Shown here in pieces: positions 1 to 64,000 of a stretch of 64,000 nt of DNA (position 1 is the first letter of the stretch; each line of letters starts with the position of its first letter). The position numbers and the translations under genes are program-made. Source of the DNA: Lytechinus pictus (lineage: Eukaryota); contig NC_087252.1 of the NCBI RefSeq assembly GCF_037042905.1, positions 5,210,001 through 5,274,000 on the forward strand. The letters run 5' to 3'. Under the pieces are notes generated by a model. It was not told the DNA's origin. It searched no databases and saw nothing but the letters and a program-made list of their open reading frames with translations.

Positions 1-544
1 ATGGTCAAGAAGTAAAAAAAGTTTTGTTCCCTCGAAACATGGCTTGTATTTCCATAATTTCATCGCATGGTTAACAAAAGACTTAATGCATGGCTGATTG
101 TCAACAAAACGGAGTGTCGAGTGAGTTTGAACGCTCGCCTGTAAAATCTCTTCATTTTATGAAATTATTGAAATTCAAGCCTTATTTCAAATAACCAGAA
201 CTTTGTTATTTCATGACCATTTTCTGTAATTGAGGTTTCTGTTTCTGTTTCTGTTTTCTGTTTGTGGTAACTCCCGTAGGAACTCGGCAGGACAGCAGAG
301 GTATCAAATTAAAGGTATCAAAATAAAGAGCAGATAGTGAACTTTTAAAAAATGATTCAAAAGTGTTGGATGAGGACTGAACTGAAAAGCTGCAAAACGA
401 GCAGAAATAGTCATGAATGGTCATTACAGAACATGTGTCAATACAGATAAAAATCCATTCAATTCAAGCCCCTGCTTCTGTAGTGATGGTTCTGTGAGAT
501 AACCTGGTTTGAGTCGTGGATTGAAATACCCATGCGTGTTTGTA

Positions 545-1120
545 TGTTTGTTTGTTATGTGCTTACTTGTGCAAAGGTGTGTTTGATTCCATGTTAATGT
601 TGATATTAAGGTGCATGAGAATAATTAAAAGCAACCGCTGAGAAACTGACTCATCACCACTGAAAAAAGAACAGTGCCATTCAATATTGTGTCATTTTGC
701 AACTTTTGAATTTTGAAGTTGCCCCACATTTCAAGGCACTGCACCTCCATGTGAACGATTATCACATCATGGAGGATATCATTTAAAAGAAAATTAAATG
801 ATCTGTTCATTAATAATAATTATACATTGATATTTACTAAAACCAATGTTGAATTATCGATCAAAATCAAAAGAAACCGCTGAGAAACTGACTCATCACC
901 ACGGAAAAAAGAACGATGACATTCAATATTGTGTCATTTTGCAACTTTTGAATTTTGACCTTGCCCCACATTTCAAGGCACTGCACCTTCATGTGAACCA
1001 TAATCATATCATGGAGGATATCATTTTAAAGAGAATTAAATGCACTATTTATTTATATTAATTACTCATTGATATTTAAAACCGAGGAGGGATTTTCGAT
1101 CAAAGTCAGATTTCCAAACT
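545..1120. repeat. Interspersed repeat with internal tandem subunits; related copy inverted at ~35039-35715
   Basis: ~637-840 resembles ~877-1080. 545-710 matches the reverse complement of 35039-35205. Confidence 0.6.
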
Positions 1121-1130
1121 TTTTTTTAGG

Positions 1131-1214
<84 letters not shown>

Positions 1215-1345
1215 ATATGTGTGAAGTTATACATGTACTACAGCTTTGGCAACTCTTTTATTTAAATATTGTGTGAAAGAAATTGATGAAGAAAATCTGT
1301 CTATCTGACGGTCAATCGGATCGGGGTCGCCCTAGCCACTAACCC

Positions 1346-1417
1346 GTCTCTGTGGTCTAGTGGTTAAGGCACCGGCGTTCAAAGCTGGGGGCCCGGGTTC
1401 GATTCCCGGCAGAGACA
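1346..1417 (+). tRNA. tRNA-like gene, anticodon TCA, short variable arm, Glu-like body
   Basis: Acceptor stem GTCTCTG/CAGAGAC, D stem GTCT/AGGC, anticodon stem CCGGC/GCTGG with loop GTTCAAA, T arm CCGGG-TTCGATT-CCCGG, discriminator A, then T6 at 1418-1423. Confidence 0.7.
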
Positions 1418-1755
1418 TTTTTTCGGCATCACCAATTTTTCCAAACAGGGTAGATAGCTCTGGGGAACCTTGATTTAAGCTACGCCTACCATTGTTCTCT
1501 TCATCAATTTCTTTCACACAATATTTAAATAAAAGAGTTGCCAAAGCTGTAGTACATGTATAACTTCACACATTTGTATACTTTCTCCCATACGTGTACT
1601 GTATCAAAGCAATAGCTTTGATCCAGCTGAGGCATGGCGGCTTGTCATTGTTCAAAACCCACCTTCACCCGACAAAGGAAATTACAATTGGTATGGTGTC
1701 GAAAATCTGTCTATCTGACGGTCAATCGGATCGGGGTCGCCCTAGCCACTAACCC

Positions 1756-1827
1756 GTCTCTGTGGTCTAGTGGTTAAGGCACCGGCGTTCAAAGCTGGGG
1801 GCCCGGGTTCGATTCCCGGCAGAGACA
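1756..1827 (+). tRNA. Second identical tRNA-like gene, anticodon TCA
   Basis: Exact copy of 1346-1417, also followed by T6. Confidence 0.7.
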
Positions 1828-1929
1828 TTTTTTCGGCATCACCAATTTTTCCAAAAAGGGTAGATAGCTCTGGGGAACCTTGATTTAAGCTACGCCTACC
1901 ATTGTTCTCTTCATCAATTTCTTTCACAC

Positions 1930-1971
<42 letters not shown>

Positions 1972-2909
1972 CCTATGTGTGTGTGTGGATTTGTTTTGTG
2001 TGATCGAGTGCCTTTGGAACGTTGATTCATGATTTTGCCCCCCCCCCCAATCTGAAAAATGGATCGACGCCCCTGGCGCACAGGTCCACCTTTCGGTGCT
2101 TATGGCGCTTCAAGGAAACTAAACCATGTACCCGGGTGACGCAAAATTGGTCTCAAGAGTTGCGCAAGACTTGAAAATAAAAAGTCAGCGAGCGGCGCTG
2201 TCAAAACATTTCGCGCAGCAAAAATATTGCGCGAATCGTTGAGGGGGGGGGGGGGGGCCTCCAAGGCCCCCCGGCTTAGATAGGGTTAAGGTGCTTAGCC
2301 GAGCATAGAGTTTCAGTCACACTCTATTGGTGGGTCAAATTTTATGTTTGGAGCAAAAAGTGCGCAATTTGCCACACACCATTTCAAAGTTGGGCAAAGG
2401 TTTTAACCAATACGGGGCAACATACTGCCCAACTACCCGTATCAATTGTTGGATGAAGTTTCTAATCAATTATTGTGTGGACAGTGCACTCTTTGTCCTT
2501 ATCTGCCTTATTATACATTTTACACGTGCATTTTAATAATGGTTTGTCTCATCAATCAAGGATATATCACTTCTTGAATGTAATACTTATAGAAAAAGAA
2601 AACATAATTAAAAAGAATAGTTTCTACACTGTAGATTGAAGACTATCAAGGGTCATTCCATCTGGATTTTAAACGACGCAATGGCCCTTTGAAAGTTGGT
2701 AACGTCCATTTTTGTTAAAGCAAAGAGAAAAGAGTGGACCGTAGAGCGAGAACCGACGGGCCGTTTGCATTATATATTTTTTGATTTTGTGCTTGGCCCA
2801 TGTGAAATTTCATGTGTAAACAAAAAATCTGAGAACATGGGTGCAATATTGCATATTCATAGGTAAATTGGCATAGATTGAACCCTTGAACATTAGAACA
2901 TTTACTCAC

Positions 2910-2976
2910 ATTGTGATACGCAAGACATGACCATGAAAACGATGAAGATGACATATATTCTGTTTGGTGTGAACAT
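2910..2976 (-). CDS. First coding exon (signal peptide MFTPNRIYVIFIVFMVMSCVSQ), paralog A of a secreted/receptor family; remaining exons not found, probably left of window
   Basis: ATG in GTCATCATG context, 22 codons with a hydrophobic core, phase-1 donor GTGAGT at 2909-2904. Same 67-nt length and phase as the paralog at 36785-36851. Confidence 0.7.
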
Positions 2977-3615
2977 GATGACTGCACAGTAATATATTTT
3001 TGCTGATATGAAATGAGTGGTACAACAATGGTAGGTGGTGACTACTGAAATAACATTGATGATATTCCGTTTTGATACATTTGCTGTCAACCGTCTGTAG
3101 TCGTTTCTTATCACAAGGCTGCAGTCTTTACAAACTTGGAAAGCGATGGTATCGTTTTTGATTAGGATACACCCAGAATGCACAAACTCCGACCCCAGAC
3201 TCCGACACAAAGCAAAGCAATACAAGTCAATCCAAATAATTCAAACTAATGGCAATCCGAGCCGAGCTTAAAGTGTTAGAACCTCGAAGACAGGTTGCAA
3301 GATGAATTTTAGATCCAAGTTGATTTTGTCTTGATTTCCAGTTGGGTATAAACTTTCAAGCAATTTCTATATCCATGCTCCGAGTGAGCTCTCCTACCAG
3401 CCTACAGAAACAGTCGGCTGTGAACAGTTTCTATGATACTGCACGAAAGCGCAGACCAACGGAGAGGCGTCAACAGGATATTGAATACCGTAATGTGTAT
3501 GTACTCAATATTGTTCTCACGCATAGAAACTTCCTGCTTATCACAACGACGTTTGTATCTGTATAGTGTGGATAAAAAAGAAAATCCCAAAAGAACTTTG
3601 AGCCACGGTTTGTTT

Positions 3616-6600
3616 TTAGTCGATTTGACAGTCCCATAGGCTCAATACACCAACCTAGAAATGTTTTTTCCGATGAAGTTTTTTTTCTTGATTCGTGTTC
3701 CTATGGGGTCCTAGAACAAATTCAGCTTGGTTGCCCAAAGTTGCCGTTTGGGCAATTTTGCTAATTTGCATAAATCCAAAATGGCCGCCAGATGCCATCT
3801 TGAAAACCTAACTTTTGAACCCCTTTCCACAAAATGATGAGTAATGACTCGTTTTAGGGGTTTAGAGATGTGTAGAACCGATTTCTGGAATCATTTTTGC
3901 AATGTAAGGTCATCTTCAGGTCAAATCCAAGATGGCCGCCAGATGCCATCTTGAAAAATTAAAGTTGAACCCTTGCCCCAGAATGACGAGTAATACCTCT
4001 TTTTAGGGGTTTTGGGGTGTGTATAATCCATTTCTGCTTTCTATTTTGCTATATAATGTCATCTTCAGGTCAAATCCAAGATGGCCGCCATATAACGCCA
4101 TCTTGAAATATCAACTTTTGAACCCTTTGCCCCAGAATCATGAATAATAACTCTACACGTGAGTCATTTGATATGTTGATTCAATTTATGCTGTAATTTT
4201 GCATAAAAGATTTTAAAATTTTATTTTATTTGATCTTCAGATCAAATCCATTATGGTCGCCAACCGCCATCTTGAAAAATTACTTCCCGTGGTTTATACG
4301 TGTAAGAGCTAATGTAAAGGGATTTCAGTATAATAATACTCATTTCTTTTATGAATTCTCACGTTTTCGTCCCAGAATCATGAATAATCCCTCTTTTCGT
4401 GAGTTATTTGGTATGTTGATTCCATTTATGTAAATAATTTTACAATATATGATCATCTCCAGGTCAAAATAATCGAACATGGCCGCTAAACGCCATATTA
4501 AGAAAAAATATACTTCCCGAGACTATCGAACCTTGAAGATTCTCCCTAATAAGGTTACTATTATGTATGGGAGCTCATGTAAGGGGATTTCAGTGAGAAT
4601 GATTCATTTCTTTTAATCACTCCATTTTTAGTTCGAGGTCAAGTCACGTCTAATATGGTCAGATGGTTGATAGATTTCGTCATTAACCGCTTACTTTAGA
4701 ATGAAACCATTCAAGGTTTGGGCTATGATTTCGGGAGTTCTAATCCCTTTTTTTAAATTTCTGTCCAACCATACCTTTCTTGTGAAAGGACTTTAAAGTA
4801 TTATTTGAATTAAAAAGTGATTTCTCCGTGTTTTTTCAAAAAATTAGTTAACTTATTAACTTTCTTTATAATTATCATTGGACTATTCCTCCTGACAAGA
4901 GCCATTGACTTGGTCAGCAGGAGTGCACTATTTAGCCTGCTGCAGAAGATAGGCTCCCCCAAGACTGTTCCATGGTCAGGATGGATCTCATTCGTGAAAT
5001 GTTGTACGGAAACGATGTCGCCCCTGCTTCTCAAGAGGTGAGAGTACAAGACCTACTCATGCATAACAGCTGCCTGTCCTGTGCATGTAAGGAGCTTGGA
5101 TCACCCATCAGCCTGTGAGACAGAAATCCTGATCGACTCAAGACACTGACTGCCCTCCAGATATTTATATCAACAGCACGCACTCGTCTGTTTCTGGTGG
5201 ACTCCTCACCTACCTTTGATCGACTACATACAAGTAGCTCCCTTTCACTGGATAAGTATATAAGCACCGGGATAGTAAAATCTGTCAGTCATGGCCAAGC
5301 TCCTGTACGGAAGTAAGTCCTTGAAAACATACGCCGACCAAGAAAAGCGGCTAAACACCTTCCATGTCAGCTGCCTCGGACGTATCATGCACATTAAATG
5401 GCAGGACAAAGTGAAAAATACAGACGCCCTTCAGCGTAAGTGCTGGCATCCCCACCTTATTCTCGCTCCTAAGTCAAAGGCACCTCAAGTAGTTGGGGCA
5501 TGTTCGCCGCATGAAACCTTGGCGAATCCCTTCTTGGATTCGCCAAGGTAAGGTGATCTGTGTGATTGGTCTCACCCCCATCGGTAGATCACACCTCCGT
5601 TATAGAGACACCTGCAAATGTGACATAAAATTTGCCGGCATATACAAGAACACTTGTGAAGATGTAGATGATAGTCGCCATTCTATAGAGAGCTACTAAG
5701 TTCAGGGGTCAAGACGTCAGAAAATAATCGGAATGCTAAATTGGCAGACCAAAGACCTAGGAGGAAGGCTAGGGCAGCATCTCTATCTAAACCTGTCTCA
5801 GCGCCATCCTCCTTCATCTGTACAAATTTGCTATAGGTACTGCCACTCTAGAGTGGAGCTCTACAGTCACTCTCGAAATTGTAAGACCTAGCGCTACCCC
5901 ATCGTCTTTTAAGGGGAACTGATGCCTACCAATCATTGGACACATTGATTTAGAAAAAAATATTGAGAAAACACTTTCAAATTCAAATAAGACTCTAAAG
6001 CCTCTTCAGTACAAAAGTATGGATGGACATTAAAAAAATAAAAATGCACGCGCAATGGATCATAGCCCAAACCTAAAGAGGATTCATTCTAAGGTGAGCA
6101 GTTAATGTCGAAAACTGACACCTCAGATGTGACTTCCCCTTATACTAAAAATTGAGAATTAATACAAGAAATGGGTATTCTTACTGGAATCCCTTTACAT
6201 TAGCTCTTACACGCATAAGCCTCGGAAAGTAATTTTTTCAAGATCGCGGTTGGCGGCCATCTTGGATTTGATCTGAAGATTATCCTTTTAGGCAAAATTA
6301 CAGCATAAATTGAATCAACAAACCAAATGACTCATGAATAGAGTTATTATTTAGGATTCTGGGGCAAAGGGTTAAAAAATTGATTTTTCAAGATGGCGTC
6401 ATATGGCGGCCATCTTGGATTTGACCTGAAGATGACATTACATAGCAAAATAGACAGCATAAATGGGTTCTACACACCCCAAAACCCCTAAAAAGAGGTA
6501 TTACTCATCATTCTAGGGCAAGGAGTTCAACTTCAATTTTTCAAGATGGCATCTGGCGGCCATCTTGGATTTTACCTGAAGATGACCTTATATTGCAAAA

Positions 6601-6856
6601 ATGATTCCAGAAATCGGTTCTACACATCTCTAAACCCCTAAAACGAGTCATTACTCATCATTTTGTGGAAAGGGGTTCAAAAGTTAGGTTTACAAGATGG
6701 CATCTGGCGGCCATTTTGGATTTATGCAAATTAGCAAAATTGCCCAATTTGGGCAACCAAGCTGAATTTGTTCTAGGACCCCATAGGAACACGAATCAAG
6801 AAAAAAACTTCATCGGAAAGAACATTTCTAGGTTCGGAGAATGTCAAATCGACTAA
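3616..6856. mobile_element. Foldback/MITE-type DNA transposon with ~1 kb inverted arms
   Basis: Termini TTAGTCGATTTGACA / TGTCAAATCGACTAA. ~3655-4730 is inverted relative to ~6060-6833. Internal subrepeats contain CCAAGATGGCCGCC. Confidence 0.8.
4860..5930 (+). pseudogene. Degenerate RTE-clade LINE 3' fragment nested in the foldback element
   Basis: Peptides LLYGSKS..TY..QEKRLNTFH..CL.RI.HIKWQDKV.N and GHVRRM...RIP...GR..LRY.D are typical of the RTE RT C-terminus. Frameshifted. Confidence 0.75.
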
Positions 6857-8025
6857 TGCCCCGTACGCGTTAAGTGAATTAACGGTATACGCGCATAATC
6901 ATGTTTTCGTATCTCTGACCGATGTACGTAGCACTGCGCATACACGTTGCTAAGCTGAACACAATGCGCGTACGTACGCTGCTTACCTTTTGGATTTTCT
7001 TCTGGATTTTATGGAATTCGTTCACAAATTGGACTTCATGGATTTATGACTTTATGGATCTATGTTGAAAGTACTTGATTCTCCTGGGATTACTGGAGAA
7101 AATCTACTCGACGATCAAAAGACAACATTGTATGGTAGGGGGTCCTTAAGCTGCGCGGGTCCTAAAGCTACGCACCACTCATCGCGCATGCAGTTTTTAT
7201 GGCAAATGCGCACTTTGTGTGTAAAATTTTGACTGCCGAGTGACGAACGATTCCTTTTCAATTTTTTCTACAGAGGCTGCAGTAAATCTCTAAATGCAGA
7301 GAAAACCAACAACTGTTTGGAATTTTGGAGTTATATTCGCTTTAATTTCATTTTATTCCATAATGATATGAATATATTTTAGAAAATGAGGCACAGGAAA
7401 TACTATTTTTTTGCATGATAAATCGAGTGCGTTGCTTTAGGACCCCTTCTACATCGGGCGGCGAAATCAAGAGGTGTTCGGAAAACACGGCGGGATTTTC
7501 GTATTAGTGAGTTTTGCAATATTTTCTTCTTCGTTAATGATCTGAAGAATGTTTACCACAAATTAGTGAAAGATAATTTGTTGAAATATAAATTTGGGAT
7601 AGTTTGTATTGTTTGAAAACAAAGTGCGTAGCTTTAGGTCCCCCCATTATAACTTTTTACGCAAAATAAGACGTAACGCGCGTTAGTCATAGACTAGACC
7701 TATATCATTGTATATATCTAGCCTATCTAGATCTAGTCTAAACTGTAAGCTATCGGTGTTGTGTAAAACAAATATTCAATGTTGTATTCGTGCGACGTTC
7801 CGAAAATTACATTCGTTGCAAGTATTAACAGTCTATTCAACTCCGCTTCGCGTGTTGAATAGAATAATTGAATAATCCTATCAATGTACTTTTTCTTATT
7901 AGGACAAAATAAACTCGGGACAAGGGTGACACGATATTTGCTCCTGCGACGATTGCTCCGGCTTTGCTTTGCCTAAGATATAGGGTTAGGGTTATGTTAT
8001 GTGTAGGATTAGGTCTAGGGAAAGA

Positions 8026-8056
<31 letters not shown>

Positions 8057-9029
8057 ACCACTTGTGGGATGGAACACCCTATCAGCAAATGCTGTTTTTC
8101 GTAGGGGTCCATAGCCTCGAAAGAGTCCTGTAGACAGATAGAGAATTAATCCAGGGTTGAAGTTAGTCATTTAGTGAGTGAAATTTACGGCAGTGTAAAT
8201 GTAGCCGGAGCAATTGTCAGCAAGCCGAGGCAAGCATACCCTATTTTTTTCTCTATACATTCATTATTTTTTTAAATTAGATATCTACAACAATTCCCTT
8301 TACACTACATAAGGGTGGATCAGAATATGTGGCGGGTAGATCGAGGCAATAGTTCATAAAGCTTATTCAATTTGTAAGATAGATAGTTGAATGGTTGGCA
8401 ATCCCTACATAAAGCTTCATTTTTTCAATCACACTGTAGTAATGGCGGTAAATATTTATCAGCACAATCATGACAAAGGCTTACGTTGGCGTTGTCACAT
8501 GACTGGTTTTCCCCATTCTCTCTGTGATCTATATGTAGTGCAGCACAATAGCATAGAGGTTTCAGGTTTGACTCGATTTCGACATGCATGAACAAGGAAG
8601 CGATAAATTCAACTCCAACACGTTTTCACTTATTAATCTCTATGTTTGGAATATATATAATATTTGATACTATATTCAATCTCATGTTCAATCAAATATG
8701 CAGACATGGAAATAATAGAGCCTTGTTGTAGACTTACCTATGAAGGCTGTGTTAGTTGACCTTTACAATTCAGATAATTTCCGTGCGATATATGATTATA
8801 AGCATAGAATTGTGAGATCTGAAATGGAATGTTAAGTGACTAATGCAAACAATACTGAGAAATGTTTTTGGGTCCAAGATCTAGGGATATTTATTTCCTA
8901 CAGTATTTTTAATCTTTGGTGAAGAGCATTTCCTTTTCTTGTTAGCATTGATGATTTTCATTCATTACCTTGTCCATAGATCACAATTACTTGCAGTTTA
9001 GGGATCATTTTTGTGAAAATTAGTTTTCC

Positions 9030-9370
9030 CTATTCATAATGTACATAATAGGGTATATGGCGGCCATTATGAATATGAAGAAAATAAATATTTTTTAATT
9101 TTTTTTCAGAGAGTATTTCACTCCTGCAACACAATTTTATACATTTTATAGCCACTGGCAGTTTTATAATTTTCATGGGTAGTTTGCATATTTTGGCGGC
9201 CATATTGGATTCTGCAAATTTGTGAAAAATGCTCAAGGTTACACGAGTGGCATCATTCAGATTCGTAATCAGCACCCTCGAATTGATACGAAACCAGAGA
9301 AAAATTTGTATATATCAATATGAAAAAACAAGGTTGGGTCAATTTTCCTATCCTGGGCCTATCCTGGACT
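9030..9370 (-). mobile_element. DNA transposon end fragment; inverted sister copy at 12991-13390
   Basis: Terminus CTATCCTGGACTA versus TAGTCCAGGATAG at 12991. The two copies share conceptual translations (MLITNLNDAT...). Confidence 0.6.
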
Positions 9371-9979
9371 AAACGCTGGAATTTAGTCGGATATAAAATC
9401 AGAAAATAAAACAAGATCAAAGTCTTCTTTGTTTTCACCAAAAAGTTGTATGCTCAATATTATAGAAGACCCCAAATTAAGGTAGGGATGAAATTGTTCA
9501 ATTATTATTCATTTTGTGCTTGATTTTATGAATCATGAAATTCTAATTTGGCGCGAGCCCTCAGTCAAACATCAAATTGGTGCCCCAAAGGTCGAATATC
9601 AGTTTGAAGCCCCGTTCGAATAATTAGCGCCTCAAAGGTCGAACATGAATTTGGCACCCTCCCAGGTCGAAAATTAATTTTGCGCCCCAGAGATCGAACA
9701 TCGATTTTGCGCCCCCTGGTCAACCATCACATTGGCGCCCCGAAGGTCGAACATCAATTTGGCGGCCGGGCCCCCAAAGCCCCCCCCCGAATATGAATGA
9801 AGGGGCGTCTATCCAACTTTAAGATTGGGGGGCAAAATTATGAATTCCAAAGGCACTCGATCACACAAAATAACAACACCTCCTTTTTCTCTCTATCTCT
9901 CTCACACACACACACTCACACACACGCACACATACACACACACCCACACACACACACATTATTATTAAGCATTCTGAGC

Positions 9980-11085
9980 AATGTTTGTGATCCTGAACAA
10001 GATGCGTATGTAACTGAATAATTACAGCGAGCACGGAGCGCGCGCACAATATTTTATGTACGTTCTGGGCCTGAAAATGGACGTGTTAGACTGTTTTGCA
10101 GTTACCCATGAAGAGGAAACACATTTCAACATTCAATTATTGTGAGCGCGAAGCGCGAGTTGAAAAATTGTGTCATTCCGACCCCCAAAACTAGACTTTC
10201 ATTTATTGGCACTTTTTTGTAATCATGAACAGAATAGGTATGTAAATAACCATTTGATGCGAGCGCAAAGCGCGAGCAGGAAAAGGGAGATTGATGCCTA
10301 AAAATGGGACACTCTATTCATGTTTTGGAAATCATAAAAAAGGATTGGTAATTGGGTATCTTCCTGCATTAACAATGCAAGCGCCAATGTGAATAATCTA
10401 AGCACGTTTCAAATAACGAACAAGCTGCGTATTAGATTTAGACCTCGATTCTAGGCATTCTATATACATTTCTCTAATTATGAAAATCAATAATGCGAGC
10501 GCGAAGCTCGAGCTGAAAACGGATATTCTGATCTGAAGAAGGATCAATTTACGCAATATTTCAAGCACTGTGTAGTGATCTTGTGAGGTGGATATGGATC
10601 GCACTTACTAAATAAATGTCAAATATTAATAATCAGGGGCGGATCCAGCTTCTGCCAATGGAAGGGGGGGGGGCTGATTTTTTTGCACCCATTTTCCCCG
10701 ATCGGCTGCTCAAAGTTGATTTTTGTTTGTTTCTTTGAAGGGGTTGTCCCAGAGGCCTAATGAGCCAACAATGTTGAGCGGGCTCGATGTGGCATATCGT
10801 TTAAATTGATAAGAAGTGCGAGCAAGCGAGCAAAAATTTTGACATTTTTATTACAAGAATCCAAGTTTGTGATAGATTTTGACATAATATTAAAAAAATA
10901 TATATATTATATTTCACCCTTATCCCTTTCCCTTTCTCTTTTTTTTTCTTTATCGTGATTTTTTTTTTTTGGGGGGGGGAGGGGCAAAACGCCCATGTCC
11001 TAGCAGTCGTTTCTCAGCTTTATTCTGTGAAATAATCTAATAAGCCCTATTTAGGTAGTGTGAGCGCAAAGCGCGAGTTATTTTT
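9980..11085 (-). mobile_element. MITE-family remnant with repeated GAGCGCGAAGCGCGAG motifs (same family as 59494-61682)
   Basis: Motif recurs at ~10144, 10261, 10496 and 11062. It is the reverse complement of the GCTCGCGCTTCGCGCTC motif at 59.7-61.5 kb. Confidence 0.55.
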
Positions 11086-11799
11086 TTTCAATAATTTAAT
11101 TTATTTCAACAGTATTCAATAACAATTTACCGTAAACAAAGATGCGGAGTCGAATGGGAGGGGAGTTCATGCTTTCCCATTGTCTCAAAGTGGCATGCAT
11201 TCAATTCACCTCCTCCATTTACTCATTTTAGAGGAAAGTAAAGTTATTAAACCCTTTTTTTTTCAAGCTTATAAGGTGAGAAATTTAATGCATTTACATG
11301 CATTCCTTTCATGTACCACGAGCGTGTTTTTATCTCCCCCTCTATTTATTTCATTCCTTTTTCTCTGCCTTAATTTTGGTGTTCATATTGTGCAGCAAGT
11401 CATGTGTTACATTTATAAGCAACTAAAATGTTATTCGTAACCAGCTTAAATGGTTTTACAAGAATTTGTGTTACTCCGATAATTTTGTATTATATAAAAA
11501 TATTTTGTAAAAATAATTTGTTTTAAATGATGCAAATATTCAGTTTACTTTAGTTTAATTTATTCATTTTCTCAGCATAAAAAATGATATTTATACATTA
11601 TGTACAGGAATTACAAATATTATCAGAGAAAAATGGAAAATACAAAACAGTTTATAACAACTTGTGAGTAGTAGTTCCCAGTACATTAAATTAAATAAAA
11701 AAAAAATTAAATGGATAATGCACACACAGCATTAACAAACATACATACAGGGAAGGTGGGGCGGAAAAAATATTTTTTTGCATATTCATATATATATAT

Positions 11800-12990
11800 A
11801 TATATATATGTATATCTATATATATTAAACTTAGATTTAAACGAGGAGATTATTCCAAATGCGTGTAATTATATGTTATTATATTCTAAATGGATATAAA
11901 TACTTTATAATAATTCTTTCTCATAAACGTGCTTTATTTTGTAAGATTTTATACGTTTTGTCTGATTCACTATATAACGTATAATTATGTCGTACTTTTT
12001 CATGCTGACACTATTATAGCGGGGAATTCCATTCAACGTTTGCGTCATAGCGCGTTGTCAGCTTGCAGGGTGAAAGGTTACGTGGTTTTCCCCAGACCGT
12101 TCAGGTATCTATATTTATGCTGTCGACGTCTGATGTCCTTGTGTTGCAGCTGTACATGCACCACTGAATACAGTCTTATTATAATATCTTTTTTGGCATA
12201 TCATATTTATTTGCCCTACATTGTTGTGTTGTATTGTAACGTGCACATTTGTTGAGATATTTTAAATGCTTTAATATTGCCCCATAGGGTACATCATAAT
12301 TATGTACACATTTGGCCGGTATTCTCACGTCATGTTTACCTTGGCTTGAGCTATGGTATAACTCTGTGCTAAAATTATGGAATTAAGTAAACGTGCCAAA
12401 ACTATAAGCATGAGGCCTATGTGTTTCCTATCTTTACATGGCTCTTTTAAAAGCAGAATGAACCCGTCCACGGGAAACTAGCGAGCAAACTAATTTGCGT
12501 ATTGCCGACCCACGGCGTATTTGCATATACCCCCGGCTTATTTGCATATACGGATTACCGGCCGCGCCGCGCCGCACACCGACGCAACGGATCAATGCCC
12601 ACCTATTGTTCTCGCATTCGTGTGTAAATAGAATACGTTATCAGTTAATTTTCGTCACTTGATAAAGAGTTGCAGCGGCACTCGAAAGCTCGTGAACTTG
12701 TAAGCTAGTGAACACTTTTTGCGAGAGTGATCACGAATTTCCTAGAAAGCCAGTGAACACTTTTTGCGAGAGTGATCACGAATTTCCTTGTTGACCATAG
12801 TAGATTACGAGACAATGAATACCCTCTAGCAATCAATCAGAATGAACTATTTTCAGCAAGTATTCTCAATCAGTATAGGCTGGCTAATTAAACATGTTCT
12901 GTTTGATATTACTTACACAGTTGGATATCCATAGTTAAAACACAAATTTAGACCAGATTTTAAAGTAATGCGGACTTTGTGTTTGAGGTA
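11800..12990 (+). pseudogene. Plus-strand module copy 1: putative promoter plus decayed signal-peptide/LRR frame
   Basis: Paralogous to 13790-14465, 30780-32045 and 38445-39460. GGGGAATTCC at 12021-12030. The start codon is mutated to ATA at ~12181 and an early TGA follows. Confidence 0.45.
12464..12837 (+). mobile_element. Short Penelope-type 3' fragment with hammerhead-like motif and 10 bp TSD
   Basis: TSD CAGAATGAAC at 12454-12463 and 12838-12847. Absent from the paralog at ~39100. TCAC-TTGATAA-AGAGT..ACTC-GAAA-GCTC-GTGA at 12655-12695. Confidence 0.65.
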
Positions 12991-13487
12991 TAGTCCAGGA
13001 TAGAAGAGGCATAACCTTGTTTTTTTATATATACAATATTTTTTTATGGTTTCTTGTCAATTCGAGGGTGCTGATTACGAATCTGAATGATGCCACTTGT
13101 GTAACCTTGAGCATTTTCCGCAAATTGGCAAAATCCAATATGGCCGCCAAAATATGCAAATTACCTATGAAAATCATAAAATTGTCTGCACATTGGCTAT
13201 GAAATGCATGAAATTGTGTGGCAGGAGTGAAATAGTCTCTGAAAAAATATTTTTTGACAAAAATTTTAATTTCCTGATATTCAAAATGGCCGCCATAGAC
13301 CATTGTATACTCTTTTATGTACAATATGAATAGGGAAAACTAATTTTCACAAAAATGAGCAGTAAACTGCAAAATATCGCGATGTATGAACGAAGTAATA
13401 TATGCAAATCATCATTACTAACGAGATATATTATGTATTATGTCATATATGGGAACATTGCTGTATTGCTGTAAAATAGCCGCCAGT

Positions 13488-13780
13488 TTTCGTTTTCGGA
13501 TTAACGAACCTTCGGAATTACGAACCGCATTTCGTTTTCGGACTAACGAACCTTCGGAATTACGAACCGCATTTCGTTTTCGGACTAACGAACCTTCGGA
13601 ATTACGAACCTCATTTCGTTTTCGGACTAACGAACCTTCGGAAATACGAACCTCATTTCGTTTTCGGACTAATGAACCTTCGGAAATACGAACCTTCGGA
13701 AATACGAACCTTCGGAATAACCGAACCTTCGGAATAACCGAACCTCCGGAATAACGAAGCTTCGGAATTACGAATGTATG
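13488..13780 (+). repeat. Tandem repeat of 16/42-bp units (TTCGGAATTACGAACC / TTTCGTTTTCGGACTAACGAACC)
   Basis: Directly visible. A longer paralogous array lies at 37995-38435. Confidence 0.9.
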
Positions 13781-13789
13781 CGCATATGT

Positions 13790-14465
13790 ATATTATATTA
13801 TTACACTTGGATTTAAATGAGGAGATTTTTCCAAATGCGTGTAATTATATGGAATTATATATCCTAAATGAATATAAATCATTAATAATAATTCCCTACA
13901 ATAAACGTGCTTTATTTTGTACGGTTTTGTAAGGTTTTTTTTCTGATTCACTATAACGCACAATTATGTTATACTTTCTCATGCTGACCCTGTTCTAGCG
14001 AGGAATTCCATTCAATGTTTGCGTCATAGCTCGTTGTCAGCTGGCAGGGTGCAAGGTTACGTGGTTTTCCCCAGACCATTCAGGTATCTATATTTAGGCT
14101 GTCGGCGTCTGATGTCCTTGTGTTGCAGCTGTACATGCACCACTGAATACAGTCTTATTATGATATCTTTTTGGCATATCATATTTGTGTGACCTACATT
14201 ATTGTGTTGTATTGTAACGTGCATATTTTGTGGGAAATTTCATATGCTTTAATATTGCCCCATAGCGTACATCTTAATTATGGTGTTGACCAGCATGCTA
14301 GACACATAATAATAGCCGGGCAGAATATTGTGAATGTTAAATGTTAATTCTGATGACATTGAGATTATGTGTAAAATTATGAGAATCAAATTATTGCTGA
14401 AAAACATCAGAAAAAAATATAAAACTCCAAGTCAATAGAAAAATTACACAACAAATTAATTAGCA
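13790..14465 (+). pseudogene. Plus-strand module copy 2 (internally deleted)
   Basis: Near-identical to 38445-39460 but lacks ~38940-39255 at the junction near 14281. Confidence 0.5.
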
Positions 14466-15093
14466 CAAGGGTGGCGAAGCGAAGTTGAAAGTGCGGGGGG
14501 GGGGGGGGTCATAGGAAAAAAGGGCACCTTTTCTTTCGAAAAGGGCACTTAAGACAAAGAAAAATGAGCCAAAAAAAATTGAGGGGGCTAGATATGCCGT
14601 GTCACGAAAATTCAAAACAAGGTGCAAGCGAGCGACGAGAGCGAGCAAAAATGTTGACATTTTTATGACGAAACTCTTTTCTTGAGAGGCACTTTTCTTG
14701 GGTAAAAAGGGGCATTGATACAAGAAACAGCACTTAGAAGAAGGCAAGGGGCACTTACACAATAAAACGGGTCCTTGTCAGGTAAAGGGGGCACTTTTTT
14801 GGGTTAAAATGGGCACTGATTCGAAAAAAGGCACTAACAAGGGGGGGGGCGGCAATTGTCCACACATAAAACCGGCCCTTCTCATGTGAGAGGGGCACAG
14901 AACACGCTCATGAGGGGGCATTTTTTGTAAAACAAAATGGCACTTATACGAGAAAGGGCATAAGGTAACACATAGAACAGGTCCTCCTCAGGTGAAAGGG
15001 GGACAGTACACGTTGGTGAGGAGCATTTTTTCTTGCTCAGCTTCAAAAAAGGGGTAGGGGCACTGTGCCCCCAGCCTCCCAAGATCGCCCATG
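14466..15093. mobile_element. hAT-like MITE with 8 bp TSD
   Basis: TSD AATTAGCA at 14458-14465 and 15094-15101. CA...TG termini with internal AAGGGCAC repeats. Confidence 0.7.
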
Positions 15094-15296
15094 AATTAGC
15101 ATACTGAAAAAAAGAGAATCTGAAGAATTAATTATTTAGCCCTAAAGATTGTTATGTCAGATACGCTCAGTAAATACGCTCCAAATCAGTAAATACATTT
15201 TTTTTGCACTTAAATAATCCATGGCAAAAAGAAGCTGCTGAAAACTGCTTATCTAATAAAAGAGAGCCAATGGAGTAAATTATAAAGTCAAAAAGG

Positions 15297-15337
15297 GGCC
15301 TAAGCTTTCGATCCTAGCAGAATCTTCGTCGGAGGCA
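15297..15337 (-). ncRNA. Minimal hammerhead-ribozyme-like motif in Penelope pLTR (second copy ~19162-19201)
   Basis: Minus strand reads GCCT-CCGACGA-AGATTCTGCTAGGATC-GAAA-GCTT-AGGC. This gives stem I, a variant core, stem II, GAAA and palindromic AAGCTT. Confidence 0.6.
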
Positions 15338-16508
15338 AAATGACAAACATATAAAGTGGAACAACCATAATATAGACCACAAACAAGCTACAGCAACACT
15401 AGAAACAAGGAGACAAAAGGGGCATTAGTGAGTAGAGAAGACCAATCAGGTTAGTGAAGGGGATGAAAGAAAAGGAGTAGGCAGACACAAAGGGAAGTTA
15501 GTGTAAGTAAGGCCAAGAGGGATTAAGATAATGAGGCAGGCAACATCAAACAGGATCTGGAACAAAACAGTGATAGAGGGATGAATAACTAGAGAATTAG
15601 TGAGAGGTGGGTCAAACAGGTTACAAAGAAAGGCTTAATAAACTGGTGCATAAGAGTGGGGGGAAAAAAGAAGAAAAAGAATGGGGAACAACTGATAATG
15701 TGCAAAAGACATATAAGTATATATGATAAAGCATTAAACAAACTAAGAGAAGAAGGTAAGTGTAAATATGTATCTATAAGTGATATGTATATAAATATAT
15801 CAAAAAAAGAAATGTATATGAAAAAATATATATAAATATATACACATATGGTGTAACTGATATGGTAATCCGCTAGGTGTGACGGGAAAAAACATAAGAC
15901 TATATAGTAGGAAAGAAAAAAAATCTGTATATGTGAAAAAGAGGAAGCAAATTGCCTAAAAAGGTAAAAGCAAATATAGAAGAGAGGGGGTGTATTATGA
16001 AGAAACCATAGTATACATGTAAATAAGCAAATGTGGTGAATCTAAAAGAGGTGAGTGGAGAAAAAACAAATATATATATATATATATATAATAATTATTA
16101 TATCGCCTGAATAAGGAAGGAAAAATTGGAGCTGAGCTTGTATGAGATATGGGAGGAAAGTAGAGTAAGAAACTATAATGTAACTATTCAAAAGAGCTGA
16201 GGGGAAAAATTATATGTATATATAAATTGAAAGTGGATAGGAAAGAAAAATCAGTCGTTCCCCTCTTGGATGTTCAGGCCATGAGGTTGGGTGGTGCGAA
16301 GTCGTCTCATCCAGAGCTTCTCCCTGCTAGTACGGACTGAGTCAGGACGGGTACCTAAAGATTCGATGCCCTGTAGCATCATGTCAGTGATGGAGTGGTT
16401 GGGGAGGTTAAAATGGCGGCCAACTGGAGTGTCCAGCTTTGCTGTGTTGACGGTGGATCTGTGCCCGTAGAATCGTTTCTTGAGTGTGGTCTTGGTTTCC
16501 CCTATGTA

Positions 16509-18260
16509 CAGTGCGTCCCAAAAAAAACTATACACTTTTGAAATTGCTGCCAAATGAAAAATATAGCACTTTGGGGAAAAACACCTATATGTATGGAAGT
16601 CAATTAAGTCAACTCTCAAATGACACCAAAAAGTTAGAAAACTATTCATGCTTGAGCGAGCACTGCCCACTGAAACAAAGGGTATGAAAATTAGGGTGGG
16701 CTGGAATTAGCCTTCCAATTTATGTCAGTTTTTGAGAGGCAAATCCTTTGCAACTTGCAAAGTTAAGGGCGTTGTGATAAATTAATGATCAACCGTGACC
16801 AGTTTTGGTTGTTTAAGCAAATTTCATAAATTATTAAATTGAACTGTAATGCATGAGTGAACACAAATTACACTTTTTGGGCAGCATTTCAACTTTATCA
16901 TTTGGATCACAGCAATGTGTTCATGGGTGAGATAGGACTTAAGTGGGAGAAGTAGGTTGATGGAATAAGGGTCAACAGAACATTCAGCTCCCGCCCCCTT
17001 CCTCTTTACGGCACTCCCCTCCTGTTGAGAAATTGATGGCTATTGTCATGTACGCGTGAAGTCCAGAGCAGAATGTTGATTTAATGATAAATTCTGAATT
17101 GGGGCATCAACTTTTTCATATCAATCATTTAATCAAAAATTTATCAGTAAACCAACTCATTCAATGTGTAATGTGATCAATCAAACATTCAGGTTTTTTT
17201 TTTCAATAAATTATTTCATTAATCATCATAATCAGTAAATTTCTTGGTAATCATTCAATGAAAAAAAAATTACCATCAGCCACTGGTCACTTGGCAGTTA
17301 AACTTTGAATAGGCTACAATCCAGGAAGTGAGACAGAGAGAGAGGGGGACTGGGAAATGGAGGTGGACGGTACATATGACTTTAAATTTGTAAAAGGACA
17401 AAAAGAAGAGGAATGCCCTTTTAACCAGGTCTTAGCATATCTCGCCCTTTTGCTTGTAACAGGTACCATCACATTACTCTGACTCTCACGAACACACTTT
17501 TGAGGTCAACAAGATGAATATGCTACACTAAAATTACAATTCCTGTTCACTCATGCATTAAATTTTAATTTAGTAACTCATAAAATTTGCCTAAGAAACC
17601 AAAGTTATCTCATTCATTAATTTAGCTTAATACCCTTAGCTTTGCAAGTTCCAAAGGACTAACCACTAAAAAAAAAACGGTAAGGCTAATTCCTGCCCAG
17701 CCTAGTCGAGCTTAGTCTCTCAGGAGAGAAGTGGAGGGGGGGGGGGGGTAGAGATGGAGGGAGGGGTTGCTAAATGTTCTGTTGACCTTTATCCCATCAA
17801 CGTACTTCACCTACCTAAGTCATATTATCCCCTCATCTGACTCTTCTGACTCTCATGAACACATTGCTGAGATCCACATGATAAAGTCAAAATGCTGCAC
17901 TAAAAATTGCAATTCATGATCACTCATGCATTAAATTTCAATTTGATAACGCATTACATTTTCACAAACAACAAACTGATCACAACTGATCATTAATTCA
18001 CCAAATAACCCTCAACTTTGCAAGTACCAAACAAAAAGCCTGAAAGAAATTGGGAGGCTAATTCCAGCCCACCCTAATTTTCATACCCTTTGTTTCAGTG
18101 GGCAGTGCTCGCTCAAGCATAAATAGTTTTCCAAGTTTTTGGTGTCATTTAAAAGTTTACTTTATTGGCTTTCCATATATATAGGTCTCTTCCCCCAAAG
18201 TGATATATTTTTTATTTGGCAGCAATTTCAAAAGTGTATAGTTTTTTTTGGGACGCACTG
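16509..18260. mobile_element. Tc1/mariner-type non-autonomous element with long TIRs and TA TSD
   Basis: TA|CAGTGCGTCCCAAAAAAAACTATACAC...GGGACGCACTG|TA. TIRs exceed 200 bp. Removing the element restores VQYIGETK. Confidence 0.9.
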
Positions 18261-18545
18261 TATTGTACCCTACAAACTCTGCAAGTGATGAGATATACAA
18301 CATTAGTGGTAGTGCATGTGATGTTGCCCTTGATTTGGTGAGACAGGCTGGTAGAGTTGCTGGTGAAAGTATCGCCCTCGTGAAGGTGTATTTCACATAT
18401 GATGCACCTGTTGCTGGTGCATTTGAAGGTGCCATGCTGTATGGGAGAAGAATGGTTAGTGAGGGAGGGCACTTCAGCACGAACAATGAGGTCCCTGAGA
18501 TTCGGTGGGCGTCGGTATGCTAGAAGGGGAGTATCGGGAACGGCC

Positions 18546-19085
18546 TAAATAATCCATCGTTGAAATCTCAGGGAATCAAAATCTGCCTTTGTTAAGGGAA
18601 ACAGTCGATCTCAGTGAAGATACTTTTAGGTGATCTAAAAAATTAACCATTATACAATTAATATAAGCTATAATAAAACACTAGAAATAAAATTTTAATG
18701 CGAAACTCTCTAATATTTTAAAGGAATAAATACACTACTCATCAGTTCGCTCTGCAACGGTTATTTCAGTCGTATTGAGAATCCACCAAAGTCAATTTCG
18801 GAGAAAAAATTGAACTATTTAGGGAAAAATTAAACTGTCATTGACGATATTGGAGACCAAGAAGTAAACAAAATTACCAACAAAATCTTTGGAATTTGGA
18901 CTAGCATGACTCAAGTCAATGACTCGTATATTTGGAACAAGTTGATAACTTTGCATTAGATGAGAGTTGTCTCATCTTAAGAAATCCAACTGAAGTCGGT
19001 GGAAGGTTTGGTGGAAGACTTCTTATGATTGTGCCAAAATATTACGCTTGCAGCAATAAGTGCACAATCTTTTTCGTTAGCTGCC
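18546..19085 (-). pseudogene. Decayed LRR-like exons of paralog B
   Basis: Frameshifted peptides KDCALI.., IRSLPPNLPPT, LVPNIRVIDLSH and PLTKADFDSLR resemble LRR-NT and LRR units. Candidate acceptor TTTTTTAG near 18635. Confidence 0.45.
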
Positions 19086-19146
19086 TTTTATATACATTTT
19101 AAATGCGATTTTTAATAATGATCCTTTGTTTGCATAAAATAATTAG

Positions 19147-19685
19147 AAAGTCAAAAAGGGGGCCTAAGCTTTCGATCCTAGCAGAATCTTCGTCGGAGGC
19201 AAAATGACAAACATATAAAGTGGAACAACCATAATATAGACCACAAACAAGCTACAGCAACACTAGAAACAAGGAGACAAAAGGGGCATTAGTGAGTAGA
19301 GAAGACCAATCAGGTTAGTGAAGGGGATGAAAGAAAAGGAGTAGGCAGACACAAAGGGAAGTTAGTGTAAGTAAGGCCAGTAAAAGACCTCAAGCCAAGA
19401 GGGATTAAAATAATGAGGCAGGCAACATCAAACAGGATCTGGAACAAAACAGTGATAATGGGATGAAAAACAAGATAATTAGTGAGAGGTGGGTCAAACA
19501 GGTTACAAAGAAAGGCTTAATAAACTGGTGCATACGAGTGGGGGGAAAAAGAAAAAGAATGGGGAACAACTGATAATGTGCAAAAGACATATAAGTATAT
19601 ATGATAAAGCATTAAACAAACTAAGAGAAGAAGGTAAGTGTAAATATGTATCTATAAGTGATATGTATATAAATATATCCAAAAA
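19147..19685 (-). mobile_element. Second Penelope pLTR/3' end copy
   Basis: Near-identical direct repeat of 15284-15810 with small indels. Confidence 0.85.
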
Positions 19686-19709
19686 ATAATGTTAGAACAT
19701 AAATAAACA

Positions 19710-19748
<39 letters not shown>

Positions 19749-19933
19749 ACATAAATAAACTTGCGGAAACATCGAATAATTTGCATGCTTTGCAATATAC
19801 ATGTATATAAAATCCGTTTTACAGAATAGATTGCAGTCTTCAGCAAATATCATCTTTATAAAGCATAGTTCCTATACACTACATAAAACAATGTCAAAGT
19901 AGATTCTAGATTATCTATATAATAACATCTCAC

Positions 19934-19990
19934 TACTACAAATGACCATGAAAACAATGAAGATTAACCATTCTTTGTTGTTGAGAACAT
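19934..19990 (-). pseudogene. Frameshifted signal-peptide exon, paralog B
   Basis: ACCACCATGTTCTCA start. A 1-nt loss relative to paralog D gives an early TAA. The shifted frame retains LIFIVFMV. Donor is GTGAGA. Confidence 0.6.
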
Positions 19991-20198
19991 GGTGGTTGCA
20001 GCGGTGTTTATCATAACTGACATGAAACGAACTGTTCTTCACTATTGTATACGATGATTTGTGATTGATTAAACATTTTGATGACAAGAAGCAAATAACC
20101 ATTTGCTGTCAACCGTCTTCCTCGTTTCTTATAACAGGAAAACTGCAGTCTTGTTCCTTGTTAATCGGGCTTCTGCTCTAGATACACTTAGGCAAAAA

Positions 20199-20765
20199 TC
20201 CCGGGGGGGGGGGGCGCACTTACATTGACGAGTGAATACCATGCGCGACCCCCAAAACACGTAAAAAGGATGTATTTTTCAAGATAGGGCACGTTACGTA
20301 CGTAACGTGATAAGGGTGTCAAAAACACAAAGATATTGAAAAAAGGGTATCTATTTCGCTAGGAAAATTACGTGTTTAGGGGCAAATTTGCGGGGATGAT
20401 AAAACAAAATTAAAATGTTTTATAAAGGATGTCCTTTTTGCCCCAACGCTACGTGTTTAGAGTCCGATTTGCGTGAGGTGTAGAAGGTGGGGTCGTACTT
20501 AACCAAATGATGTGTATATAAAAGTTAAAACCAACGACCGAAGGACCCATGACATAACAATAAAACATTCCTGTACCTGTTTAGGGGTTCATTTCAAGGA
20601 ATATTTTTAAAGAGTATCGCTTTGTTTCCAATACTTGTTAAGAGTAGGGTTTCATACGCCAATACTAGTACTTGTTAAGGGGTGCATTTTCAGAATATGG
20701 AAATTACGTGTTTAGGGTGCTTTTCGAGACCCCATGGTCGCGCATGGTATCCACTCGTCAATGGA
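20199..20765. mobile_element. MITE inserted in the upstream region of paralog B (same family as 40188-40739)
   Basis: Inverted ends CATTGACGAGTG.ATACCATGCGCGACC / GGTCGCGCATGGTATCCACTCGTCAATG. Confidence 0.8.
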
Positions 20766-21462
20766 AAAAAATGTATCATGATATGTCAGTCCATTAGCAA
20801 GCTAGAATATGAAAGCACGCATTATTATCCAGAGCATCACGAGGCAATTTCAAACCTATAATTTTTTTTTCCGGAGATTAAAACACGTTCAGCCTTATTC
20901 ATGTTATTAACGGACAAGTTGCGGCATAGACAATGCTACATCCAATTGTCTTGGTTTTGGTTCCCGATAGAGCGAGCTCTCCTACAGCCACACAGACAGT
21001 CGGCTGAAATCGATTTCTTCCCCGCGCAAGAGCAAGGACCAACGTAGAGGTACATATAAAGACCTCAGTGGGTTTAGTCATTAGTATAATGGGTTTAATA
21101 AGTACTCTCATTCCATGTTTATGCGCACTTCGTACCCAACGTTGTTGACATTATCATAAATAGCAACTCCCTGATATTATGACGCATACATGCATAGTGG
21201 TATAGTGTGGGTAAAATCTACAAACATGACAAAGAACGACTAATTTATTTTTTTTTATAAACATTTATTGATTAAAGAAAATCATTCACGCATTATTGTC
21301 AAAGAAAAATAAAATATGGGACGAGTGGTGAATAATAATTTTTTTTCAGGAATTTGCAAAAGATAATCATAATTATTAACTGGGTGGTGATTAGGGGCCG
21401 CTGGACATGTAAATCACGCATAGGTCAGTTAAAGGTCATTAAAGGTCAAAATAAAATTGTAA

Positions 21463-21892
21463 AGCCCCCATCACACTTATTCCGAATCAAGCAGAATTGG
21501 CCTGAATGAAAGGACTATTGTTTGACCACCAGTTGGTCATTTAAATCTTCTTCGAACACCGTTCGAAAATAGCCCTCGAATGTTTTGAACATGACCAAAA
21601 CCTTCGGGACGGCTAAAAGAAATGACAAAAATATTTCAAATGCACTCAGAATGCAGTCAGAATATTTAGAATGCGCCTAGGATGTCCATGAATGTAGCAC
21701 GAACTATCAATCTGACTCCATTGCGGTTCATTTTGACTAGTGTATGATAATTCACCTGGTCAATTTATTGAATTTCAACTCCAGCTTGGTGAATTCATAA
21801 GTTCCTCCCAAATATTTCTAGATTTTTTTATTTTTTTTTATTTCCAGCTTCTGCTTGATTTCTGCTGATTCCGAATAAGGGTGATGTGGGCT
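21463..21892. mobile_element. PIF/Harbinger-like MITE
   Basis: TAA|AGCCCCCATCACACTTATTC...GAATAAGGGTGATGTGGGCT|TAA. Confidence 0.75.
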
Positions 21893-22639
21893 TAAGTAAT
21901 ACATAAATGTGGAACATATCATGTTTTAAATACAAACAAGTTGGATATCATGTGAAAATATTCCTTTTAAATAGTTAGCAGAATAAACATATAATGTTTG
22001 ATATCGAATTCATTTAAATTCAAAATAAAATCCACATATATGAATCACTAGGCATTTAATAAAAATCCAAGTCAATTGAAGGTAATTTTAAGGTTATAAA
22101 AGGTCAAACTGGGTCACAAATGTAATTAATGCAACATATGATGTAGAATATATCATGTTTGGTTGAGGGTGTACATATTAAGGATGTGTCAGGTTCTACA
22201 TCCTCACCCTTTGGCAATTTCTTTTTTCTGACGTCATGAAAAACGTCCACAAAGACCCATAAGTAATTATGACAGAATTTGACACTTTATAGAATAAACC
22301 TTTCGTGTTTGGTAACTAATTTACGCTTGTGGCAAGTAAAGTGCAAAAATAAAAGTTACAAGAGATTGAATACATGACAAGATAACCTAAAGTACAGTAG
22401 GTCAAATGATGTCAGGCAATGTAACAAGACTTTAATAAAAACATGTAACATAATTTTGGCATCATTTCAACCCTTTTCCTACATGAAATTAAAACTAAAT
22501 TTGTTTTTCTGTAAAAACATATTTACTATAATCAAGAATAGCGCGATACGCAGTAAATAATGTATTACACACAATTTCCGGTTTAAGACCAATCATGTTG
22601 GAGCTACCTAAAATAAAATGACTTCTACAACACAAAAGA

Positions 22640-24160
22640 CAAGTATCCAATTAGACAAACTTGACATTTAACATCATCCTAACTCCACTGCATTTTGTTC
22701 TCTCATTCAACTTCCAGACTGATTTCCCCCTCTTCAGTCTCAACTGCATGTTCAGTTTTCCTTGTATTTAGAATAACACAATGTTATTTACATACGATAC
22801 ACGATAAATGGCAAATGCTTATACCCTAGAGCAATGTGGCCCCGATTTAAATCCACACGGAACAAGTTCTGATAATTATTCCTTGGGAGTAAGAGACGTG
22901 CTATTAACATGTACAGGAGTGTCCTCCTAACTTATACTTCCCATCCATACATGGGAGGCAAGTTGCAGGGGAGTCATTCTGATCAGTTGCTCTCCAGATC
23001 AAGCTCCTTAGGAAGACCACCTTTGATAATTATGCTCTTTTGTTGACTTGTCAGTTGGGGGTAGGCTCATGGTCTTTTAAGCATTTGTATCCTTGCTAAA
23101 TAATCATGATAATGTGAAGTAGTAATGAGTAATTTTAGAGAGACCATTACATTTGTTGTATTAGTTAAGAAAGACGACGGGAATAAATGTTACACCTTTA
23201 TTTGATCCAGTCCACTTCTTCAGCATCGGACTCTATTAGATTAAGATCTAATTCGAGCAGCAAGTTTAGAGTGGAAAACTTTCCCTTGCCACCTTGACAC
23301 AACATTGTATCACAGCCTGAAAGGGAATTATCTGTGCAAAGTTAGCATTTTCACCAAACTCCAATTTCAGACATTTAATGTCCATACTTCCATCAGTTTG
23401 CAAAAGACTTGTAAACCCAAAATGAGAACACTGGTAGAACAGAAATGTTAGTGTCGTCAGGGAAAAATTATACATGCAACTACTGTCATTACATCATCAG
23501 AAGCTAGCTGATAGTACATGGAACAGGGCATCGGGCCTACCCGTACTTGTTCTTGACACATTGGTTGTTCCTAAGGAATTTAAATAACTTCCTTGTCAAT
23601 ACAAGTCAGCGTCACCTTGTTCTATAACTTTATGGATGATTGCAGTTGCTGGTCGGCCGTCGAATCATATATTTCATAGTTCATATACTCCAAGTGTAAA
23701 TCGAAGTAACACAGTTCTGGCAGAGGCATGTGAGATTGTTGGTGAAGAGGGATCCTATGAGTATCCGGTCGAAGAGGTATGGTACAGCGGGTAGTTGTAA
23801 GAGGAATATAACAGGACATGGTGTAAAATGTTAATCTGGTATAGATTATTTGGAATCCCATGAAATGATTTGATACAAAATGATAAATCAAACGTAAGTC
23901 CTGTGAAACTCGAGCGATCATCAACCTTTCATGCGTGTAAATGACCTAAAGATTACCTATGCATGAGCTTCACTACAAGCTTTTCCATAAATAATGAAAT
24001 TCTCCTTGCTCAGGTTGACAATTTCTTTTTTACTTGTCAAAGAATATTCAATGCTAAACGATAACATGATGAACCAAGGTGGTTTAGTTGTGAACCACGA
24101 GTCTCGCCTGATTTTGCGATAATTGAAATAATTATGCATATAATCGTTTGGCACCTAGAT
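22640..24160 (-). pseudogene. Unidentified decayed coding-like block X, copy 1
   Basis: Paralogous to 39480-41440. Protein-like stretches (LELDLNLIESDAEEVDWIK, KDHEPTP, LPCNLPPMYGWE, RRTLLYMLIARLLLP) are broken by stops. The true frame is uncertain. Confidence 0.35.
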
Positions 24161-25069
24161 AACATTTGATCACATCATCTTCATGAATACACATGTAGTA
24201 TTTACCTAGGCTCATATTTAACAAGTATGAACATAATCGATGCAGAAAAGAAGATGGACAGTCAACCTGCCCGAAACGTCGAGTCTCTCTACTGCTTCTA
24301 CTCAGCATCTCTACTCGCCGACTCAAGCCAGCATCTCTTCATCCATCCTATTACTCAAGCTGTTTTCAACTCATCGATCTCTTCTGGTTTACAGTCCTTT
24401 TCACGACTAAATTCAAGAAAGATTACTCTCCTCTCAAATCTCCACTTTCTCGCCTATCCATTTCTTTTCTCCTTCTATATCCACTGTTTCTTTTACACTC
24501 CACATGGTGTACCGTAAACCACACCTGCGATTGTACATGCCACCATGCAAACCTTCAAACAACATCAAAGTTATGACAATTTAAATTTTCACTAATTTTT
24601 TTTTAGAAAACAGTTATATACATAACTAGGTGACATGCAAATGAGACAGTCGATGATGTCCATCACTCACTTTTTTAATTGTTTGAATTACGCATTTTTT
24701 AAAATTTGTACAGATTTGACAATAAGGACCAACTTGACTGAACCATAAAAAGTAAAAACAGTGGTAATACCACATGTTTAGGGAGGAATAAAACTTTTTT
24801 TCAAAGGACAACGGGAAGAAAATTGGAGTATTTCATATTTCATATAATACAATACAAAAGAAATAGTGAGTGGGTGACTTCATCAGGCCCCTCATTTGCA
24901 TACAGACCAGAATGTGTATATAACTATTTTGTGAAATTAAGCGAAACTTTGAAATATCAGACTTTCTTATTTTAGATCCGATTGTGATGGAATTTTCATT
25001 GTTATGCTTGTTGGATTTTTCTCTGTTTATTCAAATCAACATTTTGTTTGGGTGGACTTGTCCTTTGAG

Positions 25070-25216
25070 GAGCACGTACAATATACCAGTTGTGGTGATC
25101 GAGCCTTCTATGTTTATGCTCCAATCCAGTGGGATAAATTACCAACTTACATCAATATTGCCAACTCCCTTGATCAATTCAAGACCTTGCTAAGGACCCA
25201 TCTTTTTAATGTTTAG
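25070..25216 (+). pseudogene. L2-type LINE ORF2 C-terminal remnant
   Basis: GDRAF.V.AP..WDKLP..I..ANSLDQFKTLLRTHLF. Confidence 0.7.
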
Positions 25217-28200
25217 ATATCAGTTGTGGGTTGGTCTATATACACTGTAAAAACCTCTCTGAATTAGTAGTTAACATTTAATGTATAAGTAGAAGTAGTT
25301 TTGGATTAGGTAGTACAAAATATTTTATTCTTTTGTTTAATCAAATAAAGAGCAACATTAAACAGTCACTCAGGAAATTTCAGATTTCTTTTAAGGCTTT
25401 CGGAAAATGTTAATATTATTCTCACTCTTTTATTTGTTAAAAATGTCAGTACGTATCATGTACAGGTAAGTGACAATGCAAAAAGTCAAGTATTTTGATA
25501 AAAGATGTCTAAGATAAAAATGATGCCTTTAAAAGTGGGAGATGGGGGAGCAGACTTTCGAATCACGAAAGTCCACTTCCCCATTTGTTTTTCCCAAATA
25601 TTTAGTGATTGTTAGTGATTGTTTAGTAATTTAAGTTTAAGTTTATTTTCCTTTGACATGACGGGCATTTGAGAATACATTTTCTATATTCTTGGATCCT
25701 CTGTAGGTCGTTGAGCGAAAAAGAATCTCTATTGTCATCATGATCAACGAGAGTTCACCAGTATCATCATTATCATCAACAAGTACCATCATTATTGTTA
25801 AGATTATCATTATTATGATGATGGTGATCATTTCGATGATGCTAATAATGTAGTGATGCTATTAACAAATTTGATGGTGGAAATGATAATCATGTTTGTG
25901 GTTATGATGACAACCGTTCATAATAAACATGATTGTTAAGCTAATAATGATAATAATTGTAGGATGATGATGATCATTTTAGTCAGTATCATTATCACTG
26001 TCAACTTCTTATTGATTATCATCATCATCATCATCATCATCAGCATCATTATCATTTATCATCTAGTGATGAATACTTAGAAAATCAAAGATAAGCAGGT
26101 AAAAAAAAACCACAAACGTATTTTTAAATGATAATGCATGAAATTTACTGAGGAACTTTATTGTCATATAAGATCACCTGTGCAAGAGCAAACTTTCAAA
26201 CAATATACAAACAGGTTTTTTTGATATTTACATGTAACAATGCATAGGTAAAAATATTATCAAATGAAAACAATGTTCAGACATGGAAGTGAAAACGTGG
26301 ATTCATAATTTACAGATCCCGACAAGTTAACCGTGAACAGAATAGGAGAAATGAAAGACTGATTAATATACAAATAGGCAAACATGCACATTATGAGTTT
26401 GACGGTATTTACAATATGCGACAAGCACGAGATGCCTGCATCTTCACTAATTTTACGAATAAAAACGTATGCATTATTTAATTTATAACACAGGTCAGTA
26501 GGATGTATTTGGAGTGGAAATATTGTTGATTGATTTGATTTATTGTTTCTTCCGCATTCATAACATTCATATACAATTTTCATTACATAACAAACATAAT
26601 ATATTGGTGATTGATTTTGGTATGAATCATAAAGAAAAAGAACTAAATAAAACAGTCATTCTAAACAAATATCTGCCCCCCAAAAATATCATTTACAGTT
26701 TGCAGGAGAAGGATTGTCGTTATAAACAGATTGCTTGAAAAAAATGACAACTTGGATTCTTGTCTAGGAACGCACGAAAAAGTCCCATCTGCTTTGTGTT
26801 ATGATATCACATGCGCGCCTAGGTAGGCTTTTTTTTTGCCAAGAAAGGCCTTTATTTCAGCGGAGCGTTTCATGAATGGCATTGTCGGACAGGTATCAAA
26901 CTGCTTCTTAGCCAATCAAATTAAAGCATATGGGTGTCGATTCCCGGGGGAGGGGGGGGGGGGGCGTGGACTTATCCTCCAATATTTCAGGTGGGGGGAT
27001 GGCCTGTATTATCATTCCCCAAATAATTAAAGCTCGAATATCATGACATTTTTTTATGTAAAGAAGCATAAATTATGACAATTATTATCATTAAAGAAGA
27101 TTGATAACGGTAATAATAATAATAATTATAATAATTATATTATTACTACTTCTCCTTATAATAATACAAATAATGATATAATCATAATAATTACAAAATA
27201 ATAACAACAATTATAATAATTATAATATTGATGATTATTGTATCGATGTTGACTTTATATTTTGTTTTGGATTAAAACCATTATTCTAGGAAACCGTTAA
27301 AAACAGGTGGATAGAGAAAAAAAATCGAGGATGATATACACAAATATATATGTTCATGTTTTCATACATGACATTGTTATATTTCTTTAATACGCCTCTC
27401 TCCTCAACCAAGCGCTATTGGATGTGTCCCGTTTATTTACCCCCTTCTGAATTTCTCTTCATTTTTGTTAGTTTTATTTTAATATTCAGGTTCATGGTGT
27501 AAAGTATAGAACATAATAAAAAAGAAATGAGAATCGAAACTCAAAAGTGTAAGAAAGGAAAATAACCATAACAACCGATACGAGTCGACAGGATGGCTTA
27601 TTTTCAGGTCATTTTTTTTCTATATTTTAGCTCGCATTAATTATCTATAGCTCCTACAAAGTTCTTATTCCTATTGTAGACATAAATCTAACATCATAAG
27701 TTTCGGTCTTAAGCACTACCCCACTGGTGCACAGATTTGGGGCTTAGAAGTAACAGACACCCGTAACAGACAAACGTCAAATTTTTCTGGAACATTTCAA
27801 GGTAATTGTTCCTTTTTTCTTAGATTTATGTAAAATCATGTATTTCCAAAATTTTCAATTTTGGGGAAAAAATGACAAAAATGCAGTTTTCTACTAAAAA
27901 TCTCAGCCAAATTATCTATTTATCCCTTATAAATATTACCAAATTATAAGATTTTTTTTCATATGACACTAATTTTGTCGCAATTAAATGTTCATATCAA
28001 AATTTATGTACGGAAATTCAAATTTTCTGTAAATTTGGCGGCCATTTTGGATTTATGCAAATTAGACGTCTTTCCACTACTGGGATTCTTCTGGACTTTT
28101 CGTATGTCATTTTGGGGACTTCAGGAAAATGCATTGTGGTAAAAAAAATTATATTGCAATTTGTTTGCGGTTGATCCCCAAAATCACTTCTTTTTCTAGA

Positions 28201-28333
28201 CTAATGCCACTTGATTTTAGGTTATTCAAAAGAGCAAAGACCAACGTCGAGGTAGATGTCAAAAAAAGACAATAGGTTTAGAAATCCGTATCATCGGGAT
28301 GATGAGTATTCATATTCCTTAGATGCGTATGTA

Positions 28334-29191
28334 GGGGAAGGCGGGGTAAGTTATAACACTTTTTACATTTTGCATGTTAGAATTGATATAACTAATAATA
28401 TTGTAGTATAAAGTACCTTGCCTTTAAATTTGATTCTTTGGAAATATTTTTCACCTATATATAACTTTCTACCCCCACACTGAAAGTCATTGTGACCTTT
28501 GAAAAAAGACGATGTCAAATGGCTCAACTTGCCCAATCTGTGGGGCAAGTTGTGCCACCTTCTGGGGTAAGTTGAGCCACAAAAACTATGTAAAAAATGT
28601 ATGCGGGAAGAACCGGCATGTCCATTATTTATTAAAGTCTTTTCACTTGCTAATTCTCTATAAATACTAACATCCTCTTAAAATAAAAGAACTGTCATTT
28701 GAATTTGCTCTGTTCTGCCTGCATATCAATGGCTTTTTATGTTTTTTTTTATTATTATACATTGCCATAAGAATTACCATGGCTCAACTTGCCCCGTGTT
28801 GGCTGCCACAAATTACCCCAGTCCGAACTTAATGCGATACTTTCACATCCACACATTTTTTATGCATCCATCATGTAAAAGACTATGACAAGAATGAGAA
28901 TCCATACCTGGACTAACAATATTGTTCTTATTTCTTTATTATATTCAAAGACGTGTGTGGGTAAAAAACACTGATCTATTTCACACCCTTTTTTACTTGT
29001 CTTGCTGAATTTTTTTATTTTTCCCTCTAAAAATGTACTTTTTGTTTCAAAGTTGAAAACAATGTGGTGGGGTTACGGGTTATGTAATGGGTCATCAATG
29101 CATGACACCACCACAATGTCTGACTCATTCATTATTGGCCTGGGGGTGGTGGCTCAACTTACCCCTATGCTCAACTTACCCCGCCTTCCCC
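28334..29191. mobile_element. TA-flanked MITE
   Basis: TA|GGGGAAGGCGGGGTAAGTT...AACTTACCCCGCCTTCCCC|TA. Confidence 0.8.
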
Positions 29192-30498
29192 TACTCATTA
29201 TTGTTGATATTATCATAAACAACTCGTTGATCTTGTGAGGCATTCATGGGTAAATAAATCCGAAAGAACTTAGAGTGACGGTTTAAGTGAATGTAAAGTA
29301 ATTTCTATTGACTGTATTTTCGTTCATTAATGCATCGTTAAGATTATACGGTTCCACTTTCCATATTCATTATCTGAAGAAAAAAAATAAATGAAAATAA
29401 TAGGAAATACACGTGTTTTATTAGAACATTTAAGTCGCTAGTCTGTTATATTTTCTTTCTAAATTTCATTAACGTTTTTATAACATTTTAGCATTAATAC
29501 TTTTCCCTATACACAAGCGGATTCGAAATCGGGGGGGGGGGGGGGGACATCCTTCCTTATTTTCTCAGAGTGGCGTTATGCCTTCAATATTCAATTAACC
29601 TCCCCCTTAAAGGTTTACTCCAGGCTTAACATAAAATTATTTGACTTGGGCAAAGATAAAGAAAAAATAAGATAAACCCTAAAAATATGAGCAAAATCAA
29701 ACAATGAATAACGAAGTTAAAACAATTTAAAGATTTGGATTCTTTGCCAGTCTTCAATTTCATATACTGATGATGTCATATCATCACTTGTTCTTTTGTA
29801 TGTCATTACATGAATTTATGTTTATTCATATTTTGTCCTCCAAGATCTAAAAAGGAATTAATTGACAGCTGATTTAATGCATTAGATATTCATTGCTGCA
29901 ACTTGTTTAAATATAAGGGAAATATATCATGCACGATATAAGGAAATGTGAAATAATTATGATTTCATGTAATAACGTAAGAAAAATATATGTGCGGATG
30001 TGACATCAACAGCCCTCCTAATGAACATTAAGACGTGCATGAACTGTTTTCACAAAATATTGCTTAACTTGAAAATTCAATAACTTAAATATTTGTTATC
30101 AGATTTTTATGATGTCTTCAGCATTTTTCTCTGTAAATTTTATTTTATTTATTTGAATGTGATTATTTTCAGAAACTCGTTTAATAGGACAATTAAGTTT
30201 AATAGTAAAGTTTTTTGTTTGTTTCAAACTCACAAGAGGAATCGAGTCCAGGATTACGTGCATGTATTACTTTTGTTGTTGATTTATATTTTCTTTTGTT
30301 TTTACTATTGTATGTTTTTATTTTATGACAGGGCCGTTGTGGAAAGCAGTTTTGAAACCGACAATGCCACCCTGTATAAATAAAACTACAAATTAAAAAA
30401 AAGGAATACAAAATTAAACGTGTACACTGGACCCCTCGGAAGAACACCCTGAGGCCGTAGAGTGCGATCTAGCCCAAGAGTGGAGAATAAATATAGCG

Positions 30499-30660
30499 GA
30501 GGTGCCGTGGCCGAGTGGTCTAAGGCGCCTGGCTATACATGAAAAAGTCCGGGGTTCGATCCCCGGCCGCGGCAGCTATGCCCGTGAGCAAGGCTTTTAA
30601 TCTACAATGCTCTTTTATCCTACTTTCAAATAAATGGAAATGCTTTATGCATTATTGGTA
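30499..30660 (+). mobile_element. tRNA-derived SINE (mirror copy ~33930-34090, minus)
   Basis: A box TGGCCGAGTGG and B box GGTTCGATCCC. The sequence continues into a body ATGCCCGTGAGCAAGGC with no terminator and no clean anticodon arm. Confidence 0.7.
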
Positions 30661-32123
30661 ACTAGGTGTGAACTTGAAAAGTTATTTGCAATATTTGCAG
30701 CCTTTATCTATAACGGACTTGTCTCTGTATTCGTGTTAGATTTTTGTCACAATAATCACTTTTAAGAACATTTTATGAGCAATTAACCTGGCATTCGTAA
30801 CCAGTGCATGGCTTCACAGTAAATAGGCCCTACTCCAATCATATTCTATAATAAAGGTAAATAATTTGTTTTAAATGATGCAGATAAACATCACTTGAAT
30901 ATTCAGGTTGAGACATATTTTTTTTCGGGGGGTACCTAGATTTAAAAAGACCTAGACTTTCAATTCTCAATAATCAGAGGAACCTTCCTTACAAGCTTTG
31001 CTTTAACAAAAATAATATATTTTTCTTTCATAAGTTGGTTTTTTTAAGATGTCATGACTTATGTCTGGTCGGGGATCCCATGGAAAAACAGTATTGTAAT
31101 GTTGACAAAACTGTATGGGCCATCCATCAATTCTGTATATCATTTTGTTTTTTATACGAAAAACATAAATGCTATACTATCGTATCCTTACTTTTTTACA
31201 TTCATACTGTCCTAGCGGGAAATTCCATTTGTAGCGGCATGAATATAATTTGGTATATTTGCTATAATCTTGTACTGTATATATGTATGTATATTTTATA
31301 CAGAGTCAGTGGAAAGAGACCGTAAAAGAGTGTCGACGATTTGTCTTCTTGAACTAAAATTCGATCTAATTTGTAACTTTAATTTTTGAACGATTCTTTT
31401 TATTTGTGTATCGCCATATAAAATACTCTCATCTACATATCTGTGACACCTAGTTAAGGCACAATATCATTAGGCTATCATTCTATTACTCTATTAGGTT
31501 ATTATAAGCATATCTGAATACTGTTTGGTCTTATAGTTTAGGAATCACTTATTTATTATTATTAATTATGATTCATCATGGTTTACAATTTTTACCAGTT
31601 CTTCTTTATCTGTTATATATTTTCTATTTACTTAGATAAAATGAATATAGTCAATTATCATTGCAAAGCCTCAAAACGCAGTATCAATAATTTTTACGTG
31701 TTGATTAAAAATAGAGTTGTGATGAGAACTCAAGAAAATACACCATTCATAACAGCAACACGTGTGCGTCATAGCGCGTTGTCAGCTCGGGTCAAAGGTT
31801 ACGTGGTTTTCCCAAACCGATCAGTAATCTATATTTAGGCTCTCAATACAATGGTTGATGTCCTTGCCAAGTTTCTGGTGCAGCTGTACATGCATCAATG
31901 AATAGAGTCTGATTATGCTATATTTTGTTCATATCATTTTTGCGTGCCCGACATTATTGTATTTTAGCATACACATTATTTAGAAATTTCAAATGCTTAA
32001 ATATTGTACATTTATATGTACACGTTTGGTTAATCTTTTGAAGGCAGGTTTAGAAAATCAAAATATTTGATTGATTGATTGATTTTATTCGTCAAGAATA
32101 TAACAGGAGATTACAATAAAATT

Positions 32124-32522
32124 TTATAACATTTTACAATGGAAGCTACCCGAGAGCATTATAACCAGTAAAAATCACACATTTTGTACAGTTGGTTTCT
32201 AGTAATGTAGATAATGTAGGGTATGTTGAAATATAATCTTGTTTAATATATTAGGAGGATTGTTGTTTGCTTCAGATGTTTGCATATTATTTGACTGATG
32301 GATATGTATGTATGTATTTCATTATTATTGTTTTAAAACCATATTCCAGTACTTGTCGTAGTTTATACTTTTTGTTACAATATGTTAATGTTTTATACTA
32401 ACTATAGGACCCCATTGGAAATAAGCCTTTCGGCTTTCATGGGCCATCCTTTCAAGGTATTCTTCAATTTTATTGTAATCTCCTGTTATATTCTTGACGA
32501 ATAAAATCAATCAATCAATCAA
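32124..32522 (+). mobile_element. LINE (CR1/L2 group) 3' end
   Basis: QWKLPESIITSKNHTF-like ORF end, hairpin AAGCC-TTTC-GGCTT, AATAAA and (ATCA)n tail. Confidence 0.55.
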
Positions 32523-35500
32523 ATATTTTGATTTTCTAAACCTGCCTTCAAAAGATTAACCAAACGTGTACATATAAATGTACAATATTTAAGCATTTGA
32601 AATTTCTAAATAATGTGTATGCTAAAATACAATAATGTCGGGCACGCAAAAATGATATGAACAAAATATAGCATAATCAGACTCTATTCATTGATGCATG
32701 TACAGCTGCACCAGAAACTTGGCAAGGACATCAACCATTGTATTGAGAGCCTAAATATAGATTACTGATCGGTTTGGGAAAACCACGTAACCTTTGACCC
32801 GAGCTGACAACGCGCTATGACGCACACGTGTTGCTGTTATGAATGGTGTATTTTCTTGAGTTCTCATCACAACTCTATTTTTAATCAACACGTAAAAATT
32901 ATTGATACTGCGTTTTGAGGCTTTGCAATGATAATTGACTATATTCATTTTATCTAAGTAAATAGAAAATATATAACAGATAAAGAAGAACTGGTAAAAA
33001 TTGTAAACCATGATGAATCATAATTAATAATAATAAATAAGTGATTCCTAAACTATAAGACCAAACAGTATTCAGATATGCTTATAATAACCTAATAGAG
33101 TAATAGAATGATAGCCTAATGATATTGTGCCTTAACTAGGTGTCACAGATATGTAGATGAGAGTATTTTATATGGCGATACACAAATAAAAAGAATCGTT
33201 CAAAAATTAAAGTTACAAATTAGATCGAATTTTAGTTCAAGAAGACAAATCGTCGACACTCTTTTACGGTCTCTTTCCACTGACTCTGTATAAAATATAC
33301 ATACATATATACAGTACAAGATTATAGCAAATATACCAAATTATATTCATGCCGCTACAAATGGAATTTCCCGCTAGGACAGTATGAATGTAAAAAAGTA
33401 AGGATACGATAGTATAGCATTTATGTTTTTCGTATAAAAAACAAAATGATATACAGAATTGATGGATGGCCCATACAGTTTTGTCAACATTACAATACTG
33501 TTTTTCCATGGGATCCCCGACCAGACATAAGTCATGACATCTTAAAAAAACCAACTTATGAAAGAAAAATATATTATTTTTGTTAAAGCAAAGCTTGTAA
33601 GGAAGGTTCCTCTGATTATTGAGAATTGAAAGTCTAGGTCTTTTTAAATCTAGGTACCCCCCGAAAAAAATATGTCTCAACCTGAATATTCAAGTGATGT
33701 TTATCTGCATCATTTAAAACAAATTATTTACCTTTATTATAGAATATGATTGGAGTAGGGCCTATTTACTGTGAAGCCATGCACTGGTTACGAATGCCAG
33801 GTTAATTGCTCATAAAATGTTCTTAAAAGTGATTATTGTGACAAAAATCTAACACGAATACAGAGACAAGTCCGTTATAGATAAAGGCTGCAAATATTGC
33901 AAATAACTTTTCAAGTTCACACCTAGTTACCAATAATGCATAAAGCATTTCCATTTATTTGAAAGTAGGATAAAAGAGCATTGTAGATTAAAAGCCTTGC
34001 TCACGGGCATAGCTGCCGCGGCCGGGGATCGAACCCCGGACTTTTTCATGTATAGCCAGGCGCCTTAGACCACTCGGCCACGGCACCTCCGCTATATTTA
34101 TTCTCCACTCTTGGGCTAGATCGCACTCTACGGCCTCAGGGTGTTCTTCCGAGGGGTCCAGTGTACACGTTTAATTTTGTATTCCTTTTTTTTAATTTGT
34201 AGTTTTATTTATACAGGGTGGCATTGTCGGTTTCAAAACTGCTTTCCACAACGGCCCTGTCATAAAATAAAAACATACAATAGTAAAAACAAAAGAAAAT
34301 ATAAATCAACAACAAAAGTAATACATGCACGTAATCCTGGACTCGATTCCTCTTGTGAGTTTGAAACAAACAAAAAACTTTACTATTAAACTTAATTGTC
34401 CTATTAAACGAGTTTCTGAAAATAATCACATTCAAATAAATAAAATAAAATTTACAGAGAAAAATGCTGAAGACATCATAAAAATCTGATAACAAATATT
34501 TAAGTTATTGAATTTTCAAGTTAAGCAATATTTTGTGAAAACAGTTCATGCACGTCTTAATGTTCATTAGGAGGGCTGTTGATGTCACATCCGCACATAT
34601 ATTTTTCTTACGTTATTACATGAAATCATAATTATTTCACATTTCCTTATATCGTGCATGATATATTTCCCTTATATTTAAACAAGTTGCAGCAATGAAT
34701 ATCTAATGCATTAAATCAGCTGTCAATTAATTCCTTTTTAGATCTTGGAGGACAAAATATGAATAAACATAAATTCATGTAATGACATACAAAAGAACAA
34801 GTGATGATATGACATCATCAGTATATGAAATTGAAGACTGGCAAAGAATCCAAATCTTTAAATTGTTTTAACTTCGTTATTCATTGTTTGATTTTGCTCA
34901 TATTTTTAGGGTTTATCTTATTTTTTCTTTATCTTTGCCCAAGTCAAATAATTTTATGTTAAGCCTGGAGTAAACCTTTAAGGGGGGAGGTTAATTGAAT
35001 ATTGAAGGCATAACGCCACTCTGAGAAAATAAGGAAGGTTCAAAAGTTGCAAAATGACACAATATTGAAAGTCACTGTTCTTTTCTTCCATGGTGATGAG
35101 TGAGTTTCTCAGCGGCACCTTTCAGTTGTTTTCATGCACCTTAACATCAACATTAAAATTGAATCAAACACACCTCTGCACAAGCAAACACATAACAAAC
35201 AAACCATCACTACATAAACCACAACAGAACATGAAATATGAAGAAGCAGAATTGATTTTCATCTCTATTGACACTGACAAAAGAATCGTGTTCTGTATTG
35301 ACCCTTCATGACTATTTCTGCTCGTTTGGCAGCTTTTCAAGTCAGACCTCATCCAACAATTTTGAATGTTGCTCTTTTTTGATGGCATGATCATAACAAG
35401 CATGGTATCATTTTAAAGAGAATCAAATTATCTTTTGAAAGATATCAAATATCTATTGTGTAAAATTTAGAGTTGGGAGAAATTAATGGCCAAACTCAGA

Positions 35501-36784
35501 TTTCCAAACTTTTTTTGCTCGTTTTGCAGCTTTTCAATTCAGAATTCATCCAACACTTTTGAATCTTGCTCTTTTCGTGATGGCATGATCATAACAAGCA
35601 TGGTATCATTGTAAAGAGAATTGAATGATCTTTTAAATGATGTCAAATATGCATTGTGTTAAATTTGGAGTTGGGAGAAATTAATGGCCAAACTCAGATT
35701 TGCAAACTTTTTTTAGGGGTTTATATGTGGGGAAATATAGATCACTAGACATTTATCATTCAGCTGGCATGTCAATGAGCACTTGCAACGCACTCGGAAT
35801 GAACTCATACGAAACTCGCTGTAACTCGGGGTGCTCGATCTAAAGTCGCGCTTATCTCGTGGGCACCTCCACTTGACTCGTAAAACGATCGCAATGCTCG
35901 TATCTCGCTCTTGAAAACTCGGAACGCACTCGCGTATACTCAGATGTGGCGAGTTATTACGAGTTATCACGAGTTTATCTCGAGCTTCTTACGAGTTATT
36001 GCGAGTACTGCGAGTATATAACGAGTTTAGGTGAGTTCAGCACGAGTTACAGCGAGTAAGCAAAATTTTTGAACATGTTCAAAATTTTTGAAACTGCTCA
36101 CGACTTCAAGGAGAGTTGTCCCGAGCTTGAACGAGCTCCGCCGAGCCATGCCGAGTTGTTGCGAGCTATCCCGAGTTTCATGGTGAGCTTTATGCGAGTT
36201 ATCGCGAGTGCCTCATTTTGGCAACTCGCTTTAACTCGCCATAACTCGCGATGTTAACTCGCCAAACAGGGCGTGTCATAGCGCGAGAACCGTAGGGCGC
36301 AGCGAGCTAAAAATTATTTCGACTTTTACGGTGCCAATCATCGCATACATGTATGCAAAACAAATGAGCAAATTTGGAGTCGGTACGATTTAAATTCCCT
36401 TGTGGAGGGTGATTCGACACGGAATGACCCTATTACAAATATACATACATTTGCATAATTAACCAATCTCAAATAGAAATGATAAGTATTCTGAAAGGTA
36501 CATATTATTATTATTTTATATTTCTGTAAAAGCGAATATTACAAGAAGAATATTGTAGAAATAACATTCTGCATTGTCAATTTGGCAGCCATTTTGTTTA
36601 TGCAAATTAGGTGGAAAACATAAGAAGTCGGCTGGTAACCGGTCTTGTCAGATATAGCACAATAAAATTGACTGGTTCTCAACGTTTACCCCCAAAATGG
36701 CTCTCGAAAATCTATTTTCCCTATATGGGTCTTGTCTAAGGGTAAATTATATACTGCACAATAAAAAGATATAGGCTTACTCAC

Positions 36785-36851
36785 ATTCTGAAATGCTACT
36801 CATGACCATGAAAACGATGAAGATGAAGTATGCTTTGTTTGGTGAGAACAT
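36785..36851 (-). CDS. First coding exon (signal peptide MFSPNKAYFIFIVFMVMSSISE), paralog D; downstream exons not found
   Basis: Kozak GCCACCATG, 67 nt, phase-1 GTGAGT donor. TATA-like TTTATAAG at ~36979-36986 upstream. Confidence 0.65.
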
Positions 36852-37609
36852 GGTGGCTGCAGAATAATTTAGCATGGTTGATATGAAATGAACTGCACAA
36901 CTGTGGAATGCGGTTGAATGATTAAAAATATCGATGATATTCAATTATCCATTTGCTGTCAACCGTCTTCGACTGTTTCTTATAAACGGAAAACTGCAGT
37001 CTCTTTCCTCATTAAGCGGTTTCTCGCTCTCGATACATTAAGACAAATAGCAAGCTTGAAATAACAAATTTTGATACACAGCATCACGAGGCAATTAAAA
37101 TCCTTTCGCGATTCGTACGGAGATTAATACATGTTCAAATTAATAATTGCGGCATATACATAGCTTTTGTTAGATCCAGATTTGTTTGGTTTTGGCTCCA
37201 GGTAGACTAGAAACCTTCAACTGGGGTTCATGATCCAATTGCGTTCTCCTGCAGAAGCACGACTGAAATCAGGTTCTATGATATTGCACAAACACCAACG
37301 TAGAGAGGTAGTCGTAGAGGGTTTAGTCATCTGCAATGGCAGAATATTGAGTACTCATTCCATTTACATAAGGATGTGCGCATGTATGTTCTCAGTGCTG
37401 TTGTTATTATCATGAATAGCAATTCCCTATTGTTAAGGCTGATGCAAGTACAGTGCGTATTAAGATTTCCAAAGAACGTTAAATCACAGTTACTATTATT
37501 GCATAATCATTGCATAATATCCTGTTATCTTGTTAGGACAACATCGTTCTTGTTACCAAAATGAATTAATATCATTTTCGGAAATACGAACCTACTTTAA
37601 TTTTCGGAT

Positions 37610-37994
37610 TATTATTATTTGTTTGGCGTCACCTGTGCCTGGGAGGCGAAAAGCGAACTGAATCACCATGACCCGCGGGTCTCTCCTCCCGATATAACTT
37701 ACTGGGGGAATGCAGGTGGACCACTACACCGGGGTTTCCCCCTTCTCTTATACGAATAGTGGAGTGGGTTATTAACGTGCAAAGGTGGTGACTCTCCTCT
37801 ACACGGGGCCTCCATTTAACGTCCTATCAGAGGGACGAAGTGTTTTCCATTGTGACATAGCCTGCATGTATGAAACATGGGAGAGACATTTACACACAAC
37901 GCACTGGCTTCAGTCATCCGCCAGGGGTGGACTCGAACCCACGATCTTTGATTCGACGGGCAGACGCGTTACCGACTGAGCCATCACCGCTCTC
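37610..37994 (-). mobile_element. tRNA-derived SINE with MetaSINE-like core and (AAT)n tail
   Basis: Minus strand has A box TGGCTCAGTCGG, B box GGTTCGAGTCC and core GGACGTTAAATGGAGGCCCCGTGT...GCACGTTAATAACCC. Confidence 0.75.
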
Positions 37995-38435
37995 TACGAA
38001 CCTTATTTCGTTTTTGGATTTACGAACCTTTGGATTAACGAACCTCTTTTCGTTTTCGGATTTACGAACCTTCGGATTAACGAACCTCATTTCGTTTTCG
38101 GACTAACGAACCTTCGGAATTACGAACCTCATTTCGTTTTCGGACTAACGAACCTTCGGAAATACGAACTTCATTTCGTTTTCGGACTAACGAACCTTCG
38201 GAATTACGAACCTTATTTCGTTTTCGGACTAATGAACCTTCGGAAATACGAACCTTCGGAATAACCGAACCTTCGGATTAACGAACCTTCGGAAATACGA
38301 ACCTCATTTCGTTTTCGGACTAACGAACCTTCGGAATTACGAACCTTATTTCGTTTTCGGACTAATGAACCTTCGGAAAAACGAACCTTCGGAATAACCG
38401 AACCTTCGGAATAACGAAGCTTCGGAATTACGAAT
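37995..38435 (+). repeat. Tandem repeat array paralogous to 13488-13780
   Basis: Same 16/42-bp units and same right flank. Confidence 0.9.
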
Positions 38436-38817
38436 GTATGCGCATATGTATATTATATAATTACACTTAGATTTAAATGAGGAGATTTTTCCAAATGCGT
38501 GTAATTATATGGAATTACATCCTAAATGAATATAAATCATTAATAATAATTCCCTACAATAAACGTGCTTTAGTTTGTACGATTTTGTAAGTTTTTTTTT
38601 CTGATTCACTATAACGCACAATTATGTTATACTTTCTCATGCTGACCCTGTTCTAGCGAGGAATTCCATTCAATGTTTGCGTCATAGCTCGTTGTCAGCT
38701 GGCAGGGTAAAAGGTTACGTGGTTTTCCCCAGACCGTTCAGGTATCTATATTTAGGCTTAAGATGTCTGATGTCCTTGTGTTGCAGCTGTACATGCACCA
38801 CTGAATACAGTCTTATT

Positions 38818-39260
38818 ATGATATCTTTTTTGGCATATCATATTTGTGTGACCTACATTATTGTGTTGTATTGTAACGTGCATATTTTGTGGGAAATTTC
38901 ATATGCTTTAATATTGCCCCATAGCGTACATCATAATTATGTACACATTTGGCCGGTATTCTCACGTCATGTTTATCTTGGCTTGAGCTATGGTATAACT
39001 CTGTGCTAAAATTATGGAATTACGTGTCAAAACTATAAGCATTAGGCCTATGTGTTTCCTATCTTTACATGGCTCTTTCCTCACCATGTTTTTTTTAAAG
39101 CAGAATTAACTATTTTCAGCAAGTATTCTCAATCAGTATAAGCTGGCTAATTAAACATATTCTGTTTGATATTACTTACACAATTGGATATCCATAGTTA
39201 AAGCACAAATTTAGACCAAATTTTAAAATAATGCGGACCTTTGTTTTTGAGATATGTTGG
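38818..39260 (+). pseudogene. Decayed signal-peptide/LRR frame of the plus-strand module (best-preserved copy)
   Basis: ATG at 38818 begins MISFLAYHICVTYIIVLYC...VYLGLSYGITL*. It is followed by KTISIRPMCFLSLHGSFLTMFFLKQN*L and YLHNWISIV, which resemble LxxLxLxxN repeats. Confidence 0.4.
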
Positions 39261-40187
39261 TGTTGACCAGCATGTTAGACATGTAATCGTAGCCGGGCAG
39301 AATATTGTGATATAAATGTTAATTCTGATGATGATTTTTATTTCAACATTGAGAATATGTGTTTGTAAAATTATGAAAATTAAATTGTTACTGAAAAACA
39401 TCCGAAAAAATATAAAAACTCCAATTCAATAGAAAAATCACACAACAAATTGATTAGCAAAAGGGCAACTTTTCTTTCCTGAGGAAGAGCACCTTCGATA
39501 ATCATGTTGTTTGCTGACTTGTGAGTTGGGGTAGGCTCATGATCTTTGAAGCATCTGTCATCTAGATAAATCATTTGAAGAAGTGCTCGGTAAGTTTAGA
39601 GAGACAATTGCATTTGTAATATTTGTTAAGAAAGATGAAAAGTATAAATATTACACCTTTAATTAATCTAGCCCACTTCTTCTGCATCGGACTCCATAGA
39701 TTAAGATCTTATTCGAGTTTCCCTTGCCAAATTGACACAACATGGTATCACAACCTGGGAAATATTTGTGCATAGCTAGCATCTTTCTCCAAACTTCAAT
39801 GCCATACCTTTAATGTCAAGTACTTAATGTCAGTTACTTTTCCATCAGTATGCAAAAGTCTCGTAAGCCCAATATGAGGACACTGGTAGAATAGAAATAT
39901 CAGTGTTATCAGATAAAAATCATATATGTTTCTACTGCCATTACATCTTTAGAAGATAGCTGATAGTATATGGAACAGGACATTGGGCCTACCCGTACTT
40001 GTTCATGACACAGTGGTTGTTCCCAAGGAATTAAAATAACTTCCTTGTTGATACAAAACAGCGTCACCCAGTTCTATACCTTTTAAGGATTAATGCAGTT
40101 GCTGGTCGGCCGTCGAATCATATATTGCATAGTTCATATACTCCAAGTGTGAATCGAAGTAACACAGCTATGGTAGAGGCATGTAGT

Positions 40188-40739
40188 CCCGGGGGGGCCA
40201 CTTACATTGACGAGTGGATACCATGCGCGACCAAAAAAACACGTAAAAAGGATGTCTTTTTCACCATAGGGCACGTTACGTACGTAACGTGATAAGGGTG
40301 TCAAAAACACAAAAATAATGAAAAAAGGGTATCTATTTCGCTAGGACAATTACGTGTTTAGGGTCGAATTTGCGGGGATGATAAAACAAAATTAATTTTT
40401 TTTATAAAGGATGTCCTTTTTGCCCCAACACTTCGTGTTTAGAGTCCAATTTGCGCGAGGTGTAGAAGGTGGGGTCGTACTAAACCAAATAAGGTAAAGC
40501 CGACGACCGAAGGACCCGTAACAATAAAACATTCCTGTACTTGTTTAGGGGTTCATTTCAGGGAATATTTGCCAAGAGTATCGTTTTGTTTCCAATACTT
40601 GTTAAGGGTAGGGTTTCACACGCCAATATTTGTTAAGGGGTGCATTTTCAGAATATGGAAATTACGTGTTTAGGGTGCTTTTCGAGACCCCATGGTCGCG
40701 CATGGTATCCACTCGTGAATGGATGTGGCCCCCCCCCGG
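40188..40739. mobile_element. MITE with 8 bp TSD
   Basis: TSD CATGTAGT at 40180-40187 and 40740-40747. Absent from the paralog at ~23727. Confidence 0.85.
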
Positions 40740-40856
40740 CATGTAGTTGAGATTGTTGGTGAAGTGGAATCCTATGAGCATCTGGTCTAAGAGGTATGGT
40801 ACATAGGGTAGTTGTGAAAGGAATATAAGAGGACATGGTGTAAAATGTTAATTTGG

Positions 40857-41101
40857 CATAGGCGGCGGAAGCGGGTGGGACGAGGGGACGTGTCCCCCCA
40901 TAAATTTGAGGTGGGGGACGATCCCCCCCAACAAATTTTGTTGATAACCGTTTTTTTTTTTTTGGCTTGTCAAAAAATTTTGGTGGTTCCTCCCTGGAAT
41001 TTTGGTACGTGGATGACCTTATTTTTTTTATTATTATTATTTTTTGCTTGTCAACAAATTTTGGTGGTCCCCCCTAAAATATTTGGCTTCCGCCGCCAAT
41101 G
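40857..41101. mobile_element. hAT-like MITE with 8 bp TSD
   Basis: TAATTTGG|CATAGGCGGCGGAAGC...GCTTCCGCCGCCAATG|TAATTTGG. Confidence 0.85.
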
Positions 41102-42139
41102 TAATTTGGTATAGATTATTTGGAATCCCATGAAATTATTTGATACCAAATGATAAATTAAACGTAAGTCCTGTGAAACTCGAGCGATCATCAACCTTTC
41201 ATGCGTGTAAAAAACCTAAAAATTACCTATACATGAGCTTCATTACAAGCTTTTCCATAAATAATGAAAATCTCCTTGATTAGGTTGACAATTTTTTGTA
41301 ACATGTACTTATCAAAGAATATTCAATGCTAAAAGATGACATGATGAAACAAGGTGGTTTAGATGTGAACCACGAGTCTCGCCTGATTTCGCGATAATTG
41401 AAATATGCATTATAATCGTTGACACCTAGATAACCTTTGACCTCATCATCTTCGTGAATACACATGTGGTATTATCCAAGGATCATATTTAACAAGTATG
41501 AACAAAATCGATGCAGAAATAAAGAAATGAGAGCAAGTTGAACAAAAACTTCAAAAAGGATGGACATGATCATATATCATTTGACCTTTTGACCCCTAGA
41601 TGACCTTCAACCTCATCACCCTTATAAACACATTATGTGGTATTACTCAAGGATCATATTTACCAAGTATGAACATAGTTGATGCAGAAATTACGAAATG
41701 AGAACAAGTTAAATGAAAACTAGGAAGAAGTCTGATGATCAATATTTTCTAATTTGATGCCATTTGGCGCAAGCCTTTTTTTTTACCCCTGACAAAAACG
41801 TTCTTGTTCGCTCAAGCATGAACAAAACTATTTTTTAAAATGGCATTTGAAAGATAAAACATCAGAGCATCTATTAACATCAATATATAGACATCATGAT
41901 TTGAAACAAAATTTTGACAGAATTTTCGAAACTGCCCCGTTTTTTTTAATACGCACTGTATATAGCTATTGGAATGTAGCCTATGTTTTGTATACTTTTG
42001 ATATTTCCTCCGATAATTATGAAACAAAATGAAGTAAAGGAGTATTAGATACAGCTCAAATAGTTATTTCTACTAGACCCAGGCGCGAGTGCAGGGGCTC
42101 GCGGTCTTCCACCTTAATAAAAAGCTACAGAGATAATAT

Positions 42140-43207
42140 AGGTTTTCCCGTTCAATTTCATCAGAGTAGCATTTAAATTAATGAAAGGACGTTTAAATTC
42201 GAAAGATTTTTGTCCACCCTATGCACATGGTTCATTTTTATTTATTCAGCATTCAATTCCGTTCTATATCATTCCTTTGAATTTTGTAGAAATTCAATTT
42301 AGAGAGAAATTCGTTCAAATTAAAGGCCCAAAGTTGTCATTTAATTTAGCTACGACGGACTGATCGTTTAATTTCAAGTTCAATTTCATTTATCGGCACA
42401 CATATTTGCACTTTAAACGTCCAAATTCAGATAACATGTTATGTGTTCATTTTTTTTATTACGTTATACAATATTTGTTCAAACTTTATCTTATTTTTAA
42501 TTTTTTTCTGATTTTTTAAAAGTTAGATTCATTTTATTCCATTATGTTTGATAAAGACGTAATTGATAGGATGTGGTTGTAAACAGTTATTCTTTTAGTG
42601 AGTGGGTGGATGACCTATGCCTATGGCACGTATTTTTCTTCATCATCTTTTTCTTCTTCGTGTTCGTGTTCTTTTTTTTATTTTATAATTTTTATTTTTT
42701 ACATAATTGTAATTCATATTGTGTTGGGGAAGGAATAAGAGACATGGTATTGACCACAGGCTATAGTTAAAAAAAAAAGAAAACTACCAACGAAAAACAC
42801 TGTCCATATCCTATAAGTGATTGCGTATCTATGATTTTGAATTCCTAAACTTACGCAAGGAGGGTACCGGTGGGAATTTGAAAACATTTCTTCAGCTATT
42901 TTAATTCCTTGAATGCTCGATGCGCCCGATCAGGGTAGCCGTACTAAAGCCGGGGTAATAGTATGCAGCGCTTAGAAACATTTGTATTAAGCGCTATATA
43001 AATGTTGCATATTATTATTAATTTGATCGTTCTTTATACATGTTTAAATGAGATAAACATGAAATCGTATGCCATTCAAATTAAACTGAATTAAGTATTT
43101 GGCCATTTAAATGTTGATCTTATAGGTCATTCAAATTAGTTGCAAATTGAATTATTACATCATTAAATCGATTGAAATTTTGACTAAAAAATTAGACGGG
43201 AAAACCT
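42140..43207. mobile_element. TIR element with AGGTTTTCC termini
   Basis: AGGTTTTCCCGTTCAATTT...AAATTAGACGGGAAAACCT. Contains a SINE/L2-type tail at ~42900-43020. Confidence 0.7.
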
Positions 43208-44170
43208 ATTTTATATTAATGTCTTAGTCACTAATACCTCTCGTCTTGGTTAACTGCCTGTCAAGGCTGTCGTATTATTGGAGTACTATATATAGTTTTT
43301 CCAGGTCAAATGTTCGCCGTGTCAGAGCAAGTTTCAGATCAGGTAATTCAAATGTCAATAGGGAATTCAAATGTCCCATTAGCCAGACTTGTATCCCAAT
43401 AGATGAATAAAATGTCCTTAGAGAAGTCAAATGTCCACACAATAGAATTCATTTTCAATAGGTAGATCAAATGTCCATCTTGCAAATCAAATGTCCTAGT
43501 AGATAAATAAGATGTCCATAGGGAATTCAAATATCCGTTCAATAGCAAATGTTACATAATCATGCATAAATTAAGACATCAAGTCGTACTTAGGTAAATC
43601 AAATGTCGTTTAGGTAATTCAAATGTCCATTTGCTAATGATGCTGAAAAGAGATTGAATTTTCTTATAATGTATGACAAATGTACACATTAAGTATCGAA
43701 ATTCTGTTCAGTAGTAAAGATTATTCAAACAATAGTGTAAAAACCAATGACAATTTGGTTTATTGAAAGAAAATATAGGTTTTTCAGGTCAAATGTCCGC
43801 AAATTGGAACCAATCGTCCATATAGGTATTTCAAATGTCCGTGTACATAAACAAATGTCCGCATAAGAAAATGGATGTCCGATTAGGGATTTCAAATGTC
43901 CATGGAGGTTCAAAGTGTCCATATAGCTAAATCAAATATCCGATTAGGGAGTTCAAATGTCCACGTATGTTCAAAGTGTCCATATAGCTATATCAAATAT
44001 CCGATTAGGGAAACCAAAAGTCACATAGGGAACTAAATGTCCAATTAGAGAGTGTAATATCCCACTTGGGAAAACAAATGTCGTATAGGGATCTGAATTG
44101 TCCACGGTTTGAAATAATGATTACTCGAACATGATAACTTCATTTTTTCATCTTTCGCTTTTTCATTTTC

Positions 44171-44205
<35 letters not shown>

Positions 44206-45577
44206 GGTATTTAGAGGCGCTAAAAACAAAAAGTACCATAGCGCGTACAGTGTAGGAATAACAATTTAACATTTGCAATAATTACTACAATATTCAAGAT
44301 AAAAAGGGAAATTAATTATTGATGAAAAAGGTATGTCTTAAGGGAAGATTTGAAGCCAAGAACACAGGAAGCATTTCTTATTGAAAGAGGGATAGTATTC
44401 CAAGTCTTGGCAGCTGCTACAGCAAATTGTTTTTCGGCAGAGGAGAGTTTTGACAAGGGAATGCAAAGTCTGCATGTGTCAGTGATTGAACGAAGATTAC
44501 GAGAGGGTGTGTATAATTTGATGGTATTATTAAGATATTTAGGTGCTAGATGATTTAGAGTTTTGTATACATATAAACAGACTTTAAACTGAATACGTTG
44601 GAATAGAGGTAGCCAGTGGAGTTCCTTAAGTAGGGGTGTAGTGTGAGTTCGGGATCCAAAGCCAAAAATTAATCGAGCGGCACGATTCTGAATAACCTCA
44701 AGTTTTCTTCTATCTCTAGCTGACAAAACAGTATATAAACTATTACAGTAATCTAACCGAGAAAGAATAAGTGCTCGCACAGCATGGTGAGATGTCTTAA
44801 GATCAATGAATCTACGGATCCTCCACAAATTGCTGAGATTATATAATTACAATTACGGACAACCTGATTTACTTGAGCAGACAGTGTGAACATGTTATCA
44901 ATGCATACTCCAAGAACAGTAGTTTTAGTGGAGATGGGGATGCATTGACCATTAACATTAAGCTGAATATGTGATATTGATTGCAGATGGCGGGCAGAAG
45001 AACAGAGAGCTATGAATTCAGTTTTGCTATTATTCAGCTGGAGATAGTTAGATGACATCCACCTACTTATTTCTGAAATACAAAGAGAGGGTTTCTCAAG
45101 TGTTTTATTTATGTTATCAAAAGAGCGCGGGTCAAAGGAACAATATAGTTGTACATCATCTGCATAACAAATATACTGTAGACCATGTTTATTGATAATG
45201 TCAGAGATGGGAGTGATATACAAACTAAACAGAATCGGCCCGAGAACTGACCCTTGGGGTACCCCAAACTCAGTGACCCACGGGTCAGACAACTCTCCGG
45301 CTATGATTACCCTAGATGACCAACCAGTCAGGTAAGACTTAAACCATTTAAGAGCTAGACCAGATATGTGAAATCGAGATTTTAAGCGATTCAGTAGTAT
45401 GGTATGATCCACAGTGTCAAAAGCTGCACTTAGGTGCAATGAGACTAAGAAAATACACTTATGCTGATCAAAATATGACAGAACCTCATTCTGCAATTTC
45501 AAAAGGGCTGTCTCAGTGCTGAAATAGGATCTATATGCTGACTGCACTGGATCGTATATCATTTATCATTACCATTA
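44171..45577 (-). mobile_element. 5'-truncated L2-clade LINE (RT domain to 3' tail)
   Basis: QSAYR..STETALL, LSAAFDTVDH, GVPQGSVLGP, YADD, SRLDYCNSL, HTTPLLKELHWLP. Frameshift near 44825 and (TTA)n tail. TCATTTTC is repeated at both ends. Confidence 0.9.
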
Positions 45578-46383
45578 TCATTTTCTGTCACTCAGCTTTC
45601 CCTTTCCCTTTCCCTTCCTGCTCGATCTATCCATTTGTCATGCAAGGTATCCCCCCCCCCCATTTCACAAATTTGCTGACCTCCTTGATTTTTATCCTTA
45701 TTTTTATTTATTTATTTATTCATTTTTTGGTCTATTCTTTTTTTTTTTTTTTTTTTTTTTTGGGGGGGGGGGGGGGGAGGGGCGGGGTCTTGGCCCTGTA
45801 TGTTGTATTTTCATTTTCATTCTACCCCGCCCCTGTTTTGGAGCCGTTTATGTCTTGGTGGAGATGGAGCGCCTTTTGTATCAGGCTCTTTTCTCTTCCT
45901 TCCATTCATTCCACCTTTTCAACTTTTCCTTCTCTACTCATTTGTTATAGGCAAACAAACAAATGTCATATAGTGATTTCAATAGTCTCTATGTGTGTAA
46001 AATGTTATGTTTCTTACATATTTTGTTGTTTATTTACCAAATTATTATATTCCTTCCATTACATATCGAACGGCACATAACATGATCTACGGACAAACTA
46101 CGGATATTATTTACAATATTTTTTTTTACTCAAACCCAGAGTATATTCTTAACATGGCATTTAATTTCATAATTCATATGAAAAACTAATTATTTGTAAA
46201 AATGTTTGTTCCTTACTGTTATGAAACCTATTTAAGTCATTTTAAAAATAAGTATTGTTTAATTCTTTTTAAGTAGATAAATTTCCTCAGTCTCTCACCC
46301 ATCCCAAACATGTAATTTATCTACTTGCAGGCACAAATGAAAATTATTTCTATTTATATGTATGTTTATCATGAATACATCTA

Positions 46384-48064
46384 TGTCACAAGCAATTCTT
46401 TTTTTATTTTTGCACTCAAGCAAAATTCTAAAATTTGTTTATTTAATATAGAAAATGTTAACAGGAGAAATTGATTAATGGTGTAATCCTGAAAATTGTG
46501 TTTAAATAAAGAAAATCTAAATTTGAAAGGTATTAATAATTTACTCATTTTGGCCTTGTGATGGCAGTATTATTGATTGAGTTGTATAAAAGACCTATGT
46601 ATTTAATTACTTAAATAGGAAGGGCTATAAAGTATTCAGCTCTTGCAGGTTCTTTTGTTGTAGGTTGGAGGTTCTAGTAACAGGTGGAATAAACACTTAG
46701 CATTCCAAGACCCGCCCGAGGTCTATTGATTGTACAGTGCACCTAATTGCTGTGCACAGAGAGAAGGATCACTTTCATTTTGTTGCTCTTTGAGAGAGGT
46801 TGTGTTCTGAGGAGCAAGGAAGAAATGACCCTCAGTTTTCAATTAGTTTTGGAGTTTCCTACCCACAATGGTGGTGAGTCTATTTGTATTTTATCAGTAT
46901 ATTTCAGCTTTAAAAAGAGAAATATTAAATTTTGCAATCTAAGAGGTAATTTTGCTCTGAATTTCTAATCCAGATTTTGTTATAATAATTATACCAATCA
47001 GAAGCCTGTTTCGGCAACTTTAATAGGCATAATTTTACGCCGAGTTTTAACAATTTCCGGCTTCAAATAATTATCACAATTATATTGCATTGATGGAATA
47101 GTTGTATTTCAGTATTTTTTTCAAGAGTGAATTTATGTCAATTTTTCTAGGATTTATAATTTACATGTATGCTGATGAATTATTACTATCCAGATATTCT
47201 GTCGTTGCTTAATAATTAATAAGAAAGACATGTATTTATCAAAATGATTTATAAAAGTAATCATTGAGATGTTAAAAATTAGGATTTGCCATTATAGATA
47301 ATGGGAATTTATTCAATTTTCAAGGGTCCTTTGGTCAGGGAGCTGTTACCCATGGACAGCCATTTTATTCTGGGGCTACATCCATAGAAGCCTTCACTTT
47401 TCGTCGGCCCTGAACCAAGATGACATATTCTGAATATTCAACCCCGAGTTCAGCTTAGTTTCTTCTCGACGTCATGCGACAGGTCGAAAGCGCCTAGACT
47501 TCGGTGACGCCATTCTTCGACGGACTTCGTGGATCTCCGATAACCTTTGACATACGTCATTCTACGTCATCAGTTTTCAAGAACATCGGATAACCGCCAT
47601 TTCGGTCAACGTGTCATGTTTTCATCGACATCATATGGACTGCATCCATGTTTAATCAGGGAAGTCCTTTAATTTAATAAACCCTTTATATTGTCCGGAC
47701 AAATTATTATTTCTCCAACCCAATACTGATATTTTTTTCTTCCAAATCTGATATTCTAATCAAACTTAAATTTATTTTGTTATCTTTTGAAAGTCAATAT
47801 CATTTATATGTGAACTTATGTTATATTCATTGTTGAAACTTCCATGGAAATGAATCGCATTTGGAGCGAAATGATATAGTTGTAATAAACAACTTTAAAC
47901 CTGAATGATTATTGTGCAGTGCAATTACTTATGTGTACTTTGACTGCATCATAGCTCTCTTCACTTTAAAAAGGGATGATTGGGGTATGTGAGGTTGTTT
48001 ATGTGATTTGGGGTGATTGGTGACCAAATCTTCAGGTAAAAAAACCCCAGGTTTGATCCTGACA
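46384..48064 (+). repeat. 5' LTR (1681 bp)
   Basis: TGTCACAAG...GATCCTGACA, direct repeat of 52584-54261. Confidence 0.95.
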
Positions 48065-48066
48065 TT

Positions 48067-48083
48067 TGGTGGCTTGTCCGGGA
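48067..48083 (+). promoter_or_regulatory. Primer binding site, tRNA-Pro-like
   Basis: TGGTGGCTTGTCCGGGA versus the canonical Pro PBS TGGGGGCTCGTCCGGGA (2 mismatches). Confidence 0.75.
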
Positions 48084-48261
48084 GGACAAAGTCGAGACCG
48101 AGTTATCGCAGTGAAGAGTAGAAAGTGACTAGTCATTTTACACAGAAGTACATGTATGTGCTAAGTAATATTGTCAAATTGTTCAAGTATTGAGTTGAAC
48201 TTTTATTGTTGCTTCTGACAGTTACCTTTGCATCATTTTATCCTGTTAACACTTTCTCAAC

Positions 48262-51200
48262 ATGGATCTTTCGAAGTTCATTGAGTTAGGAAAGGATTTT
48301 GGATTGCAGGGTGAGAAGTTGCTCACTTTTGCTCGTGAGGAACGGGATAAGGAACTTCATAGGTTAGAAGTCATTGCAGCTAGGGATGAGCGCCAAAAAG
48401 CTAGAGAAGAACAGCAAAAAGGTAGGGAAGAACAGCAAAGACTTGCTGAGGAGATAACTAAACAGAAACAGTTGGATCTCAATCTTGCTGAGTGTAGAAA
48501 GGAAAGTTATGAAGCACAAAGTTTTCAGAGCGCGTTACCTCGTATGCAAGCGTTTGACGCGAACTCTGATGATTTGGATGCATATATCGCGCGTTTTGAG
48601 AGACATGCGGCACTTAGTAAATGGCCAAAGGGAGTTTGGGCCCCGGCGTTAGGAAATCTTCTGACTGGTACTGCCTTAGAGTGTTATACCCGTTTGCCTT
48701 GCAATGAAGCAGAAGATTATGACGCGCTTAAACATGCTTTGTTGCAGCATTTTACTTTAACCGCAGAAGGCTTTCGAAAACGCTTTCGTGAAGCAAAGCA
48801 AAAGGATGGCGAGTCATTTTCTCAGTTCGCAGCTCGCATAACACATTATGCTAAGCGATGGGCTGAGCTTTCAGAATGTAATCGTTCTTTTGACGCGCTT
48901 TTGGACTTATGCATACAATAATAATTGCTAGCTTGCTGCTCTCGTGACTTAGTGATATTTGTCCGTGATCACATCCCACATGATGTGCAAGAGTTGGTCA
49001 AACATGCTGAGCGATACTTTGAAGTGCGCGGCATTAAAGATCAGAAATGCAGGCCTAAAGATAGGAACTCAGATGTTAAATGCCATACATGTGGTAAGTT
49101 AGGACATATTTCACCGAGGTGTCGAACAAGAAAGGATACTTCTAATAATTCCATTAAGAGTCACCCCAAACCATCTCCTCCAGGGAAGGGTAGACAAATT
49201 GGTGGAAGTTGTAAAGCAGGTGTTTGTACCGAGTCTGTAGATGAGGAATTGAATGCTTATAAAGCAGAAGCAATTCAGACTGTGAAACTCATGTGTGGGC
49301 ACGAGGTATTTGTCTTGAATAGTTCATATGATGAGTTAGGTTCAGATATGCCAACCTGCGATGGTGACGTTAATGGTAAGACTATAAGTGTCCTAAGAGA
49401 TACAGGATGTAATGCTGTAGTAGTACGCACTGGTCTTGTACCAAAATCGCAGATGACTGGTAAGTATCAGATGTGTTTGCTCATGGATCGTAGTATTCGG
49501 AGAATTCCTACTGCATTCATAGATGTAAGTACACCATACTTGTCAGGAAAAGTGAAGGCATTTTGTATGGATAACCCTCTTTATGATTTGATAATAGGAA
49601 ATGTTAAAGGGGCAAAGAGGCCAAAGTTCGGAGATAGTGTCGACGCAGAGACGCAGACAGGAGCAGATGAAGGCATCCTGGAGGATGGAGGCCACATCAA
49701 GGAGTTGGAAGAGGTAATAGGGGCTAGTGTAGAAACTAGAGAGATGAAGAGGAAGAAGGAGCAGCCTTGGAGAAAGCTGAAGACACCAGGTGGTATCGAG
49801 ATCTCGGCAACCTGAGACGAGATGCTGAGGGAACAGCAACGGGATACAACTTTGGATAAGGTAAAGAAACTAGCAGATAGTGGAACAAGTAAGTCTGTAG
49901 GTAGTGGGGGAGAAGTTTCTTACTTCTATGAGAACTCACTCTTATATCGATGTTACAGGTCACCACATGTGGAAAATGGTAAGGAGTTCAAGCAATTAGT
50001 AGTACCTAAGCCACTTCGTAAATCTGTTTTACATCTTGCACATGATATGCCTTTAGCTGGACATTTACAAACAAAGAAGACTTTGGATAGGGTAATGTCT
50101 CAATTGTATTGGCCAGGTATTCAGTCTGATGTGAAGAGGTATTGTGCATCATGTGATTCATGTCAGTGCACGACACCGAAGGGAAGAATAGGTAAGGTTC
50201 CATTAGTAACCCCTAAACTGATTGACACATGCTTTCGTCGCGTAGCGGTTGACTTAATTGGTCCGATTCAACCAATTACTGATAAGGGAAATCGCTACAT
50301 CTTAACACTTGTTGATCTGGCTACTCGCTATGCTGAAGCGATTACACTCCCTTCGATAGAAGCAGAGCGCGTAGCAGAAGGATTGATGGACGTATTTTCG
50401 AGACTTGGCTTTCGAAATGAGATGCTTTCAGATAATGGCACTCAGTTCACTGCAGGCGTCATGAAAGAAGCAGCGCGCTTGGTAGGAATTAGACAATTTT
50501 CTACCACGCCTTATCATCCTATGGCGAACGGCGCATGCGAGCGTTTCAACGGGACGCTCAAACAAATGCTCCGGTGCATGTGCCAAGAGAGACCCAAAGA
50601 CTGGGACCGATATCTACCCGCTTTGCTATTTTCATATCGGGAAGTACCGCATGAGAGTACTGGTCACTCACCTTTTGAGTTAATGTATGGTAGAGTAGTG
50701 AGAGGGCCTATGACAATACTTAGGGAACTATGGACAGAGGACATTCCTGAAGAAGAGGTAAAGACCACTTACCAATATGTCTTAGATCTTAAGGATAGAT
50801 TGGAATCTACTTGTGAGGTAGCTAGGAATGTACTTGAGAAATCATCTCTTAAAAGTGCTACTCTTGTTACCCACTAGCCCAAACAAATTTCAAATGCAAT
50901 GGCAGGGACCATTTGAAGTACTTGGACGTGTAGCTCAACACAACTACAAACTTCAGGTACGTGGTAACGAGAAAACTTATCATGCCAATTTGCTAAAGAG
51001 ATATGTAGAGAGATACAGTGGGGAATCAACACTTACGGAGGCTAACTCAGTCAGTGTGGTATCAGAACAAGTAAGTGATGATGAATCAGTATCTATCGAG
51101 TGTCCATCAGTAACTCAAACTGAAGGTATTGATGATGTACACATTAGTGATGAAACCGATGATGTGGAACGAGAACAGTTGGTAGGTTTGGTTAGTGATT

Positions 51201-52542
51201 TCGCTGATGTACTGACCGATGTGCCGGGCCATACTAACATTGGCCAACACAATGTTCAGGTAAAAACTAATGACCCAATTCGTTCTAGACCATATCCTGT
51301 TCCAGACCATATCCTGTTCCACAGAGTATGAAGGAGACTATAAGAGAAGTCAACAAGATGCTGGAGATGAAAGTATTAGAGCCTTCTACATCACCTTACG
51401 CATCACCAGTGGTTCTTGTTCCAAAGAAAGATGGCAAGGTAAGATTTTGTGTAGATTATCGCAAACTAAACACTGTGACAGTTATCGATAATGAACCAAT
51501 ACCCAACATTGAACAGATTATGTATGATATTGGAGAAGCCAGGTACTTTTCCAAAATAGATTTGTCTAAGGAATACTGGCAAATTCCAGTAAAAGAGACG
51601 GATCGTGAGAAGACTGCTTTTGTCACACCAGAAGGTCGGTATCAATTTCGAGTGTAACCTTTTGGCATGGTAAATGCTCCTGCAGTATTTACACGAATGA
51701 TGAGGAAATTGCTAACAGGTTTACCGCATGTCATTCACTACATCGATGATATATTGGTATAAAGTCAAACTTGGGAAGAGCGTGTGGGCGATCTTCGACG
51801 AGTCTTTCAACGATTACGAGAAGCTCATCTGACCGCCCGCCCGAGTAAGTGTCGACTTGGTTGTCGATCTGTAGAATTTCTAGGTCACATTGTAGAGAGA
51901 GGCGTAGTGAAACCGACACCAGAGAAGCTTGCTAAGGTCATGTCGATGTCGAGACCGACAACGAAGAAAGAGGTGAGATTTATCTTAGGTTTGGTAGGAT
52001 ATTATAGGAAATTCATTCCTAACATGTCTGTACTAGCCGCCCCTCTGACTGATCTGACGAAGAAAAGAAATCCAGAGAAGGTAAGATGGGAGGAAAAACA
52101 CGAGCATGCTTTCCGCACGCTGCAGGAAAGATTGTGTAAGTATCCGATCTTACAACTACCCGATTGTAACAAAGAGTATGTAGTCAGAACTGATGCATCA
52201 GACACTGGTATAGGAGCTGTCCTAATGCAAGAGCAAGATGGAGACTTGTTTCCAATAAACTATGCAAGTCGTAAGCTGCTAGATCGCGAACAGAGATATT
52301 CCGTGGTTGAGCGCGAATGCTTAGCTTTGGCATGGGCAGTTAGGAAGTTTTCCTACTACTTGTACAGAAAGAAATTCAAATACCAAACTGATCATTACCC
52401 GCTGGTTTATCTATCGAAAGCGCAACTAAAGAATCCAAGAGTTCTGCGTTGGGCGCTCGCTTTGGAAGCATATGACTACAGCGTTCAAGTAATAAAGGGA
52501 ACAGAGAACTTAGGTGCAGATTATTTAAGTAGATGTCCTTAA
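48262..52542 (+). pseudogene. gag-pol polyprotein with multiple stops and frameshifts
   Basis: CHTCGKLGHISPRC zinc knuckle, protease LRDTG, integrase HHCC plus VDL/SDNG/CER, RT YIDD at 51739-51750, RNase H TDAS..ERE..TDH..ADYLSR. Stops at 48919-48924, 49813, 51655 and 51760. Confidence 0.95.
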
Positions 52543-52583
52543 ATTTTTTTAATTATGGCTTTCGTCTCAAGGAAGGGGAAGTT

Positions 52584-54261
52584 TGTCACAAGCAATTCTT
52601 TTTTATTTTTGCACTCAAGCAAAATTCTAAAATTTGTTTATTTAACATAGAAAATGTTAACAGGAGAAATTGATTAATGGTGTAATTCTGAAAATTGTGT
52701 TTAAATAAAGAAAATCTAAATTTGAAAGGTATTGATAATTTACTCATTTTGGCCTTGTGATGGCAGTATTATTGATTGAGTTGCATAAAAGACCTATGTA
52801 TTTAATTACTTAAATAGGAAGGGCTATACAGTATTCAGCTCTTGCAGGTTCTTTTGTTGTAGGTTGGAGGTTCTAGTAACAGGTGGAATAAACACTTAGC
52901 ATTCCAAGACCCGCCCGAGGTCTATTGATTGTACAGTGCACCTAATTGCTGTGCACAGAGAGTAGGATCACTTTCATTTTGTTACTCTTTGAGAGAGGTT
53001 GTGTTCTGAGGAGCAAGGAAGAAATGACCCTCAGTTTTTAATTAGTTTTGGAGTTTCCTACCCACAATGGTGGTGAGTCTATTTGTATTTTATCAGTATA
53101 TTTCAGCTTTAAAAAGAGAAATATTAGATTCTGCAATCTAAGAGGTAATTTTGCTCTGAATTTCTAATCCACATTTTGTTATAATAATTATACCAATCAG
53201 AAGCCTGTTTCGGTAACTTTAATAGGCATAATTGTACGCCGAGTTTTAACAATTTCCGGCTTCAAATAATTATCACAATTATATTGCATAGATGGAATAG
53301 TTGTATTTCAGTATTTTTGTAGGAGTGAATTCATGTCAATTTTTCTAGGATTTATAATTTACATGTATGCTGATGAATTATTACTATCCAGATATTCTGT
53401 CGTTGCTTATTAATGAATAAGAAAGACGTGTATTTATCAAAATGATTTATAAAAGTAATTGAGATGTTAAAAACTATGATTTGCCATTTTAGATAATGGG
53501 AATTTATTCAATTTTCAAGGGTCCTTTGGTCAGGGAGCTGTTACCCATGGACAGCCATTTCATTCTGGGGCTACATCCATAGAAGCCTTCAGTTTTCGTC
53601 GGCCCTGAACCAAGATGACATATTCTGAATATTCAACCCCGAGTTCAGCTTAGTTTCTTCTCGACGTCATGCGACAGGTCGAAAGCGCCTAGACTTCAGT
53701 GACGCCATTCTTCGACGGACTTCGTGGATCTCCGATAAACTTCGACATACGTCATTCTACGTCATCGGTTTTCAAGGTCATAGGATAACCGCCATTTTGG
53801 TCAACGTGTCATGTTTTCATCGACATCATATGGACTGCATCCATGTTTAATCAGGGAAGTCCTTTAATTTAATAAACCCTTTATATTGTCCGGACAAATT
53901 ATTATTTCTCCAACCCAATACTGATATTTTTTTCTTCCAAATCTGATATTCTAATCAAACTTAAATTTATTTTGTTATCTTTTGAAAGTCAATATCATTT
54001 ATATGTGAACTTATGTTATATTCATTGTTGAAATTTCAATGGAAATGAATCGCATTTGGAGCGAAATGATATAGTTGTAATAAACAACTTTAAACCTGAA
54101 TGATTATTGTGCAGTGCAATTACTTATGTGTACTTTGACTTACATCATAGCTCTCTTCACTTTGAAAAGGGTTGCTTGGGGTATGTGAGGTTGTTTATGT
54201 GATTTGGGGTGATTGGTGACCAAATCTTCAGGTAAACAAAAACCAAGGTTTGATCCTGACA
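52584..54261 (+). repeat. 3' LTR (1678 bp), preceded by PPT AAGGAAGGGGAAG
   Basis: Direct repeat of the 5' LTR, followed by ATCTA. Confidence 0.95.
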
Positions 54262-57200
54262 ATCTATAACCTTATTTTGTGTGCCATATGCTAAACCATC
54301 TCTTCATGAAAATGCATGTTAATTCATAACGATTACATTTTATAAACTCATTTGCATTACCTGAGGCATAACGTGCAATGCTGTCAGAAATTCACTTAAT
54401 CATATTTTGGTAATTCAGAAAAACGTCTTAGACGACATAATTTTCAATGCTGGGATTGATTTTAATTACTTTAAGTCAATTTAATTAGACGGGGTGGGTA
54501 TAGGGTGTATCTAGCTCGATAAGAAGTAATCATTTTGATAGGCTCACTCAGACAGGATGGTATTTCGAATTCTTGTACTTAAAAAATAATCATTATGCAA
54601 CTAACCTTGATTTATTAAAAGTACCTCTTATTCCTTAATTAATTCAAACAATAGTTCTGTAATCGTAATTAACAATTATTCATTTTTTCATATCTTTTTC
54701 ATCACTGGTTAATGACTTTGTTTTGGACCCTATATGGAATACTAGCAGAGTGATGCCTACATTGTCAATGTTCGATGAGAACAAATATTTAGACATAACA
54801 ATCAATTTCAAATATGTTATTTATGTTACACTCTCAGTATGAAGCATTTCTGTTAAGCTTTCGATAGATTTTCAAGTACTTTTCCCCTTTTCATTTCAAT
54901 AAACCAAATTGTAATTGGTTTTACCCTATTTGAATAATCTTTACTACTGAAGAGAATTTCGATACTTAATGTGTACATTCGTCATACATTATAAGAAAAT
55001 TTCAATCTCTTTTCAGCATCATTAGCAAATGGACATTTGAATTACCTAAACGACATTTGATTTACCTATGTACGACTTGATGCCTTAATTCATGCATGAT
55101 TATGTAACAATTGCTATTGAACGGATATTTGAATTCCCTATGGACATCTTATTTATCTATAAGATCATTTGATTTGCAAGCTGGACATTTGATTTACCTA
55201 TTGAAAATAAATTCTCTTGTGCGGACAATTGACTTCTCTAAGGACATTTTATTCATCTATTGGGATACAAATCTGGCTAATGGGACATTTGAATTCCCTA
55301 TTGATATTTGAATTACCTAATCGGACACTTTCTCTGACACGGCGGACATTTGACCTGGAAAACCTATATATACTTGAACATTTATTGAAAGCTTAACATA
55401 ATTAAACATGCTTCATACCGAGAGTGTAGCATAAATAACATTTATTTAAAGGAAAATGCGTTGAAATTGATTGTTATGTCTAAATATCTGTTCTCATCGA
55501 ACATTGACAATGTAGGCATCACTCCGCTAGTCTTCCATATAGGGTTCAAAACAAGGTTATTAACCAATGACGAAAAAGATGTAAAAAAATGAGCAATCGT
55601 TAATAAAGATGACAGAACTATTGTTTTGATTAATTAAGGAATAAGAGGTACTTTTAATAAATCAAGGTTAGTTGCATAATGATGATTTTTTTTTTAACAA
55701 CAATAATTTGAAATGGCTACCCTGCCTGAGTGAGCCTATCAAAATGATTACTTTTTATCGAGCTAGATACACTCTATACCCACCCCGTCCAATTAAATTG
55801 ACTTAAAGTAATTAAAATCAAATCGAACTTTGAAAATTATATCGTCTATAAAGACGTTTATCTGAATTACCAAAATATAATTAAGAGGATTTCTGACAGC
55901 ATTCAAGGTTGTTGCACGTTATGCCTCAGGTAATGCAAATGAGTGTATGAAATGTAACCGTCTTGAATTAACATGCATTTTCATGAAGAGATGGTTTAGC
56001 ATATGGCACAAAAATAAGGTTGTAGATGTATTCATGATAAAAATACAAACATATAAATATAAATGATTTTCATTTGTGCCAGTAAGAAGATAATTTACAT
56101 GTTTGGGATGGGTGAGAGACTGAGGAAAGTTATCTATATATAAACTGATACTTCATATGAAGAATTAAACAATTATTCTTTTAATGAGTTGAATAGGTTT
56201 CATAACTGTAAGGAACAAACATGTTTACAAATAATTAGTTTTTCATATGAATTATGAAATTAAATGCCATGTTAAGATTTATATATTCTGGGCTGGAGTA
56301 AAAAATATTGTAAATAATATCCGTAGTTTGTCTGTAGTTCATGTTGTGTGGTGTTCGATATGTAGTGGAAGGAATATAATAATTTGGTAAATAAACAACA
56401 GAATATGCAAGAAACTTAAAGACTATTGAAATCACTATATGACATTTGTTTGTTTTCCTATAACAATTGAGTTGAGAAGGAAAAGTTGAAACGGTGGAAT
56501 AAATGGAAGGAAGAGAAAAGAGCCTGATACAAAAAGGCGCTCCATCTCCACCAAGACATAAAACGGCTCCAAAACAGGGGCGGGGTAGAATGAAAAGGGA
56601 AGAAATATATAAAAGTGTACAAAATAAATAAATAAGACGATGAAAACATACACGGCCAAGACCCCCCCCCCCCAAAAAAAAAAAAAGAAATAAAAAATGA
56701 ATAAATAAATAAATAAATAAATAAAAATAAGGATAAAAATCAAGGAGGTCATCAAATTTGTGAAACGAGACGGGGGGGGGGGGGCGAAATCCCTTGCCTA
56801 AGAAATTGATACATCGAGCAGGAAGAAATAGGGAAAGCTGAGTGACAGAAAATGAAAAAGCGAAAGATGAAAAAATGAAGTTATCACGTTCGAGTCATCA
56901 TTATTTCAAACCGTGGACAATTGAGATCCCTATACGACATTTGTTTTCCCAAGTGGGACATTACACTCTCTAATTGGACATTTAGTTCCCTATGTGACTT
57001 TTTGTTTCCCTAATCGGATATTTGATATAGCTATATGGACACTTTGAACCTACGTGGACATTTGAAATCCCTAATCGGATATCCATATTCTTATGCGGAC
57101 ATTTGTTCATGTACACGGACATTTGAAATACCTATATGGACGATTGGTTTCAATCTGCGGACATTTGAACTGGAAAACCTATATATACTTTCCATTCTCT

Positions 57201-57677
57201 TCGGATTAGTCCTTCGTATTTCCTTTCACAGAGAGAGGACCCAAGCTCTTGCTTGGGTCCTCTGGATATGTATAATTACTTGTAAAACAAAATTTTAATT
57301 GTGCTCATGACTTTTGTCTATATGGCAACACATTGGTTTGGTAAGCCTTGAACATAAATTTTGGCTTTAATAGACTTCAACTTATGTTTAGTAATAATTC
57401 GTCGTTTATATATTAATTATTTGGTATAGCATGGTTCATTCATCTTCTGTGCTATTTTATAATATTTTGATCATTATAAAGTCTCGCTCACCAAAGTTTA
57501 TTCAATTTCTTTTTTAATAAGTAATCTCTTGGTGATTTTGGTCACCTATTTGTTTCATGCTTTGTTAGATAAATACAACAATGAATGAAATTCCATTGCT
57601 GTGAGTCCTGAATGGCACAGATAGTTCAACGCTCCTAATTTGTTTTTACATTCAATTCGACATCTCTTCTAGCTACC

Positions 57678-57874
57678 CAGGCCGAACAGGTGCGGGACCG
57701 GAGACTACGTCACACGTGATTATGTTGTGTAACGCACACGCCACTGCCCTCTCCGGTATGAGTATCAATGTCGGAGGATTTCCCGCGCAAATTTTCCCGC
57801 GCAAATTCTCCGCGCGAATTAGCCGAATTAATCTCCTTGCAGGCGTCAGTCTCCTGTCACGCTTGCACGGCCTG
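57678..57874. mobile_element. Small CpG-rich inverted-repeat element
   Basis: CAGGCCG...GGAGACT / AGTCTCC...CGGCCTG. No TSD seen. Confidence 0.5.
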
Positions 57875-59270
57875 ATTTAAAACAGTCACTGCATAATTCA
57901 GATTTAGTGTATTATTGTGTCAATAATGGTACCACCTTGCACCGATTACTTACGATACCAATATTCTCTCTTTATTAACCTAAAATTTCGATCTTTTCCT
58001 TTCTTTTCATGCAAATACACTGTCCTGATATTCCTATGAAGAATTTGCTTCGATTCACGCCTCAAACTGGCGCCATTTGATTAGATAAGTCATTTGTCTA
58101 CATGATAAAGGAGGGACTCTCTTCCTCCCAAATAACTCAAGTAACGCTAAATAGATCAGTGCGTTCATACCATGACCATTATGAACCAATGTCTTCATGC
58201 AGTTAGTATCATTGTTGTATTCACATTATTTGTATTAACTTTTCTCTCCTTCCCACATATTTTGCCCTCAGGCTCATACCAATCTGGAATTCGTTCAGGA
58301 TTCTTTTTTTATACAATATATTAGGGACGGGTCCAAGAGATTAACACCATTACATTTCACACATTCACTGGTTATTTTATGATTTTTCCTTTTGAAGCTA
58401 TTTTTCTAAACGCTCCTATCATGAGGAATTGATTTCGAGCCCAATGTGCAGAAGACTTTAATCCTCCTTAATAATAATAGAGGGTAGCCTCCATACGATC
58501 CCTCGCATCACTGCAACCTTATTATTACGCATAGTACTTCATACATCCACTTTGGGTCATGACCCATCATGGTCGTTTGGTTCTCGCTTTCCAAATAATT
58601 TAGATATTGAGAACTAATCGACCCTGTTGGGTCGTGACCTATAGTGTATTGTTCTATCAAATCTACTAATTCCTTCTCAATGAAGTCTTCAACGATTATA
58701 CAAATCGCTCATCCAGTTGGAAGTATTACGGCCTCCGCTCACACCCGACTATGTATTCACAGTACCCATCAAAACAGCATCTTATCAGTGTGGGTAAGCT
58801 TTTTCACACATGATTCCATACTCTGTATAAGTAATGCTAGAACCAAAATATACACAAATATTTAATTTCAAGGAGATACTTTTTGATTATTTAAATGCAA
58901 AGCTTTTTTTCCACTTCTGACCTTAACTTTGTTTCAAAGTCAGAGTTCTTATTTTTCCATTTTCTTAAGATATGATTAAACACTTTGCTATTGAATGCGT
59001 ATGACTTATATTAATTTATTTCTGCTCCATACTTATAACAGGGTGTTATTTCAAAAAAAGTATACATTTTCGTTTTGTGAAATCGGGTTCTCGCTTGAAC
59101 CTCCCTTACATGATACGTCATTTTCATTTACCATTACTTTGCTCTCTACTGCCCTCTACAGGTGCCTTCGTGGGCTCAAGCAACGGACAATGCACATGCT
59201 CAAAACTACGGCTTGTTCATCCTTCAATACACAATAAGCTGACTTCCTTTGCCTCTTCTCTCATCATGCT

Positions 59271-61718
59271 CATGGGCGGAAATCCCAGGGGGGACAGGGG
59301 GGACATGTCCCCCCTACTCAAAATAGTAGGGGGGACACAATATCAAATGTCCCCCCTACTATTTTTTGTCTTTTATGATGGTAAGAAATACATCATTCTA
59401 AATCGAAATATAACATGTATTTTGGGACGAGATGACCGTACTTTTGGGATGATAACCTTTTTTTGCTTGTCAAATTTTCCCGCCCCTTGTCCCCATAGGC
59501 GGATCCAGGGGGCCGAGGGCCCCCCCTCCCTAATGGCGGAGCAAAAAAAGAAAAAAACAGGGAAAGAAAGAAGGAAAAAGGAAAAGAGAGGAGAAAAGAA
59601 GAGAAGGACGACGAGTGCATAAAATAAGTTGAGGGGAAGACTTTGAAAAAAAAAAGAATCTTTCGTGCCACTATATAAAATTTTCGCTCCCTCTTCGCGC
59701 TCGCATTACCTGTTAGGTGATTTACATATCTTGTTCAATATGGAGCTCAAATATCAAGTTTGGATGTCAATATACAAAACATATTTCACCTCGGAAATCG
59801 ATCATTATTTTGTGTGATTTACAAATTGATTTTTTTTAAGTGCTCTGTAAAAATGTCAGTTTTATGGTCTGAATAATTTTATCAACATTTGCTGCTTGCG
59901 CTGCGTGCTCGCAAATTTTGATTTATCAGGTATCTGTTATTTTCGTGTATTCCATAAAGTTTTCAAAATATCCCTTTTCAGGTCTGATTGTCAAGATGTA
60001 TCAGCTAGCGCTGCACGCTGGCATTTTGATTGGCGAGTTATGTATGTTTCAATATTGATTATACAACAAACTACTTAAAATCCCCTTTTCATGATCAAAA
60101 ATTTTAGCTCGCGATTTGCGCTCGCATTAATGGTTAAAAGTATATCAACTGATGCATCCTATTCATAATTACAAAAGTTTTTATGCCATAATATCATCAG
60201 ATTTTGCGTCCTCATTAGGCATGAATAAATATGATATTAATTTAATAATTAAATTGTCCCTTTTGTTTCATCTCGCGCTTAGCAAGAGGAATAGGAAGAT
60301 AGTCATCATTTTCATGATATGTTGTAAGGATGTCCCGGTCCTATGTCAAAACTCAAAGTAATAATAATAAAAATTTTAGCTCTTTTTTTTAAGCGCGATC
60401 CATATCCACCAGACAATTTTCCTACAAAGTGCTTGAAATATAAAGCTGTAATTGACTCTTTTTTTCAGATCGGAATATCAAAGTTTCATGATTTTCATGA
60501 TTAAAGATGTATTTAGAATGCCTAGATTCTAGGTCTAAATGTGAAACACGCGCGCGCAGTTTATTCAAATACTCAACTTGTTCTCTATTTAAATCATTAT
60601 CCAGTTTCAGATCACAATATCAAAAAATTTTCTGCTCGCGCTTTGTGCTCGCGTTATTAATGTAGGAAGACCCTCTATTAATCATCCTTTTCATGTTTTA
60701 CAAAACATTGATTTTGATTGATTTATTTTATTTAAACACGGTAAAAAGCCCTCGATCAGCCTATGGCTGTTTACAAAACATGCAGAGTGGCCCATTATAG
60801 GTCTAAATCTCGATTTTTTTTTTGTTCTGCTCGCGCTTCGCGCTCCATCAATTGTTGAATTATATAGCTATCCTGTTCACGATTACAAAAATTGATTAAA
60901 ATTTTCCATTCTTTCTTTAGAAATTTTCATAATTTTTCAGCTCGCGCTTCGCGCTCGCATTTTTTGATTGTTGAAATATGTAACGCCTTCATGGCTAAGT
61001 GCAAGTAGTCCTTAACACTGAGGTACCTTTTCAACAGGTACCAGTTCAAAACGTAGGCCTATATAAAAGTTTTCTGCTCGCATTATTAATACTCATCCTT
61101 TCATGATTTACAAAACATGAATAGAGTGTCTCGTTCAGTAAATATTATAGGACTAAATCTCAAAATTTTCCGCTCGCGCTTCGCGCTCGCATTAATTGTC
61201 TACTTATATACCTATTCTGCTTGAGTTACAAAAAGTGCTTATAATTTTCATTGTTTAGGTGAAAATGTCAAAAAAAAAATCAGCTCGCGCTCGCATTATT
61301 TGATTGTTAAATGCTAACTGCACGCAGTCTTTAACAGGTATCTTTTCCATCAGTTCATTTCTGCTCGCGCTTTGCGTTCGTAGTAATTATTAAGTTGCAT
61401 ACACATTTTTTTTCAGGATAACAAACATTGCCCAGAATGTTCAAATTTTAGGAAAAGTACATAACATTTCCAAAATATTAGCTCGCGCTTCGCGCTCGCA
61501 TCATATAAATAAGGATTATGATATTATATATGAATTTATAAGAATAAAGCTAAGAAGTGACTAATGAGGACTACCCCTTCAAAGAAACAAACACAAATCA
61601 TCTTCGAGCTGCTGATCGGGGAAAATATGGCTGAAACAAATTTCCGCCCCCCCCCTATTGGCGAAGGCTGGATCCGCCCCTGTGTCCCCCTACCTTTTGG
61701 GAGAGATTTCCGCCCCTG
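59271..61718. mobile_element. hAT-like MITE (8 bp TSD) containing a nested related element at 59494-61682
   Basis: ATCATGCT|CATGGGCGGAAATC...GATTTCCGCCCCTG|ATCATGCT. The inner element CATAGGCGGATCCAG...CTGGATCCGCCCCTG carries many GCTCGCGCTTCGCGCTCGC motifs. Confidence 0.85.
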
Positions 61719-61937
61719 ATCATGCTCATAGGTTCCTTGAACCTCCTTTGTGTATCGTGCTTTGTATGTTGTAAGTTCCCTTTCTGTTCGTTTTTGCTTC
61801 AGTACCTCTTCTCATTCATGCACGTGACTGTTGTTTATCTGTTTCTGACCGGGACTTGTATTTCAGATTTCACTGTTCCTGCTATAGACATTTTAATGTC
61901 ATCTAAAAAAAAAATGCGTTTTCTGATTTTCTTTAAT

Positions 61938-64000
61938 ATGGCAAATTCGGTAGATACACCATTCAATACAATTAACGATGATGACTTTCTTGACTTGTTT
62001 AGACCACCGTTAGTAGAAAGTGAATCAAACATAAATCCCTATGTTACTTCCTTTGAAAATCATGTTACAGACAAATTTAATTCATCATCACAAGAGTTGA
62101 ATTATGATTTTGACACTGATAACCAATTTCCAGGTCCATGTTCTGAATACGTCACCCATAACCAGTTTAATAATGTTGTTAAGGAATTTGATAACTCCTC
62201 TTTTTCTCTTATACACCTTAATATTAGGAGCATTAACAAACACTTTGATGAATTACGGTTACTTTTAGATAATCCCACCATGCAAACATTTTCAGTAGTA
62301 GGTTTAACCGAAACATGGCTTTCTCATGATTCAAGCCTTCCATTCGCTCTCGATGGTTATGATCTTTTAGTTAACAACAGACAAAATAGGGTGGGTGGGG
62401 GCGTTGCATTATATGTTTCACAATCTTATGATTATGTAGTTCGAGACGAGCTTAACAGCATGTCTGATACAATTGAATCTCTTTTTATTGAAATTACTAT
62501 CCCTAACAGCAAAAACATTATCATAGGTGTTATATACAGGCCTCCGAGTTCGAATATCAAATCATTTCTAGATCATATCTCAGACTTGGTTAAAAATCAA
62601 ATTTTTGATAGTAAAAATTGCTTTATAATGGGCGATTTTAATATTGATTTATTAAAACAAAATAATGTTACACAAGATTGTTTGGAAATATTTTTATCCG
62701 CTTCTAACTTACCTTTAATATCTAAACCCACACGCGTAGTCAATGAATCCGCTTCGCTTATTGATAATATTTTCTGTAACGTTCTTCCCCCACCCGATTC
62801 CTTCATATTACTCTCTGATATCACTAATCACTTCCCTGTCTCGACTAATTTCTCTTTAAAAGACAGATTCAATAACATATATAGCCGTCCATTAAAACGT
62901 AGAATAACACACGAAAATATAGCTCGTCTGGGTGCTAGTTTAGACGATGTTGATTGGTCTTGTGTCTTTGATAATAATGACGTTAACTTGTCCTTTGAAA
63001 ACTTTATGAACATTTTTAATTTACACTTTGACACCCATATTCCAAAACTTAGAGATAAGACATTTAACTACAAAAAAAAATCACCGAAGCTCCCATGGAT
63101 TTCTAAATCGCTCTTGCGTTCGATAAATAGAAAGAATAATTTATATTATAAATACAAAATGAAACGCTCTGAGCAATCCAAACTTAAATATACTTGTTAC
63201 AAAAATACATTGACAAAAATTATACGTTTAGAAAAGAAAAGATACTTTACTAATCAGTTACAACTTTACAAGCGTGATATGCAAAATACATGGAAAGTTT
63301 TAAAACAAGCAATGGATATAACAAATAACAAATCTAATATTACAAAAATTAGATCTGGCGATGTTATTTTTGAAGATTCTCACCAAATTTGTAGTATCCT
63401 GAATAATCACTTTTCTTCAATTGGGGAAAATCTTGCAAGTAATATTCCTCCCGCAACAAAACACTTTTCTGAATTTTTAGGCCCACCAAATTCTAGTTCA
63501 ATGTTTCTCGCTCCAACTTATAATCAGGAGATAATTAATATTGTTTCTGATTTTAGTTCTAAAAAAAGTACAGGACATGATGACATCAATAATTTTCTTC
63601 TTAAGTGGGTAATATCGTCCATTGCGGATCCCCTAACTCATATATTCAATCTGTCACTTCTTAACGGCATTGTCCCCGAGAGCATGAAAATTGCAAAAGT
63701 CATTCCTTTGTTTAAAAGGGTGATAAATTAGATGTTAATAATTACCGCCCAATTTCTTTGTTATCTACTTTGTCGAAAATACTTGAAAAGATTATTTATA
63801 AAAGAACTGTAAATTTTTTCAAATCAAATAATATTTTTTCAAATTCGCAATTTGGATTTAGGGAAAAGCATAGCACCACACATGCATTATTGAGTTTCAT
63901 TGAAAAAGCGGCACATTCAATCGATAAATCTTCTCATTTAATTGGTTTGTTCCTGGACTTCTCCAAGGCCTTCGACACCATTAATCATGATATTTTACTT
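61938..64000 (+). mobile_element. CR1/L2-group LINE ORF2: APE endonuclease plus start of RT; frameshift near 63715; runs off the window
   Basis: HLNIRS, LTETWL, GGGVALYV, IYRPP, GDFNIDL, SLIDNIF and TNHFPV. After the shift: GD..NYRPISLL..SKILEK, QFGFR, FLDFSKAFDTINH. Confidence 0.92.

Follow-up and report, generated by a model that had tools for sequence, protein, structure and literature searches.

Animal non-LTR retrozymes are described as non-coding repeats whose tandem units of a few hundred bases occur both as short dispersed copies and as long arrays, with strong self-pairing; dependence on Penelope-like elements has been proposed for them, and their circles are closed by RtcB (PMC7229834; bioRxiv 10.64898/2026.07.22.740005). 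RtcB is reported to circularise retrozyme monomers in vitro (PMC7229834). For Penelope-like elements—non-autonomous forms such as MRC1/Chlamys, and the Naiad, Neptune and Hydra clades—the account in PMC8557442 gives an insertion anatomy of head-to-tail units, 5' truncation, 5' inversion, a tail of 30–40 bp and (TA)n targets, the Naiads being without a hammerhead. Initiation of reverse transcription at two internal sites has also been described (PMC11167929). Non-autonomous elements bearing tRNA sequences are known in other classes (PMC10886601, PMC6765202). The SINE-like hammerhead repeats of Schistosoma are tandem repeats with a Pol III promoter, whose multimers are processed to monomers by ribozyme cutting (PMC6765202), while Helenus TRIMs have LTRs, a PBS, a PPT and 4–5-bp TSDs, together with a tRNA-like sequence that inflates tRNA counts, predicted suppressors included (PMC10886601). 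In intron-containing pre-tRNAs, the source of tricRNAs, a 3-nt bulge at 37/38 and a strong proximal pair accompany the release of a circular intron; swapping that pair to G-C hardly alters the yield of tricRNA, and circle formation is the work of RtcB (PMC6614914).

The window analysed here is a stretch of 64,000 nucleotides from Lytechinus pictus, and it holds a repeat that has something in common with each of these systems. The repeat has the organisation of a non-LTR retrozyme but no hammerhead or other Rfam ribozyme; it carries a complete tRNA cloverleaf and terminator instead, and its circle is putative. Its insertions have the Penelope anatomy and, like Naiads, are without a hammerhead, but the tail is longer, at 42–60 bp, and a tRNA is carried. 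As in Schistosoma, a tandem repeat is combined with a Pol III promoter, but here no ribozyme was found and a full cloverleaf is masked by an antisense leader. Like Helenus TRIMs it is non-autonomous and inflates tRNA counts, but it has none of their LTRs, PBS, PPT or TSDs. The likeness to pre-tRNAs lies in a predicted composite cloverleaf with its bulge, proximal pair and circular intron; the exons, however, would come from two adjacent copies, the ‘intron’ would be the whole mobile unit, and the proximal pair would be G-C rather than C-G. A tRNA-derived SINE starts at its tRNA head and has a LINE-like tail and a TSD, whereas this tRNA is internal, at unit positions 236–307, and 5' ends are scattered; the original prediction was right to set aside a plain SINE head. 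The genome also has an ordinary SINE of tRNA origin, which is abundant, has a Glu-like D loop and keeps its tail conserved (L189, L190, L195, L199, L202 and others). No tRNA-bearing Penelope parasite or TSEN-processed retroelement came up in literature searches, and the family may be catalogued in Repbase, Dfam or GtRNAdb.

Anatomy of the insertion and its family

The two cloverleaves in the window belong to head-to-tail units of one Penelope-type insertion, a point that the original prediction missed, along with the antisense leader and a possible positive role for G32. The whole insertion (1219–1930) lies between two (TA)n runs and comprises an inverted 77-bp piece, a 5'-truncated unit and a full 410-bp unit, with the following features:

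1135–1218, no strand: (TA)n microsatellite, left target flank (sequence)
1219–1295, minus: 3' end and tail of the element in inverted orientation, a Penelope-type 5' inversion resembling a TIR (reverse complement of 1495–1571)
1291–1520, plus: 5'-truncated unit, unit positions 181–410 (repeat comparison)
1346–1417, plus: tRNA-like cloverleaf, copy 1; predicted 5' exon 1346–1382 (ARAGORN, RF00005)
1383–1792, plus: predicted 410-nt ‘intron’, running from base 38 in copy 1 to base 37 in copy 2, equal to one circularly permuted unit (from the fold)
1418–1423, plus: T6 run after the discriminator, Pol III terminator-like, which also pairs with the leader (sequence, fold)
1521–1930, plus: a complete 410-bp unit, which folds as a rod (z -8.5 when linear, -8.8 when circular)
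1521–1580, plus: ‘tail’, unit positions 1–60, with AATAAA at 1528–1533; second fixed 3' end of insertions
1539–1634, plus: three-way-junction hairpin domain, no ribozyme match (Rfam, fold)
1636–1755, plus: leader arm of the rod, imperfectly antisense to the trailer, 3' acceptor strand, T arm and D arm, with the anticodon arm skipped (fold)
1756–1827, plus: second tRNA-like cloverleaf (copy 2), with the same sequence as copy 1; 1793–1827 is the predicted 3' exon (ARAGORN, RF00005)
1828–1896, plus: trailer arm of the rod together with the T6 run; a second run, T5, near 1844–1848 (sequence, fold)
1905–1930, plus: principal fixed 3' end (...TTTCACACA), abutting (TA)n (insertion survey)
1932–1969, no strand: (TA)n microsatellite, right target flank (sequence)

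That the cloverleaves are carried by a mobile element, as first proposed from the window alone, is confirmed by 1,859 exact genomic matches to a 35-nt pattern from the D arm and anticodon stem (0 for the reversed pattern); a 23-nt motif of the unit outside the tRNA has 2,269 exact matches (control 0). Among 221 complete insertions, most are shorter than two units and the longest has 4.3. Their outer 3' ends (n=278) concentrate at two sites: 134 lie at unit positions 388–410, 106 of them TA-flanked, and 98 at 40–64, 84 of them TA-flanked. Together these sites account for 232 of the 278 ends, of which 190 are TA-flanked, compared to 4 of 46 elsewhere in the unit. Two fixed 3' sites fit the two-site internal initiation of reverse transcription outlined in PMC11167929. 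The 5' ends are scattered, with 6 of 188 at the tRNA +1 (unit 232–240) against a mean of 5.2 per 9 nt, and 3 of 188 at the predicted cut (unit 269–277), which is no excess. As there is no pile at tRNA +1, monomeric Pol III transcripts do not serve as the template. Of 33 head-to-tail runs, 9 (in 8 insertions) carry a rare allele common to all their units, which calls for a step from monomer to multimer. Long head-to-tail arrays of a 406-bp variant are also found, one on contig C2 (8866000–8883700, loci L050 and L108; from 8866155) with more than 40 units and ending in (TA)n, and another at L089 on contig C28. These arrays are the retroelement turned satellite, and their existence means that linear multimers could also serve as templates.

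Partial tandems, 5' truncation, 5' inversion, a tail and a (TA)n target are thus all found in the family, the anatomy described for Penelope-like elements (PMC8557442). The repeat is very probably a non-autonomous element of Penelope type, a 410-bp non-coding sequence for which a Penelope-like retrotransposon likely does the copying in trans. It is scarcely credible that the assembly is at fault, or that the repeat is a tRNA-capturing DNA transposon (MITE) whose terminal inverted repeats are 77 bp long. The window does contain 86-nt inverted arms at 1210–1295 and 1495–1580, but only 64 of the 221 complete insertions contain an inversion, the breakpoints vary and most copies have none, which rules out the MITE; the repeat unit and its junctions are present in independent raw reads, which speaks against an assembly artefact.

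No reverse transcriptase ORF joined to the unit was found in ORF scans that included TGA read-through (L001–L050, L118–L187) or by tblastn of 187 loci, and no 3'-end similarity to an autonomous Penelope-like family was found among the loci examined. Loci with 2–4-kb spacing were considered as an autonomous partner, but the spacing there is due to inserts of unrelated sequence or to duplication of a gene. Neptune- and Hydra-like fragments, the clade labels being a reading of motifs, adjoin some copies at (TA)n and have this target in common with the element. At L289 a Hydra-like Penelope element lies in a 6-kb inverted duplication with pieces of the element at both outer ends. Short TIR-bearing elements are inserted at the TTAA of unit 363–368 in three copies (L013:531–1265; L072; L117), two of them being of the same 590-bp family.

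Several other repeats occur in the window. A Penelope-like 3' end with a GIY-YIG end, a long T-rich UTR and a hammerhead-like core near 15330 is found at 15300–16517 (minus strand), and a piece matching it lies upstream, near 18272–18544. Remains of a Gypsy-type LTR retrotransposon, with stops and frameshifts, occupy 48250–52542 (plus strand); judged from translations, an integrase-like frame precedes the RT-like frames, an order as in Gmr1. LINE fragments (RT; endonuclease) are present at 44316–45562 (minus) and 61635–63731 (plus), and a 42-bp/16-bp tandem repeat family (TTCGGA..AACGAACC) is present at 13488–13774 and 37995–38434.

The cloverleaf and its anticodon

ARAGORN and Rfam RF00005 (60.9 bits, E 9.8e-11) agree on exactly two tRNA genes in the window (1346–1417 and 1756–1827, plus strand), both with anticodon TCA. 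The two are identical, at 72 nt each, and the 229-bp repeats that hold them differ at one site, outside the tRNA. Read from the sequence, 21 of 21 stem pairs are Watson-Crick or G-U, in a 7-bp acceptor, a 4-bp D, a 5-bp anticodon and a 5-bp T stem, with a variable loop of 4 nt. The anticodon loop of both is G32 U33 U34 C35 A36 A37 A38 (GUUCAAA), the A and B boxes are intact, and the discriminator A is followed directly by T6. In these respects—full pairing that includes the acceptor stem, UCA in the canonical register, boxes and terminator—the original prediction holds. The minimum-energy fold of the isolated 72-mer opens the D stem (z -2.0).

A tRNA-Sec has a long variable arm, a 9/4 acceptor-T fold, a 6-bp D stem and G73. 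The element tRNA has the UCA anticodon in common with it, but has a 7/5 fold, a 4-bp D stem, a 4-nt variable loop and discriminator A. These features rule out tRNA-Sec identity, as had been argued from the short variable loop and acceptor stem, and the best Rfam match is RF00005; ARAGORN's label ‘SeC’ is due to the anticodon. A resemblance of the D and T arms to tRNA-Glu had also been noted. The T arm is indeed identical to that of this genome's tRNA-Glu, which also has the same D loop, and overall identity is 48/72 to host Glu-TTC and 50/72 to Glu-CTC; yet host tRNA-Arg(CCT) is just as close (47–51/72), with much of the acceptor and D stem in common. Pattern searches of the genome did not recover a host tRNA-Arg(TCT), and a survey of host tRNAs by RF00005 returned a tRNA-Lys cluster only. 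In the tRNA-Lys cluster on contig C4, three copies are called Stop(TTA) by ARAGORN.

Across the family, UCA is read in over 95% of pattern-matching copies, in 100 of 100 copies among the matches listed (35-nt pattern, 1,859 matches) and in 133 of the 134 youngest copies. A genome search with a pattern that fixed U33–C35 and A37–A38, and at the loop left G32 free, gave 56 copies with another base at position 36 (34 UCC, 17 UCU and 5 UCG), of which 54 were examined. Divergence from the young consensus is 12.7% for UCU copies (20) and 6.5% for UCC copies (34; p 0.0012, 248 distinct copies), and 1.7% for unbiased UCA copies (68). UCU is linked to 318C (12/20 copies vs 0/40 older UCA copies) and also to 327G, 216T and 359T, while UCC is linked to 224T (18/34 vs 1/36). 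Base 36 is T in 7 of the 9 copies that are more than 12% diverged and were not chosen for their anticodon. From their divergence and linked alleles, the UCU and UCC copies were source lineages, the oldest being UCU (Arg), with few very old UCA copies sampled. In a weakly supported tree built from 86 copies, with only two starred branches, copies group by anticodon: the label changes 20 times, against 37.3 when shuffled.

G32 is kept in 176/181 UCA, 32/34 UCC and 18/20 UCU copies. U33A, which gives the palindromic GAUC, is known from 19 copies, spread over 13 loci and several backgrounds; in three arrays all units have it. U33C is seen in 9 copies, mostly in single units. Position 34 has two variants only, and GUAC, which is equally palindromic, is present in one copy only.

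Decoding tRNAs have a pyrimidine at position 32 and an invariant U33. The element tRNA has the cloverleaf, core bases and terminator of a decoding tRNA, but has neither the pyrimidine 32/U33 signature nor a conserved anticodon. The evidence for selection on UCA itself is negative, and there is good reason for confidence that the tRNA is not selected for decoding. The headline proposal of an opal suppressor is not supported here, since base 36 differs between source lineages (UCU, UCC, UCA) and the loss of U33 is inherited by whole arrays; the element tRNA is probably not a suppressor. The accompanying argument that G32 speaks against decoding is supported. A comparison of copies had been proposed as the check, and it gave a divided answer: stem-preserving change was seen and over 95% of pattern-matching copies read UCA, but the anticodon varies among subfamilies.

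The evidence for selection on the shape of the cloverleaf is moderate. Relative to unit-specific changes, those common to all units of an insertion, i.e. inherited from the template, are rarer in the tRNA (5/130) than outside (68/436; p 0.0007). Copy samples were partly chosen by tRNA patterns, the set found with the non-tRNA motif (104 copies, 69 sites) being free of that choice. For tRNA positions outside all search patterns the ratio is 2/70 against 67/391 elsewhere (p 0.004); in the least biased subset it is 4/14 against 38/86, which is not significant (p 0.59). Three of four inherited stem changes keep the pair, and T6 is kept in 163/181 UCA copies. Private substitution rates are alike in the tRNA and outside (0.91 vs 1.0–1.3 per 100). 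A single-copy relative at L053 (1493–1564, minus strand; contig C1, about 40798450–40798520) is a 72-nt cloverleaf identical to the element tRNA at 56/72 positions. Its seven differing stem bases are all pair-keeping, two pairs having changed on both sides, while five of its seven loop bases differ (TACCTCA, with U32/C35). It is without the T run and the unit flanks, and is called Arg(CCT) by ARAGORN.

The RNA rod and a possible splicing route

The 410-nt unit folds as a long rod of short helices, with a z of -8.5 as a linear and -8.8 as a circular molecule; the circular rod of the opposite strand reaches only -3.8. The leader pairs with the D arm, the T arm, the 3' acceptor strand and the trailer and leaves out the anticodon arm, so that the tRNA is masked except for this arm. 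When the cloverleaf is forced within the full unit the energy is -118.0 kcal/mol, against -140.9 for the rod, a cost of 23 kcal/mol. Covariation in the rod is slight (177/318 from T-A to G-C in three copies, 139/353 in three), and rod pairs are broken by 24/73 inherited compared to 256/566 unit-specific changes. No ribozyme was found in an Rfam scan of 1219–1940 down to E 10, and manual inspection of the unit for CUGANGA/GAAA hammerhead cores gave partial matches only. The unit works like an animal retrozyme but shows no hammerhead in these scans.

The family is represented in three RNA-seq runs (organism B; 150-nt paired) by 1,022–1,948 of 12.9 million reads each, equally in both orientations, and 36–64% of these run into unrelated flanks. 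No pile of read ends was seen over the unit in the three runs. No CCA loose end or A58 mismatch was seen among the best 40 rows, the library type being one that cannot reveal mature tRNA. In run X22, 218 reads cross one unit end-to-start junction; they fit a circle or a tandem transcript alike, because tandem DNA gives the same reads. In that run only, one diverged variant makes up about 45% of reads, with many junction reads. It has about 16 changes, one of which, a wobble, is in the tRNA (linkage inferred from matching frequencies), and includes a compensatory G-C to A-U change in the rod at unit 117/375. Among the best 40 of 153 unit variant rows the tRNA holds one, the wobble-keeping A68G; a narrower view shows further tRNA changes at low share, largely C>T and G>A. 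A 72-nt contig in run X1 that matches the tRNA bounds exactly was set aside, as a contig of this length also results from a variant bubble.

The likely function of the tRNA shape is in RNA processing and not in decoding. For circularisation of the unit by the host enzymes TSEN and RtcB there is a real, if less than even, chance. In this scheme Pol III would start at tRNA +1, sometimes read through the first T6 and stop after the next copy. Folding predicts that in the read-through RNA copy 1 contributes its 5' half and copy 2 its 3' half to a joint pairing, and that the remainder folds into the rod. The anticodon arms would then cross-pair to give a bulge-helix-bulge-like site (G32:C35', C35:G32', 3-nt bulges N36-A37/A38), where TSEN would cut after position 37. 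RtcB would close the 410-nt circle, replacing the retrozyme hammerhead, and a Penelope-type reverse transcriptase would prime at a (TA)n nick and roll round it, the 72-nt UCA tRNA-like RNA being a by-product. In the composite, the possible partner of G32 is C35 in the following copy; this pair would lie three bases ahead of the 37/38 cut, which is the place of the proximal pair that TSEN needs.

The dimer RNA that was folded (1346–1833) begins at tRNA +1 in copy 1 and ends with the T run that follows copy 2. Its cross-copy acceptor stem has a predicted P of about 1.0 and the local acceptor stems 0.0, with the D arm of copy 1 at 0.6, the T arm of copy 2 at 0.95 and a rod in between; the cross-copy stem follows partly by construction, because any rod read as a dimer gives it. 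Compared with the minimum-energy fold, the full composite cloverleaf would cost only 2.8 kcal/mol and the forced bulge-helix-bulge form 7.8 kcal/mol, the inner two pairs of the latter being U-U. Cross-copy anticodon stems have a predicted P of 0.04 and G32:C35' of 0.0, local anticodon hairpins dominating the ensemble. The splicing fold is not favoured at equilibrium in these calculations. With the upstream leader in the RNA both tRNA copies would stay masked, so that for splicing to work transcription would have to begin at +1 and pass through both the T6 and a T5.

The splicing model would account for G32 and the freedom of base 36, for the absence of a ribozyme and for those runs whose units all have a rare allele. 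Base 36 is a bulge base in this model, and it varies by subfamily while G32 is kept. The palindromic U33A that fills whole arrays and the rarity of inherited changes in the tRNA also count for the model. Against it count the single copy of GUAC, the non-significant least biased test, the equal private substitution rates, the absence of an excess of 5' ends at the predicted cut and of piled read ends, and the long arrays as a source of linear templates. L053, judged by its U32/C35 loop, does not fit the G32:C35 motif. The complete reading is a ribozyme-free retrozyme: the parasite would be a tRNA intron built by two copies, released as a rod circle by TSEN and RtcB and rolled by a Penelope reverse transcriptase, with the stop anticodon arising by drift of a bulge base and a UCA tRNA shed at each round. 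It is put forward tentatively, the chances leaning against it as a whole.

Rival readings and implications

A tRNA mimic acting as promoter or processing signal had been offered as the alternative to a suppressor, and this is close to the reading favoured here. In a rival and rather doubtful reading, what preserves the tRNA is its use as an internal Pol III promoter, perhaps with an RNase P/Z signal, for read-through multimers that are copied in linear form by a Penelope reverse transcriptase, the anticodon loop being unconstrained. The intact A and B boxes and the free base 36 agree with this, long arrays could supply the templates, and precedents are described in the Pol III tandem repeats of Schistosoma (PMC6765202) and in the tRNA-like LTR promoters of Helenus TRIMs, where predicted suppressor tRNAs are TE copies (PMC10886601). 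However, the boxes suffice for a promoter, which leaves 21 of 21 stem pairs unneeded, the T6 run of most UCA copies follows the discriminator, no peak of 5' ends is seen at +1, and rare alleles in all units are hard to obtain by linear copying alone. It is unlikely that the tRNA is a passenger, an old tRNA-Arg/Glu-derived piece caught in the rod and conserved only through leader pairing and the youth of the family. The equal private substitution rates, the non-significant least biased test and a monomer that does not favour the cloverleaf all fit this idea; against them stand an antisense leader in which drift has produced many bulges and removed the anticodon arm, although all stems persist in the sense copy, the pair-keeping stem differences of L053, with two pairs changed on both sides, and the dominant X22 variant, with only a wobble in the tRNA.

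Very unlikely is a working UGA-reading tRNA, encoded for the element itself or an autonomous partner, e.g. for UGA read-through in a Penelope ORF. The near-uniform UCA of listed and youngest copies, the complete cloverleaf with its own terminator and A36-A37-A38 would suit such a role, and Naiad elements with in-frame UGA are described in clams and spiders, though via SECIS (PMC8557442). But the UCU and UCC subfamilies were mobile; G32, the inherited U33A and the lack of Sec or Ser features speak against decoding; and a trans-acting tRNA is a shared good, not kept by selection on each copy. No in-frame UGA pattern was found in the Penelope fragments examined, which are partial and include no Naiad, one TGA being present in the L181 RT.

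Around two thousand loci in this genome will be annotated as selenocysteine or suppressor tRNA genes, and these should be masked. If the splicing reading is true, retrozyme-like elements would have a second way to make circles, by borrowing the tRNA-splicing machinery. It would also offer an answer to how Penelope parasites without a hammerhead produce tandem insertions, and the family would provide a natural model of very large tRNA introns.
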